The notes beneath the pieces were generated by a model. That model had not been told where the DNA came from and ran no database searches. It was given only the letters and a program-made list of their open reading frames with translations. Positions 1-42,681 of a stretch of DNA of 42,681 nucleotides are shown here, one piece after another. The DNA lies in contig JBBIPQ010000003.1 in the NCBI GenBank assembly GCA_037442785.1, positions 1 to 42,681 of the forward strand. The letters run 5' to 3'. Within the stretch, counting starts at the first letter, position 1. Each line of letters opens with the position of its first letter. The position numbers and the translations under genes are program-made. The DNA is from Nitrospirota bacterium. Its GTDB lineage: Bacteria > Nitrospirota > Thermodesulfovibrionia > Thermodesulfovibrionales > UBA9159.

Positions 1-109
1 AAAGGCGACACCTTAATGTAAGCTGTTAAATGACCTATTATCACCATAAAATAATCTCAAAAGACATTCATAACCTCATCCTATCTTTAAATAAAATCCC
101 GTCGCTACT

Positions 110-146
110 GGGGTCCCCAAAAAATCTTCGACTTTTTGGGGTGCCC
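110..146 (+). repeat. Palindromic repeat element, copy 1 (intergenic, followed by a T-rich tract)
   Basis: GGGGTCCCCAAAAAATCTTCGACTTTTTGGGGTGCCC. CCCCAAAAA (115-123) pairs with TTTTTGGGG (133-141). It matches the copy at 16213-16249 at 30/37 positions and the reverse complement of 26814-26850 at 30/37. The downstream sequence gctttcttttgtgttttt is T-rich. Confidence 0.8.
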
Positions 147-302
147 GCTTTCTTTTGTGTTTTTGAGGTCTTATGCCCATTTAAATAACCTCTGTCACTT
201 TATTTTGGACAGCAGTGTGTTTTATCTTTTTCGATATGCCGAATCGTCTATTATGAGACTCAGGGAGTTTTTTATTAATGCCTTTCTATTATATAATAAA
301 AT

Positions 303-857
303 GTGAAAATTCTAATGCACATGTGCTGTTCTAACTGCAGTCTCTATCCGCTTAAGAGTCTGTTATCAAAGGGGATAGATGTTAAGGGATTATGGTTTAA
401 TCCCAATATTCATCCTGAGGAAGAGTATTCCCGCAGGCTTGACTCATTACAAAGGCTTGAGAAGCTATGGGGATTGGAGATAGAATTTATAGACCGATTT
501 GGGCAAGATGAGTTTTTAAGAAGGAATAGGAATGATGAATTCAGGTGTATCCGTTGTTACAGTATGAGGCTTGAAGAAACAGCCATCACTGCAAAGAAGA
601 TGGGCCTTGATGGTTTTACAACTACCCTTCTTGTCAGCCCCTATCAGAAGTTTGACCATATCATAAAAATCGGGAGGGAACTGGAAAGAACTTATTCGAT
701 TGATTTTTATGTGGAAGACTTCAGGGTTGGGTACAGGCAGAACATAGGTTTGTCCAAGGAACTCGGACTCTACAGACAGAAGTACTGTGGCTGTATATTT
801 TCCATGAGAGAGAGGGTTCCAAGCTCGATGTCCAGTAATAGAGGCAGTTGCACATGA
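303..857 (+). CDS. queH: Epoxyqueuosine reductase QueH (DUF208 family)
   Basis: 184-aa ORF. The N-terminal MHMCCSNCS and C-terminal YRQKYCGCIFS cysteine motifs and the overall sequence are typical of QueH/DUF208. GTG start; queA lies 1.2 kb downstream. Confidence 0.85.
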   Translation: MKILMHMCCSNCSLYPLKSLLSKGIDVKGLWFNPNIHPEEEYSRRLDSLQRLEKLWGLEIEFIDRFGQDEFLRRNRNDEFRCIRCYSMRLEETAITAKKMGLDGFTTTLLVSPYQKFDHIIKIGRELERTYSIDFYVEDFRVGYRQNIGLSKELGLYRQKYCGCIFSMRERVPSSMSSNRGSCT

Positions 858-1081
858 GGCCAGAGATCATCATAGGGAAGTTCCTGATCCTTCTGGGTAT
901 TGTCATCATCGTGATCGGGGCATTCTCTCTTCTATCCGGAAAGATACCCTATATTGGAAGGTTACCTGGAGACATTATTATTCAGAGAAAGAATTTTACC
1001 CTTTATTTCCCCCTTGCCACGAGTATCCTGCTGAGCATATTGATAACCCTTATCCTGTGGCTTATTGGTAGGTTTAAGTAG
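848..1081 (+). CDS. DUF2905 family small membrane protein
   Basis: 77 aa with two hydrophobic segments flanking GRLPGDIIIQRKNFTLYFPLATSILLS, the characteristic DUF2905 core. Overlaps the queH stop by 10 nt. Confidence 0.75.
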   Translation: MHMRPEIIIGKFLILLGIVIIVIGAFSLLSGKIPYIGRLPGDIIIQRKNFTLYFPLATSILLSILITLILWLIGRFK

Positions 1082-1082
1082 G

Positions 1083-2099
1083 ATGAGGCTGAGGGAAATC
1101 CTTGTTATTATCTTACTTTTCTTGTTTTTCTCTTATTCACCTGTATATCCTGGCACACTAAAGGAAGATTCAAAGTCAACCATCAGGGTGCTTATACAGA
1201 ATGAGGGACTTAATTTAGTTCCTGACAGGAATGAGAAGATAGCTCTGCTCGGAGATGTAAAAGGCGATTTCTTTGGCAGCGGTGTCAGGTACTCGGGTCA
1301 GATTGAGGTCTGGAGAGGAGAAAAAGGTCTCTATGTGGTGAATGAACTCTCCCTTGAGGATTATGTGGAGGGGGTCGTGGCAGCCGAGGTTGGTACAGAC
1401 TGGGAACTTGAGGCGCTTAAGGCACAGGCTGTTATTGCAAGGACTTATGCTGTCTACAAAAAGGAAGCCATGTCAAATCAGGAGACTATCTATCACCTTA
1501 CATCATCGGTGCTTCATCAGGTGTATAATGGCAATAACTCTCAATTTAAGGTAACCCTTGCTGTTCGTGCTACTGAGGGGGAGATATTGACATACAACGG
1601 AAGGCCCATAGAGGCCCTTTATCATTCCACATGTGGTGGAAGGACCGAAGAGCCTGAAGAGGTCTTCGGAAAAAAGATTCCATATATGAGGTCTGTTGAC
1701 TCAAGATGCGATCTATCCCCGTACTGGATCTGGGAGAAGAGGATAGCCCTCTCTGAGATTGAAGAGGCTCTCAAATTTAAAGGAATAAAGGGTCTTGAGA
1801 TAAGGAGCAGAACATCTACAGGTAGGGCAAAGGAGATTGCCATAAAGACAGACAATGGAGAAAGGCTTATAAAGGCAACTGAACTGAGAAAACTCCTGGG
1901 TTGGAATAAACTTCCCAGCACATATTTTGAGGTTAAGGAAGATGGTGACTTTATAGTATTTGAGGGTAGGGGATATGGCCATGGCGTTGGTCTCTGCCAG
2001 TGGAGCGCATTGCAGATGGCAGCCGAGGGTAAGACCTATCGGGAGATACTATCATTCTTTTATCCAGGCACCGAGATAAGGCAATATGAAGGTAGGTGA
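1083..2099 (+). CDS. SpoIID/LytB domain protein (putative peptidoglycan lytic transglycosylase or amidase enhancer)
   Basis: Motifs AQAVIARTYA, YHSTCGGRTE and GHGVGLCQW are typical of the SpoIID family. N-terminal signal-like segment MRLREILVIILLFLFF. I chose the ATG at 1083 rather than the TTG at 1065. Confidence 0.85.
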   Translation: MRLREILVIILLFLFFSYSPVYPGTLKEDSKSTIRVLIQNEGLNLVPDRNEKIALLGDVKGDFFGSGVRYSGQIEVWRGEKGLYVVNELSLEDYVEGVVAAEVGTDWELEALKAQAVIARTYAVYKKEAMSNQETIYHLTSSVLHQVYNGNNSQFKVTLAVRATEGEILTYNGRPIEALYHSTCGGRTEEPEEVFGKKIPYMRSVDSRCDLSPYWIWEKRIALSEIEEALKFKGIKGLEIRSRTSTGRAKEIAIKTDNGERLIKATELRKLLGWNKLPSTYFEVKEDGDFIVFEGRGYGHGVGLCQWSALQMAAEGKTYREILSFFYPGTEIRQYEGR

Positions 2100-3093
2100 T
2101 TTCGACTTCTCCCTGCCAGAATCCCTGATCGCTAAGGAACCTGTTGAACCCCGTGATCACTGTAGACTCCTTGTGATGGACAGGGATGGCAGGATAGAGG
2201 GAAGATTCTTTTTCGATCTCCCCGATTACCTGAGAGAAGGAGACCTCCTTCTTCTAAATAACACAAAGGTATTCCCAGCGAGACTAACAGGTAGGAAGAA
2301 TACTGGTGGAAAGATAGAATTCCTCCTCGTTAGAGAGGTGGCCCCTCTTAAATGGGAGATACTCTGCAGGGACAGGTTTACAGGTCATATTTCCATATCA
2401 GAGGGGTTTTCTGCTCATATAGAAGATGGAAGGATCGCTATCTTTGAATGTGATGGGGATTTTATTGAAAGGTTATGGCAGCACGGAGAGATGCCATTAC
2501 CACCCTATATAAAGAGAAGACCTGACGAGAGGGATAGGGAATGGTATCAGACAGTCTTTGCTGAGACTACAGGTTCAATAGCGGCACCCACAGCGGGTAT
2601 CCATTTTACTCATGAACTCATAGAGAGGATTAAGGCAAAGGGCGTCCTGGTAAGGTTTGTCACCCTTCATGTTGGCATAGGGACTTTCAGACCCGTGAAG
2701 GTAGAGGAGGTTGAGGAGCACCGGATGGAGCCTGAATATTTTGAGATAGGAAGGGATGTTATCAGTGCTATTGAGAAGACAAAGTCTGCTCAAAAAAAGG
2801 TCTTTGCAGTTGGAACAACCACCACAAGGGCGGTTGAGGGCTTTTTCAGTGGTATCCAGGGGAAGGCTCATAATGGTTCTTTTAAGGGGATGACAGACAT
2901 CTTTATCTCTCCAGGATATAGATTCAAGGTCATTGATGGGTTGATAACGAATTTCCATCTTCCAAGATCCACCCCCCTCTTTTTGACGTCTGCCTTATGC
3001 GGAAGGGAAAACCTCATGAATGCCTATAGATTCGCCATATCAAGGGAGTATAGATTTTTTTCTTATGGTGATGCTATGCTTATCCTGAGGTAG
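2086..3093 (+). CDS. queA: S-adenosylmethionine:tRNA ribosyltransferase-isomerase
   Basis: 335 aa with full-length similarity to QueA: FDFSLPESLIAKEP, LPPYIKR, AAPTAGIHFT, AVGTTTTRAVE, NFHLPRST. Confidence 0.95.
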   Translation: MKVGDFDFSLPESLIAKEPVEPRDHCRLLVMDRDGRIEGRFFFDLPDYLREGDLLLLNNTKVFPARLTGRKNTGGKIEFLLVREVAPLKWEILCRDRFTGHISISEGFSAHIEDGRIAIFECDGDFIERLWQHGEMPLPPYIKRRPDERDREWYQTVFAETTGSIAAPTAGIHFTHELIERIKAKGVLVRFVTLHVGIGTFRPVKVEEVEEHRMEPEYFEIGRDVISAIEKTKSAQKKVFAVGTTTTRAVEGFFSGIQGKAHNGSFKGMTDIFISPGYRFKVIDGLITNFHLPRSTPLFLTSALCGRENLMNAYRFAISREYRFFSYGDAMLILR

Positions 3094-3096
3094 AGG

Positions 3097-3693
3097 ATGA
3101 ACAAGGCTATTGCAAATAGATTATATCTGATAATAGTTGTTGTATCCTCAATCACGATAGGCTTTGTTACAGGTTATATCGTTGGTAGTAGAACTGCCCA
3201 ATCAACCAGGACCGCTTCTATTAGCTCGGAGGATAGGAAGATCGAAAGTGCGGTAGTTTCCCATACCCCAGGGGAGCAGAAAATCGAAGGTAAGGAGATG
3301 CTTCAGTATAATCCCGAATCCCAGCCCCAGAGCCCTGATTCTGGAGTCCAGGGTTTACGGCCTGATGAAAAAAAGCATGTTGAAAAGAGAGATGTAAAGA
3401 CAGAGGTTCAGCCATTGAGACCTAAACAGGAGGAATCCGTCAGTGAAATATCTCAAAAGGGAATCTATGCTGTTCAGGCTGGTGCCTTTAAGGATAAAAA
3501 GGAGGCGGATATATTAAAGACAAGACTCGAGAAAAAAGGGTATAATAATATATACATAGCTAAGGAGTCGAAAAAGGGGAGCAGTCTCTATAAGGTCAGG
3601 ATCGGTGATTTCGAGACAAAGAGAGAGGCTGACCTCTTTGCAATAAAGCTCAGCAAAAGCGAAGGGCTTAGCGCCTTTGCAGTGAAAAAGTAA
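3097..3693 (+). CDS. SPOR domain-containing protein (membrane-anchored peptidoglycan binding)
   Basis: N-terminal transmembrane helix, a low-complexity linker, and a C-terminal SPOR-type fold sequence YAVQAGAFKDKKEADILKTRLEKKGY...YKVRIGDFETKREAD. Confidence 0.8.
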   Translation: MNKAIANRLYLIIVVVSSITIGFVTGYIVGSRTAQSTRTASISSEDRKIESAVVSHTPGEQKIEGKEMLQYNPESQPQSPDSGVQGLRPDEKKHVEKRDVKTEVQPLRPKQEESVSEISQKGIYAVQAGAFKDKKEADILKTRLEKKGYNNIYIAKESKKGSSLYKVRIGDFETKREADLFAIKLSKSEGLSAFAVKK

Positions 3694-3713
3694 TTTGAAA
3701 GGATGGGGTTTAA

Positions 3714-4706
3714 GTTACGGTTACGACACAATTAGAACTTGATCAGGAAGGGGAGCTTTCCCTTATATACACCGGACTGAATAAGAACCTGAAGGTCATT
3801 GAGGACTGCCTGAATATCACTATAAGCTCAAGGGGTAATAAGATATTCATTCAGGGTGATGAGCAACAGACCAGCAGGGCGATCAATCTTATCAATGAGA
3901 TAAGATCTCTGAATAGGGAGGGTTTCAGTCTCAGTGCCGAGGATCTGCGTCTTGCTATCCAATCTGCCACACCTGATACGGAGCTATCCTTAAGGGAGTT
4001 GTTTGCGAATAATATATCGGTCGCATCAAAGAAGAGGTTCATTGTACCAAAGACAGAGGTTCAGAGACAGTACATTGAGGCTATAAAGACTAATGACATT
4101 GTTATAGGTATAGGGCCAGCTGGAACTGGCAAGACATATCTTGCCATGGCCATGGCTATTAATGCCCTCTTGAAGAGGGAAGTTAGCAGGATCGTACTGG
4201 CAAGACCCGCTGTCGAGGCCGGTGAGAAACTTGGTTTTCTACCTGGAGATATGTATGAGAAGGTGAATCCATACTTGAGGCCCCTTTATGATGCCCTGTT
4301 CGATATGATGGATGCTGAAAAGGCAGGGAAATTGATAGAAAAGGGAATAATAGAGATAGCACCCCTTGCCTTTATGAGGGGCAGGACCCTCAATGATTCC
4401 TTCATCATCCTCGATGAGGCACAGAATACCACATCAGAGCAGATGAAGATGTATCTTACCCGACTGGGTTTTAATTCAAAGACGGTTATAACAGGAGACA
4501 CGACGCAGATAGATCTTCCCCACGGAAAGGTATCTGGCCTTGTGGAGATAGAGAATATCCTTAAGGGTATCGAGGGGATAAGGTTCATATACTTCACTGA
4601 AAGGGATGTAGTGAGGCACAGGCTCGTTCAGGAGATCGTGAAGGCCTATGAAAGATACGAAAAACGGGGAAGCGAAGCCCAGCAGGGCAATCCCTCAAAA
4701 GAATAA
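3714..4706 (+). CDS. phoH: PhoH-like ATPase (PhoH/YbeZ family); 5' end unresolved
   Basis: Walker A GIGPAGTGKTYLAMAMA and DEAQN are present. The frame is open from 3714 and encodes a PhoH-type N-terminal domain (LKVIEDCLNITISSRGNKIFIQGDE...), but there is no ATG/GTG/TTG in frame before the TTG at 3999. Confidence 0.85.
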   Translation, partial: VTVTTQLELDQEGELSLIYTGLNKNLKVIEDCLNITISSRGNKIFIQGDEQQTSRAINLINEIRSLNREGFSLSAEDLRLAIQSATPDTELSLRELFANNISVASKKRFIVPKTEVQRQYIEAIKTNDIVIGIGPAGTGKTYLAMAMAINALLKREVSRIVLARPAVEAGEKLGFLPGDMYEKVNPYLRPLYDALFDMMDAEKAGKLIEKGIIEIAPLAFMRGRTLNDSFIILDEAQNTTSEQMKMYLTRLGFNSKTVITGDTTQIDLPHGKVSGLVEIENILKGIEGIRFIYFTERDVVRHRLVQEIVKAYERYEKRGSEAQQGNPSKE

Positions 4707-6210
4707 GACATCAGAGGAGATAGAGGAGAAGGGGATTAAAAGGTATAGCCTTTTAGTAATCTTTGGTCTCCTTACAGCTATATCAATCCAGACCAGCATT
4801 ACCTTTGGCACGATCCTTGGCGGGTTTCTTGTTTCCTCTGTCCTCCTGTCTATCCTTTACAGGGACATACTCAGATATAAGCCCCAGTACATGAAGAAAT
4901 ACAATATGCTTGTGCTTTTAGGGGTGATGATTGTTGGCACAATGACCCTTGGAAGGTTCTTCCATTATATCCTTGAGAATCTGATCCGTGGGTTCGGTCC
5001 TTTACCTGTGGAAAGTGCCATATTCGGGATCCCTATCCCGGCAGGTGCAATGTTGGTGACGCTCCTCTTTGATTTCCATACATCCATATTCTTCTCATTT
5101 ACTATAAGCCTTCTTTCTGGTCTGTGGCTACAGGATGCCCTGTTCCCCATATATATATTTGTAGGAAGTCTTGTGGCGTCCTTCAGTGTAATAAGGTGCA
5201 AGAAGAGGTCTGATCTACTTAAGGGAGGCCTGTATGTTGGTATTGCCAATGTAATAACCTCAGCAATTCTTCTCCTCTTTAAAGGCGAGCTATTAACTGT
5301 TAAGGCTGGATTGGCTCTAATATTTGCTGCCTCCTCAGTGCTAACAGTCTCTGCTATTGTCTCGATAATCTTGCCTCTCCTTGAGTATTCATTCAATGTA
5401 ACTACAGACATAAGCCTTCTTGAGCTACTGGATCTGAATCATCCACTTATGAAGTCCTTAATGATCAATGCCCCTGGTACATATCATCATAGTGTTATAG
5501 TTGGCACCCTTGTTGAATCTGCAGCAGAGGCGATCGGAGTAAATCCCCTCCTTGCTAGGGTAAGTGCCTATTATCATGACATCGGGAAGATCAGGATGCC
5601 TGAATACTTTGTGGAGAATCAGACAACTGCTGTCAGCAAACACGAAAGGTTGACACCCCATATGAGCAGTATGATAATTGTGTCGCACGTGAAAGAGGGC
5701 ATTGAACTGGCCAGGCAGTATAAGCTACCCCAGCCTGTGATCGATATAATTCAGCAACATCACGGTACAAGCCTGATAACCTATTTTTTCCAGAAGGCTA
5801 AGGAGCTTGATATTGATCACATGCCACCCGAGGATGAATACAAGTATCACGGGCCAAAACCTCAAACAAGGGTTGCTGCCCTTGTGATGATGGCTGATGC
5901 TGTTGAGGCTGCCTCAAGGGTACTTACAGATCCAACCCCAGCAAGGGTTTCCGCCCTTGTGGAAAGGATAATAAACCGTATATTCCTTGAGGGACAGCTC
6001 GATGAATGTGAGTTGACACTGAAGGATATCTTTGAGATAAAGAGACATTTCTCCTATTTGCTCACAGGCATCCTCCACAAAAGGATAGATTATCCAGGTT
6101 TCGATTTTAGCAAGGAATCCACAAAGGGTCATGAAGGTATTGATAAGGAACAACACAGGACTTCGGGGCTATCAGAGGAGATTAAAAAGGGATTGCCTGT
6201 TTCTTCTTAA
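4648..6210 (+). CDS. 7TM-receptor/HD (HDIG) domain phosphohydrolase, PgpH/YqfF-like
   Basis: Multi-pass membrane region followed by an HD domain (HHSVIVG, YYHDIGK, QQHHGT). Its position between phoH and ybeY matches the conserved phoH-yqfF-ybeY-dgkA arrangement. Confidence 0.85.
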   Translation: MKDTKNGEAKPSRAIPQKNKTSEEIEEKGIKRYSLLVIFGLLTAISIQTSITFGTILGGFLVSSVLLSILYRDILRYKPQYMKKYNMLVLLGVMIVGTMTLGRFFHYILENLIRGFGPLPVESAIFGIPIPAGAMLVTLLFDFHTSIFFSFTISLLSGLWLQDALFPIYIFVGSLVASFSVIRCKKRSDLLKGGLYVGIANVITSAILLLFKGELLTVKAGLALIFAASSVLTVSAIVSIILPLLEYSFNVTTDISLLELLDLNHPLMKSLMINAPGTYHHSVIVGTLVESAAEAIGVNPLLARVSAYYHDIGKIRMPEYFVENQTTAVSKHERLTPHMSSMIIVSHVKEGIELARQYKLPQPVIDIIQQHHGTSLITYFFQKAKELDIDHMPPEDEYKYHGPKPQTRVAALVMMADAVEAASRVLTDPTPARVSALVERIINRIFLEGQLDECELTLKDIFEIKRHFSYLLTGILHKRIDYPGFDFSKESTKGHEGIDKEQHRTSGLSEEIKKGLPVSS

Positions 6211-6595
6211 ATCCTTTAACCTCTCAAATGCTGAGTTAAGCATACTCCTTGTGAAGGACGGAGAGATGGAGAGGCTTAACAGCACCTTTCGGGGCAAGAG
6301 AAAGACAACGGATGTCCTCTCTTTTCCCATTTACAATTCGTTCAGGGACATCCCTGTTGGTGGAGGACAGCCAAGGATACCCTTTCTACCGATAGGTGAT
6401 ATTGTAATAAATATTGATGCAGCTATTAGACAGGCGGCCGAATACGGGGTTGATAATTATGAAGAGATCAGGAGGCTCCTTATACATGGCTTTTTACACC
6501 TCCTTGGTTATGATCATGAACATAACAGGTATCAGGCAATCAAGATGAAGAGAAAGGAAAAGGAACTCCAGGATGCCCTTAAAGAGATGGATTAA
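6131..6595 (+). CDS. ybeY: rRNA maturation endoribonuclease YbeY
   Basis: 154 aa with the zinc motif HGFLHLLGYDH and TDVLSFP. Overlaps the upstream gene by 80 nt. Confidence 0.9.
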   Translation: MKVLIRNNTGLRGYQRRLKRDCLFLLKSFNLSNAELSILLVKDGEMERLNSTFRGKRKTTDVLSFPIYNSFRDIPVGGGQPRIPFLPIGDIVINIDAAIRQAAEYGVDNYEEIRRLLIHGFLHLLGYDHEHNRYQAIKMKRKEKELQDALKEMD

Positions 6596-7271
6596 GAGCA
6601 CCAATTATGCGATTGAGGGGATACTCCACAGCGCGAAGACAGAGAGACATCTCCGCTACCATCTTTACGCAGCAGCCTCTGTTCTGATTATAAGCTATGT
6701 TATTGGAATATCCAGACAGGACTTTCTTATAATCTCCATCGTTACCATAATGGTCATCCTTGCAGAACTCCTCAATACAGCTATCGAGGCTGTTACTGAC
6801 CTTCTTTCCCCTGAAAGAACTGAAAAGGCAAGGATTGCGAAGGATGTTGCAGCTGGCGCTGTCCTTATAACAGCCCTTGGTGCCGCAATTGTGGGCTACA
6901 TCATATTGATGCCCTATTTCAAGAGGTGGTTCCATGAGGGGTTTTATATTGCAAGGCACTCAGAAGAGGAGGTATCAATAATAGCCCTTGTCCTTGTCCT
7001 GATCCTTGTGGTTATAACAAAGGCATATATGGGAAAGGGGACTCCTTTGAGGGGTGGTTTGCCGAGCGGCCATGCTGCCCTGGCCTTTTCAATCTGGGTG
7101 ATCGTTACATTTACAACAGGTAGTTTTATGGCGTCTATTCTGTGTTTTGTCCTTGCCTCTGCAGTTGCAGCAAGCAGGGTTGTCCAGAAGATCCATACGA
7201 CCTGGGAGGTGATCCTTGGCGGACTTATGGGATCTATAGTCACCTACCTCCTCTTCAGGATCTTTATTTAG
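6573..7271 (+). CDS. dgkA: Fusion protein: DgkA-type lipid kinase (N-terminal) plus PAP2-type phosphatase (C-terminal)
   Basis: Residues ~1-115 look like prokaryotic DAGK/undecaprenol kinase (NYAIEGI, AELLNTAIEAVTD, KDVAAGAVL). Residues ~140-232 carry PAP2-like motifs: PSGHA and SRVVQKIHTTWE (SR-x5-H-x3-E). Confidence 0.75.
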   Translation: MPLKRWIKSTNYAIEGILHSAKTERHLRYHLYAAASVLIISYVIGISRQDFLIISIVTIMVILAELLNTAIEAVTDLLSPERTEKARIAKDVAAGAVLITALGAAIVGYIILMPYFKRWFHEGFYIARHSEEEVSIIALVLVLILVVITKAYMGKGTPLRGGLPSGHAALAFSIWVIVTFTTGSFMASILCFVLASAVAASRVVQKIHTTWEVILGGLMGSIVTYLLFRIFI

Positions 7272-7272
7272 T

Positions 7273-8295
7273 CTATTCCGAAATGGCTACAGGAATGCCT
7301 TTTTTTTCGGTAATTGCCTGATAGAGTTTTTCAGAATTAACAAGGCCTATTATCCTTTTTTTTCTGAGTAAGCGAATAGCCTCGTTTAGATATTCATCAT
7401 TGGTTTTAAAGATGTCCGTGTCCCGATGGACCTCTATATACACCCTTCCATTATCAAGCCCTACCTTAACAGGTTGTCTCACAATAGTTACTTGTGTGCC
7501 TACAGGCACCATTTCAAACAATTCAGGTATATCCTCGGGATATAGCCTTAAACAGCCGTGAGTTACCTTTCTTCCAACTGCCCATGGCCTGTTGGTGCCA
7601 TGGATAAGGTAACTGCCAAGGGATAGCCTCAGGGCATGGCTTCCAAGAGGGTTGTCAGGCCCCGGAGGGACGACCTTTGGTAACTCTGGTCTCTCTTTTC
7701 TTATAGACTCAGGGACATGCCACGATGGATTCTTTATCTTCTCAATGATCCTGAACCTTCCAGTTGGTGTTTCATATCCATCATCACCTATGCCGATAGG
7801 ATAGGTCCTTACATAATACTGGATACCAGGTCTTTTTGGCTTACGGGAATCTTCTTTCCAGGTCTTTTTATAAAAATAATAAAGCCTCATCTCTGATATG
7901 TTGATCACTATGCCTTCACGATCTGAATCTGGAAGTATCCAGGAGGAGGGGATGAGCACAGATGAACCATTCTTTGGCACAAAAGGGTCAAGTCCAGGAT
8001 TTGCATCCACTATCTCATTGTAACCGAGTTTAAACATCCTTGCTATCTCGATCAGGGATTCGTTATCCTTAACCCTGTATTCCCTTGTAACACCTATGAC
8101 AGAGGATTCTTTGCCTATAAGAAATAGGGTATTACTATGAGGAGAAGCCCAGATTAGGGCAGCAGAGCAGTAGAACAGAAGGCACAATAGTGCGACCGTT
8201 TGATAACTTCGCGCGGTCGCACGAAGTTTTACTGTCGCACTGTCGCACTGTCGCACTATTGCACTATGCTCTACTGCTCTACATTCTAATACCAC
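7273..8295 (-). CDS. L,D-transpeptidase (YkuD domain) with LysM-like domain
   Basis: Catalytic motif HGTNRPWAVGRKVTHGCLRL and a LysM-like segment YRVKDNESLIEIARMFKLGYNEIVDANP. The start is uncertain: GTG at 8295 or an in-frame GTG at 8256. The 5' end lies within a repeat array. Confidence 0.85.
   Translation of the reverse strand: MVLECRAVEHSAIVRQCDSATVKLRATARSYQTVALLCLLFYCSAALIWASPHSNTLFLIGKESSVIGVTREYRVKDNESLIEIARMFKLGYNEIVDANPGLDPFVPKNGSSVLIPSSWILPDSDREGIVINISEMRLYYFYKKTWKEDSRKPKRPGIQYYVRTYPIGIGDDGYETPTGRFRIIEKIKNPSWHVPESIRKERPELPKVVPPGPDNPLGSHALRLSLGSYLIHGTNRPWAVGRKVTHGCLRLYPEDIPELFEMVPVGTQVTIVRQPVKVGLDNGRVYIEVHRDTDIFKTNDEYLNEAIRLLRKKRIIGLVNSEKLYQAITEKKGIPVAISE
8162..8283. repeat. Composite repeat: octamer array (8231-8281), 9-bp hairpin (8190-8198/8214-8222) and ~35-nt imperfect inverted arms
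   Basis: Read on the minus strand, the array is TAGAGCAG TAGAGCAT AGTGCAAT AGTGCGAC AGTGCGAC AGTGCGAC. GTGCGACCG pairs perfectly with CGGTCGCAC. The left arm (8162-8196) aligns to the reverse complement of 8250-8282 at roughly 28 of 35 positions. Confidence 0.8.
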
Positions 8296-10455
8296 ATCAT
8301 CGCCTCAAAATCAGGGGTTGGAACGGTAACGGATATATATCCCCTCCAGGGAGATCTCTCTATCTCTTCTCCGTTTTTAATGACCGTTATAAAGAAGTCT
8401 ATCTCTTCCCTTTCTTTTGCCATCAGGTCATTAAATGATATAGCACATTCCAGTATATCATTTATCGCATAATCAGTAATTTCCTTAACCTCTAACCAGC
8501 CCTTCTCATGACTGGCTTCCCCTCTTTTGTAAAGTACTGCCTTACCCTGTTTTAAGGGAATATAGATCCTGAACCCATGGGGTCTTATTGTCTCTATGGC
8601 AATGGCTGAGGATTCCGGGAATTCTGAAAAGGGGGTAGAAGGGTCTATTCTTATGAAAAGTGTATCCTGATTAAAGCCGTAATAGACCCTCGTTAAAAGA
8701 CTTTCGGAACTGTGCATGCTTCCACCTGTCCTTGCAACATCAATATATGCAGCCTGATACCACTCATAGTAACTCGTCATCATCCCGTCTATCTTAGGGA
8801 ATATAAAGCCCCTTATGCCTATTGAGGGTTCTGTTGCCCTGTCCTCCTTCAAGACTGGCACATAGAGGAAAGGGGGTATCTCGGTTTCTATATCCTTATA
8901 AACCCTCATTAGATTTAGCCTGAAGAGTTCGTCAAAGTCTTTTGCATTCTCTGTTGAATGCTCATCACCATACCACCAGTTCCAATCGCTCCCTTCTGCA
9001 ATGTAGATGTTTTTAAAGGCAGAAGAAACATCCCTTTCAGGATTAGCTCTCTTATATAGATCAAGGGACTGCCTTGTTTCAAGGAGGTAGTTCCATGCGG
9101 TATTATCCTCTTCATGCCCTATCCATATATTGAAGTTTCCATTTATCCACGAACCAGGGTGTATTTCATGAAGAGGTGAAACACTGGTTTTTATCTTTAG
9201 ATATTCTGATATGGTTACCACCCTGAGCCTGTCGCTTTTTGACAAGCCTTCATAGAGATAATTCAGGAAATCATGACCATCATTTCTGTAATATTCCCAG
9301 GCATTCTCTCCATCAAGGATGATCGGAACGATATGGGGATCTGAATCAGAAAGGGAGGAATGAATATGATTGAGTCGATTTATCAGGTCCTCCGCAGCAG
9401 TTTTTGGATCCCATTGGGAATAAACAAACCCGATGAGATCCGAGAGCTTATGGTCCCTGAATATGATAGAGACACCTTCATATTCATAGACCGAATATAG
9501 CGTCTCAGGATTAATGAGGCTGCCAGAATGTCCCCTCAGGGCAATCCTTAAAGACCTTGCAAGGATCTCCTCGTCTGTAGCGATCCATTTTATGCCCTCA
9601 GATCCCATCATCTTCACTACATCCTCACTGACAGATCCCTCGGATGGCCACATGCCTGCGGGTCTAAAGCCAAAGACCTTCTCAAAGAACTCAATACCGC
9701 TCCTGATCTGTGCCCTTGCATCCTCAATAAAGGAGAATCTTTTAGGCAGTCTTATCTCAGGGCTTGATATGCGGGCAATGTTTGTGTCACAAAGTAGGGG
9801 TAGTATGGGATGGTAAAAGGGTGTTGTGGATAGCTCGATCTGACCCTTTTCATAAAGTTCTCGGTATTCAGGGATGATCCTTTTCAGGATATCATAATGT
9901 TTCGATATAACTCCCTTTTTTTCTTCCTCTGTGAAGTCTCTCCCCTTATCAACAAGATGAGACAGGAAAGGGTCTTCCTTTCTCAGCACAGGGTCAATCC
10001 AGACAAGATTGAAGAGGACCTGGAGGTCACGGAAATCAGACTCAGAAAAATATCTTATCCTTCGTTTCAGTTCTGACCTCGATGCCCTTACCCCCCTCTT
10101 AATGAGTAGTTCATTATATCTGGGGATGGGCCTTATCATGGTCTCCCAGTTGGCGAAGAAGAAGTTTTCAAGGAGAGATACCTTCTCGTCTTCATTCAGT
10201 TCAGAGGCCTCTTTTAATGTCAGATCCACAAAGGTATCCCTTGCATCATTCTGTGCATAATCTATTATCTGCTCAAGAAGGGATGGCACAAGATTGAAGT
10301 TCTGCTTTATATCAGGGTAATCCCTCAGGATCCTTACCATATCAAGGTAATCCTTTGTACCGTGGAGTCTGACCCAGGGCAGTCTATACAGACCTGTAAA
10401 TGGGTCTTTGTAATAGGGCTGGTGCATATGCCATAAAAAGGTGACGTAAAGGGGC

Positions 10456-10466
<11 letters not shown>
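8286..10466 (-). CDS. Glycoside hydrolase family 57 protein (alpha-amylase/glucan-processing type with C-terminal extension)
   Basis: 726 aa. The N-terminus VTFLWHMHQPYYKD and the motifs ELSTTPFYHPILPLL, GMWPSEGSVS and DGENAWEYY are typical of GH57. Confidence 0.85.
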
Positions 10467-12055
<1,589 letters not shown>

Positions 12056-12089
12056 TTAATGGATTACCCACAACGATCAGCGGGATGTA

Positions 12090-13460
12090 TTATAGATACT
12101 GCCTTATGCTGTTTTCAATCTTCTCCATGTCCGGCTGGCTGTTGGAAAGTTCTGCCCTATTTGAGATCTGCCTTATACAGGTTTCCACAAAGATCCTGAA
12201 TCTATGAACCTCATCAAGGAGATTCTGGATATTCTTTTCCCTTAAATCCCTCCCTGCAGACAAGACCTTGTCAAAGAACGCCGAGAATCCTTCATAGTCT
12301 TCGTATCTTAAGAGCCTGAAGGTGAAACTCTGGAAATATAGCATATAGTTTATCATTGCATCAAAGACCCTTTGTCTCTCCTTCATTGATTTAGAACCCT
12401 CAAGGAGTTCCAGAAATCTATGAAGTATTATAACATCATCCCTGAGTCGCAACGACTGTTCAAGCTTCGTTATAAAGCTCTCAAATATGTCCTCACCCTT
12501 AATAGAGGGAGCAAAAAATTGAACTGTCTGAATAATACTCTGCTCTGTGAGGTTCTTCAGTATGCCATGGCTGTTTTCTATCTTGGCCTTAATATAGGAG
12601 GTCGATCTGTTCCTGAAGATCTCCCTTAATTCCTGTTCATAAACCCTTTTTGATTCCATTGCAAATTGATAACCAATTGCCCTGAATAACGTTAAAAGGC
12701 TTTCATCCTTAATGGAACCGCTAACCCTTTCCAGATAGTTCCTGAAAACCCCTATCTCTGATCTGAGGAGGATGAGTACCACTGATGCAGCACCGATAGA
12801 GCCAAACCTCTGGGAATTATCTACACTCCGCAGATATCTCAGCAGTCTGAAGAGATACAATAACATGAAGGATATATATTTTTTTATCTCCTTATCAGTT
12901 ATAGACTTGACAACCTTCGAGACCTCTCTATTGTCTATGACATCTATATCAGGGTTTATGTCCCTTTTGAAGGGGTTAAAGAAGACATTTTCACCAATAT
13001 CCTTACCTATAAGATGTCCAATGTTACTGAAGGTCATCAGGGGGATGTGTTCAGTCTTTATAAGATCAGACACCAATCCTTTAAGATTGATAAAGGAATC
13101 ATAAAGCAAGAGAATGCTTTTTTCAGGTGTATCCTGTTTATAGAGTTCATCCCTGAGGGCGTCTCTCTTTCTGTCTGATAATAGTTTTGTCTGGGCGAAT
13201 TTCTGGAACCAGTATGCGTTCCTCTTTCCTTCCGGGATAACCGTCTCAAGGAGACTCACGATCCTCAGTATGACCTCTCTAACTGCCACAAGCTCATGGT
13301 AAAAGTTTCTATTGGTAAGGTCTTCCTTTGATATGGGAAGGTTATCGATGTTAAAAAACCTGTCTATAGCCCTCAAGAAGGTATCGAGTTCTGAGAAGGT
13401 CTCAGGATTCTTTTTCCTTGACTGGGTGACCCAGTTCGATTCAGCTGTCAGTTGGGGCAT
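12090..13460 (-). CDS. Hypothetical protein, 456 aa, predicted all-alpha and soluble; no recognisable domain
   Basis: Long uninterrupted ORF. Its ATG lies 3 nt downstream of the lpdA stop. I recognise no motif and see no transmembrane segment. Confidence 0.6.
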   Translation of the reverse strand: MPQLTAESNWVTQSRKKNPETFSELDTFLRAIDRFFNIDNLPISKEDLTNRNFYHELVAVREVILRIVSLLETVIPEGKRNAYWFQKFAQTKLLSDRKRDALRDELYKQDTPEKSILLLYDSFINLKGLVSDLIKTEHIPLMTFSNIGHLIGKDIGENVFFNPFKRDINPDIDVIDNREVSKVVKSITDKEIKKYISFMLLYLFRLLRYLRSVDNSQRFGSIGAASVVLILLRSEIGVFRNYLERVSGSIKDESLLTLFRAIGYQFAMESKRVYEQELREIFRNRSTSYIKAKIENSHGILKNLTEQSIIQTVQFFAPSIKGEDIFESFITKLEQSLRLRDDVIILHRFLELLEGSKSMKERQRVFDAMINYMLYFQSFTFRLLRYEDYEGFSAFFDKVLSAGRDLREKNIQNLLDEVHRFRIFVETCIRQISNRAELSNSQPDMEKIENSIRQYL

Positions 13461-13463
13461 ACC

Positions 13464-14849
13464 TTATCTCTTGGGTACATGAATGGCCTCTCCGTGGACA
13501 TCCTCAGCAGCCTCCATTATACCTTCCGCAAGGGTTGGATGCGCATGGATTGTCTCAGCAATATCCTTTGCTTTAATACCTGTCCTCATTGCCAGGGCCA
13601 CCTCATGGATCAGGTCCGAGGCATGGGGTCCTATAATGTGGCATCCCAGGACCCTGTCATTGTCTGCATCTGCAATGATCTTTATAAAGCCTGAGATCTC
13701 TCCCATTGCGTGAGCCTTTCCAAGTGCCCTGAATTGAAAGTGACTAGTCCTGATATTGATACCCCTTTCAGTAGCTTGATACTCCCGAAGACCTACTGAG
13801 GCTATCTCAGGAGATGTGAATATGGCAGCTGGAACTACCGAATAATCCATTCTTGCATTTCCCCCACAGGCATTAATGGCAGCCACAATCCCTTCTCTTG
13901 AGGCAACATGGGCAAGAAGGATGCCTCCTGTTACATCTCCAGCAGCATAGATGCCGCTTATGTTTGTCTCCATCATTTCATTGACTATTATCTCGCCTCT
14001 TGATCCTTTGCGAACACCTATAGCTTCAAGCCCAATATTGTCGCTATTCAATGCCCTTCCAATTGACACAAGGACCTTCTCTGTTACTATCTCCTTACCA
14101 TCCGATAGATAGGAATGAATACCATCCGTTAATCCCTCTACCCTATTTACGCTAACGCCTGTGAAGAGTTTTATCTTCCTTTTCTTTAATTCCCGTTCGA
14201 GCAGTTCAGAGATCTCTGTATCCTCTGTTGATACTGCCCTTGGTAACATCTCAACCATAGTTATCTCTGTTCCAAACTCACTGAATATACAGGCAAATTC
14301 ACACCCTATGACACCGGCTCCAACTATCAGAAGGCTCTTGGGTATCTCCTTGATATTAAGGGCATCATCGCTTGACAGTATCCTTTCCCCATCAAAGGGA
14401 AAGATTGGTATCTGGGCTGGCCTTGAGCCTGTGGCTATTATAATCCTGTCTGCGCCCAGTACCTCTCTTGTGCCATCCCTCTTTTCAACCTCAACCTTTT
14501 CTGGACTGAGGAGCATACCCTTGCCCTCAATAAGATTTACTCCCCAGCTCTTGAAGAGAGACCTTATTCCCTTCACCTGAATAGATATGACCTTATTCTT
14601 TCGCTCTATAATCTTCTGAATGTTTGGAGAAACCGAGCCATTGAGTTCAAGACCATAATCTTCACAGTTCTTAACCTTATTGAGTGCCTCTGATGATGCT
14701 ATGAGGGTTTTTGTTGGGATGCAGCCCCTGTTAAGACAGGTTCCCCCAACCTCTGTATCCTCAATAACGATTACCTCAGCCCCAAGCTGGGCAGCCTTCA
14801 ATGCACCAACATAACCGGCTGGACCACCTCCTAAGATTATAATCCTCAT
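13464..14849 (-). CDS. lpdA: Dihydrolipoyl dehydrogenase (E3 / glycine cleavage L protein)
   Basis: FAD motif GGGPAGY, redox-active disulfide GGTCLNRGCIPTK, NAD motif GAGVIGCEF, and a C-terminal HAHPTLAE. Confidence 0.95.
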   Translation of the reverse strand: MRIIILGGGPAGYVGALKAAQLGAEVIVIEDTEVGGTCLNRGCIPTKTLIASSEALNKVKNCEDYGLELNGSVSPNIQKIIERKNKVISIQVKGIRSLFKSWGVNLIEGKGMLLSPEKVEVEKRDGTREVLGADRIIIATGSRPAQIPIFPFDGERILSSDDALNIKEIPKSLLIVGAGVIGCEFACIFSEFGTEITMVEMLPRAVSTEDTEISELLERELKKRKIKLFTGVSVNRVEGLTDGIHSYLSDGKEIVTEKVLVSIGRALNSDNIGLEAIGVRKGSRGEIIVNEMMETNISGIYAAGDVTGGILLAHVASREGIVAAINACGGNARMDYSVVPAAIFTSPEIASVGLREYQATERGINIRTSHFQFRALGKAHAMGEISGFIKIIADADNDRVLGCHIIGPHASDLIHEVALAMRTGIKAKDIAETIHAHPTLAEGIMEAAEDVHGEAIHVPKR

Positions 14850-15232
14850 GTCCCCTCTTCTTCGAGATAGTTCTCATATTCCGAGGCATCCATGAGATCA
14901 TCAAGCTCGGATTCATTGTCCATCTCAATGACTGCAATCCAGCCTTTTCCATAGGGGTCTTCATTGATAATCTCAGGGGATTCTGCAAGGTCTTCATTGA
15001 CCTCAATGACAGTACCACTGACAGGGGAAATAACAGATGATGTTGCCTTTGTTGATTCTATCTCTGCAAATTCACTGTTTGCCTCAATTGTTGCGTCTAC
15101 CTCGGGGAGATCGATATAAACTATATCACCGAGTGCCTCCTGCGCGTGATCTGTAATCCCTACAGTAGCCCTTTTACCTGACACCTTGACCCATGTGTGT
15201 TCCTTATGATACCTCAGATTCTCTGGATTCAT
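14846..15232 (-). CDS. gcvH: Glycine cleavage system H protein (lipoyl carrier)
   Basis: 128 aa with YHKEHTWVK, GITDHAQEALGDIVYIDLP and the lipoyl-lysine context EIESTKA. Overlaps lpdA by 4 nt. Confidence 0.93.
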   Translation of the reverse strand: MNPENLRYHKEHTWVKVSGKRATVGITDHAQEALGDIVYIDLPEVDATIEANSEFAEIESTKATSSVISPVSGTVIEVNEDLAESPEIINEDPYGKGWIAVIEMDNESELDDLMDASEYENYLEEEGT

Positions 15233-15327
15233 GCCATGGCCTCCTTTTTTTGATGATGTGAATTTCTATCATAGTTTTTCAGGGTTTGTCAAGAAAGAAT
15301 TTCAACTATCTGTGTTATTATTTAGTT

Positions 15328-16974
15328 ATGAAACCGAATATGATGGATTACAGGGTGGAATACAGTAGATTTCACCTTCAGGTCCCTCAAGAATTCTCTT
15401 TTCCCCTTGATGTGTTTGACAGATGGGATGGGAATGCCCTTTTCTGGACAGACGGAGAAAAAGAGAGGATTTATTCTTTCAGGGAATTAACTGTGCTTTC
15501 CTCTAAGGGCGCAGGTGCCCTGATGAAGGCTGGTATTAAAAGGGGGGATAAGGTAATAGTAATGTTACCGAATATCCCAGAATGGTGGGAGATCATGCTT
15601 GCCCTTATGAGGCTTAATGCTATACCTATTCCGGCTACCACCCTATTAACGGCAAAGGACATAGAATACAGGGTTTCTACTACAGATATAAAGGCAATAG
15701 TCATTACTGATGAAGATCTCTTAAGGATAGAAGAGACTATCAGGAAGCACGATGTAATGGTCATAACGATCGGTAAGGGAATGGGAGATATGGATTATAT
15801 AAGGGAGAGGGATAAGGCAGATGCCTTCTCAGGAGATAGGACTGGCTCGGATGAACCAGCTATTATCTATTTTACATCAGGGACGACAGGACCACCAAAG
15901 ATGGTATTACACACCCAGGCATCATATCCCCTTGCCCATATGATCACAGGCAGATACTGGCTTGACCTGAGACCCGGTGACCTTCACTGGAATGTGTCAG
16001 ACCCTGGATGGGCAAAGGCTGCATGGTCAAGCCTCTTTGGGCCATGGCATATGGGTGCAACTGTTTTCTCCTTTTACAGAAAGGGAAGATTTGATCCTTA
16101 TCTTACGATAGAGATCATGAAGAGATACAATATAACGACCTTCTGCGGACCTCCAACCGTTTACAGGATGATAGCTAAGGATATACTTTCAGGAGGGAAT
16201 GCCCTCATGACCGGGGCCTCCAAAAAATCAAAGATTTTTTGGGGTGACCTTCCGGTAAGGCACTTTGTTGCAGCTGGAGAACCCCTTAATAGGGAGATAA
16301 TAGAATTATGGAAGGAAAAGACAGGTCATTTCATATACGATGGATATGGACAGACCGAGACGGTTAATGTGCTTGCAAATTTTCGGTGTCTTCCGGTGAA
16401 ACCAGGCTCAATGGGCGTTGTTGTTCCTGGATTTATCGTTGATATCATCGATGAGGATGGTAAACCTTTGCCTGCTCGGACGGAGGGGGATATTGGCATA
16501 AAGGTCTATCCGGAAAGACCAGCGGGGCTATTCAAGGAGTATCTCGGAAATCCAGAGGCAACAGAGAAGACTATCAGGGGAGAATGGTATGTGACAGGGG
16601 ACAGGGCATACAGGGATGAGGATGGTTACTTCTGGTTTGTTGGAAGATCAGATGATATAATCCTCACCTCAGGCTACAGGATAGGCCCTTTTGAGATAGA
16701 GAGTGTCCTCATTGAACATCCCGCTGTGAAGGAGTCGGCTGTTACAGCCAGTCCTGATGAGATAAGAGGTGAGGTCGTTAAGGCCTTTATTGTCCTGATG
16801 GAGGGGTATTCTCCTTCAGAGGGACTTGTGAGGGACTTACAGGAATTTGTTAAGGCTCGTACAGCCCCATATAAATATCCGAGAAAGATAGAGTTTGTGG
16901 AGGAACTGCCAAAGACGATAAGTGGAAAGATAAAAAGGAAGGAGTTGAAACTAAAAGAGTTTCGAAGGGATTAA
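15328..16974 (+). CDS. AMP-forming acyl-CoA synthetase/ligase (medium-chain type)
   Basis: AMP-binding motif YFTSGTTGPPK, then YGQTE, GDRAYRDEDGYFWFVGRSDD and PKTISGKIKRKEL. I preferred the ATG at 15328 over the TTG at 15286. Contains an in-frame palindromic element (16213-16249). Confidence 0.9.
   Translation: MKPNMMDYRVEYSRFHLQVPQEFSFPLDVFDRWDGNALFWTDGEKERIYSFRELTVLSSKGAGALMKAGIKRGDKVIVMLPNIPEWWEIMLALMRLNAIPIPATTLLTAKDIEYRVSTTDIKAIVITDEDLLRIEETIRKHDVMVITIGKGMGDMDYIRERDKADAFSGDRTGSDEPAIIYFTSGTTGPPKMVLHTQASYPLAHMITGRYWLDLRPGDLHWNVSDPGWAKAAWSSLFGPWHMGATVFSFYRKGRFDPYLTIEIMKRYNITTFCGPPTVYRMIAKDILSGGNALMTGASKKSKIFWGDLPVRHFVAAGEPLNREIIELWKEKTGHFIYDGYGQTETVNVLANFRCLPVKPGSMGVVVPGFIVDIIDEDGKPLPARTEGDIGIKVYPERPAGLFKEYLGNPEATEKTIRGEWYVTGDRAYRDEDGYFWFVGRSDDIILTSGYRIGPFEIESVLIEHPAVKESAVTASPDEIRGEVVKAFIVLMEGYSPSEGLVRDLQEFVKARTAPYKYPRKIEFVEELPKTISGKIKRKELKLKEFRRD
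16213..16249 (+). repeat. Palindromic repeat element, copy 2 (in-frame inside the acyl-CoA synthetase CDS)
   Basis: GGGGCCTCCAAAAAATCAAAGATTTTTTGGGGTGACC. It has a perfect 10-bp stem CCAAAAAATC/GATTTTTTGG and is 30/37 identical to the copy at 110-146. It encodes ..TGASKKSKIFWGD... Confidence 0.85.
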
Positions 16975-17351
16975 ATTGATCTCTCCGATACCCTGTTAAT
17001 CACTGATAAGAGGTGCCTCGGACTGAAAGGCTTTTCGATCCATTCAGCAATATCTAATTCCTTTCCCTCAATGCCCACAACCCCTGGTGTTAGAGAAGAT
17101 AAAACGATTACAGGGATATCCTTGCAATCCTTCCTATTCTTCAGATTTTTTATAAAATCCAGACCGTTCATATCAGGCATGTCGATATCTGTTATAACTA
17201 TGTCAGGCTTATGGCCATTAAGCTTTCTTAAGGCGTCATTGCCACTCTCTGCCTCTAACACCTTGAAGCTCTTTCCCCTCAGTATGACAGAGAGAAGGTC
17301 TCGTACTGTTGCAGAATCATCAACGATTAATACTGTTTTTTTCTCCTCCAT
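16971..17351 (-). CDS. Single-domain response regulator (CheY-like receiver)
   Basis: 126 aa with VLIVDDS, the phospho-acceptor context DIVITDIDMPDMNG and PVIVLSS. No output domain. Confidence 0.88.
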   Translation of the reverse strand: MEEKKTVLIVDDSATVRDLLSVILRGKSFKVLEAESGNDALRKLNGHKPDIVITDIDMPDMNGLDFIKNLKNRKDCKDIPVIVLSSLTPGVVGIEGKELDIAEWIEKPFSPRHLLSVINRVSERSI

Positions 17352-17982
17352 TCTGTCCCCTTTCTTTCACAGGTATCAGGATCTTTACTATGGTGCCCCC
17401 ACTTTCTCTTGAACTGATCATCAATCTACCGCCATGAGTATTTAGGATCTGCCGGGCAATATATAACCCAAACCCCCTCCTCTTATTGCCCGGTGATCTT
17501 CTATTGGGGAGTATCTGCCTGTGTATCCCCACCCCCGTATCAGCAACCTCAATAAATACATTAAAATACATTATCTGAATCCTTACAGTGAGTTTGCCCC
17601 CTCCTGGCATTGCCTCAATCGCATTGTTAATGATGTTTCTCAATACTTGCTCCATCTGAAAGGCATCTATCTTCACCTTCGGTATCTCATTATATTCAAA
17701 GGATGTCTCTATGTTTTTCAGGATTGTCTGTAAGGTATGGGCCACCTCGATCTTTCTTAAAAGTCTGTTTATGTCTACATATTTCCTGACAGTATTAAAC
17801 GATGAGTCTAAGAGTCTGTAGATGAGTTTCTCAAGGCTTTTTATCTCGTCCTCTATGATGCCTGTAAAATCTAGGAGATTATTATCGTTTGAATATTCCT
17901 CTCTTATGAATGTTATTGCTCCCCGGATTGTATTCAGGGGATTCTTTAAGCTATGAACAAGGCCTGTAATCTCTGATCTCAT
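17320..17982 (-). CDS. Sensor-less cytoplasmic histidine kinase (HisKA + HATPase_c only)
   Basis: H-box GLVHSLKNPLNTIRG, N-box NIINNAIEAM, G1 DTGVGI and G2 GFGLYIARQIL. AGGAG lies 5 nt upstream of the ATG, and a stop codon sits immediately upstream in frame. Confidence 0.85.
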   Translation of the reverse strand: MRSEITGLVHSLKNPLNTIRGAITFIREEYSNDNNLLDFTGIIEDEIKSLEKLIYRLLDSSFNTVRKYVDINRLLRKIEVAHTLQTILKNIETSFEYNEIPKVKIDAFQMEQVLRNIINNAIEAMPGGGKLTVRIQIMYFNVFIEVADTGVGIHRQILPNRRSPGNKRRGFGLYIARQILNTHGGRLMISSRESGGTIVKILIPVKERGQNGGEKNSINR

Positions 17983-18166
17983 TTAATCTCCTGCTAGCGA
18001 TAAGAAGGATCCTGTACTGTTCAAACGCATCAAGACCAGCGATTGATGACCAGGTAGAAAATCCGTCACCTGTGAAAAAATTAATACTTTCTTTAAAATA
18101 TCTCTCATTCCACATATCTTCTAAGGCTTGCAATATTACTGCCTCTGCCAGATTAAAAAATGCCAT
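17951..18166 (-). CDS. Small hypothetical protein (71 aa); coding status uncertain
   Basis: The only ORF filling the gap between the NarL-type regulator and the short kinase. It overlaps the kinase start by 32 nt, has a weak RBS and no recognised domain. Confidence 0.3.
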   Translation of the reverse strand: MAFFNLAEAVILQALEDMWNERYFKESINFFTGDGFSTWSSIAGLDAFEQYRILLIASRRLNEIRDYRPCS

Positions 18167-18276
18167 TCTATGCCCTATAGATTTATCTCGATTTTAATTA
18201 AAATGGATTAGAAAATCTATCAGAGAATTTCTGATTTTTTTGAAAGAAAATTAAATATAAACCTGTAAGAAAATTC

Positions 18277-18906
18277 TTACACGAGTTTATTCTTTATGGC
18301 ATAGTGTATCAATTCTGCGTTGCTCTTCATCTTCATCTTATCGAGTATCCTAGACCTGTATGTGCTTACTGTTTTTACACTTAGGGACATTGCTTCTGCT
18401 ATCTCTGTAAGGCCTTTACCTGATGCTATGAGGCAGAATACCTGATACTCTCTATCAGAGAGTCGCTCGTGTGGCAACTTCTCTGTTTTTTCATCAATGG
18501 CAAAGGCAAGCCTCTCAGCGAGAGAGTTGCTGAGGTATTTGCCACCCCTGAGTATCTTTCTTATGGCATTCATCAACTCATCAGGTACGCTCTCCTTTGT
18601 CAGGTATCCGGATGCGCCTGCCTTCAATGCCCTGAGCGCATACTGTTCCTCAGGATGCATGGTGAGTATAAGGACTGGCAGTTTCGGGTTTTCTGCCTTT
18701 ATCTGCTTAAGGGTATCGAGACCATTCAACCCAGGCATGGATATATCAAGGAGGATGAGGTCATAGTCCCTTTCCCTTATCTTTTCCAGAACCTCATGAC
18801 CATTTGATGCCTCATCAGCATCAAATCCCTCATCCATCTCAAGGAGTATCCTCCTGAGTCCCTTCCGCAATATGGCGTGGTCATCTGCTATAAGTATTCT
18901 CGTCAC
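18277..18906 (-). CDS. NarL/FixJ (LuxR-type HTH) family response regulator
   Basis: Receiver domain (ILIADDH, DLILLDISMPGLNG) plus a C-terminal LuxR HTH (LSDREYQVFCLIASGKGLTEIAEAMSLSVKTVSTYRSRI). Confidence 0.93.
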   Translation of the reverse strand: MTRILIADDHAILRKGLRRILLEMDEGFDADEASNGHEVLEKIRERDYDLILLDISMPGLNGLDTLKQIKAENPKLPVLILTMHPEEQYALRALKAGASGYLTKESVPDELMNAIRKILRGGKYLSNSLAERLAFAIDEKTEKLPHERLSDREYQVFCLIASGKGLTEIAEAMSLSVKTVSTYRSRILDKMKMKSNAELIHYAIKNKLV

Positions 18907-19994
18907 GAAACCCTCTTCTTAAGAGGGATCCTGATTTCGATCCTTGATCCTTCCCCTGATTTTCCACTTATGTGCATGTCTCCACCAAGAAAGTGAACCC
19001 TCTCCCTCATTCCTATAAGCCCAAAGGACCGAGGATTTTTAATGTGATCCTCTGTTATCCCTTTTCCGTTGTCTTTAATCTGTAGGTGGAGGTTATCCCT
19101 GTCCTCGTAGATACCTATAAAAACCTCTGTAGCAGAGGCGTGACGTGCTATATTTGTCAGGCTTTCCTGAAGGACCCTGAATATTGCTATGGAAGATTCC
19201 TTGTCAATATCAATGTCTTCCTGATCAATACGGAGATGGCATCTTATACCGCACCTGTTTTCAAATTCCCTCACCTGCCACTCAATAGCTGCTATAAGCC
19301 CAAGGTCATCCAGTATTCCAGGTCTGAGTTCTGTGCTTATCCTCTTTATCGCATGTATTGTCGAGTCAATGATCCTGAAGATGGATCTGGCCTTTTCAGA
19401 GACTGAGCAGTGGTCATTGTATTTTTTGAATAGATAAGATATATCCATCTTTATAGCAGTAAGGGCCTGACCGAGTTCATCGTGTATCTCCCTTGCTATC
19501 TTTGCCCTTTCCTCTTCTCTGACCTGCTGGAGGTAAGCAGAAAGATTCCTCAGCTCATCGTGTGACTTTCTGAGTTCCTCCTCCGACCTTTTTCTTTCTG
19601 TTATATCCCTTGCAATATGTACAACCTGAATGACCTTTCCCTTTCTGTCCTTAATAGGTGAGGCAGAGACCTCAACATAAAACCTGGAGCCATCGCCCTT
19701 GTAATGAATATGTTCAACAACAGTATGTTTTCCTGTTTCCTTTGCATCGTTAATGGGGCAGAGGTCATATGGTGGAAGGCATGGATGAGCAATTCTGTGG
19801 GTCACCTCATAGCAGGGTTTTCCAATGACATCCTTTTCCTGACGGCCAAGATCTTCCAGAAACCTTCTATTGACTGCGATTATGGAGTAATCCCTGGCAT
19901 CTATAATCGATATGGCTTCGTCAATGCTGTTTATAACGGTTTCAAGAAAGTCCTTCGTCAGTATCCTATCTTTAAATTCCCTGAATCTTTCCAT
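18903..19994 (-). CDS. Cytoplasmic PAS-domain sensor histidine kinase (HisKA_3/NarX-type)
   Basis: N-terminal PAS domain (ending ARDITERK), HisKA_3 H-box EIHDELGQALTAIKM, and HATPase_c motifs (NIARHA, DNGKGI, FGLIGMRER). Overlaps the cognate regulator by 4 nt. Confidence 0.9.
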   Translation of the reverse strand: MERFREFKDRILTKDFLETVINSIDEAISIIDARDYSIIAVNRRFLEDLGRQEKDVIGKPCYEVTHRIAHPCLPPYDLCPINDAKETGKHTVVEHIHYKGDGSRFYVEVSASPIKDRKGKVIQVVHIARDITERKRSEEELRKSHDELRNLSAYLQQVREEERAKIAREIHDELGQALTAIKMDISYLFKKYNDHCSVSEKARSIFRIIDSTIHAIKRISTELRPGILDDLGLIAAIEWQVREFENRCGIRCHLRIDQEDIDIDKESSIAIFRVLQESLTNIARHASATEVFIGIYEDRDNLHLQIKDNGKGITEDHIKNPRSFGLIGMRERVHFLGGDMHISGKSGEGSRIEIRIPLKKRVS

Positions 19995-20068
19995 TGATTA
20001 AATAATAAATCTCTATTATTACTATATTAATAATCTTTTCATTGGAAAGGCAACTTGAATCCAATGAT

Positions 20069-21439
20069 TTAGATTTCCTGATGACCATCATTGATAAGTA
20101 ATGCCTTTAATCCCCTGACAGCCCTTTCTGGTGAGGGATATACAGGTATTCTGTGTCTCTCCAGGGCTGTTGTAATCCTCCTGGTTATCCTGCTTGAGGC
20201 TATATAGGCGACAACAGGTTTTCCTATTTGCTCTTTAATTCTTCCTATTTTTTTACCGAGTTCTTCTGTTATTCCGAGGACATTTGGGAGGGCAATAATG
20301 AGAAAGGCGTCAAAATCGTCCTTGAGCAGTTCCAGAGCAGTAACATAATCTTCATCCCTTACCTGGGCAGTAAGGTCAAGGGGATTATTGATCCCATAAT
20401 AATCAGGGAAGATGCCCTTAACTGTCTCCCTTGTCTTCTCTGGTAATTGAGGGAGTTCAATCCCCTGTCTCACACATTCGTCAGCTGCGAGTACCCCTGA
20501 ACCACCACCATTTGTGATTATACATGTCCTGTGTCCCTTTACAGGCCTCTGAAAGGAAAGTGCCTTTGCTGCATCCATTAGCTCGTCAAAATCTGAGACC
20601 TCTTTGATTCTAAACTGTCTCATGATGGAATGGAATACCTCATAACGACCAGCAAGCCTTCCAGTATGGGAGAAGGCAGCAGCCTGACCACTGGGCCCCT
20701 TGCCAGCCTTCAATACGAGTAGAGACTTCTTTTTTGATAATTCCTCTGCCTTTTTGACAAATAGCCTTCCATCAGTAAGACCCTCTATGTATGCTATAAC
20801 CACATCTGTTCTATTATCATCGATAAGGTAATCCAGGAGATCAACCTCATTGATGTCAACAGCATTTCCATATCCAACAGCAATCGATAGCCCTCTATTT
20901 AATGAAGAGACCTCTCCAATGAGGCAACTAAGGATCGCTCCGCTCTGGGAGATGACAGCGATATTACCCCTTCCTGGCCTTTTAAGCCTTTCCCTTGAAA
21001 GGAAAAAAATATCAAGGCCTATGTAAGGATTCATTACACCCATGCAGTTTGGACCAAGGATACGAATCTTATATTCCCTTCCAAAACTTCTTACCCTTTC
21101 TTGTAGCTCCAGATTACCCACCTCTGCAAAGCCAGCGCTCTCAATTACCACAGAGGATGTCTTTTCACCAAGGTCTTTTATTATCTCTGGAACCTCATCA
21201 GCCGGCCTGATGATTATGGAAAGATCAACAGGTTCCGGGATCTCCCTGACAGAGGGATATGATCTTAGCCCCATGAGTTCTTCATATCTCGGGTTTACAG
21301 GATATACCCTTCCCTTGAAATCAAGGAGATTCCTAAGGATTACACCTCCAAGTTTTTCCTCACTGTGGGAGGCCCCTATTAAGGCAACACTTCGAGGATT
21401 GAATAAACTATCGAGGCTCATAATAAGATTATATAACAT
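20069..21439 (-). CDS. ADP-forming acetyl-CoA synthetase family protein, alpha-type (CoA-binding plus succinyl-CoA-synthetase-like domains), lacking the ATP-grasp part
   Basis: LFNPRSVALIGAS, ILGPNCMGVMNP, VSQSGA and FSHTGRLAG (phospho-histidine loop context) are typical of NDP-forming acyl-CoA synthetases. At 456 aa it has no ATP-grasp domain. Confidence 0.8.
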   Translation of the reverse strand: MLYNLIMSLDSLFNPRSVALIGASHSEEKLGGVILRNLLDFKGRVYPVNPRYEELMGLRSYPSVREIPEPVDLSIIIRPADEVPEIIKDLGEKTSSVVIESAGFAEVGNLELQERVRSFGREYKIRILGPNCMGVMNPYIGLDIFFLSRERLKRPGRGNIAVISQSGAILSCLIGEVSSLNRGLSIAVGYGNAVDINEVDLLDYLIDDNRTDVVIAYIEGLTDGRLFVKKAEELSKKKSLLVLKAGKGPSGQAAAFSHTGRLAGRYEVFHSIMRQFRIKEVSDFDELMDAAKALSFQRPVKGHRTCIITNGGGSGVLAADECVRQGIELPQLPEKTRETVKGIFPDYYGINNPLDLTAQVRDEDYVTALELLKDDFDAFLIIALPNVLGITEELGKKIGRIKEQIGKPVVAYIASSRITRRITTALERHRIPVYPSPERAVRGLKALLINDGHQEI

Positions 21440-21486
21440 GGTATAATATTGTGCGATTATGAAAAATAGAGATTAATGAGGAGGTT

Positions 21487-24033
21487 ATGGAGGAGAGATA
21501 TATTCCAGGAAAGGTAGAGGAAAAATGGCAGAGATACTGGGCTGAAAGGGATCTATTCAAAACTGATATGGATCCTGAAAGGAAGAAGTTTTACTGCCTC
21601 GAGATGTTTCCCTATCCGTCAGGAAAGATACATATGGGACATGTGAGGAATTATGCCATAGGCGATGTTATAGCGAGATATAAAAGGATGCATGGCTATA
21701 ATGTTCTTCATCCGATGGGATGGGATGCCTTTGGACTGCCTGCTGAGAACGCAGCGATCAAAGAGGGCATACATCCAGCCAGATGGACCTATGAGAATAT
21801 CGACTATATGAAAAACCAGCTTAAGAAGATGGGACTGAGTTATGAATGGAGCAGAGAGGTCACAACCTGTGACCCTGAATACTATAAGTGGAATCAGTGG
21901 TTTTTTCTCAAGATGTATGAAAGAGGGCTCGCTTACAAAAAGGTCTCCTTTGTGAACTGGTGTCCCTCTTGCTTAACCGTCCTTGCCAATGAACAGGTGA
22001 TAGATGGCAGATGCTGGAGGTGTGACTCTGCAGTTATACAAAAGGAACTGGAGCAGTGGTTCTTCCGAATAACTGAGTATGCCCAAGAACTCTTAGAGGG
22101 CTGTGACAGATTAAAGGGATGGCCTGAAAATGTGGTAGCGATGCAGAAGAACTGGATAGGCAGAAGCGAGGGGGTTGAGATGGACTTTCCCGTTGATGGA
22201 TTTAGTGAAGGCATAAGGATATTCACAACACGGCCTGATACTCTCTGGGGTGCTACCTTTGTATGCCTTGCACCGGGACATCCCCTTTCTGAGAGACTTG
22301 TGACCGATAGATCAAGGCTGGATGAGGTTAAAAAGAAATATGGGAAGATGGAGGAAAAAGAGGGTTTATTTACTGGCCATTGCGCAATTAATCCCATGAA
22401 TAACGAGAGGATACCCATTTACATAGCCAACTTTGTTCTTATGGAATATGGCACCGGGGCTATCATGTCTGTACCAGCCCATGATCAGAGGGACTTTGAC
22501 TTTGCAAAGAAATACGGTCTTCCAATAAAGGTCGTGATAGTGCCTGAAGGTAGTGTGGAGTTGCCTTCCGAGCTAAATGCGGCCTATGAAGATGAAGGCA
22601 TCCTGGTCAATTCAGGACACTTCAGCGGGCTAAGGAGTGATGAGGCAAGAAAAAAGATAGGAGAATACATAGAAGAAAGGGGCATTGGTAAGAGGGTTAT
22701 AAACTATAAACTTCGCGATTGGGGCATATCCAGGCAGAGATACTGGGGAACGCCGATACCTGTAGTGTATTGTGGAGACTGCGGGATCGTCCCTGTAAAT
22801 GAAGAGGACCTTCCTGTAATACTTCCTGAAGATGTGAGTTTCACTGGTAAGGGAGGCTCTCCCCTCCTTGATTCAGAAGAATTTCTGAAAGTACCCTGTC
22901 CGAGGTGCGGAAAGATAGGGAAAAGAGAGACAGATACGATGGATACCTTTGTGGATTCATCCTGGTACTTTATTCGTTACTGTTCAAGGAAGGATGAGGA
23001 TGCTCTTGACAGAGAGAAGATCTCTTACTGGATGCCTGTTGAACAGTACATAGGGGGAGTGGAGCATGCGGTATTGCACCTCCTTTATTCAAGATTCTTT
23101 ACGAGGGTCCTGAGGGACCTCGGTATCGTGGAATTTGATGAGCCCTTTACAAACCTCCTGACCCAGGGCATGGTATGCAAGGAAACCCTCCGGTGCCCTG
23201 AACATGGCTGGCTTTTTCCTGAGGATGTCCATGACGAAAGGTGTAAGAGATGCGGTAGCCCTGTGATCAGGGGAAGGGTAGAGAAGATGTCAAAGTCAAA
23301 GAGGAATGTGGTTGACCCTGACCGAATGATAGAGAGATACGGCGCTGACACGGTAAGGCTTTTTTCTCTCTTTGCAGCCCCTCCTGAAAAGGACCTGGAA
23401 TGGTCGGATAAAGGGGTAGAGGGCGCCTACAGGTTTTTAAACAGGCTATGGTCGATTGTTTATAAGAATAGGGATCTGATTTCTGGATTGGTGGATGAGA
23501 AATCTTTTGACTTATCTAAAATATCAGCCCAGGCGTCTTCACTGTTGAGGAAGACACACCAGACAATAAAAAGGGTCACCACAGACATAGAGAGGGAGTT
23601 CCATTTTAATACAGCCATTGCTGCACTGATGGAGCTTGTTAATGAAATCTCAGGTTTCGAGAAGGGAAATAATGATGAAGACCTCCATGTGCTGAGATAT
23701 TCTATTGTGACGACTTTACTTTTACTTTCACCATTCTGCCCGCATATAACAGAGGAATTATGGGAGGCCCTTGGCTGTAAGCCGAGTATCCTTGAGCAGA
23801 GATGGCCTGAATGGGATGAGACGATAGCAGCAGAGGAGGAACTGGAACTGGTTATTCAGGTCAATGGCAAGGTAAGGTCAAAGGTTATGATACCTGCTGG
23901 TCTCAGTGATGAAAGGATAAAAGGGATTGTCCTTGATGATCAGAGGACAAGGAAATTTATTGAGGGTAAGACAATAAAGAATATCTTTGTTGTTAAGGGT
24001 AAACTTGTTAATATAGTGGTTGATGGTTATTAG
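21487..24033 (+). CDS. leuS: Leucine--tRNA ligase
   Basis: 848 aa with the HIGH-type motif [20 protein letters not shown] ([10 protein letters not shown]) and full-length LeuS similarity. GAGGAGG RBS at 21478-21484. Confidence 0.97.
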
Positions 24034-24616
24034 TAGAGCAGTAGAGCAGCGGCGCAGGAGTGCAGCAGCTATATTATGGAATAAATTTTTCCCCTTATTA
24101 AATACTACTACTCCATTGCTGCACGGCGCTACAGCTATAATTTGCCTCTTAGTTGCAAGTTGCGGGTATACTGTTCAGGGCTGGTCAGTGTCAGCAAGTC
24201 AGGGAGCCTTGCTGGAAGTCCGTTCGATCTCTATTGACCAGATAATTAATAGGACCTACGAGCCGGGGATTGATGACAGGATGCGGGACATCCTTACCCA
24301 GGAACTGATAAAGAGGGGTTTTAAGGTGGATCGATCCTCTGGTTATAAGATTTATGGCAGTATCAATACCTTTGAATTGAGAACCCTATCTGAAAAGGTC
24401 GGAGTTGCTGTTGAATATGAGGTTGTTGTTAGCGGTGACTTTAAACTAAGGTCACCATCAGGGATGGTCAGGGATCTCAGATCAGGAGGTCCCTTTATTG
24501 TTTCTTTTTTGAGCGCTGACAGGCTACAGGATGTGATGGCCTTGAGGGAAAAGGCAATAGAGAAGGCATTGAGAGATCTTTCCCAGGAGTTAATAATATC
24601 TATCCATGAGCCTTAA
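24020..24616 (+). CDS. lptE: LPS-assembly lipoprotein LptE (RlpB-like)
   Basis: Lipobox LLVASCG followed by CGYTVQG, resembling the LptE N-terminus. Sits in the conserved leuS-lptE-holA order. The start is uncertain: the ATG at 24020 gives a 47-aa pre-cysteine leader running through the octamer array, and an in-frame TTG at 24113 gives a 16-aa one. Confidence 0.7.
24034..24065 (+). repeat. Degenerate octamer array directly after the leuS TAG stop
   Basis: TAGAGCAG TAGAGCAG CGGCGCAG GAGTGCAG. The first 15 nt are identical to the start of the array at the GH57/L,D-transpeptidase junction (minus strand 8281-8267). Confidence 0.75.
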
Positions 24617-25478
24617 TCATTACTTAGCTGAGATAAAGAAGGGTCTGAGATCCCCTGTATATATCCTTCACGGAGACAGCCACTTTCTATTAAAAGAGGC
24701 AATCTTTAATACATACAGTATCGTCCCCGAGGGCAACCGAGAGTTTGCTCTTGAGATCTTAGATATGGAAGATGGTGATAGCCCCCCGATGGATAATATC
24801 GTGGACATACTCAACACAATGCCCTTTACTGGTGGAAGGAGGTTTGTGTTCATTGAAAATGCCCAGTCTATTAAGAAGAAGGAGTTAAAAGTTATCAGTG
24901 ACTATGTTTCGAACCCATCCCCTTATTCTGTCCTGATCATGCTTTATCTCGGGAAGAAGATTGACCTCAATATGCAATCCCAAAAGGTAAAGATCATATC
25001 TGTTGATATTCGGCCTCAGGATATGCCTTCCTGGATAAAGGAAAAGGGGTTAAAGAAAGGCATCGACCTGACAGATGGCGCTATCGATTACCTGATGGGT
25101 ATCACAGGCCAGGATATTGGTCTCATATCATCAGAACTTGAGAAGATAGCCCTTTTAGGTAAGAGACAGATAGATTCAATGGATATATCCAGCATCATAA
25201 AGAGCGAAGGCGATTATGACGCCTTTGACCTGATAGAGGCAATGAAGAGGAACGATAGGGAAGGGGTCTTCAGGATATTAAAGAAACTCGTTGATTCAAC
25301 CGAACCGTACAGTATCCTTGGTGCCTTGAACTGGTACTTCAGTCGTTCGAAAGAGGAAGATAAGATAGAAGACCTTGATAGGGTCTATAGCCTTCTATAT
25401 GAGGCTGATTCTGCCATTAAGGTCTCAGGTGGACGGTATCCTCTCGAGTATCTCTTTATCAGGCTGCTTCGGCCCTAA
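24606..25478 (+). CDS. holA: DNA polymerase III subunit delta
   Basis: 290 aa with an N-terminal pattern typical of HolA (PVYILHGDSHFLLKEA...) and a position downstream of lptE. Divergent and somewhat short. Confidence 0.75.
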   Translation: MSLNHYLAEIKKGLRSPVYILHGDSHFLLKEAIFNTYSIVPEGNREFALEILDMEDGDSPPMDNIVDILNTMPFTGGRRFVFIENAQSIKKKELKVISDYVSNPSPYSVLIMLYLGKKIDLNMQSQKVKIISVDIRPQDMPSWIKEKGLKKGIDLTDGAIDYLMGITGQDIGLISSELEKIALLGKRQIDSMDISSIIKSEGDYDAFDLIEAMKRNDREGVFRILKKLVDSTEPYSILGALNWYFSRSKEEDKIEDLDRVYSLLYEADSAIKVSGGRYPLEYLFIRLLRP

Positions 25479-25755
25479 GAACCTTATTGGCGATCAGGGT
25501 AAGCCTTGATATCCTTCTTGAGGCAGCATTTTTGTGGATAATGCCCTTTGAAGCGGCACGGCTTATAGTCTTTGTCGCTTCTAACAACTCTTTCTGAACC
25601 TTCTCTCTATCTTTTTCTTCAACTGCAGCGATAACCTTTTTTGTAGCTGTCTTGATCGCTGTCTTTACTGCTTTGTTCCTGAGTCTTCTCTTCTCTGCCT
25701 GTCTAACCCTTTTAAGGGCAGAAAGATTCTTCTTTGGTGCAGCCTTTCCTGGCAT
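25459..25755 (-). CDS. rpsT: 30S ribosomal protein S20
   Basis: 98 aa, basic. SALKRVRQAEKRRLRNKAVKTAIKT is typical of S20. Confidence 0.93.
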   Translation of the reverse strand: MPGKAAPKKNLSALKRVRQAEKRRLRNKAVKTAIKTATKKVIAAVEEKDREKVQKELLEATKTISRAASKGIIHKNAASRRISRLTLIANKVLRAEAA

Positions 25756-25847
25756 CTCTCCTCCTTAGGATAAAATTAGTGAAACCAGATCTTAAACTAA
25801 CATAAGTGATTGATAAAAATCAACTAATGCCTGCTTCTTTAAATATC

Positions 25848-25856
25848 TGGTATAAT
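25848..25856 (+). promoter_or_regulatory. Extended -10 promoter element (TGgTATAAT) upstream of dxs
   Basis: TG at 25848-25849 followed by a perfect TATAAT at 25851-25856, only 9 nt before the dxs ATG at 25866. No Shine-Dalgarno sequence lies between them. Confidence 0.4.
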
Positions 25857-25865
25857 TTAAATAAG

Positions 25866-27826
25866 ATGCTGATAGAAGATATAAAGTCTCCTCTGATTTA
25901 AAGAGCCTCGGGATAGAAGAACTGAAAATCCTTGCTTCTGAGTTAAGAGACCTTATCATTGAAAGGGTCTCGATTAATGGTGGCCATCTTGCATCGAATC
26001 TTGGCGTTGTTGAGCTTGCAATAGCACTTCATTATGTATTTGATTCCCCCCGTGATAAGATCCTCTGGGATGTGGGGCATCAGTCCTATCCCCATAAGCT
26101 GCTTACAGGGAGGTATAAAGAATTCCATACCCTCAGAAAATATGGCGGTATCTCTGGTTTTCCAAGGCTCAAGGAGAGTCCCCATGATGCCTTTGGCACA
26201 GGCCACAGTTCCACCTCCATATCTGCTGCAACAGGCATCATCGTGGCAAGGGACATCCTTAAAGGGATTCAAGGTTCAGGATTCAAGGTTCAAAATCCCA
26301 ATAAGGTCATAGCAGTAATCGGCGATGGTGCAATGACCGCAGGCCTTGCCTTTGAAGGACTCAACCATGCGGGGCATCTTAAGAAGGATCTCATCGTTAT
26401 ACTTAACGATAATGAGATGTCCATCTCACGGAATGTTGGCGCCCTATCATCCTATCTTAACAGGGTGCTGACGAGCACATTTTATAAGAGATTTAAGAAA
26501 GAGACAAAGGCCTTTCTTGAGAATATCCCTAAGATAGGACAGTCAGTCGCAAGGATTGCCCAGAGGGCAGAGGGCAGTATGAAGGGATTTTTCCTCCCTG
26601 GTGGCCTCTTTGAGGACCTTGGTTTCGATTATATAGGGCCCATAGATGGCCACGACATCGAACTTCTCATAGTGACCCTCAGTAGCATAAAGGATGCCCG
26701 TGAGCCAACCTTAATCCATGTAGTAACAACAAAAGGGAAGGGGTATAAATTCTCAGAGGAGGACCCCTGCGTTTACCATGGGGTAGGTCCTTTTGAGGTA
26801 TCTGAAGGTGTAAGGGCACCCCAAAGAAACGAAGATTTCACAGGGACCCCTGTACCGTGTGAAAGTGAATCAATGGGGTCAGAGATGACCTTCAGTGAGG
26901 CCTTCGGTCTTATTGTCTCGGAGATGGCTGAGAAGGATGAAAGGATTGTTGCAATCACTGCAGCCATGAGGGAGGGGACAGGGTTAAACCTTTTTGCAGA
27001 GAGGTTCCCTGATAGATTCTTTGATGTGGGGATTGCGGAGCAGCATGCGGTGACCTTCGCAGCTGGTGTTGCCCTTCAGGGGCTGAGGCCAATCGTGGCT
27101 ATTTATTCAACCTTCTTGCAGAGGGCCTATGATTCAATAATCCATGATGTCTGTCTCCAGGGTCTGCCTGTGATATTTGCAATCGACAGGGCCGGGATAG
27201 TTGGTGAGGACGGGGCAACCCATCAGGGTCTCTTTGATATTAGCTATTTGAGACATATACCGAACATCCTTATAATGTCACCAAAGGATGGAGACGAGTT
27301 GAAGGCCATGATAAGACTTGCCCTAACCCATGATGGCCCTACAGCCATCAGGTATCCCAGGGGAAAGACCCTGTATTCAGGGAAGGATATACCTGTTATG
27401 ATGGGAAAGGCAGAGGTTCTCATTGAAGGAGATGACTTGGCTATCATTGCTGCTGGTAATACCGTTTATCCATCCATGAAGGCAGCAGAGATGCTAAGGG
27501 CAGATGGAATTAATGCATCCGTGATTAATGCCCGTTCTATAAAGCCCCTTGATATGGAGTTGGTAGCCTCTGTTGCCATGAAAACAGGACGTATCGTTAC
27601 TGTCGAGGAGAATGTGCTTGCTGGTGGCTTTGGCTCATCTGTTCTCGAATCCCTTAACAGGATCGGTCTAAGGGATGTGATTGTAAGGATGATAGGTATA
27701 GATGATATCTTTGTGGAGCATGGCCATCAGGCCGTGATCAGAAAGAAGCTGGGCCTGGATGAATCGGGTATTTATGGAGTTTGTAGGTCTCTATTAGTAG
27801 GGGAGCCTCTCAAATTTGACTTATGA
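25866..27826 (+). CDS. dxs: 1-deoxy-D-xylulose-5-phosphate synthase, with an apparent 1-nt frameshift at codon ~10-11
   Basis: The ATG at 25866 gives MLIEDIKSPLI then a stop. The frame entered at 25895 gives DLKSLGIEELKILASELR...GGHLASNLGVVELAIALHYVFDSPRDKILWDVGHQSYPHKLLTGR, then IGDGAMTAG and the rest of Dxs to 27826. The ORF-track start (GTG 26072) would remove the conserved N-terminus. Confidence 0.88.
26264..26299 (+). repeat. 36-nt in-frame mini-insertion in dxs: 14-nt tandem duplication flanked by a 6-bp inverted repeat
   Basis: GGATTCAAGGTTCA occurs at 26265-26278 and again at 26279-26292. It is flanked by GGGATT (26264-26269) and AATCCC (26294-26299). The segment is exactly 12 codons (GIQGSGFKVQNP). 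Confidence 0.75.
26814..26850 (-). repeat. Palindromic repeat element, copy 4 (decayed, inverted, in-frame inside dxs)
   Basis: The reverse complement GGGGTCCCTGTGAAATCTTCGTTTCTTTGGGGTGCCC matches the copy at 110-146 at 30/37 positions with no gaps. It encodes RAPQRNEDFTGTP in the Dxs linker. Confidence 0.75.
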
Positions 27827-27884
27827 TCTCATTATATGTTAAAAAATATATCTTGATATTCGCACTATTTCTGGAGGTGGAATA

Positions 27885-28196
27885 ATGTATGCGATAATAG
27901 AGGCTGGTGGCAAGCAATATAAGGTGTCTGAAGGGGATGTTATTACAGTTGATGTCCCTATGGAGGCCGGGCATGAGGTAAGAATTGATAAGGTTCTTGC
28001 GATGATGGGTGAATCAAAGACAGAACTGGGTAAACCATACATAGAGGGGGCTGAGGTAACCGCCGAGGTGATCGAAACCGGTAAATCAAAGAAGGTCCTG
28101 ATCTTCAAACAGAGGCCAAGGAAGGGACATAGAAAACTTAGAGGTCACAGACAGCCTTATTCAAGGCTCAAGATTAAGGAGATAAAAATACAATAG
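27885..28196 (+). CDS. rplU: 50S ribosomal protein L21
   Basis: [18 protein letters not shown]... is the canonical L21 N-terminus. GGAGGTGG RBS upstream. Confidence 0.96.
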
Positions 28197-28212
28197 AACT
28201 TGAGGAGGATAT

Positions 28213-28482
28213 ATGGCACATAAAAAGGGAGTTGGTAGTTCTCGGAATGGAAGAGACAGTGAATCTAAGAGACTGGGGGTTAAGAGATTTGGCAACGAGT
28301 TTGTCCGGGCTGGCAATATCATAGTTAGACAGAGGGGCACCCAGTTTTACCCTGGTCTGAATGTTGGAATGGGAAGGGATTACACTATATTTGCAAAGAT
28401 TGATGGGTTTGTCTCTTTTGAGAGAAAGGGGCGTAGTGGTGTAAAGGTGAGCGTGTATCCCAAAACCCTTGTTGAACAGTAG
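28213..28482 (+). CDS. rpmA: 50S ribosomal protein L27
   Basis: [24 protein letters not shown] is the canonical L27 N-terminus. Confidence 0.96.
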
Positions 28483-28524
28483 AGAAGCTTTCGACTATTG
28501 CTCAGATAGATAAATTAGATAAAT

Positions 28525-28555
28525 AAAAGGCGGTTAAGACCGCCTTTTATTTTTT
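28525..28555 (+). terminator. Rho-independent terminator after rpmA
   Basis: Stem AAAAGGCGGT (28525-28534) / ACCGCCTTTT (28539-28548), loop TAAG, followed by the T-tract TTTTATTTTTT. Confidence 0.8.
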
Positions 28556-28571
28556 GGAAGGTAAAGGGTTT

Positions 28572-29567
28572 ATGCAATTTGTGGATTATGTAAAGATATA
28601 TGTGAAGGCGGGTAATGGTGGAAGGGGATGTGTGAGTTTCAGGCGGGAAAAGTATGTTCCCAGGGGAGGGCCTGATGGAGGTGATGGTGGAAGGGGAGGT
28701 CATGTAATAATTAAGGCAACATCCCAGCTAAATACGCTTCTGGATCAGAAGTACCATTATGAGTACAGGGCAGAGAAGGGCGAACATGGAAAGGGCAAGA
28801 ATATGCACGGAAGGGATGGAAGGGACCTTATAATCCCTGTGCCTATTGGTACTATTGTGAGGGATGAGAAAACAGGCGATGTCTTAGCTGACCTTGATCA
28901 GGAGGGGAAGGAAGTCCTTGTTGCGAGGGGTGGAAGGGGAGGTCTCGGTAATGCCCATTTTGTAACCCCAACAAGACAGGCGCCACGCTATGCCCAGCCT
29001 GGAGAGGAGGGAGAGGAAAGGCATCTGATACTGGAGCTGAAGCTCCTTGCTGATGTTGGATTGATAGGTCTGCCTAATGCTGGAAAGTCAACATTAATAT
29101 CGGTAATATCCTCGGCAAGACCAAAGATTGCGGACTATCCCTTCACGACCCTTGTCCCAAATCTTGGGGTTGTCAAGATAGAGGGCATGAGGAGCTTTGT
29201 TGTTGCGGATATTCCAGGCCTTATTGAGGGTGCCCACAGGGGGGCCGGCCTTGGTTTTCAATTCTTGAGGCATGTGGAGAGGACAAACCTCTTGCTACAT
29301 CTTATCGATGTCTCTATAAATTCCACGGGTGATCCTGTGGAAAACTATGAGAAGATCAATAATGAGCTTTCCCGTTACAGCGAGGATCTGCTAAGGAAAC
29401 CCCAAATCGTGGTCGCAACGAAGATAGATATAGTTGATGAGAAAAAGATTGACAGGTTGATGGATTATTGTAAAAATTATACCATTGAATTCTATGCAAT
29501 ATCTTCTGTTACGGGAAAGGGCATTAAGGAACTGATAACATCTGTTGCAAAGAGGATAGGGTCTTGA
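28572..29567 (+). CDS. obg: GTPase Obg/CgtA
   Basis: [43 protein letters not shown], with G1 [10 protein letters not shown]3 DIPGLIEGA and G4 ATKID. I chose the ATG at 28572 because the upstream TTG at 28554 lies inside the terminator T-tract. Confidence 0.95.
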
Positions 29568-30664
29568 AAGGAAGGGTAGTTATCAAGATTGGGAGTAACA
29601 TACTCACCTCATCAGGGGATGGACTTGATCTGGAAAGGATAAGGTCCTTAGCTGATGATATATCAGCCCTTCATGATGAGGGTTATGACCCTGTGGTTGT
29701 ATCGTCCGGTGCAATCGCATCGGGTATGAAGAACCTTGGTTTGAAGAGAAAACCTCAAGATATAGTCCTCAAACAGGCTGCTGCAGCAGTAGGACAGAGT
29801 AGCCTAATGTGGGCCTACGAGAAATGCTTTAGTATCCATGGGAAAAAGGTGGCACAGATACTGTTGACAAGAGAAGACCTGTCAGACAGAAAAAGGTATA
29901 TAAACTCAAGGAATACCCTGAATACCCTTATATCCTTCAGGATCATACCCATAATAAACGAGAATGACACCGTTGCCCCTGATGAGATCAGATTTGGTGA
30001 TAATGACCATCTTGCCTCACTCGTGGCTACCCTTATTGAGGCTGAGAGGTTTGTAATACTTTCCGATGTGGATGGTCTGTTCACAGGGGATCCGAGGAAA
30101 GACCCGAATGCGACCTTAATCGATAGGGTCTGGGAGATCACCCCTGAAATAGAAGGTATGGCAGGAGGGTCAGTAACTGCGGTTGGTACAGGGGGGATGT
30201 ATTCAAAGATCCTCGCCGCAAAGAGGGCGATGAATAGCGGAATCCCCGTTAATATAGTAAATGGAAGGAAAAAGGGGATACTTAAAGCCATCCTGAAGGG
30301 TGAACGGTTTGGCACAGAATTTATTGCCAGGGAGGTAAAACCTTCCCAAAAGAAGAGATGGATAGCCCATGGAGTGCGGCCAAAGGGTTTTCTTAGCCTT
30401 GACAATGGCGCTGTTGAGGCAATAGTAAAGAGGGGTAAGAGTCTCCTTCCATCAGGGATTGTGGATGTCTCAGGACACTTTGATACTGGTGATGCTGTTT
30501 ACTGCCTTGACACATCAGGAAACAGGATTGCTAAGGGGCTCGTGAATTATTCTTCTGAGGAGATCCTCAGGATTAAAGGCAGGAATACAAGGGAGATAGA
30601 CAGTATCCTGGGCTATAAGTATTCAGACGAGGTGATTCACAGGGATAACCTTGCCATACTTTAA
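29564..30664 (+). CDS. proB: Glutamate 5-kinase (with C-terminal PUA domain)
   Basis: [29 protein letters not shown] and [12 protein letters not shown], plus a C-terminal PUA-like region ([18 protein letters not shown]). Confidence 0.93.
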
Positions 30665-31429
30665 GTGAAGAAACAACGGCTTGATAGATTGCTCCTTGAG
30701 AGGGGTCTTGTGGATAGCAGAGAAAAGGCAAAGGCACTCATCATGGAAGAAAAGGTTCTGGTTGGTGGCATGCCCATTACAAAGGCCGGGGCTATGGTAT
30801 CTGTTGATGCGGATATTACCCTGAAGGAGGAGATACCCTATGTCAGCAGAGGCGGGCTAAAACTTGAGGCTGCATTAGACTACTTTGGCATAAAACTGAA
30901 TGGGCTGGTTGCTATGGATATAGGTACATCAACAGGTGGATTTGCTGATTGTATGTTGAAGAGAGGTATAAAAAAGGTTTATTGTATAGATGTTGGTTAT
31001 GGTCAGATCGCATGGCGGTTAAGGGAAGACCCAAGGATTATCCTTCTTGAAAGGACTAACATCAGATACCTTGAAAGGGAGAGGATACCAGAGGCGGTTG
31101 ATTTTATAACCATTGATGTATCATTTATATCCTTGAAAAAGGTAATACCAAGGGCTGTGGATTTCCTTAAAGAGGGCGGTCAGATACTTGCCCTCATCAA
31201 ACCGCAGTTTGAGGTTGGAAGGGGAGAGGTTGGAAAGGGAGGAATTGTGAAGGATGAGAGGAAGAGGTTAATGGCAGTAGAGGGGATAAAGGGCTTTGCT
31301 GAGGATATGGGTTTAACCGTCGTAGGGATATTCCAATCTCCCATTAAAGGGTCAAGGAGAAATATCGAATATTTTATATATATGAAGAATTCGGGAAACT
31401 GGCTCTTGGCTAATGATAAAAGAGGTTAA
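30665..31429 (+). CDS. tlyA: TlyA family rRNA (cytidine-2'-O)-methyltransferase
   Basis: S4-like N-terminus (RLDRLLLERGLVDSREKAKALI) followed by an FtsJ-type SAM-binding motif (DIGTSTGGFADCML, DVSFISL). GTG start directly after the proB stop. Confidence 0.9.
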   Translation: MKKQRLDRLLLERGLVDSREKAKALIMEEKVLVGGMPITKAGAMVSVDADITLKEEIPYVSRGGLKLEAALDYFGIKLNGLVAMDIGTSTGGFADCMLKRGIKKVYCIDVGYGQIAWRLREDPRIILLERTNIRYLERERIPEAVDFITIDVSFISLKKVIPRAVDFLKEGGQILALIKPQFEVGRGEVGKGGIVKDERKRLMAVEGIKGFAEDMGLTVVGIFQSPIKGSRRNIEYFIYMKNSGNWLLANDKRG

Positions 31430-32104
31430 ATGGAAGAGACAAGATTAATAGGACTCGATCTATCCGTAGCATCACCTGAGGTTATAGAGATACTCCTTGA
31501 GTTTTCTCGTGAGCCAGAGGTCTTCAGGGAGGTCTTTAATGCCAACAGGAATAGACCAGAGATACTTAGCCTCATAATACAACAGGAGACTACACCCCCT
31601 GATGTCAGAGAGGAGATCAAAGGGATACTGAGTTTACCATTAAAGCCTGTAGAGAGAGGGCCTAAGCAACCCTTCAGTACTGAGGCAAGGAAAGAAACCC
31701 TCTTACAGAGGATACAGTATCTTACTGTTGGTGAAAAGATTGCCCTTGCCCTCAGGGGGGGACAGGAGATAAGGTCACTGCTTCTGAAGGACCCTAATAA
31801 GGAGGTGGTTCTTGCGGTGCTCAAGAATCCCAAGATGACGGAAACAGAGGTTGAGGGGCTTGCCCATTCGAGGAATGCCCCTGAAGAGGCCCTCAGGGCG
31901 ATATCCAGGAATAGGGAATGGACTAAGAACTATAATATCGTACTTGCCCTTGTGAATAACCCTAAGACACCTCCGGGTCTGAGTGTGCCATTTGTAACAA
32001 GTCTGAGGACAAAGGACCTGGTGATACTCGAGAAGAATAAGAATGTCCCTGATGCGGTGAGGGCTGCTGCAAGGAGATTGGTTCAGGCAAGGAAGGTTTC
32101 ATGA
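31430..32104 (+). CDS. Alpha-helical repeat protein (LRV/HEAT-like repeats), function unknown
   Basis: 224 aa with recurring units: VVLAVLKNPKMTETEV, ALRAISRNREW, IVLALVNNPKTPPGL and an N-terminal VFNANRNRPEIL. No catalytic motif. Packed with no gap after tlyA and overlaps the next gene by 4 nt. Confidence 0.6.
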   Translation: MEETRLIGLDLSVASPEVIEILLEFSREPEVFREVFNANRNRPEILSLIIQQETTPPDVREEIKGILSLPLKPVERGPKQPFSTEARKETLLQRIQYLTVGEKIALALRGGQEIRSLLLKDPNKEVVLAVLKNPKMTETEVEGLAHSRNAPEEALRAISRNREWTKNYNIVLALVNNPKTPPGLSVPFVTSLRTKDLVILEKNKNVPDAVRAAARRLVQARKVS

Positions 32105-33231
32105 TCGAGGAGAGATTTATAAATAAACAGACCTGGGACAAGGTGCTTAATTTTATTGCTCTCAGTGACGAGCCTTCTCCCTATCTCCTCATTGACAGGG
32201 ATGTGGTGAGGGAAAAGATCGATTTGATCGGTAAGAATATAAGGAATTCGAGGGTTTTTTATGCTGTTAAGGCCAATCCTGACAGGGAGGTGCTTTCTTA
32301 TCTGAACAGCCTTGGTATTGGGTTTGAGATAGCCTCTGAAGGAGAGTTGAGGATACTTTCTGATCTGGGTGTTGAACCAGATAGGATAATAACCAGCAAC
32401 CCTGTTAAGACCCTGGTCTTTCTTGAACAGGCTGTTTCATACGGGATTGATTACTATGCCTTTGACTCCATCGCAGAGGTGGATAAGCTTTCCCGTTATG
32501 CCCCTAACAGGAATGTATATGTGAGATTAACTGTGCCTAATGAGGGGAGTGAGTGGCCCCTGAGTAAAAAGTTTGGGGTAGAGCTTGAGGATGCCCTGGG
32601 TCTTCTCATTTATGCAAAGGAAAAAGGGCTGAATCCCGTTGGAATAACCTTCCATGTGGGTTCCCAGTGCAACAATGCCTATAACTGGAATACAGCCATA
32701 GAAAAGGCAAGGGACCTCTGGGAGATGGCAGCGGACAAGGGTATCAGCCTTTCCATGATCAATCTGGGTGGGGGTTATCCAATAAGGTATACAAGGGATG
32801 TTTTGAGTATTGAATATATAGAGAAAAAGATAAACAGGCTTATCTCAGAGAAGTTCCCTTCTGATCTCACCGTGTTTATCGAACCTGGAAGGGCTGTTAT
32901 AGGTGATGCTGGTGTGTTTGTTACCTCTGTAATAGGGAAATCCCGAAGGGGTGATGAGAACTGGCTATATATAGACGTTGGTGTTTTTAATGGGTTGATG
33001 GAGAGTGTGGGTGGGATTAAGTATTCCTATGTTGTAGGTAGCAGAAACGAACCTAAACCATGGACTATCGCAGGGCCGAGTTGTGACAGCTTTGATGTGA
33101 TTGATAAGGAGGTCATTCTTCCTGAACCAGAGGTTGGTAATCGCTTGCTCATCCTGTCTGCCGGGGCATATACCATCTCTTATGCTTCAGAGTTTAATGG
33201 TTTTTCGATACCAAAGACTATATTGATATGA
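32101..33231 (+). CDS. Group IV (alanine-racemase fold) PLP-dependent decarboxylase, ornithine/lysine/arginine decarboxylase-like
   Basis: PLP-lysine context FYAVKANPD, plus FEIASEGEL, HVGSQ, GGGYP and CDSFD. Lies directly upstream of speE, which suggests putrescine supply. Substrate not determinable from sequence alone. Confidence 0.8.
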   Translation: MIEERFINKQTWDKVLNFIALSDEPSPYLLIDRDVVREKIDLIGKNIRNSRVFYAVKANPDREVLSYLNSLGIGFEIASEGELRILSDLGVEPDRIITSNPVKTLVFLEQAVSYGIDYYAFDSIAEVDKLSRYAPNRNVYVRLTVPNEGSEWPLSKKFGVELEDALGLLIYAKEKGLNPVGITFHVGSQCNNAYNWNTAIEKARDLWEMAADKGISLSMINLGGGYPIRYTRDVLSIEYIEKKINRLISEKFPSDLTVFIEPGRAVIGDAGVFVTSVIGKSRRGDENWLYIDVGVFNGLMESVGGIKYSYVVGSRNEPKPWTIAGPSCDSFDVIDKEVILPEPEVGNRLLILSAGAYTISYASEFNGFSIPKTILI

Positions 33232-33233
33232 GC

Positions 33234-33268
33234 GGGTCCCCAAAGAGTCAAAGACCTTTTGGGGTGCC
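33234..33268 (+). repeat. Palindromic repeat element, copy 3 (intergenic between the decarboxylase gene and speE)
   Basis: GGGTCCCCAAAGAGTCAAAGACCTTTTGGGGTGCC. It shares the GGGTCCCCAAA...TTTTGGGGTGCC ends with copies 1 and 2. It starts 3 nt after the TGA stop and ends 2 nt before the AAAGGAGG RBS of speE. Confidence 0.8.
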
Positions 33269-33283
33269 TGAAAGGAGGATCCT

Positions 33284-34120
33284 ATGATAAAGTTTTTTGA
33301 GAAAGACCCCTATGCGCCGATTCAATATGTGTATGATATTGAAAAGGTGCTCTATAAAGGGAAGAGCAAGTTTCAGGAAATCATGGTTGTGGAAAATCCC
33401 TATTTCGGGAAGATGCTTATACTTGATGGAGTTGTACAGATAACAGAGAGGGACGAGTTCTTTTACCATGAGATGCTCGTTCATGTCCTTATGCATGCCC
33501 ATCCTAACCCAGAGAATATTGTGGTTATAGGAGGCGGAGATGGAGGAGCTGTCAGGGAGGTGCTGAAGCATGACAGTGTTAAGAAGGTCTTCTTTATAGA
33601 GATAGATGAAGAGGTTATAAATGTTTCTAAGGAATTCTTTCCTACGGTCTCAGGCAGTATCAATGACAGCCGTGTAGAGATAATGTGCATGGATGGTGCG
33701 GAATTCGTTAAAAACCGGGATAAGGATATAGATGTCATAATCGTTGATTCCACTGACATCGTTGGCTTTGCAAAGAGCCTCTTTACTGTTGAGTTTTTTA
33801 AGTCAGTGAGGGACTGCCTCACAGATGAAGGCATGTTCGTGACGCTTTCAGAGTCACTCCATTTCCATAAGGACCTTGTTATTGAGGTTCAGGAGGCGAT
33901 GAGGCTCATATTTCCTGTGGTTGATCTTTACACTGCACCCCTTGCCACCTATGCCGGGAACTGGTGGACCTTTTCTGTTGCATCCAAGAGGCATGATCCC
34001 AGGATTATGAGGAGAAAGTTCCAGATCGATACAAGATACTATAGTGACGAGATCCACGCTCAGGCCTTTCTACCTAAGGGATTCTATGACAGGCTCATGG
34101 CAAGGGGGCTTAAATGGTAG
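33284..34120 (+). CDS. speE: Spermidine synthase (polyamine aminopropyltransferase)
   Basis: 278 aa with YHEMLVH, the SAM-binding GGGDGGAVREVLKH, EIDEEV and IIVDSTD. Confidence 0.93.
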   Translation: MIKFFEKDPYAPIQYVYDIEKVLYKGKSKFQEIMVVENPYFGKMLILDGVVQITERDEFFYHEMLVHVLMHAHPNPENIVVIGGGDGGAVREVLKHDSVKKVFFIEIDEEVINVSKEFFPTVSGSINDSRVEIMCMDGAEFVKNRDKDIDVIIVDSTDIVGFAKSLFTVEFFKSVRDCLTDEGMFVTLSESLHFHKDLVIEVQEAMRLIFPVVDLYTAPLATYAGNWWTFSVASKRHDPRIMRRKFQIDTRYYSDEIHAQAFLPKGFYDRLMARGLKW

Positions 34121-34124
34121 TTTC

Positions 34125-34154
34125 TTGACAGGGATATTTATTAATTGTTAAATT
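34125..34154 (+). promoter_or_regulatory. Sigma-70-type promoter of the hrcA-grpE-dnaK-dnaJ operon
   Basis: Perfect -35 TTGACA at 34125-34130. A -10-like TAAATT at 34149-34154 (18-bp spacer) lies immediately upstream of CIRCE. Confidence 0.6.
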
Positions 34155-34155
34155 A

Positions 34156-34182
34156 TTAGCACTCAGACTCTTTGAGTGCTAA
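34156..34182 (+). promoter_or_regulatory. CIRCE operator (HrcA binding site)
   Basis: TTAGCACTC-agactcttt-GAGTGCTAA is a perfect match to the CIRCE consensus TTAGCACTC-N9-GAGTGCTAA. It lies directly upstream of hrcA. Confidence 0.95.
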
Positions 34183-34189
34183 TCAGGAC

Positions 34190-35230
34190 ATGAAAAGGGA
34201 TATGCTTGAGGATAGGGTCTTCAGGGTATTGTGGGCTGTGGTGGACAGCTACATATCTAATCCTGATCCAGTTGGATCAAGGTACATAACGAGGAAGTAC
34301 GGCTTTAATCTTTCTCCAGCCACGATACGGAACATCATGGCTGACCTGGAGGAGATGGGTTATCTGATGCAGCCCCATACCTCTGCTGGTCGGGTACCCA
34401 CTGAGAAGGGGTACAGGTTTTATGTTGATTCAATGGAGTCACTTAAGTCAGAATGGGCTGAAGACAGTCTTCTAAAAGACCTGAGAAAGAGGCTTGAGTA
34501 TATAAAGGATGATATAAATGAGCTTCTAAATGAGACAACAAGGACCATATCAGAGGTTACCCACTACCTCGGCATTGCGGTTCCACCTAAGCCTGACAGG
34601 TCCATATTCAAGAAGATTAACCTTTATAAATATAGGGGTAACAGGATTGCTGCTGTCCTAATAACCGAGGAGGGCATAATAAAGAATCGAATAATAGAGC
34701 TTGACCCTGACATTAGTGACAGGGATCTTAAGAGGTTATCAGACTACCTGAACAGCAGATTTTCCGGTTACACCATAGATGAGATAAGAAAGATATTACT
34801 GAAAGAGATGGATAGTGATAGGGCTACATTCGACAGACTGATATCAAGGGCCATGAAGATATGTGAGGAGGTGATGCATTCAGGACCAAATACTGTATTT
34901 ATATCCGGGCTGTCAGAGGTCCTTGAACTGCCTGATTTCTCGGACATTGAAAGGATAAGGGCAATAATGAAGACGATTGAAGACAAGCACATGATAATAA
35001 AGCTTCTTGATATGCTTTCCGAGAATGATGGGATAAAGGTAGTTATAGGTTCTGAAAACCCTGTCACGGGTAAGATGCGTCTAAGTGTTATCACATCCCC
35101 GTACAGGGAAGGAGACAGACAGGTCGGAACCATAGGCATTATTGGTCCTACAAGGATGGATTATGTTCGGGCTATGGCTATTGTTGATGCCACAGCCCGA
35201 TACATCTCTGAAAGATTATCTGAAAAATAG
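34190..35230 (+). CDS. hrcA: Heat-inducible transcription repressor HrcA
   Basis: LEDRVFRVLWAVVDSYISNPDPVGSRYI... and ATIRNIMADLEEMGYLMQPHTSAGRVPTEKGYRFYVD. The start is the ATG at 34190 (or 34202). The track's TTG at 34172 lies inside CIRCE. Confidence 0.93.
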   Translation: MKRDMLEDRVFRVLWAVVDSYISNPDPVGSRYITRKYGFNLSPATIRNIMADLEEMGYLMQPHTSAGRVPTEKGYRFYVDSMESLKSEWAEDSLLKDLRKRLEYIKDDINELLNETTRTISEVTHYLGIAVPPKPDRSIFKKINLYKYRGNRIAAVLITEEGIIKNRIIELDPDISDRDLKRLSDYLNSRFSGYTIDEIRKILLKEMDSDRATFDRLISRAMKICEEVMHSGPNTVFISGLSEVLELPDFSDIERIRAIMKTIEDKHMIIKLLDMLSENDGIKVVIGSENPVTGKMRLSVITSPYREGDRQVGTIGIIGPTRMDYVRAMAIVDATARYISERLSEK

Positions 35231-35248
35231 GAGTCAGGAGGGATTGAG

Positions 35249-35863
35249 GTGGAAGAGAAAGAGGTTATAGAGAAGAAGGAAGGGGAGGTCCTGGAGGTTG
35301 AAAAAAAAGAGGAGGGGATTGAAGAAAAACCCTCTATTGAAGAGGAACTCTCGGAATTGAAGGAGAAATACGTGAGGCTTTACGCAGAGTTCGAAAATTA
35401 TAAGAAGAGGGTACAGCGGGAAAAGGAGGAACTCATTAAGTATGGTAATGAGGCCCTTCTCTATGAACTCCTGAATGTCCTTGATAACCTTGAGATGGCC
35501 TTGAAGCATTCTGGTGAGAATGTCTCAGAGGGGCTTGTGAAGGGTGTTGAGATGACCCTGAGGGAATTCCAGAGGATAACAGAGAAATTTGGTCTTGTCC
35601 CTATTGAGGCTATGGGCAAACCCTTTGATCCATCGCTGCATCATGCCATGTCACAAGTCGAAAGAGACGATGTGGATGATAAGACCGTTGTAGAGGAGTT
35701 CAGAAAGGGGTATATGTATGGTGATAAGGTCTTGAGGGCATCTCTGGTTGCTGTATCAAAGAAGAAAGAAGTCCAGAGGGACACAGAATCACAGGAATTT
35801 TTAACTCCGCAGCAGACTGCAGAGGCAGATGAAATAAATTCGGATACCAGGAAGGAGGATTAA
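35249..35863 (+). CDS. grpE: Nucleotide exchange factor GrpE
   Basis: YVRLYAEFENYKKRVQREKEE, LLNVLDNLEMAL, FDPSLHHAM and GYMYGDKVLRASLV. GTG start. Confidence 0.93.
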   Translation: MEEKEVIEKKEGEVLEVEKKEEGIEEKPSIEEELSELKEKYVRLYAEFENYKKRVQREKEELIKYGNEALLYELLNVLDNLEMALKHSGENVSEGLVKGVEMTLREFQRITEKFGLVPIEAMGKPFDPSLHHAMSQVERDDVDDKTVVEEFRKGYMYGDKVLRASLVAVSKKKEVQRDTESQEFLTPQQTAEADEINSDTRKED

Positions 35864-35866
35864 ATT

Positions 35867-37774
35867 ATGGGAAAGGCTATTGGAATAGACCTTGGTACGA
35901 CTAATTCAGTTGTTGCTGTTGTTATAGGTGGCGAACCTGTTGTTATCCCTAATCAGGAGGGCAGCAGAACAACCCCATCGGTTGTTGCCTTTACAGAGAA
36001 GGGCGAGAGGCTTGTGGGTCAGATAGCAAAGAGACAGGCTATCACAAACCCTGAGAACACAATCTTCTCTATAAAAAGGCTGATGGGTAGGAAATTCAAT
36101 TCAGCTGAGGTGGAACATGCAAAGAAGAGGCTTCCCTACAAGATAGTGGAGGCACCTAATGGTGATGCCCATGTGGAGATAAGGGGGAAGAGATATTCTC
36201 CTCCCGAGATATCAGCCATGATACTCCAGAAACTCAAACAGGCTGCTGAGGATTATCTTGGTGAGCCTGTTACAGAGGCTGTCATAACCGTTCCGGCATA
36301 CTTTGATGACAGCCAGAGACAGGCTACCAAGGATGCTGGAAAGATAGCTGGTCTTAATGTCCTGAGGATCATAAATGAACCAACAGCGGCATCCCTTGCC
36401 TATGGGATGGACAAGAAGAAGGAGGAGAAGATATCTGTTTATGATCTTGGTGGAGGGACCTTTGATATATCTGTGCTTGAGATAGGAGAAGGGGTTATTG
36501 AGGTCAAATCAACTAATGGAGACACCTATCTTGGTGGCGATGACTTTGACCTCAGGATAATTGACTGGATGGTTGAGGAATTTAAGAAGGATCAAGGGAT
36601 TGATTTGAAACAAGACAGGATGGCCTTACAGAGGCTTAAGGAGGCTGCTGAGAGGGCAAAGATAGAGCTTTCAACAGCCATGGAGACAGAGATAAACCTT
36701 CCCTTTATAACGGCTGATGCGACAGGACCAAAACATCTCCTGATGAAGCTCACAAGGGCAAAGCTTGAACAGCTTACGGATGACCTTGTTCAGAAGACGA
36801 TAGGTCCCTGCAAGCTTGCCTTGAGCGATGCCAATCTCTCACCACAGGACATAGACGAGGTCATACTTGTGGGTGGCCAGACCCGTATGCCAAAGGTTCA
36901 ACAGGTTGTTCAATCATTCTTTGGTAAGGAGCCAAATAAGACAGTTAATCCTGATGAGGTTGTTGCTATAGGAGCTGCAATTCAGGCTGCTGTTCTTAAG
37001 GGAGAGGTCAAGGAGGTATTACTCCTTGATGTGACGCCTCTCTCACTCGGGATAGAGACACTGGGTGGCATATTCACAAAGATCATCGAGAGGAATACCA
37101 CCATACCCACAAAGAAGAGTCAGATATTCTCGACAGCAACGGATAACCAGCCAGCAGTGACGATTAAGGTATATCAAGGTGAAAGGGAGATGGCTGCTGA
37201 CAATAAACTCCTTGGCGTCTTTGAGCTCGTTGGGATACCACCGGCTCCAAGGGGAGTTCCCCAGATAGAGGTCACCTTTGATATAGATGCAAACGGTATA
37301 CTCCATGTCTCGGCAAAGGACCTCGGTACTGGAAAGGAACAATCCATAAGGATAACCGCCTCAAGTGGTCTTACAGAAGAAGAGATAAAGAGGATGATGC
37401 GAGAGGCTGAGGCCCATTCTGAGGAAGACAGGAAGAAGAAGCAGCTTGCAGAGGCACGAAATGAGGCGGACAATCTCGTTTACAGTGTTGAGAAATCCTT
37501 GAGGGAATATGGGGATAAACTCACTGATTCAGAGAAGAAGGATATAGAGAGTGCCCTTGAGAGATGCAAGAAGATAAAGGAGACCAGCTCAGACGTTTCA
37601 GAGATCAGATCAGCCATAGATGGCCTCATGAAGGCATCCCATAAGATAGCAGAGCATATATACAGGGCTGCCGGGGCACAGACTGGGTCTTCTGGGTCAG
37701 AGGCAGAGAAGAAGAAAGCCGAAGAAGAGGTTGTCGAGGCTGAATTCGAGGAAGTGGACAAGAAGGATAAATGA
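35867..37774 (+). CDS. dnaK: Molecular chaperone DnaK (Hsp70)
   Basis: 635 aa with [34 protein letters not shown] and full-length Hsp70 similarity. Confidence 0.98.
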
Positions 37775-38877
37775 AGGATTACTATGAGATACTTGGGGTG
37801 CCAAGGAATGCTACTGAGGCCGAGATAAAGAAGGCCTTCAGGTCGCTAGCCCTCAAGTATCATCCTGATAGAAACCCTGGCAATAAAGAGGCAGAAGAAA
37901 GATTCAAAGAGATTAATGAGGCTTACTCTGTCCTCAGCGACTCAGAGAAGAGGGCCAATTATGATAGATACGGAACTGCTGAGGGCATAGGTGCTGGTTT
38001 CGGGGCATTTACTGGCACTGCCTTTTCAGACATATTTGAGGACATCTTTGGTGACTTCTTTGGAACCTTTACAGGTCAGAGAAGGCCAAGGCCAGCAAAG
38101 GGCGATGATCTCCGTTATGACCTGGATATAACCCTTGAAGAGGCTGCTTCTGGAGCAGAAAAAAAGATTGAGGTGCCCCGATGGGAGAGGTGTGATACCT
38201 GTAATGGCTCGGGTGCAAGGCCTGGCACAGGACCTGTTCAATGTCCTAATTGCCGGGGGACAGGACAGATAAGATTCCAGCAAGGTTTCTTCAGCATATC
38301 AAGGACATGCAATAGGTGCAATGGCTCTGGTAAGATTATAACCGATCCCTGTAATAACTGTAAGGGTAAGGGTCATGTAAGAAAGACCCGTACAATCTCT
38401 GTAAAGGTCCCACCTGGTGTTGATACTGGCTCAAGGCTCAGGATGTCCGGTGAAGGAGAGCTTGGCCATTACGGTGGCCCCCCGGGTGATCTTTACATAA
38501 TCATCAATGTCAAGAAGCATCCCCTCTTTGTCAGGAAAGGCAATGACATCCTTTATGAGGCCATGATAACCTTTCCCCAGGCTGTGCTTGGGGCAACCAT
38601 TGAGGTCCCTACCCTTGACGGAACAGCTGACCTGAAGATACCACCGGGAACACCCTCAGGAAAGGCCTTTCACCTCAAGGGCAAAGGGATTCCCAGGCTT
38701 GGAGGACATGGAAGGGGTGATGAGATAGTCATAGTAAACATCGAGGTCCCAAAACATATAATCCCCAGACAGAGGGAGTTGCTTGAGGAGTTTGCACGAA
38801 TTAGTGGGGAAAAGACCTCAAAGACCTTCAAGGATAGATTAAAGGACATCTTTTCCAATCAGGAGAAAGGCACCTAA
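37771..38877 (+). CDS. dnaJ: Molecular chaperone DnaJ (Hsp40)
   Basis: J domain (DYYEILGV...YHPDRNP), a G/F region, and four CxxCxGxG zinc-finger repeats. Confidence 0.97.
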
Positions 38878-38879
38878 TA

Positions 38880-39623
38880 ATGCCCCGAATCTTCCTTCCT
38901 GTAAGTCAGGCTGATGAGTCTGGTTTTCTGAGCATCAGAGGTGAAAAGGCTCATTACCTTACAAAGGTATTGAGGTGCGAGAGGGGTGATAATATCGAGA
39001 TCCTTGATGGAAGGGGCAGATCCCTTCAATGTGTAATAAGGGATGTTTCAAGAAAGGAGATAATCGTTGAGATTACAGGCCTTCAACCCTGTGATACCGA
39101 ATCCCCTCTGAATCTCCTTCTCCTTCAGGGCCTCTTAAAGGGTGATAAGATGGATCTGGTTATACAGAAGACAACAGAACTTGGCATTAAGGAGATATTC
39201 CCGGTTGTGACAGAGAGGAGTCAGGTGAGGCAGACAGCCAGGGTCGATAGATGGCGAAAGATAGCGGAGGATGCATCAAGGCAGAGCGGAAGGGCCATTA
39301 TCCCTGTCATTCATGAACCTGTAGAGATTGGAAAGATCCTTGATTCCCTTAATTCAGAGCAGAAGGGGTTTATATTCTGGGAAGGAGGGGGTATCAGCAT
39401 TAAAGAGGCTGTCATAGCCTTCAAGCAACCGGATAATACCCGTGTTCCTCCATCCTTTCTTTATCTCATGATAGGTCCCGAGGGAGGTTTTACTGAAGAA
39501 GAGGTTAAGGATGCCAGGGATCATGGCCTTATCCCTGTCTCTCTTGGAAGACGCATCTTAAGGGCTGAGACAGCTGCCATAGTCTCAACAGCCCTTATTC
39601 AGTCCCTTCTGGGTGATCTTTAA
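38880..39623 (+). CDS. rsmE: 16S rRNA (uracil1498-N3)-methyltransferase RsmE
   Basis: 247 aa with MPRIFLP..., DLVIQKTTELGIKEI, IGPEGGFTEEEV and LGRRILRAETA. The dnaJ-rsmE linkage is commonly conserved. Confidence 0.88.
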   Translation: MPRIFLPVSQADESGFLSIRGEKAHYLTKVLRCERGDNIEILDGRGRSLQCVIRDVSRKEIIVEITGLQPCDTESPLNLLLLQGLLKGDKMDLVIQKTTELGIKEIFPVVTERSQVRQTARVDRWRKIAEDASRQSGRAIIPVIHEPVEIGKILDSLNSEQKGFIFWEGGGISIKEAVIAFKQPDNTRVPPSFLYLMIGPEGGFTEEEVKDARDHGLIPVSLGRRILRAETAAIVSTALIQSLLGDL

Positions 39624-42600
39624 ATCCTCTTCCCTTCCATAACATATAAATTGCGGGGTATATGATCAATTCAAGGATCGTTGATGTTATCACACCACCA
39701 ACCATGGGTGCAGCAATCCTTTTCATAACATCAGCGCCAGTGCCATGGCTGAACATTATTGGTACAAGACCAGCCAGGATCACGCTTACGGTCATGATCT
39801 TTGGTCTTATCCTCTTTACGGCTCCATACATGATCGCCTCTTTCAGGTCCATAATGGTATTGAGTCTGCCTTCCCTCTTCCACTTCTCATAGGCCAATTC
39901 GAGATAAAGGAGCATGACAACCCCTGTCTCTGCATCAAGCCCGGCAAGGGCGATTATGCCGACCCATACAGCAATACTCATATTATAATTCAGAAGATAG
40001 AGGAGCCAGAATGAGCCCACAAGGGAGAAGGGGACTGCAAGGAGGACAATGAGCGTCTTTGTCACAGACCTTGTGTTGAAGTATATGAGGACAAATATGA
40101 TCAGTATTGTCAGGGGTATTACGATCCTGAGCCTTTCATGGGTTCTTAACATGTATTCATATTCTCCACTCCATTCGAGTCTGTAGCCCTCAGGTATCTT
40201 TAATGAGGCAACCCTCTGTTTGGCCTCATTTATATATCCACCCACATCCCTTCCTGAAAAGTCTATATAGACATAGGATGTAAGGAGACCCTCCTCACTC
40301 TTTATCTGGGTTGGACCCTTTACGATCCTTATATCTGCGATCTCCCCAAGGGGGATCTGTGCAGAAGGCAAACCAGATCTGGCCATGTCAACAGGTGAGT
40401 AATTAGGGGCCATTGCATCCTGCCTCTTACCCATCGCCTCTTGCCCATTACCTGTCATGACAGGTACAAGAACCCTCTTCAGTCTTTCTATATCATCCCT
40501 TAATTCTCTTGGATAACGGAGATTCACAGGATACCTCTCCCTTCCCTCAATCGTGGTGGTCAGGTTCATGCCTCCAATGGCTGACTGGACTATCTCATTT
40601 ACATCATCCACGGTCAGGCCATACCTTGCTGCCTCTTTCCTCTTTATGCTTATGTCAAGGAAGTATCCGGTCGTAACCCTTTCAGCATAAACACTTCTTG
40701 TGCCTCTTATATCCTTCAATAGATCCTCTATCTCAAGACCTATTTTCTCTATCTCCCGAAGGTCTGGCCCCATAACCTTAATCCCGGCGGGTGTCCTGAT
40801 CCCTGTTGAGAGCATATCTATCCTTGCCTTAATAGGCATGGTAAAGGAATTGGCAACACCAGGTATGGAGAGCTTATCATTCATCTCATTCTTTAAATCC
40901 TCCACAGTCATGCCTTTACGCCATTCTGATTCTGGTTTTAGATTTATTACTGTCTCAAACATCTCAAGGGGTGCCGGGTCTGTTGCTGTCTCTGCCCTTC
41001 CAGCCTTTCCAAAGACCTGGGCAACCTCAGGGATCTGCATAAGGAGTTTATCCTGTATCTGGAGTAATCTTGATACCTCTGAAATGGAGGCAGCTGGAAC
41101 CGTAACGGGCATATAGAAGAGCGACCCCTCATATAAAGGGGGCATGAATTCAGAGCCAAGCCTTAAAAAAGGATAGGCAGTAACAGCCATGATAATGATT
41201 GCAAGGATGATCACGATGACCTTGAAACGAAGGGCAATCCTTGCTACTGGTTCATAGAGCCTGTGAAGGATTATGCTTACTGGATTCTTTTCCTCAGGCC
41301 TTATCCTTCCCCTTATGAATAGGGTCATAAGGACAGGGGTCAATGTGATAGCCAGCAGTGAGGCAAAGAGCATGGCAAAGGTCTTTGTGTACGCCAAGGG
41401 CTTGAACAGCCTTCCAGCCTGTGCCTCAAGGGTGAAGACCGGTAAGAACCCCACGGTTATTACAAGGAGTGAGAAGAAGAGGGAAGGTCCCACCTCCTTT
41501 GCAGCCTCCACTATAATATCAAAACGACTGCCAATTCTACCTCCGTCTTCCCATTCCTCAAGTTTCTTATGGGCATTCTCCACCATTATTATGGAGGCAT
41601 CCACCATAGCTCCTATTGCTATCGCAATGCCACTGAGACTCATTATGTTGGAGGTCACCTTGAGATAATACATGCAGATAAAGGAGATGATGATCGCTAC
41701 AGGAAGGGTCAATATAACCACGAAGGCGCTGGGTAGATGAAAGAGGAATACAATGCATACTACGCTAACAGCAAGGGAGAGTTTTATAATCTCCTCTTTC
41801 AGCGTATCAATGCTTCTGTGGATGAGGTCTGATCTATCATAGGTAATAACGATCTTTACACCTTCTGGGAGGCTTGGCTCGATATCATTTTTTATTCTGG
41901 CCTTGACCCTTTCTATCACATTCAACACATTCTCTCCGAATCTCACCACAACTATACCGCCAGCAACCTCGCCCTTACCATTAAGATCAGCAATACCCCT
42001 TCTTATCTCAGGACCGAGCTGGATCCTTGCTATGTCTTTTAAGAATACGGGTGTTCCGACCCCATCAGTGCTTACAGGGATCCATCTGAGGTCATCAATG
42101 TTTCTGATATAACCCCTTCCCCTGACCATATACTCAATCCCTGAGAACTCAAGGACCCTTCCCTCCACATCCCTATTACTCTTCCTTATGGCCTCAATGA
42201 CCTTTGTTATTGGTAGATTGTATGCAAGGAGTCTGTTTGGATCTATAGTTATCTGGTATTGCCTTACAAATCCTCCGATACTTGCTACCTGCGAGACCCC
42301 TTCAACACTCTCAAGGGCAAGTTTTATATTGTAATCCTGAATCGAACGGAGTTCTGATAGGTCATGTCTGCCTGACTCATCAACAATGGCATAGGAGAAC
42401 CCCCAGCCCACACTCGTTGCATCAGGGCCGAGTACTGGATTAACATCAGGGGGTATCTTGTTCTTCACAGACTGTATGTATTCGAGGACCCTACTCCTTG
42501 CCCAGTATATGTCAGTGCCTTCCTCAAATATTACATAGATAAAGGATGTGCCAAAGAATGAAAATCCTCTCACCACCTTTACCTTTGGTGCTGCCAGGAG

Positions 42601-42681
42601 GGTTGATGTTATCGGATATGTAACCTGGTCCTCCACAAGGTCAGGGCTCCTTCCTGGCCATTCCGTATAGATGATGACCTG
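39595..42681 (-). CDS. cusA: CusA/CzcA-family heavy-metal efflux RND transporter (5' end beyond the window edge)
   Basis: The frame stays open to the window end (..IYTEWPGRSPDLVEDQVTYPIT...). There is extensive HME-RND similarity (GTDIYWARSRVLEYI, GAMVDASIIMVEN, the 12-TM pattern). Confidence 0.9.
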   Translation of the reverse strand, partial: QVIIYTEWPGRSPDLVEDQVTYPITSTLLAAPKVKVVRGFSFFGTSFIYVIFEEGTDIYWARSRVLEYIQSVKNKIPPDVNPVLGPDATSVGWGFSYAIVDESGRHDLSELRSIQDYNIKLALESVEGVSQVASIGGFVRQYQITIDPNRLLAYNLPITKVIEAIRKSNRDVEGRVLEFSGIEYMVRGRGYIRNIDDLRWIPVSTDGVGTPVFLKDIARIQLGPEIRRGIADLNGKGEVAGGIVVVRFGENVLNVIERVKARIKNDIEPSLPEGVKIVITYDRSDLIHRSIDTLKEEIIKLSLAVSVVCIVFLFHLPSAFVVILTLPVAIIISFICMYYLKVTSNIMSLSGIAIAIGAMVDASIIMVENAHKKLEEWEDGGRIGSRFDIIVEAAKEVGPSLFFSLLVITVGFLPVFTLEAQAGRLFKPLAYTKTFAMLFASLLAITLTPVLMTLFIRGRIRPEEKNPVSIILHRLYEPVARIALRFKVIVIILAIIIMAVTAYPFLRLGSEFMPPLYEGSLFYMPVTVPAASISEVSRLLQIQDKLLMQIPEVAQVFGKAGRAETATDPAPLEMFETVINLKPESEWRKGMTVEDLKNEMNDKLSIPGVANSFTMPIKARIDMLSTGIRTPAGIKVMGPDLREIEKIGLEIEDLLKDIRGTRSVYAERVTTGYFLDISIKRKEAARYGLTVDDVNEIVQSAIGGMNLTTTIEGRERYPVNLRYPRELRDDIERLKRVLVPVMTGNGQEAMGKRQDAMAPNYSPVDMARSGLPSAQIPLGEIADIRIVKGPTQIKSEEGLLTSYVYIDFSGRDVGGYINEAKQRVASLKIPEGYRLEWSGEYEYMLRTHERLRIVIPLTILIIFVLIYFNTRSVTKTLIVLLAVPFSLVGSFWLLYLLNYNMSIAVWVGIIALAGLDAETGVVMLLYLELAYEKWKREGRLNTIMDLKEAIMYGAVKRIRPKIMTVSVILAGLVPIMFSHGTGADVMKRIAAPMVGGVITSTILELIIYPAIYMLWKGRGFKDHPEGTE

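What the first reader, a model, noticed from the sequence alone, without database searches (positions are those of the whole stretch)
16213..16249. A ~37-nt palindromic repeat element sits in-frame inside the acyl-CoA synthetase gene
Seen directly: GGGGCCTCCAAAAAATCAAAGATTTTTTGGGGTGACC has a perfect 10-bp stem (CCAAAAAATC/GATTTTTTGG). It is 30/37 identical to an intergenic element at 110-146 and shares its ends with the element at 33234-33268. It lies in the reading frame of a conserved AMP-forming ligase and is translated as ..NALMTGASKKSKIFWGD... From my recollection of medium-chain acyl-CoA synthetases, the segment between the TFCxPPTVYRM helix and the xVxxGEPLN motif is usually about 10 residues. 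Here it is about 24, so the element looks like a ~45-nt insertion that preserved the frame. This resembles Rickettsia palindromic elements and some cyanobacterial and neisserial mini-repeats that colonise coding sequences. A selfish or structural repeat tolerated inside enzymes would be a genome-wide property worth describing.
Basis: partly seen in the sequence, partly recalled or inferred. Interest (0 to 1): 0.7.

Follow-up and report, generated by a model that had tools for sequence, protein, structure and literature searches.

The report
Palindromic repeat inserted in-frame in enzyme
A 39-base hairpin-forming repeat from a dispersed family has inserted into an acyl-CoA synthetase gene without breaking the reading frame, adding 13 residues to a surface loop; the same family sits inside many housekeeping genes of related Nitrospirota, a known kind of event (as in Rickettsia) in a lineage and repeat family for which I found no published description.

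Summary
Window 16213-16249 holds the quoted palindrome with a perfect 10-bp stem, in frame inside an ACSM-type acyl-CoA synthetase (15328-16974, +).

- All 119 other orthologues examined lack it.
- The syntenic orthologue L001 (81% nt identity) shows the empty site AGG|CTTCC.
- A sister assembly (98.4% nt identity) carries the same insert in consensus form.
- There is no target-site duplication.

The element belongs to a dispersed family. A truncated scan of GTDB species genomes gave at least 104 stretches holding 120 copies, mostly Nitrospirota/Thermodesulfovibrionales. The stem covaries and the loop is free. Mean 5.05 of 6 reading frames are stop-free.

At least 14 of 120 copies lie in-frame inside recognised genes, including MutS, RecJ, DnaE, PurL, LpxB, Gmk, Def, IspD, NuoN-like and CobA-HemD. 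Some are in isolate genomes.

Other palindromic families have hit two loops of this same synthetase in other lineages.

Most likely it is a REP-like non-autonomous element spread through single-stranded DNA by an HUH/Y1-type enzyme. That step is inferred; no mobiliser was found. The copy here is a translated passenger in a disordered surface loop and is beginning to decay.

Verdict: a new family of a known kind (REP/RPE-like coding palindromes). Interest is moderate.

The parts
16210..16248 (+). The 39-nt inserted unit ACCGGGGCCTCCAAAAAATCAAAGATTTTTTGGGGTGAC, translated as TGASKKSKIFWGD (residues 295-307 of the 548-aa protein).
   Evidence: Exact 39-nt gap against syntenic orthologue L001, and the same insert in sister assembly L106. 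13-aa gap against 29 and then 119 orthologues. Matches positions 1-39 of the conserved unit derived from 33 copies.
16220..16242 (+). Hairpin core: perfect 10-bp stem CCAAAAAATC/GATTTTTTGG with loop AAA. In the sister assembly the stem is 12 bp.
   Evidence: I15. RNA fold gives -20.7 kcal/mol for the window and -23.5 for L106, z about -3.
16249..16250 (+). CT dinucleotide directly 3' of the insert. It is target-derived and not part of the element.
   Evidence: CT is present in the empty site of L001 (AGG|CTTCC). C follows the unit in 30/33 and T in 28/33 copies of this subtype.
15328..16974 (+). Host gene: medium-chain-type acyl-CoA synthetase (AMP-binding + AMP-binding_C), 548 aa. The mechanical ORF starts at 15286.
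   Evidence: PF00501, PF13193. (3etc E=8e-130; ACSM2A E=1.9e-121). (Foldseek TM 0.72-0.76).
107..145 (+). Intergenic copy 1 of the same subtype (ACTGGGGTCCCCAAAAAATCTTCGACTTTTTGGGGTGCC).
   Evidence: Not terminator-like.
33230..33268 (+). Intergenic copy 3 (GAGCGGGTCCCCAAAGAGTCAAAGACCTTTTGGGGTGCC). It lies in the 52-nt spacer between co-directional ORFs 32101-33231 and 33284-34120. Its first 2 nt are the last 2 nt of the upstream TGA stop.
   Evidence: Not terminator-like.

Best explanation
SHOWN:
- The segment 16210-16248 is one copy of a dispersed 39-nt palindromic repeat family. The unit is ACC-GGGGTCCCC-AAAAA(G/A)TC-nnn-GA(C/T)TTTTT-GGGG-TGCC.
- It inserted, without target-site duplication, between an AGG and a CTT codon of an acyl-CoA synthetase gene.
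- The insertion happened after the lineage split from relatives about 80% identical and before it split from a 98%-identical sister.
- Because the unit is 13 codons long and its arms contain no stop codon in any frame, the gene stays open.

INFERRED FROM SEQUENCE AND MODEL:
- The gene now encodes 13 extra residues in a flexible loop between the PPTVYRM helix and the strand preceding GEPLN.
- The host enzyme probably still works, since all family-invariant residues are kept.
- The copy is a passenger, not a functional module. It is already drifting from the consensus by two arm substitutions that shorten the stem from 12 to 10 bp and make the peptide more hydrophilic (V->A, P->S).

INFERRED, NOT SHOWN:
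- The family spreads as a non-autonomous REP-like element.
- It would be recognised as a single-stranded DNA hairpin carrying an asymmetric 5' tag and an internal stem mismatch.
- It would be cut and pasted by an HUH/Y1 tyrosine transposase (RAYT- or IS200/IS605-like) supplied in trans, with a preference for insertion just 5' of CT.

I put about 0.95 on the descriptive part and about 0.4 on the Y1/RAYT mechanism.
For: Insertion and timing:
- 119 orthologues lack it.
- exact +39 nt against syntenic L001.
- sister assembly GCA_964547215.1 reads AGG|ACCGGGGTCCCC...GGGGTGAC|CTT, i.e. R|TGVPKKSKIFWGD|L.
- three cluster members from separate assemblies have the same length.

Family:
- 3 copies in the window against 0 expected.
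- at least 104 stretches and 120 copies, mostly Nitrospirota, including isolate Thermodesulfovibrio sp. N1.
- stem pair 3 covaries (G-C 76, A-T 38, 6 mismatches), although the search pattern left both sides free.
- 33 copies of this subtype have sharp boundaries at positions 1-39 and are followed by CT.

Coding colonisation:
- in-frame copies inside MutS_V, RecJ DHH, DnaE, PurL, LpxB, Gmk, Def, IspD, Proton_antipo_M, CobA-HemD, CbiX-CbiC, an M1-ChaN protein and a nitroreductase.
- Clean +13 aa in Gmk and in Thermodesulfovibrio sp. TK110 HemD.
- 5.05 of 6 frames open, against 3.29 in shuffles.

Loop location:
- a gap against 3etc and ACSM2A.
- pLDDT below 50 in coil 290-303 between H276-287 and E312-317, and the model matches 3etc/3c5e.

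Decay:
- 3 of 26 differences between sisters fall in the 42 nt at the insert (p=0.027), and all are nonsynonymous.

Mechanism analogy:
- No TSD.
- An outer-stem T.T/G.G mismatch is conserved (pairs 13-14).
- Y1 enzymes leave no direct repeats, need a tag plus a stem mismatch, and cut at C|T (PMC3333891).
- RayT-like Y1 genes exist in this clade.
Against: - No mobilising enzyme was found. There was no Y1/RAYT homologue in the window or in about 105 blocks of 8 kb or less around copies, and no recurrent transposase-like neighbour.
- The one RayT-like gene seen (L109) is flanked by a different repeat. It belongs to a long-C-terminus type that the literature does not link to REPs (PMC6006769).
- The window's subtype has no 5' GT[AG]G tag.
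- Orientation is mixed within a few kb, so no strand bias is evident.
- Only three filled/empty comparisons are clean.
- Tandem copies are spaced 39-41 nt, so not every subfamily is 3n long.
- Translation of the insert and activity of the enzyme are not demonstrated.
- Most data come from MAGs, and the window's own genome was not scanned.
Confidence: 0.7

Rival explanations
1. The hairpin is kept in the gene because it does something there. It could act at RNA level (ribosome pause, mRNA stabiliser, processing site) or at DNA level (protein-binding or topological site). On this view it is not a passive passenger.
For: Family-wide stem covariation shows that the hairpin itself is constrained. 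The RNA fold is stable at -20.7 kcal/mol. Intergenic copies sit in operon spacers close behind stop codons, like REPs with RNA roles (PMC3733652). One copy fills a tRNA-tRNA spacer.
Against: It is absent from all 119 other orthologues. The in-gene copy is losing stem pairs relative to its sister. Host genes and positions are unrelated, and both orientations and all three frames are used. There is no terminator signature and no Rfam family. Covariation could also reflect what the mobilising enzyme needs to recognise.
Confidence: 0.12
2. The family spreads without a dedicated transposase. Possible routes are template switching at replication forks, capture of hairpin-forming oligonucleotides during repair, or gene conversion between copies.
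For: No mobiliser was found near 120 copies. Loop triplets occur in both polarities within same-oriented units (AAA/TTT, AGA/TCT, GAA/TTC), which suggests hairpin-mediated flipping. Tandem dimers exist.
Against: Boundaries are identical to the base across 33 copies, with a CT preference and no microhomology at the one resolved junction. That looks like site-specific enzymatic cleavage. REP-type mobilisers are typically single-copy and would rarely be sampled in blocks of 8 kb or less (PMC6006769).
Confidence: 0.15
3. It is a classical MITE derived from a DDE-transposase insertion sequence.
For: It is small, palindromic, non-coding on its own, dispersed, and able to fuse with ORFs as some MITEs do (PMC3184786).
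Against: The resolved filled/empty pair has no target-site duplication. At 39 nt the unit is far below the size at which MITE-type repeats are listed (100 bp or more in the repeat table of PMC3184786; an upper bound of 400 bp is quoted there). The element is one hairpin with an asymmetric tag, not terminal inverted repeats around a core.
Confidence: 0.04
4. It is a chance palindrome or an assembly artefact.
For: The window and most relatives are metagenome assemblies.
Against: Chance expectation is 0 in 100 shuffles. The insert is present in separate NCBI and Logan assemblies. The family is present in isolate genomes (Thermodesulfovibrio sp. N1 and TK110). Copies carry substitutions and remain in-frame within conserved domains.
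Confidence: 0.01

Closest known systems
REP / REPIN elements mobilised by RAYT (TnpA_REP) Y1 transposases, including the intragenic REPs catalogued by Di Nocera et al. 2013 (PMC3733652)
   Same: A 20-40-nt imperfect palindrome carrying a conserved asymmetric tag and a stem mismatch. High copy number, mostly in operon spacers just after stop codons. No target duplication. A minority of copies sit in-frame inside genes, notably replication and repair genes (here DnaE, MutS, RecJ).
   Different: The window's subtype has no 5' GT[AG]G or CGTC tag; its tag is ACCGGGGT. No REPtron or cognate RAYT was found. The stem is A/T-rich in the middle rather than G+C-rich. The host phylum (Nitrospirota) is not mentioned in the main text of the 2013 survey and appears only once in the 2018 one. 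The fraction inside genes is unusually high in some genomes (7 of 14 sampled in UBA665).
Rickettsia palindromic elements (RPE; Ogata et al. 2000, as summarised in PMC3184786 and PMC3733652)
   Same: Palindromic repeats that insert in-frame into unrelated protein-coding genes and are tolerated as extra peptide segments, alongside intergenic copies.
   Different: RPEs are about 105-146 nt (35-50 aa) and are described from Rickettsia. This element is 39 nt (13 aa), has a different sequence, and occurs in free-living anaerobic Nitrospirota.
Sub-terminal hairpins of IS200/IS605 and their gene-less derivatives (PATEs)
   Same: A hairpin is recognised as single-stranded DNA. Insertion occurs next to a short specific target sequence. 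There are no terminal inverted repeats and no direct repeats.
   Different: Those elements have distinct left and right ends with a hairpin at each. Here a single 39-nt hairpin is the whole unit, and no TnpA or TnpB lies nearby.
MITEs that fuse with ORFs (Nezha, Correia/NEMIS, ERIC, RUP/BOX)
   Same: Non-autonomous small repeats that fold into stem-loops and occasionally extend or interrupt coding sequences.
   Different: MITEs have terminal inverted repeats, target-site duplications and a larger size (repeats of this type are listed at 100 bp or more, with 400 bp quoted as an upper bound, in PMC3184786). None of this applies here.

Membership tests
REP (RAYT-associated repetitive extragenic palindrome) | Imperfect palindrome 20-40 nt long that can fold as a hairpin | tested here: met
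   The unit is 39 nt with a 12-bp inner stem and a 3-bp outer stem.
REP (RAYT-associated repetitive extragenic palindrome) | Conserved GT[AG]G (or CGTC) tetranucleotide 5' of the hairpin foot | tested here: not met
   The window's subtype begins ACCGGGGT. GTAG appears only in another subtype, 3' of the hairpin on the same strand (..GGGGTAACAGTAG).
REP (RAYT-associated repetitive extragenic palindrome) | Non-complementary bases in the stem (needed by TnpA_REP for binding) | tested here: met
   Pairs 13-14 are T.T and G.G/G.A in most copies. The requirement itself is from PMC3333891.
REP (RAYT-associated repetitive extragenic palindrome) | High copy number, dispersed, mainly intergenic, close behind the 3' ends of genes | tested here: met
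   46 copies in 34 blocks of 8 kb or less of bin_368 and 14 copies in UBA665. Many lie 2-60 nt after a stop codon. For the window's own genome only 3 copies in 42.7 kb could be seen.
REP (RAYT-associated repetitive extragenic palindrome) | A cognate RAYT gene flanked by the repeats (REPtron) | tested here: inconclusive
   There was no Y1 homologue in the window or the sampled blocks. Whole genomes could not be searched.
REP (RAYT-associated repetitive extragenic palindrome) | Insertion without target-site duplication | tested here: met
   Filled site AGG|unit|CTT against empty site AGG|CTT.
Rickettsia palindromic elements (RPE) | Sequence family of about 105-146 nt restricted to Rickettsia | tested here: not met
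   The unit is 39 nt and the hosts are Nitrospirota. RPE size is from PMC3184786.
Rickettsia palindromic elements (RPE) | In-frame insertion into unrelated protein-coding genes | tested here: met
MITE | Terminal inverted repeats around a core, flanked by target-site duplications, with the size of listed MITE-type repeats (100 bp or more; up to 400 bp quoted) | tested here: not met
   No TSD, a 39-nt unit and a single hairpin. The definition is from PMC3184786.
Intrinsic (Rho-independent) terminator | G+C-rich stem followed by a U-run | tested here: not met
   No terminator-like site at any of the three window copies.
Any curated RNA family (Rfam 15) | Match at the gathering threshold | tested here: not met
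   The only matches were 16S rRNA and a tRNA elsewhere in the loci searched.
ANL-superfamily medium-chain acyl-CoA synthetase (the host gene) | AMP-binding and AMP-binding_C domains, with full-length similarity to solved members | tested here: met
   PF00501 + PF13193. 3etc E=8e-130 and ACSM2A E=1.9e-121. Foldseek TM 0.72-0.76.

The most novel reading that the evidence does not exclude
The element may represent an undescribed class of REP-like repeats that is effectively pre-adapted to coding DNA. The unit is 13 codons long and its arms are stop-free in all six frames. It yields three benign loop peptides: GxPKKSxxFWG, RGPQKxxDFLG and GSPKSxRLFG. It would be moved by an uncharacterised HUH-type enzyme that has crossed phyla, since the same 29-nt core occurs in Eubacteriales, Chloroflexota, Aquificota and Thermodesulfobacteriota. 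Together with at least two other palindromic families, it would then be a major, ongoing source of loop insertions in Thermodesulfovibrionia proteomes. About a quarter of the orthologues of this one enzyme carry such an insert.
Probability: 0.2. Interest if true: 0.7.

Novelty: new member of a known kind. Interest (0 to 1): 0.5.

Why it matters
The case shows that essential enzymes of a free-living, often thermophilic bacterial lineage are repeatedly remodelled by tiny palindromic repeats. The affected genes include DNA polymerase III alpha, MutS, RecJ, PurL, peptide deformylase and guanylate kinase.

Practical consequences:
- Such inserts inflate protein lengths.
- They create spurious "hypothetical" peptides.
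- They can mislead orthology calls, alignments and structure prediction in MAG-based studies.

Conceptual consequences:
- It extends the Rickettsia/REP "coding palindrome" phenomenon to another phylum.
- It offers a compact 39-nt system for asking how selfish DNA and protein loops co-evolve, with natural filled and empty alleles and culturable Thermodesulfovibrio hosts.
- It could help identify which enzyme moves such elements.

Tried and rejected
- First AlphaFold run on a 30-sequence alignment was too poor to use (pLDDT 54.9). I replaced it with a 120-sequence run.
- Looking up the window protein's own contig found nothing on record.
- All-against-all clustering of 1,497 ORFs around the copies found only ABC ATPases, response regulators and the like, with no transposase.
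- A tblastn probe with the RayT-like protein of L109 against the window and all loci gave no hits.
- The homologue search for that protein showed a huge, long-C-terminus Y1 family that the literature does not tie to REPs.
- The viral-contig scan for the canonical core gave 0 hits.
- Rfam gave no family.
- A full-text search for the core sequence found only unrelated primer matches.
- PDB alignments of Def, IspD, LpxB and the nitroreductase were too gapped to measure insert length.
- The L051 (DegT) and L053 hits lack the GGGGT tag and were set aside as probable chance matches.
- Orientation bias relative to transcription was checked and not found: in-gene copies were 13 same-sense and 11 opposite among the 24 open-frame candidates, and copies between co-directional genes were 23 same and 15 opposite.
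- I considered the idea that the 39 nt are ancestral and were deleted elsewhere. I rejected it because the segment is a member of a dispersed repeat family and 119 orthologues lack it.
Full report
1. The observation

Window 16213-16249 reads GGGGCCTCCAAAAAATCAAAGATTTTTTGGGGTGACC. The arms 16220-16229 and 16233-16242 are perfectly complementary around an AAA loop. The element lies in ORF 15286/15328-16974 (+) and is read as ...NALMTGASKKSKIFWGD.... That ORF is an AMP-forming acyl-CoA synthetase of the medium-chain type. It has PF00501 + PF13193 and full-length matches to 3etc (E=8e-130) and human ACSM2A. The neighbourhood is syntenic in relatives: GcvH and dihydrolipoamide dehydrogenase upstream, and a response regulator and histidine kinase downstream.

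2. It is an insertion of exactly 13 codons

- In an alignment of 30 orthologues, and then 120, only the window protein has the segment. The loop is 17 residues long in most orthologues and 31 here.
- The DNA of the closest insert-free orthologue (L001, Logan ERR6139599, about 81% nt identity, same gene order) aligns with a single 39-nt gap. It reads ...TTAAGG|CTTCCAG... where the window has ...CTCATG-ACCGGGG...GGGGTGAC-CTTCCGG....
- A sister assembly (L106, GCA_964547215.1, gene 98.4% identical) carries the same insert in consensus form. It reads AGG|ACCGGGGTCCCCAAAAAATCAAAGATTTTTTGGGGTGAC|CTT, i.e. R|TGVPKKSKIFWGD|L.
- The insert is therefore 16210-16248. It lies between two intact codons and has no target-site duplication.
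- It arose after the split from the ~80% relatives and before the split of the two sisters.
- It is present in separate NCBI and Logan assemblies, so it is not an assembly artefact.

3. It belongs to a dispersed family

After de-duplication these hold 120 copies.

- Most are in Nitrospirota/Thermodesulfovibrionales. There are 46 copies in 34 blocks of 8 kb or less of MAG bin_368 and 14 in UBA665. Others are in several further MAGs and in the isolate Thermodesulfovibrio sp. N1.
- The shared module is GGGGT + CCCCAAAAA(G/A)TC + nnn + GA(C/T)TTTTTGGGG + T.
- Stem pair 3 is G-C in 76 copies, A-T in 38 and mismatched in only 6, although the pattern let both sides vary freely. The loop is unconstrained. 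Pairs 13-14 are conserved mismatches.
- Sub-types differ in the outer right flank. The window's type (33 copies) is conserved at positions 1-39 (ACCGGGGTCCCCAAAAAGTCnnnGACTTTTTGGGGTGCC). It is followed by C in 30/33 and T in 28/33 copies.
- That CT already exists in the empty site, so it reflects target preference and is not part of the element.
- Rfam has no family for it.
- None of the window's copies looks like an intrinsic terminator.
- The core sequence appears in no searchable paper.

4. Coding sequences are colonised repeatedly

- 24 of 120 copies lie in frames open for at least 60 codons on both sides.
- Pfam shows that at least 14 are inside recognised proteins, with domains spanning or flanking the element. 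These are MutS domain V, RecJ DHH, DnaE, PurL, LpxB, guanylate kinase, peptide deformylase, IspD, a NuoN-like antiporter subunit, CobA-HemD, CbiX-CbiC, an M1-ChaN protein, a nitroreductase and this synthetase.
- Because the unit is a palindrome, both strands give the same three peptide types: GxPKKSxxFWG, RGPQKxxDFLG and GSPKSxRLFG.
- The arms are intrinsically stop-free. On average 5.05 of 6 frames are open, against 3.29 in shuffles and 4.05 in random palindromes of the same composition. Only loops ending in T create a TGA.
- Clean length measurements give +13 residues in guanylate kinase against E. coli 1s96. They also give +13 in the HemD loop of Thermodesulfovibrio sp. TK110.
- In Thermodesulfovibrio sp. 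N1 the same loop holds a ~65-residue composite in which this element is nested among other repeats.

5. The host loop is permissive

- The insert falls in a gap against both solved relatives, between ...PPT(V/I)YR... and ...VAAGEPLN.
- A 120-sequence AlphaFold model (pLDDT 73.9) places residues 290-303 in a coil with confidence below 50. The coil lies between helix 276-287 and strand 312-317. The model superposes on 3etc and ACSM2A with TM 0.72-0.76.
- Ten of 120 orthologues have this loop expanded by at least three different inserts. One is a GC-rich hairpin CTCGCC-n-GGCGAG, present as a monomer or a dimer.
- About 22 orthologues have a second loop expanded, mostly by the palindrome AATCCCCCC..CCCCCCTTT-nnn-AAAGGGGGG..GGGGGGATT, read as NPPxPPLxKGGxGGF.
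- All residues invariant across the family are retained in the window protein.

6. State of this copy

Relative to its sister, the window copy has GTC CCC -> GCC TCC (V->A, P->S) and AGG -> ATG just upstream.

- These changes shorten the perfect stem from 12 to 10 bp and raise the fold energy from -23.5 to -20.7 kcal/mol.
- Three of the 26 differences between the sisters fall in these 42 nt (Fisher p=0.027). All three are nonsynonymous.
- This suggests relaxed constraint or amelioration, but it is not proof.

7. Mechanism

Shown:
- precise boundaries;
- no target duplication;
- an asymmetric conserved tag;
- a conserved stem mismatch;
- insertion next to CT;
- intergenic copies close behind stop codons.

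These features parallel REPs and the IS200/IS605 family. Their Y1 (HUH) enzymes act on single-stranded hairpins and leave no direct repeats. In E. coli TnpA_REP they need a 5' tag and a stem mismatch and cut at C|T (PMC3333891). REPs inside genes, often replication and repair genes, are documented in other phyla (PMC3733652). In-frame REP insertions occur even within RAYT genes (PMC6006769).

Not shown:
- Any enzyme. No Y1 homologue or recurrent transposase lies near the sampled copies.
- The RayT-like gene found beside another orthologue (L109) is flanked by a different repeat. It is of a type not linked to REPs.
- The window's subtype lacks GT[AG]G.

The Y1/RAYT step is therefore an inference, which I put at about 0.4.

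8. Verdict

This is a new family, in a new phylum, of a known kind of element (REP/RPE-like coding palindromes).

It is not categorically new, but three features stand out:
- how often it sits inside essential genes;
- the repeated hits on the same loops by unrelated palindromes;
- the occurrence of the same 29-nt core in distant phyla, which remains unexplained.

Noticed in passing
L107:1544-1588; L109:5511-5590: A second, unrelated palindromic repeat (AATCCCCCC-AT-CCCCCCTTT-AGA-AAAGGGGGG-CG-AGGGGGGATT, read as NPPIPPLEKGGEGGF) is inserted in-frame in another loop of orthologues of the same acyl-CoA synthetase. About 22 of 120 orthologues have that loop expanded.
   Followed up: partly
L107:~2006-2030; L108:~3911-3975: A third family, a GC-rich hairpin CTCGCC-n-GGCGAG, is present as a monomer (QDSRPGESPEATK) or a dimer (QDSRLRRVAPALRRVRRGEEETK). 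It sits about 5 residues upstream of the insertion point studied here, in other lineages.
   Followed up: partly
L109:2387-3487: A 319-aa Y1_Tnp / RayT-like gene (NCBIfam REP_Tyr_transpos, 52 bits, below the cut-off of 80) is bracketed by 30-nt inverted repeats containing TAAGGGGGAC and preceded by tandem GAGGGAAATAAGGGGGAC. It lies 1.5 kb upstream of an insert-bearing orthologue.
   Followed up: partly
L036:~3990-4250 (Thermodesulfovibrio sp. N1 CobA-HemD): One HemD loop holds a ~65-residue composite insert. The element is nested inside another inverted repeat and followed by tandem TQNDIV-type units, with more units in P0124. The TK110 strain has a single 13-aa copy of the same family in a different frame in the same loop.
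   Followed up: partly
L028, L049, L056, L070, L073, L012 (Firmicutes); L009, L103 (Chloroflexota); L022, L031 (Aquificales): The identical GGGGTCCCCAAAAA(A/G)TC-nnn-GA(C/T)TTTTTGGGG core occurs in unrelated phyla. In Firmicutes the 3' GGGG runs straight into an SD-like GGGGAGAGGAGG..ATG. In a Dehalococcoidia MAG it is in-frame inside a nitroreductase. A scan of viral contigs gave 0 hits.
   Followed up: partly
L089:4642-4684: One copy fills the whole 43-nt spacer between a tRNA-Lys and a tRNA-Glu gene. Its ACCA prefix follows directly after the tRNA-Lys gene as called by ARAGORN.
   Followed up: yes
window:33229-33268: Intergenic copy 3 overlaps the TGA stop of ORF 32101-33231 by 2 nt and ends 15 nt before the ATG of ORF 33284-34120, just ahead of its AAAGGAGGA ribosome-binding site.
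   Followed up: partly
window:28521-28552: A perfect 14-bp inverted repeat, AAATAAAAGGCGGT / ACCGCCTTTTATTT, with a 4-nt loop. It looks like a bidirectional terminator and is unrelated to the repeat family.
   Followed up: no
L006:156-197; L072:5626-5666; L105:2465-2504: Head-to-tail dimers of the element, with centre-to-centre spacing of 41, 40 and 39 nt.
   Followed up: no
L007:6236; L010:5765; L034:3294; L076:6109: Four copies in bin_368 share extended flanks (..TTCTTA|unit|CTCTTCCCATTTGT..). This suggests either a longer composite repeat or a strongly preferred target motif.
   Followed up: no
L004, L016, L025, L029, L054, L085, L093 (UBA665): In MAG UBA665, 7 of 14 sampled copies lie inside genes (Gmk, RecJ, MutS, a response regulator, FliK, IspD, Def), against roughly 6 of 46 in bin_368.
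   Followed up: no

What the first reader, a model, noticed from the sequence alone, without database searches (positions are those of the whole stretch)
26814..26850. A decayed, inverted copy of the same palindromic element lies in-frame in the dxs inter-domain linker
The reverse complement of 26814-26850 (GGGGTCCCTGTGAAATCTTCGTTTCTTTGGGGTGCCC) aligns without gaps to the copy at 110-146 at 30/37 positions, with the terminal GGGGTCCC and TTTGGGGTGCCC blocks intact. The palindrome itself is eroded by 4-5 stem mismatches. That is what one would expect if an old insertion is now constrained only at the protein level. It encodes RAPQRNEDFTGTP inside VSEGVRAPQRNEDFTGTPVPCESESMGSEM. From memory of E. 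coli Dxs, this stretch is roughly 15 residues longer than the corresponding linker between HxVxKFDP and the SYxxxFG motif. A second independent in-frame copy makes coding-sequence colonisation by this repeat family much more credible.
Basis: partly seen in the sequence, partly recalled or inferred. Interest (0 to 1): 0.6.

Follow-up and report, generated by a model that had tools for sequence, protein, structure and literature searches.

The report
Decayed palindromic repeat inside dxs linker
A short hairpin-forming repeat that is scattered about 100 times through this Nitrospirota genome once landed, in frame, in the floppy linker of the essential enzyme Dxs and has since drifted like neutral DNA; this is a known kind of event, clearly documented here.

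Summary
The reverse complement of 26814-26850 matches the copy at 110-146 at 30/37 positions. Ten simulated genomes of the same size and composition reached at most 25/37. A weight matrix built from 73 other copies scores the site 26.3 bits, against a simulated maximum of 15.1.

The family is real, with about 100 copies in this 2.0-Mb Thermodesulfovibrionales-type MAG. About a quarter of them lie deep inside real genes, in frame (Mfd twice, MurE, an acyl-CoA synthetase and others).

The dxs copy is shared by two relatives, whose Dxs is 98% and 86% identical. The 86% relative carries a differently decayed version, so the common ancestor held a near-canonical element. The two versions are 65% identical, the same as four-fold degenerate sites of dxs (66%), which indicates neutral drift. 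The hairpin is lost (-8.6 versus -20 kcal/mol).

Sister lineages and same-genus genomes lack the element. Their linker is already expanded and shows no detectable similarity to it. The insert lies in the disordered loop between domains I and II.

Coding copies are not generally more decayed than intergenic ones. I found no RAYT-type transposase in this assembly.

An earlier follow-up in this scan had already described the family from the copy at 16213-16249. This is a new member of a known kind (intragenic REP-like or RPE-like insertion).

The parts
26814..26857 (-). Decayed copy of the palindromic element. The core is 26814-26850 and a 7-nt tail (26851-26857) matches the CTAC-side flank of a subfamily. 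It is read in frame on the + strand as (R)APQRNEDFTGTPVP.
   Evidence: 30/37 to the copy at 110-146, and 44 nt at 80%. PWM score 26.3 bits against a simulated maximum of 15.1. Local alignment to the 45-nt consensus was reached by 0 of 2000 shuffles. Orthologous copies exist in L058 and L057.
25865..27826 (+). [quoted passage not shown] The true ATG at 25867 is out of frame because one T is missing near 25889.
   Evidence: ORF list and translation. PDB Dxs hits with E = 5e-171. The 98%-identical P0002 starts MLIEDIKSPSDLKSLG, and its DNA has TCTCCTTCTGAT where the window has TCTCCTCTGAT.
26735..26875 (+). Inter-domain (I to II) linker of Dxs, predicted disordered. The element-derived residues 308-321 of P0001 lie inside it.
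   Evidence: AlphaFold2 on a 50-sequence alignment gives residues 281-327 a pLDDT below 50 and no secondary structure. [quoted passage not shown]
110..146 (+). Near-canonical intergenic copy used as the reference. It sits at the centre of a longer composite repeat of about 190 nt with inverted ends.
16213..16249 (+). Well-preserved in-frame copy inside the acyl-CoA synthetase gene (15286-16974), encoding GASKKSKIFWGD.
   Evidence: PWM score 53.6 bits with 12/12 stem pairs.
33233..33269 (+). Intergenic copy between two + strand genes.

Best explanation
Window 26814-26857 is a molecular fossil. A near-canonical copy of a 37-45-nt REP-like palindromic element inserted into dxs in the common ancestor of this genome and of the lineage that carries P0003. 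The family core is GGGCA-CCCCAAAAAATC-NNN-GATTTTTTGGGG-ACCCC. It has about 100 copies here and a patchy spread among Thermodesulfovibrionales MAGs. The copy landed in the DNA that encodes the disordered loop between Dxs domains I and II. It survived for two reasons. The element has no stop codon in the frame used (the A-run and T-run arms cannot make stops), and the loop tolerates extra residues. Since then it has drifted at the neutral rate. The hairpin is gone and the peptide is not conserved; only the open frame is kept. It most likely has no function of its own today. Shown: family membership, in-frame position, orthologous decayed copies, absence from sister lineages, neutral rate, and location in a low-confidence or disordered loop. 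Inferred: that the event was a transposition-like insertion rather than a recombinational patch, that part of an older expanded linker was lost at or after the event (net +5 residues against sisters), and what mobilises the family.
For: - **Match above chance:**
- **Family size and covarying stems:** for example CCCCAGAAAATC..GATTTTCTGGGG and CCCCAAAAAGTC..GACTTTTTGGGG.
- **Orthologous copies:** L058 (Dxs 98% identical) has the identical 37-mer. L057 (Dxs 86% identical) has GGTCACCCCAAAAATTAGGAGATTTTTCTAAAATCCC at the same codons, with a PWM score of 20.5 bits.
- **Ancestor close to consensus:** over 41 comparable positions, 4 departures from the family consensus are specific to L001, 9 are specific to L057, and 4 positions changed in both (3 to the same base).
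- **Neutral rate:** L001 and L057 are 24/37 (65%) identical in the element and 66% identical at 250 four-fold sites of dxs. The neutral expectation is about 8 changes per lineage, and 4-5 and 9-10 were observed.
- **Restricted to one clade:** the Dxs tree groups P0001, P0002 and P0003 (SH-aLRT 99). The sister group P0007/P0010, the same-genus genomes G001 and G002, and the basal P0016 have linkers with no similarity to the element (shuffle p >= 0.17).
- **Disordered location:** AlphaFold2 gives pLDDT below 50 for residues 281-327, and the E. coli alignment has a gap there.
- **In-frame insertion is common in this family:** 26 of 107 sites are coding-interior. Comparisons with same-genus orthologues show clean insertions in MurE (+18 aa) and Mfd (+15 and +14 aa).
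Against: - No exact empty site is available. The nearest lineages without the element already have a linker of 26-28 residues with different sequence, so the event cannot be reduced to a simple insertion of 37-45 nt. The net difference is only 15 nt.
- The sister relation of P0007/P0010 to the element-bearing clade has only moderate support (SH-aLRT 89, quick tree).
- No transposase that could explain mobility was found in this assembly: PF01797 gave no hit at 90% completeness.
- The window's own dxs has an apparent frameshift at codon 10. Strictly, then, 'in frame in a working gene' is shown for the 98%-identical relative and not for this assembly.
Confidence: 0.85

Rival explanations
1. Older insertion. 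The element entered dxs at the base of the whole expanded-linker clade (linkers of 23-32 residues). The linkers of G001, G002, P0007 and others would then be the same insertion decayed beyond recognition and shortened by 15 nt. The G000 clade copy would look young because gene conversion from other genomic copies refreshed it.
For: All 14 members of that clade have an expanded linker at the same spot, against 19 residues in the basal P0016 and 13-15 in typical relatives. L074 and L057 share CGG..TTA G.A GAT at matching codons. With about 100 donor copies, conversion is conceivable.
Against: The linkers of L074, L002, L003 and L076 show no similarity to the element above shuffles (p >= 0.17), and PWM maxima in those loci are 1.2 bits or lower. 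The decay of the L001 and L057 copies fits a single neutral clock starting at about their split, with no need for conversion. The G001/G002 linker sequence is unique in their genomes.
Confidence: 0.1
2. The segment is kept for a function: an mRNA hairpin that modulates translation or decay of dxs, or a peptide that tunes the Dxs linker.
For: The frame has stayed open in three lineages. REPs elsewhere can act on mRNA (PMC3733652).
Against: The hairpin is lost in both lineages (MFE -8.6 and -3.6 against -20 kcal/mol). DNA identity equals that of four-fold sites, and only 5 of 14 residues are shared. Most Dxs proteins lack the segment.
Confidence: 0.03
3. Chance resemblance of a G/C-flanked, A/T-rich linker-coding stretch to the repeat.
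For: The sequence is short (37 nt), and 7 mismatches fall in the stem.
Against: The simulated-genome maximum is 25/37 and 15.1 bits, against 30/37 and 26.3 bits observed. 0 of 2000 shuffles reached the alignment score. An orthologue matches the consensus at the positions where the window does not.
Confidence: 0.01

Closest known systems
Intragenic REPs (repetitive extragenic palindromes found inside ORFs), as catalogued for GTAG- and CGTC-tagged REP families by Di Nocera, De Gregorio and Rocco 2013 (PMC3733652)
   Same: A short (20-40 bp) stem-loop repeat in tens to hundreds of copies. Most copies are intergenic, but a fraction lie wholly inside known genes and add 10-30 residues, several in repair genes (here Mfd twice). 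A subfamily carries GTAG next to the hairpin.
   Different: The lineage (Nitrospirota / Thermodesulfovibrionales) and the sequence are not in that paper; 'Nitrospir' and 'Thermodesulfovibrio' each occur 0 times in its main text. The stem is A/T-rich rather than G/C-rich. GTAG lies 3' of the hairpin on the strand that carries it and is seen in only about a fifth of copies. No RAYT gene was found in this assembly.
Rickettsia palindromic elements (RPE; Ogata et al. 2000, from my own knowledge; RPE-1, RPE-4 and RPE-6 are mentioned in PMC3733652)
   Same: Palindromic dispersed repeats that insert in frame into essential protein-coding genes, are tolerated in surface loops, and then decay.
   Different: RPE-1 is about 100-150 bp; this element is 37-45 nt. 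There is no sequence similarity. The host is a free-living anaerobe lineage, not an obligate intracellular bacterium.
REPIN / RAYT systems (Bertels and Rainey 2011, PMC3116915; Nunvar et al. 2010, PMC2817692)
   Same: A hairpin repeat family with covarying stems, a lineage-specific copy number and occasional adjacent pairs.
   Different: The defining single-copy RAYT flanked by REPs was not found. G000 has no PF01797 hit. Relatives have Y1_Tnp genes whether they hold 1 or 69 element copies, and no element lies within about 1.5 kb of the four Y1_Tnp loci examined.

Membership tests
This genome's 37-nt palindromic repeat family | Sequence match to the family profile above chance | tested here: met
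   PWM score 26.3 bits against a maximum of 15.1 in 10 simulated genomes. 30/37 against a simulated maximum of 25/37. 0 of 2000 shuffles reached the alignment score.
This genome's 37-nt palindromic repeat family | Terminal blocks GGGGTCCC and GGGGTGCCC at 37-nt spacing | tested here: met
   Only two sites in the window fit GGGGTCCC-N15-30-GGGGTGCCC: 110-146 and 26814-26850. 0.00 hits are expected by chance.
This genome's 37-nt palindromic repeat family | 12-bp stem with a 3-nt loop | tested here: not met
   6 of 12 Watson-Crick pairs on the sense strand, and MFE -8.6 against -20.0 kcal/mol. This is expected for a decayed copy. The ancestor inferred from L001 and L057 restores most of the stem (-12.6 kcal/mol).
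This genome's 37-nt palindromic repeat family | Absence from the orthologous site in lineages outside the carrier clade (insertion polarity) | tested here: met
   26 relatives, together with P0004-P0022, lack it. Linkers of the sister and same-genus lineages show no similarity to it.
REP / REPIN mobilised by RAYT | Short palindromic repeat in high copy number, mostly extragenic | tested here: met
   107 sites score at least 16 bits: 58 intergenic, 26 coding-interior and 23 ambiguous.
REP / REPIN mobilised by RAYT | Conserved GTAG (or CGTC) tetranucleotide at the 5' foot of the hairpin | tested here: inconclusive
   GTAG follows ...GGGGACCCCA, or GGGGTA(ATA), in about 12 of 58 aligned copies. 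It lies 3' of the hairpin on that strand, and the other copies have variable flanks.
REP / REPIN mobilised by RAYT | A RAYT (Y1 transposase, PF01797) gene in the genome, flanked by the REPs | tested here: not met
   No PF01797 match in G000 at 90% completeness. Y1_Tnp loci in G002, G006, G023 and G030 have no element in the fetched flanks. An unassembled copy cannot be excluded.
Rickettsia palindromic elements (RPE) | In-frame insertion into protein-coding genes, tolerated in loops | tested here: met
   dxs (this finding). MurE and Mfd twice, checked against same-genus orthologues. 26 coding-interior sites.
Rickettsia palindromic elements (RPE) | Sequence or length class of RPE families, and Rickettsia host | tested here: not met
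   The element is 37-45 nt, and the host is a Nitrospirota MAG according to the titles of related records. No Rfam family matches anywhere in the window.
[quoted passage not shown] | Full-length similarity to solved Dxs structures, with the domain I-II-III order | tested here: met
   2O1S E = 5e-171 and 2O1X E = 3.5e-161, both over the whole length. Precomputed Pfam families on the homologues are DXP_synthase_N, Transket_pyr and Transketolase_C.

The most novel reading that the evidence does not exclude
The family may be more than a REP variant. It could be a distinct, coding-tolerant palindromic mobile element of Thermodesulfovibrionales. On this reading its A-run and T-run arms keep five of six frames free of stops. 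It would move without a linked RAYT and repeatedly hit the same permissive loops. MurE was hit independently, in opposite orientations, in two genera, and the dxs linker is an indel hot spot. The family would then be a recurrent source of loop and linker length variation in housekeeping enzymes, and the dxs relic would be a dated example of that process.
Probability: 0.2. Interest if true: 0.55.

Novelty: new member of a known kind. Interest (0 to 1): 0.35.

Why it matters
In-frame colonisation of essential genes by palindromic repeats is best known from Rickettsia and from a few REP-rich bacteria. This case shows the same process in uncultured Nitrospirota. It also offers something rarer: a copy that can be dated, because two lineages carry differently decayed versions. 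Inside an essential enzyme that copy drifts at exactly the neutral rate. This supports the view that such inserts are tolerated passengers in disordered loops rather than adaptations. In practice it warns annotators that odd linker insertions in these MAGs can be repeat-derived, and it gives a simple marker for relating strains. It does not reveal a new kind of system. The family had already been reported by an earlier follow-up of this scan on the same window.

Tried and rejected
1. **Remnants in same-genus linkers.** I looked for remnants of the element in the expanded linkers of G001, G002, P0008 (L074) and P0016 (L076). By eye there were hints (CCATTAGCG against CCAGTAGCG; GS..R.LSGIE against GSPKDRGFSGVE). 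Local alignment against 2000 shuffles gave p >= 0.17, so I dropped this.
2. **A G001/G002 repeat of their own.** I asked whether the G001/G002 linker comes from another repeat family in those genomes. The 24-mer with up to 3 mismatches occurs only in dxs.
3. **Coding copies more degenerate.** Not supported. The median PWM score is 43 bits for coding copies and 38 bits for intergenic ones (Mann-Whitney p = 0.44), and the median number of stem pairs is the same.
4. **RAYT / IS200-type transposase as mobiliser.** PF01797 was not found in G000. It is present in relatives regardless of element count, and no element lies beside it.
5. **Known RNA family.** No Rfam match at gathering thresholds anywhere in the window.
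6. **Exact insertion boundaries and target-site duplication.** I tried to define these from MurE and Mfd against same-genus orthologues. The net gains are 54, 45 and 42 nt, and flank divergence hides the junctions.
8. **Literature.** A search for this family in Thermodesulfovibrio or Nitrospirae found nothing.

Full report
**1. Observation**

Window 26814-26850 reads GGGCACCCCAAAGAAACGAAGATTTCACAGGGACCCC. Its reverse complement matches the copy at 110-146 at 30 of 37 positions without gaps, and both terminal blocks are intact. A search for GGGGTCCC-N15-30-GGGGTGCCC finds only these two sites in the window, with 0.00 expected in 100 shuffles. The repeat finder extends the pair to 44 nt at 80% (103-146 against 26814-26857).

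The stretch lies in the long open frame 25865..27826 and encodes (R)APQRNEDFTGTP(VP). That frame is Dxs, with hits to E. coli 2O1S at E = 5e-171 and to D. radiodurans 2O1X at E = 3.5e-161 over the full length.

**2. Is it more than chance?**

The whole assembly (G000) is 1.98 Mb in 264 contigs with 43.7% G+C.

- It holds 43 strand-sites with at least 30/37 matches to the 110-146 copy. Ten 3rd-order-Markov genomes of the same size gave maxima of 23-25/37.
- A weight matrix trained on 73 other copies (the dxs site excluded) scores the dxs site 26.3 bits, against a maximum of 15.1 bits in ten simulated genomes.
- A local alignment of the dxs linker DNA to a 45-nt consensus was reached by 0 of 2000 shuffles.

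**3. The family**

About 100 loci carry the core CCCCAAAAAATC-NNN-GATTTTTTGGGG, flanked asymmetrically by GGGGT / TGCCC (on the other strand GGGCA / ACCCC).

- Many copies keep the stem through paired changes, such as CCCCAGAAAATC..GATTTTCTGGGG, CCCCAAAAAGTC..GACTTTTTGGGG and CTCCAG..CTGGAG. The hairpin is therefore under selection, or is copied as such.
- A subfamily continues ...ACCCCAGTAGCG. The dxs copy has ...ACCCCTGTACCG, which explains the 44-nt match.
- No Rfam family matches anywhere in the window.
- The distribution among 30 relatives is patchy, counting core matches with up to 2 mismatches. G000 has 43 and G006 (another genus of the same family) has 69. G023 has 8 and G030 has 4. 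The two same-genus genomes G001 and G002 have one each, and most others have none.
- Exact matches in the public species set fall mostly in MAGs labelled Nitrospirota, Nitrospirae or Thermodesulfovibrionales.

**4. In-frame copies are common**

Of 107 sites scoring at least 16 bits, 26 lie deep inside long ORFs, 58 are intergenic and 23 are ambiguous. The host genes are recognisable: Mfd (two copies), MurE, the acyl-CoA synthetase at window 16213, a RumA-type methyltransferase, a histidine kinase, an RND adaptor and pump, PstA, an SLT transglycosylase and others.

All three frames are used. They give the recurring peptides APQKIxDFLGTP, G[ST]PKNQRFFG[DV]P and GVPKKSKIFWGA. From the sequence itself, the A-run and T-run arms cannot form stop codons, so only one loop-dependent frame can carry TGA.

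I checked three cases against same-genus orthologues that lack the family. MurE gains 18 residues, and Mfd gains 15 and 14 residues, with clean gaps in G001 and G002.

G006 has its own copy at the same MurE site, in the opposite orientation. This is an independent hit at the same permissive loop.

Coding copies are not more decayed than intergenic ones. The median PWM score is 43 against 38 bits (p = 0.44), and the median number of stem pairs is equal. The dxs copy is among the more decayed coding copies.

**5. History of the dxs copy**

*Linker lengths.* In an alignment of 27 Dxs proteins from G000 and relatives, most members of the taxonomic family have 15-16 residues between GPF and the S[YF]xxxFG motif. 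G000 has 33, and G001 and G002 have 28. G023 and G010 have other long inserts, so this loop is an indel hot spot.

At the DNA level G001 and G002 do not carry the element. Only the two ends of the linker (GVR... and ...CE.S....EMTF) are homologous to G000.

*Closer relatives.* A search of the large protein collection found two.

- P0002 is 98% identical and has the same linker.
- P0003 is 86% identical and reads EGLRSPQKLGDFSKIPLRSGSESMSSEMTF, which is the same length as in G000.

Their DNA was fetched as L058 and L057. L058 has the identical 37-mer. L057 has GGTCACCCCAAAAATTAGGAGATTTTTCTAAAATCCC at the same codons, which scores 20.5 bits, again above the simulated maximum. L057 also has canonical copies in the two spacers downstream of dxs, so that organism holds the family too.

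*State of the ancestor.* Over 41 comparable positions, 4 departures from the family consensus are specific to L001 and 9 are specific to L057. Four positions changed in both, 3 of them to the same base. Where one lineage has drifted, the other usually keeps the consensus base. Their common ancestor therefore carried a near-canonical element.

*Rate of change.* L001 and L057 are 24/37 (65%) identical in the element and 66% identical at 250 four-fold degenerate sites of dxs. The neutral expectation is about 8 changes per lineage over 41 positions, and 4-5 and 9-10 are observed. Only 5 of 14 encoded residues are shared. The segment evolves as neutral DNA that must merely stay open.

*The hairpin.* The MFE is -8.6 kcal/mol for the window copy and -3.6 for L057. 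It is -12.6 for the inferred ancestor and -20.0 for a canonical copy.

**6. Polarity**

A quick maximum-likelihood tree of 37 Dxs proteins groups P0001, P0002 and P0003 (SH-aLRT 99). This group lies within a clade of 14 sequences with expanded linkers (23-32 residues). P0007/P0010 is its sister (SH-aLRT 89), P0016 (19 residues) is basal, and the typical 13-15-residue forms lie outside.

The linker DNA of the sister (L074), of G001 and G002 (L003, L002) and of P0016 (L076) shows no similarity to the element above shuffles, with p >= 0.17. The G001/G002 linker is also not a repeat in those genomes.

The recognisable element is therefore a derived character of the G000-P0003 clade. The second refutation test, that close relatives lacking the family have the same linker, is not met.

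What remains unclear is the exact event. Against the sister lineages the net gain is only 15 nt, so an insertion of about 45 nt must have been accompanied or followed by loss of about 30 nt of the older linker. Alternatively, the tree near that node is wrong and the carrier clade started from a short, P0016-like linker (33 - 15 = 18, against 19-20 residues). An older insertion refreshed by gene conversion is a possible but less economical rival.

**7. Structural setting**

The HMMER alignment to E. coli Dxs leaves a 16-residue gap exactly at APQRNEDFTGTPVPCE. AlphaFold2 with a 50-sequence alignment (mean pLDDT 76) gives residues 281-327 a pLDDT of 27-45 with no secondary structure. That stretch lies between the last strand of domain I and the first strand of domain II, and the element-derived residues 308-321 lie in its middle.

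**8. Mechanism and family assignment**

The closest known things are intragenic REPs (PMC3733652) and Rickettsia palindromic elements. The element behaves like both: a hairpin repeat, mostly intergenic, with a fraction tolerated in frame inside known genes, including repair genes.

Membership in the RAYT-mobilised REP/REPIN class is not established.

- PF01797 gives no hit in G000 at 90% completeness.
- Relatives have Y1 transposase genes whether they hold 1 or 69 element copies.
- No element lies near the four such loci examined.
- GTAG occurs beside the hairpin only in a subfamily, and on the 3' side.

How the family moves is therefore open. My working view is hairpin-dependent single-strand transposition by an enzyme acting in trans that is not assembled or not recognised. 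This is an inference and was not tested. Selection then removes every copy that breaks a frame or lands outside a permissive loop.

**9. Verdict**

It is a well-documented example of a known kind of event in a lineage where I found no published description. An earlier follow-up of this scan had already reported the same family on this window, from the copy at 16213-16249.

The new points here are:

- the orthologous, differently decayed copy, which dates the insertion;
- the neutral rate;
- the absence from sister lineages;
- the independent MurE hit in another genus;
- the negative RAYT test.

Noticed in passing
window 25867-25900: The dxs start is out of frame. ATG at 25867 gives MLIEDIKSPLI*, while the main frame opens at 25865 with no start codon before 26072. 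The 98%-identical relative (L058) has TCTCCTTCTGAT where the window has TCTCCTCTGAT, so one T is missing. This is either an assembly error or a real frameshift in this MAG.
   Followed up: partly
window 1-235 (also G000 C69:1690-1880 and 3520-3710, C124, C109, C185, C179, C19): The reference copy at 110-146 sits at the centre of a longer repeat of about 190 nt with long inverted ends (CTGTCCAAGATAAATGTTAAATGGGCATGAGACC ... GGTCTTATGCCCATTTAAAT...TTTTGGACAG). There are at least 8 copies, several at contig ends. It looks like a MITE-like composite that carries the small hairpin.
   Followed up: partly
G000 C28:16022-16058 and L061 (G006 MurE): MurE carries an element-derived insert at the same loop (before GRVITVFGCGG) in G000 and in G006, in opposite orientations. 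The same-genus genomes G001 and G002 have none. These are independent hits at one permissive site.
   Followed up: partly
window 26264-26299: There is a second variable stretch in dxs (GIQGSGFKVQNP). The E. coli alignment has gaps here, and close relatives differ in length and sequence (KKVQDPKFKVQIPN, KKVEADEQGDR, KSIYLDEKDMASVQQNH). It corresponds to another non-conserved surface loop of Dxs, not to the palindromic family.
   Followed up: no
L057:2128-2164 and 2632-2668: The P0003 organism has canonical element copies in the dxs-rplU and rplU-rpmA spacers. The corresponding spacers in the window (27827-27884 and 28197-28553) have none. Element positions therefore differ between lineages that share the old dxs copy.
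   Followed up: no
L031, L049, L051, L054: Single exact matches to the 32-nt element pattern occur in MAGs labelled Chloroflexi, Anaerolineae, Desulfarculus and Oscillospiraceae. This could be mis-binned Nitrospirota contigs or horizontal spread.
   Followed up: no
G000 C51:2889-2965 and C68:8558-8635: Tandem pairs of element copies lie inside ORFs. One ORF has EVSQKSETFGRGS twice. A cytochrome c peroxidase-like protein has two copies just after the signal peptide.
   Followed up: no
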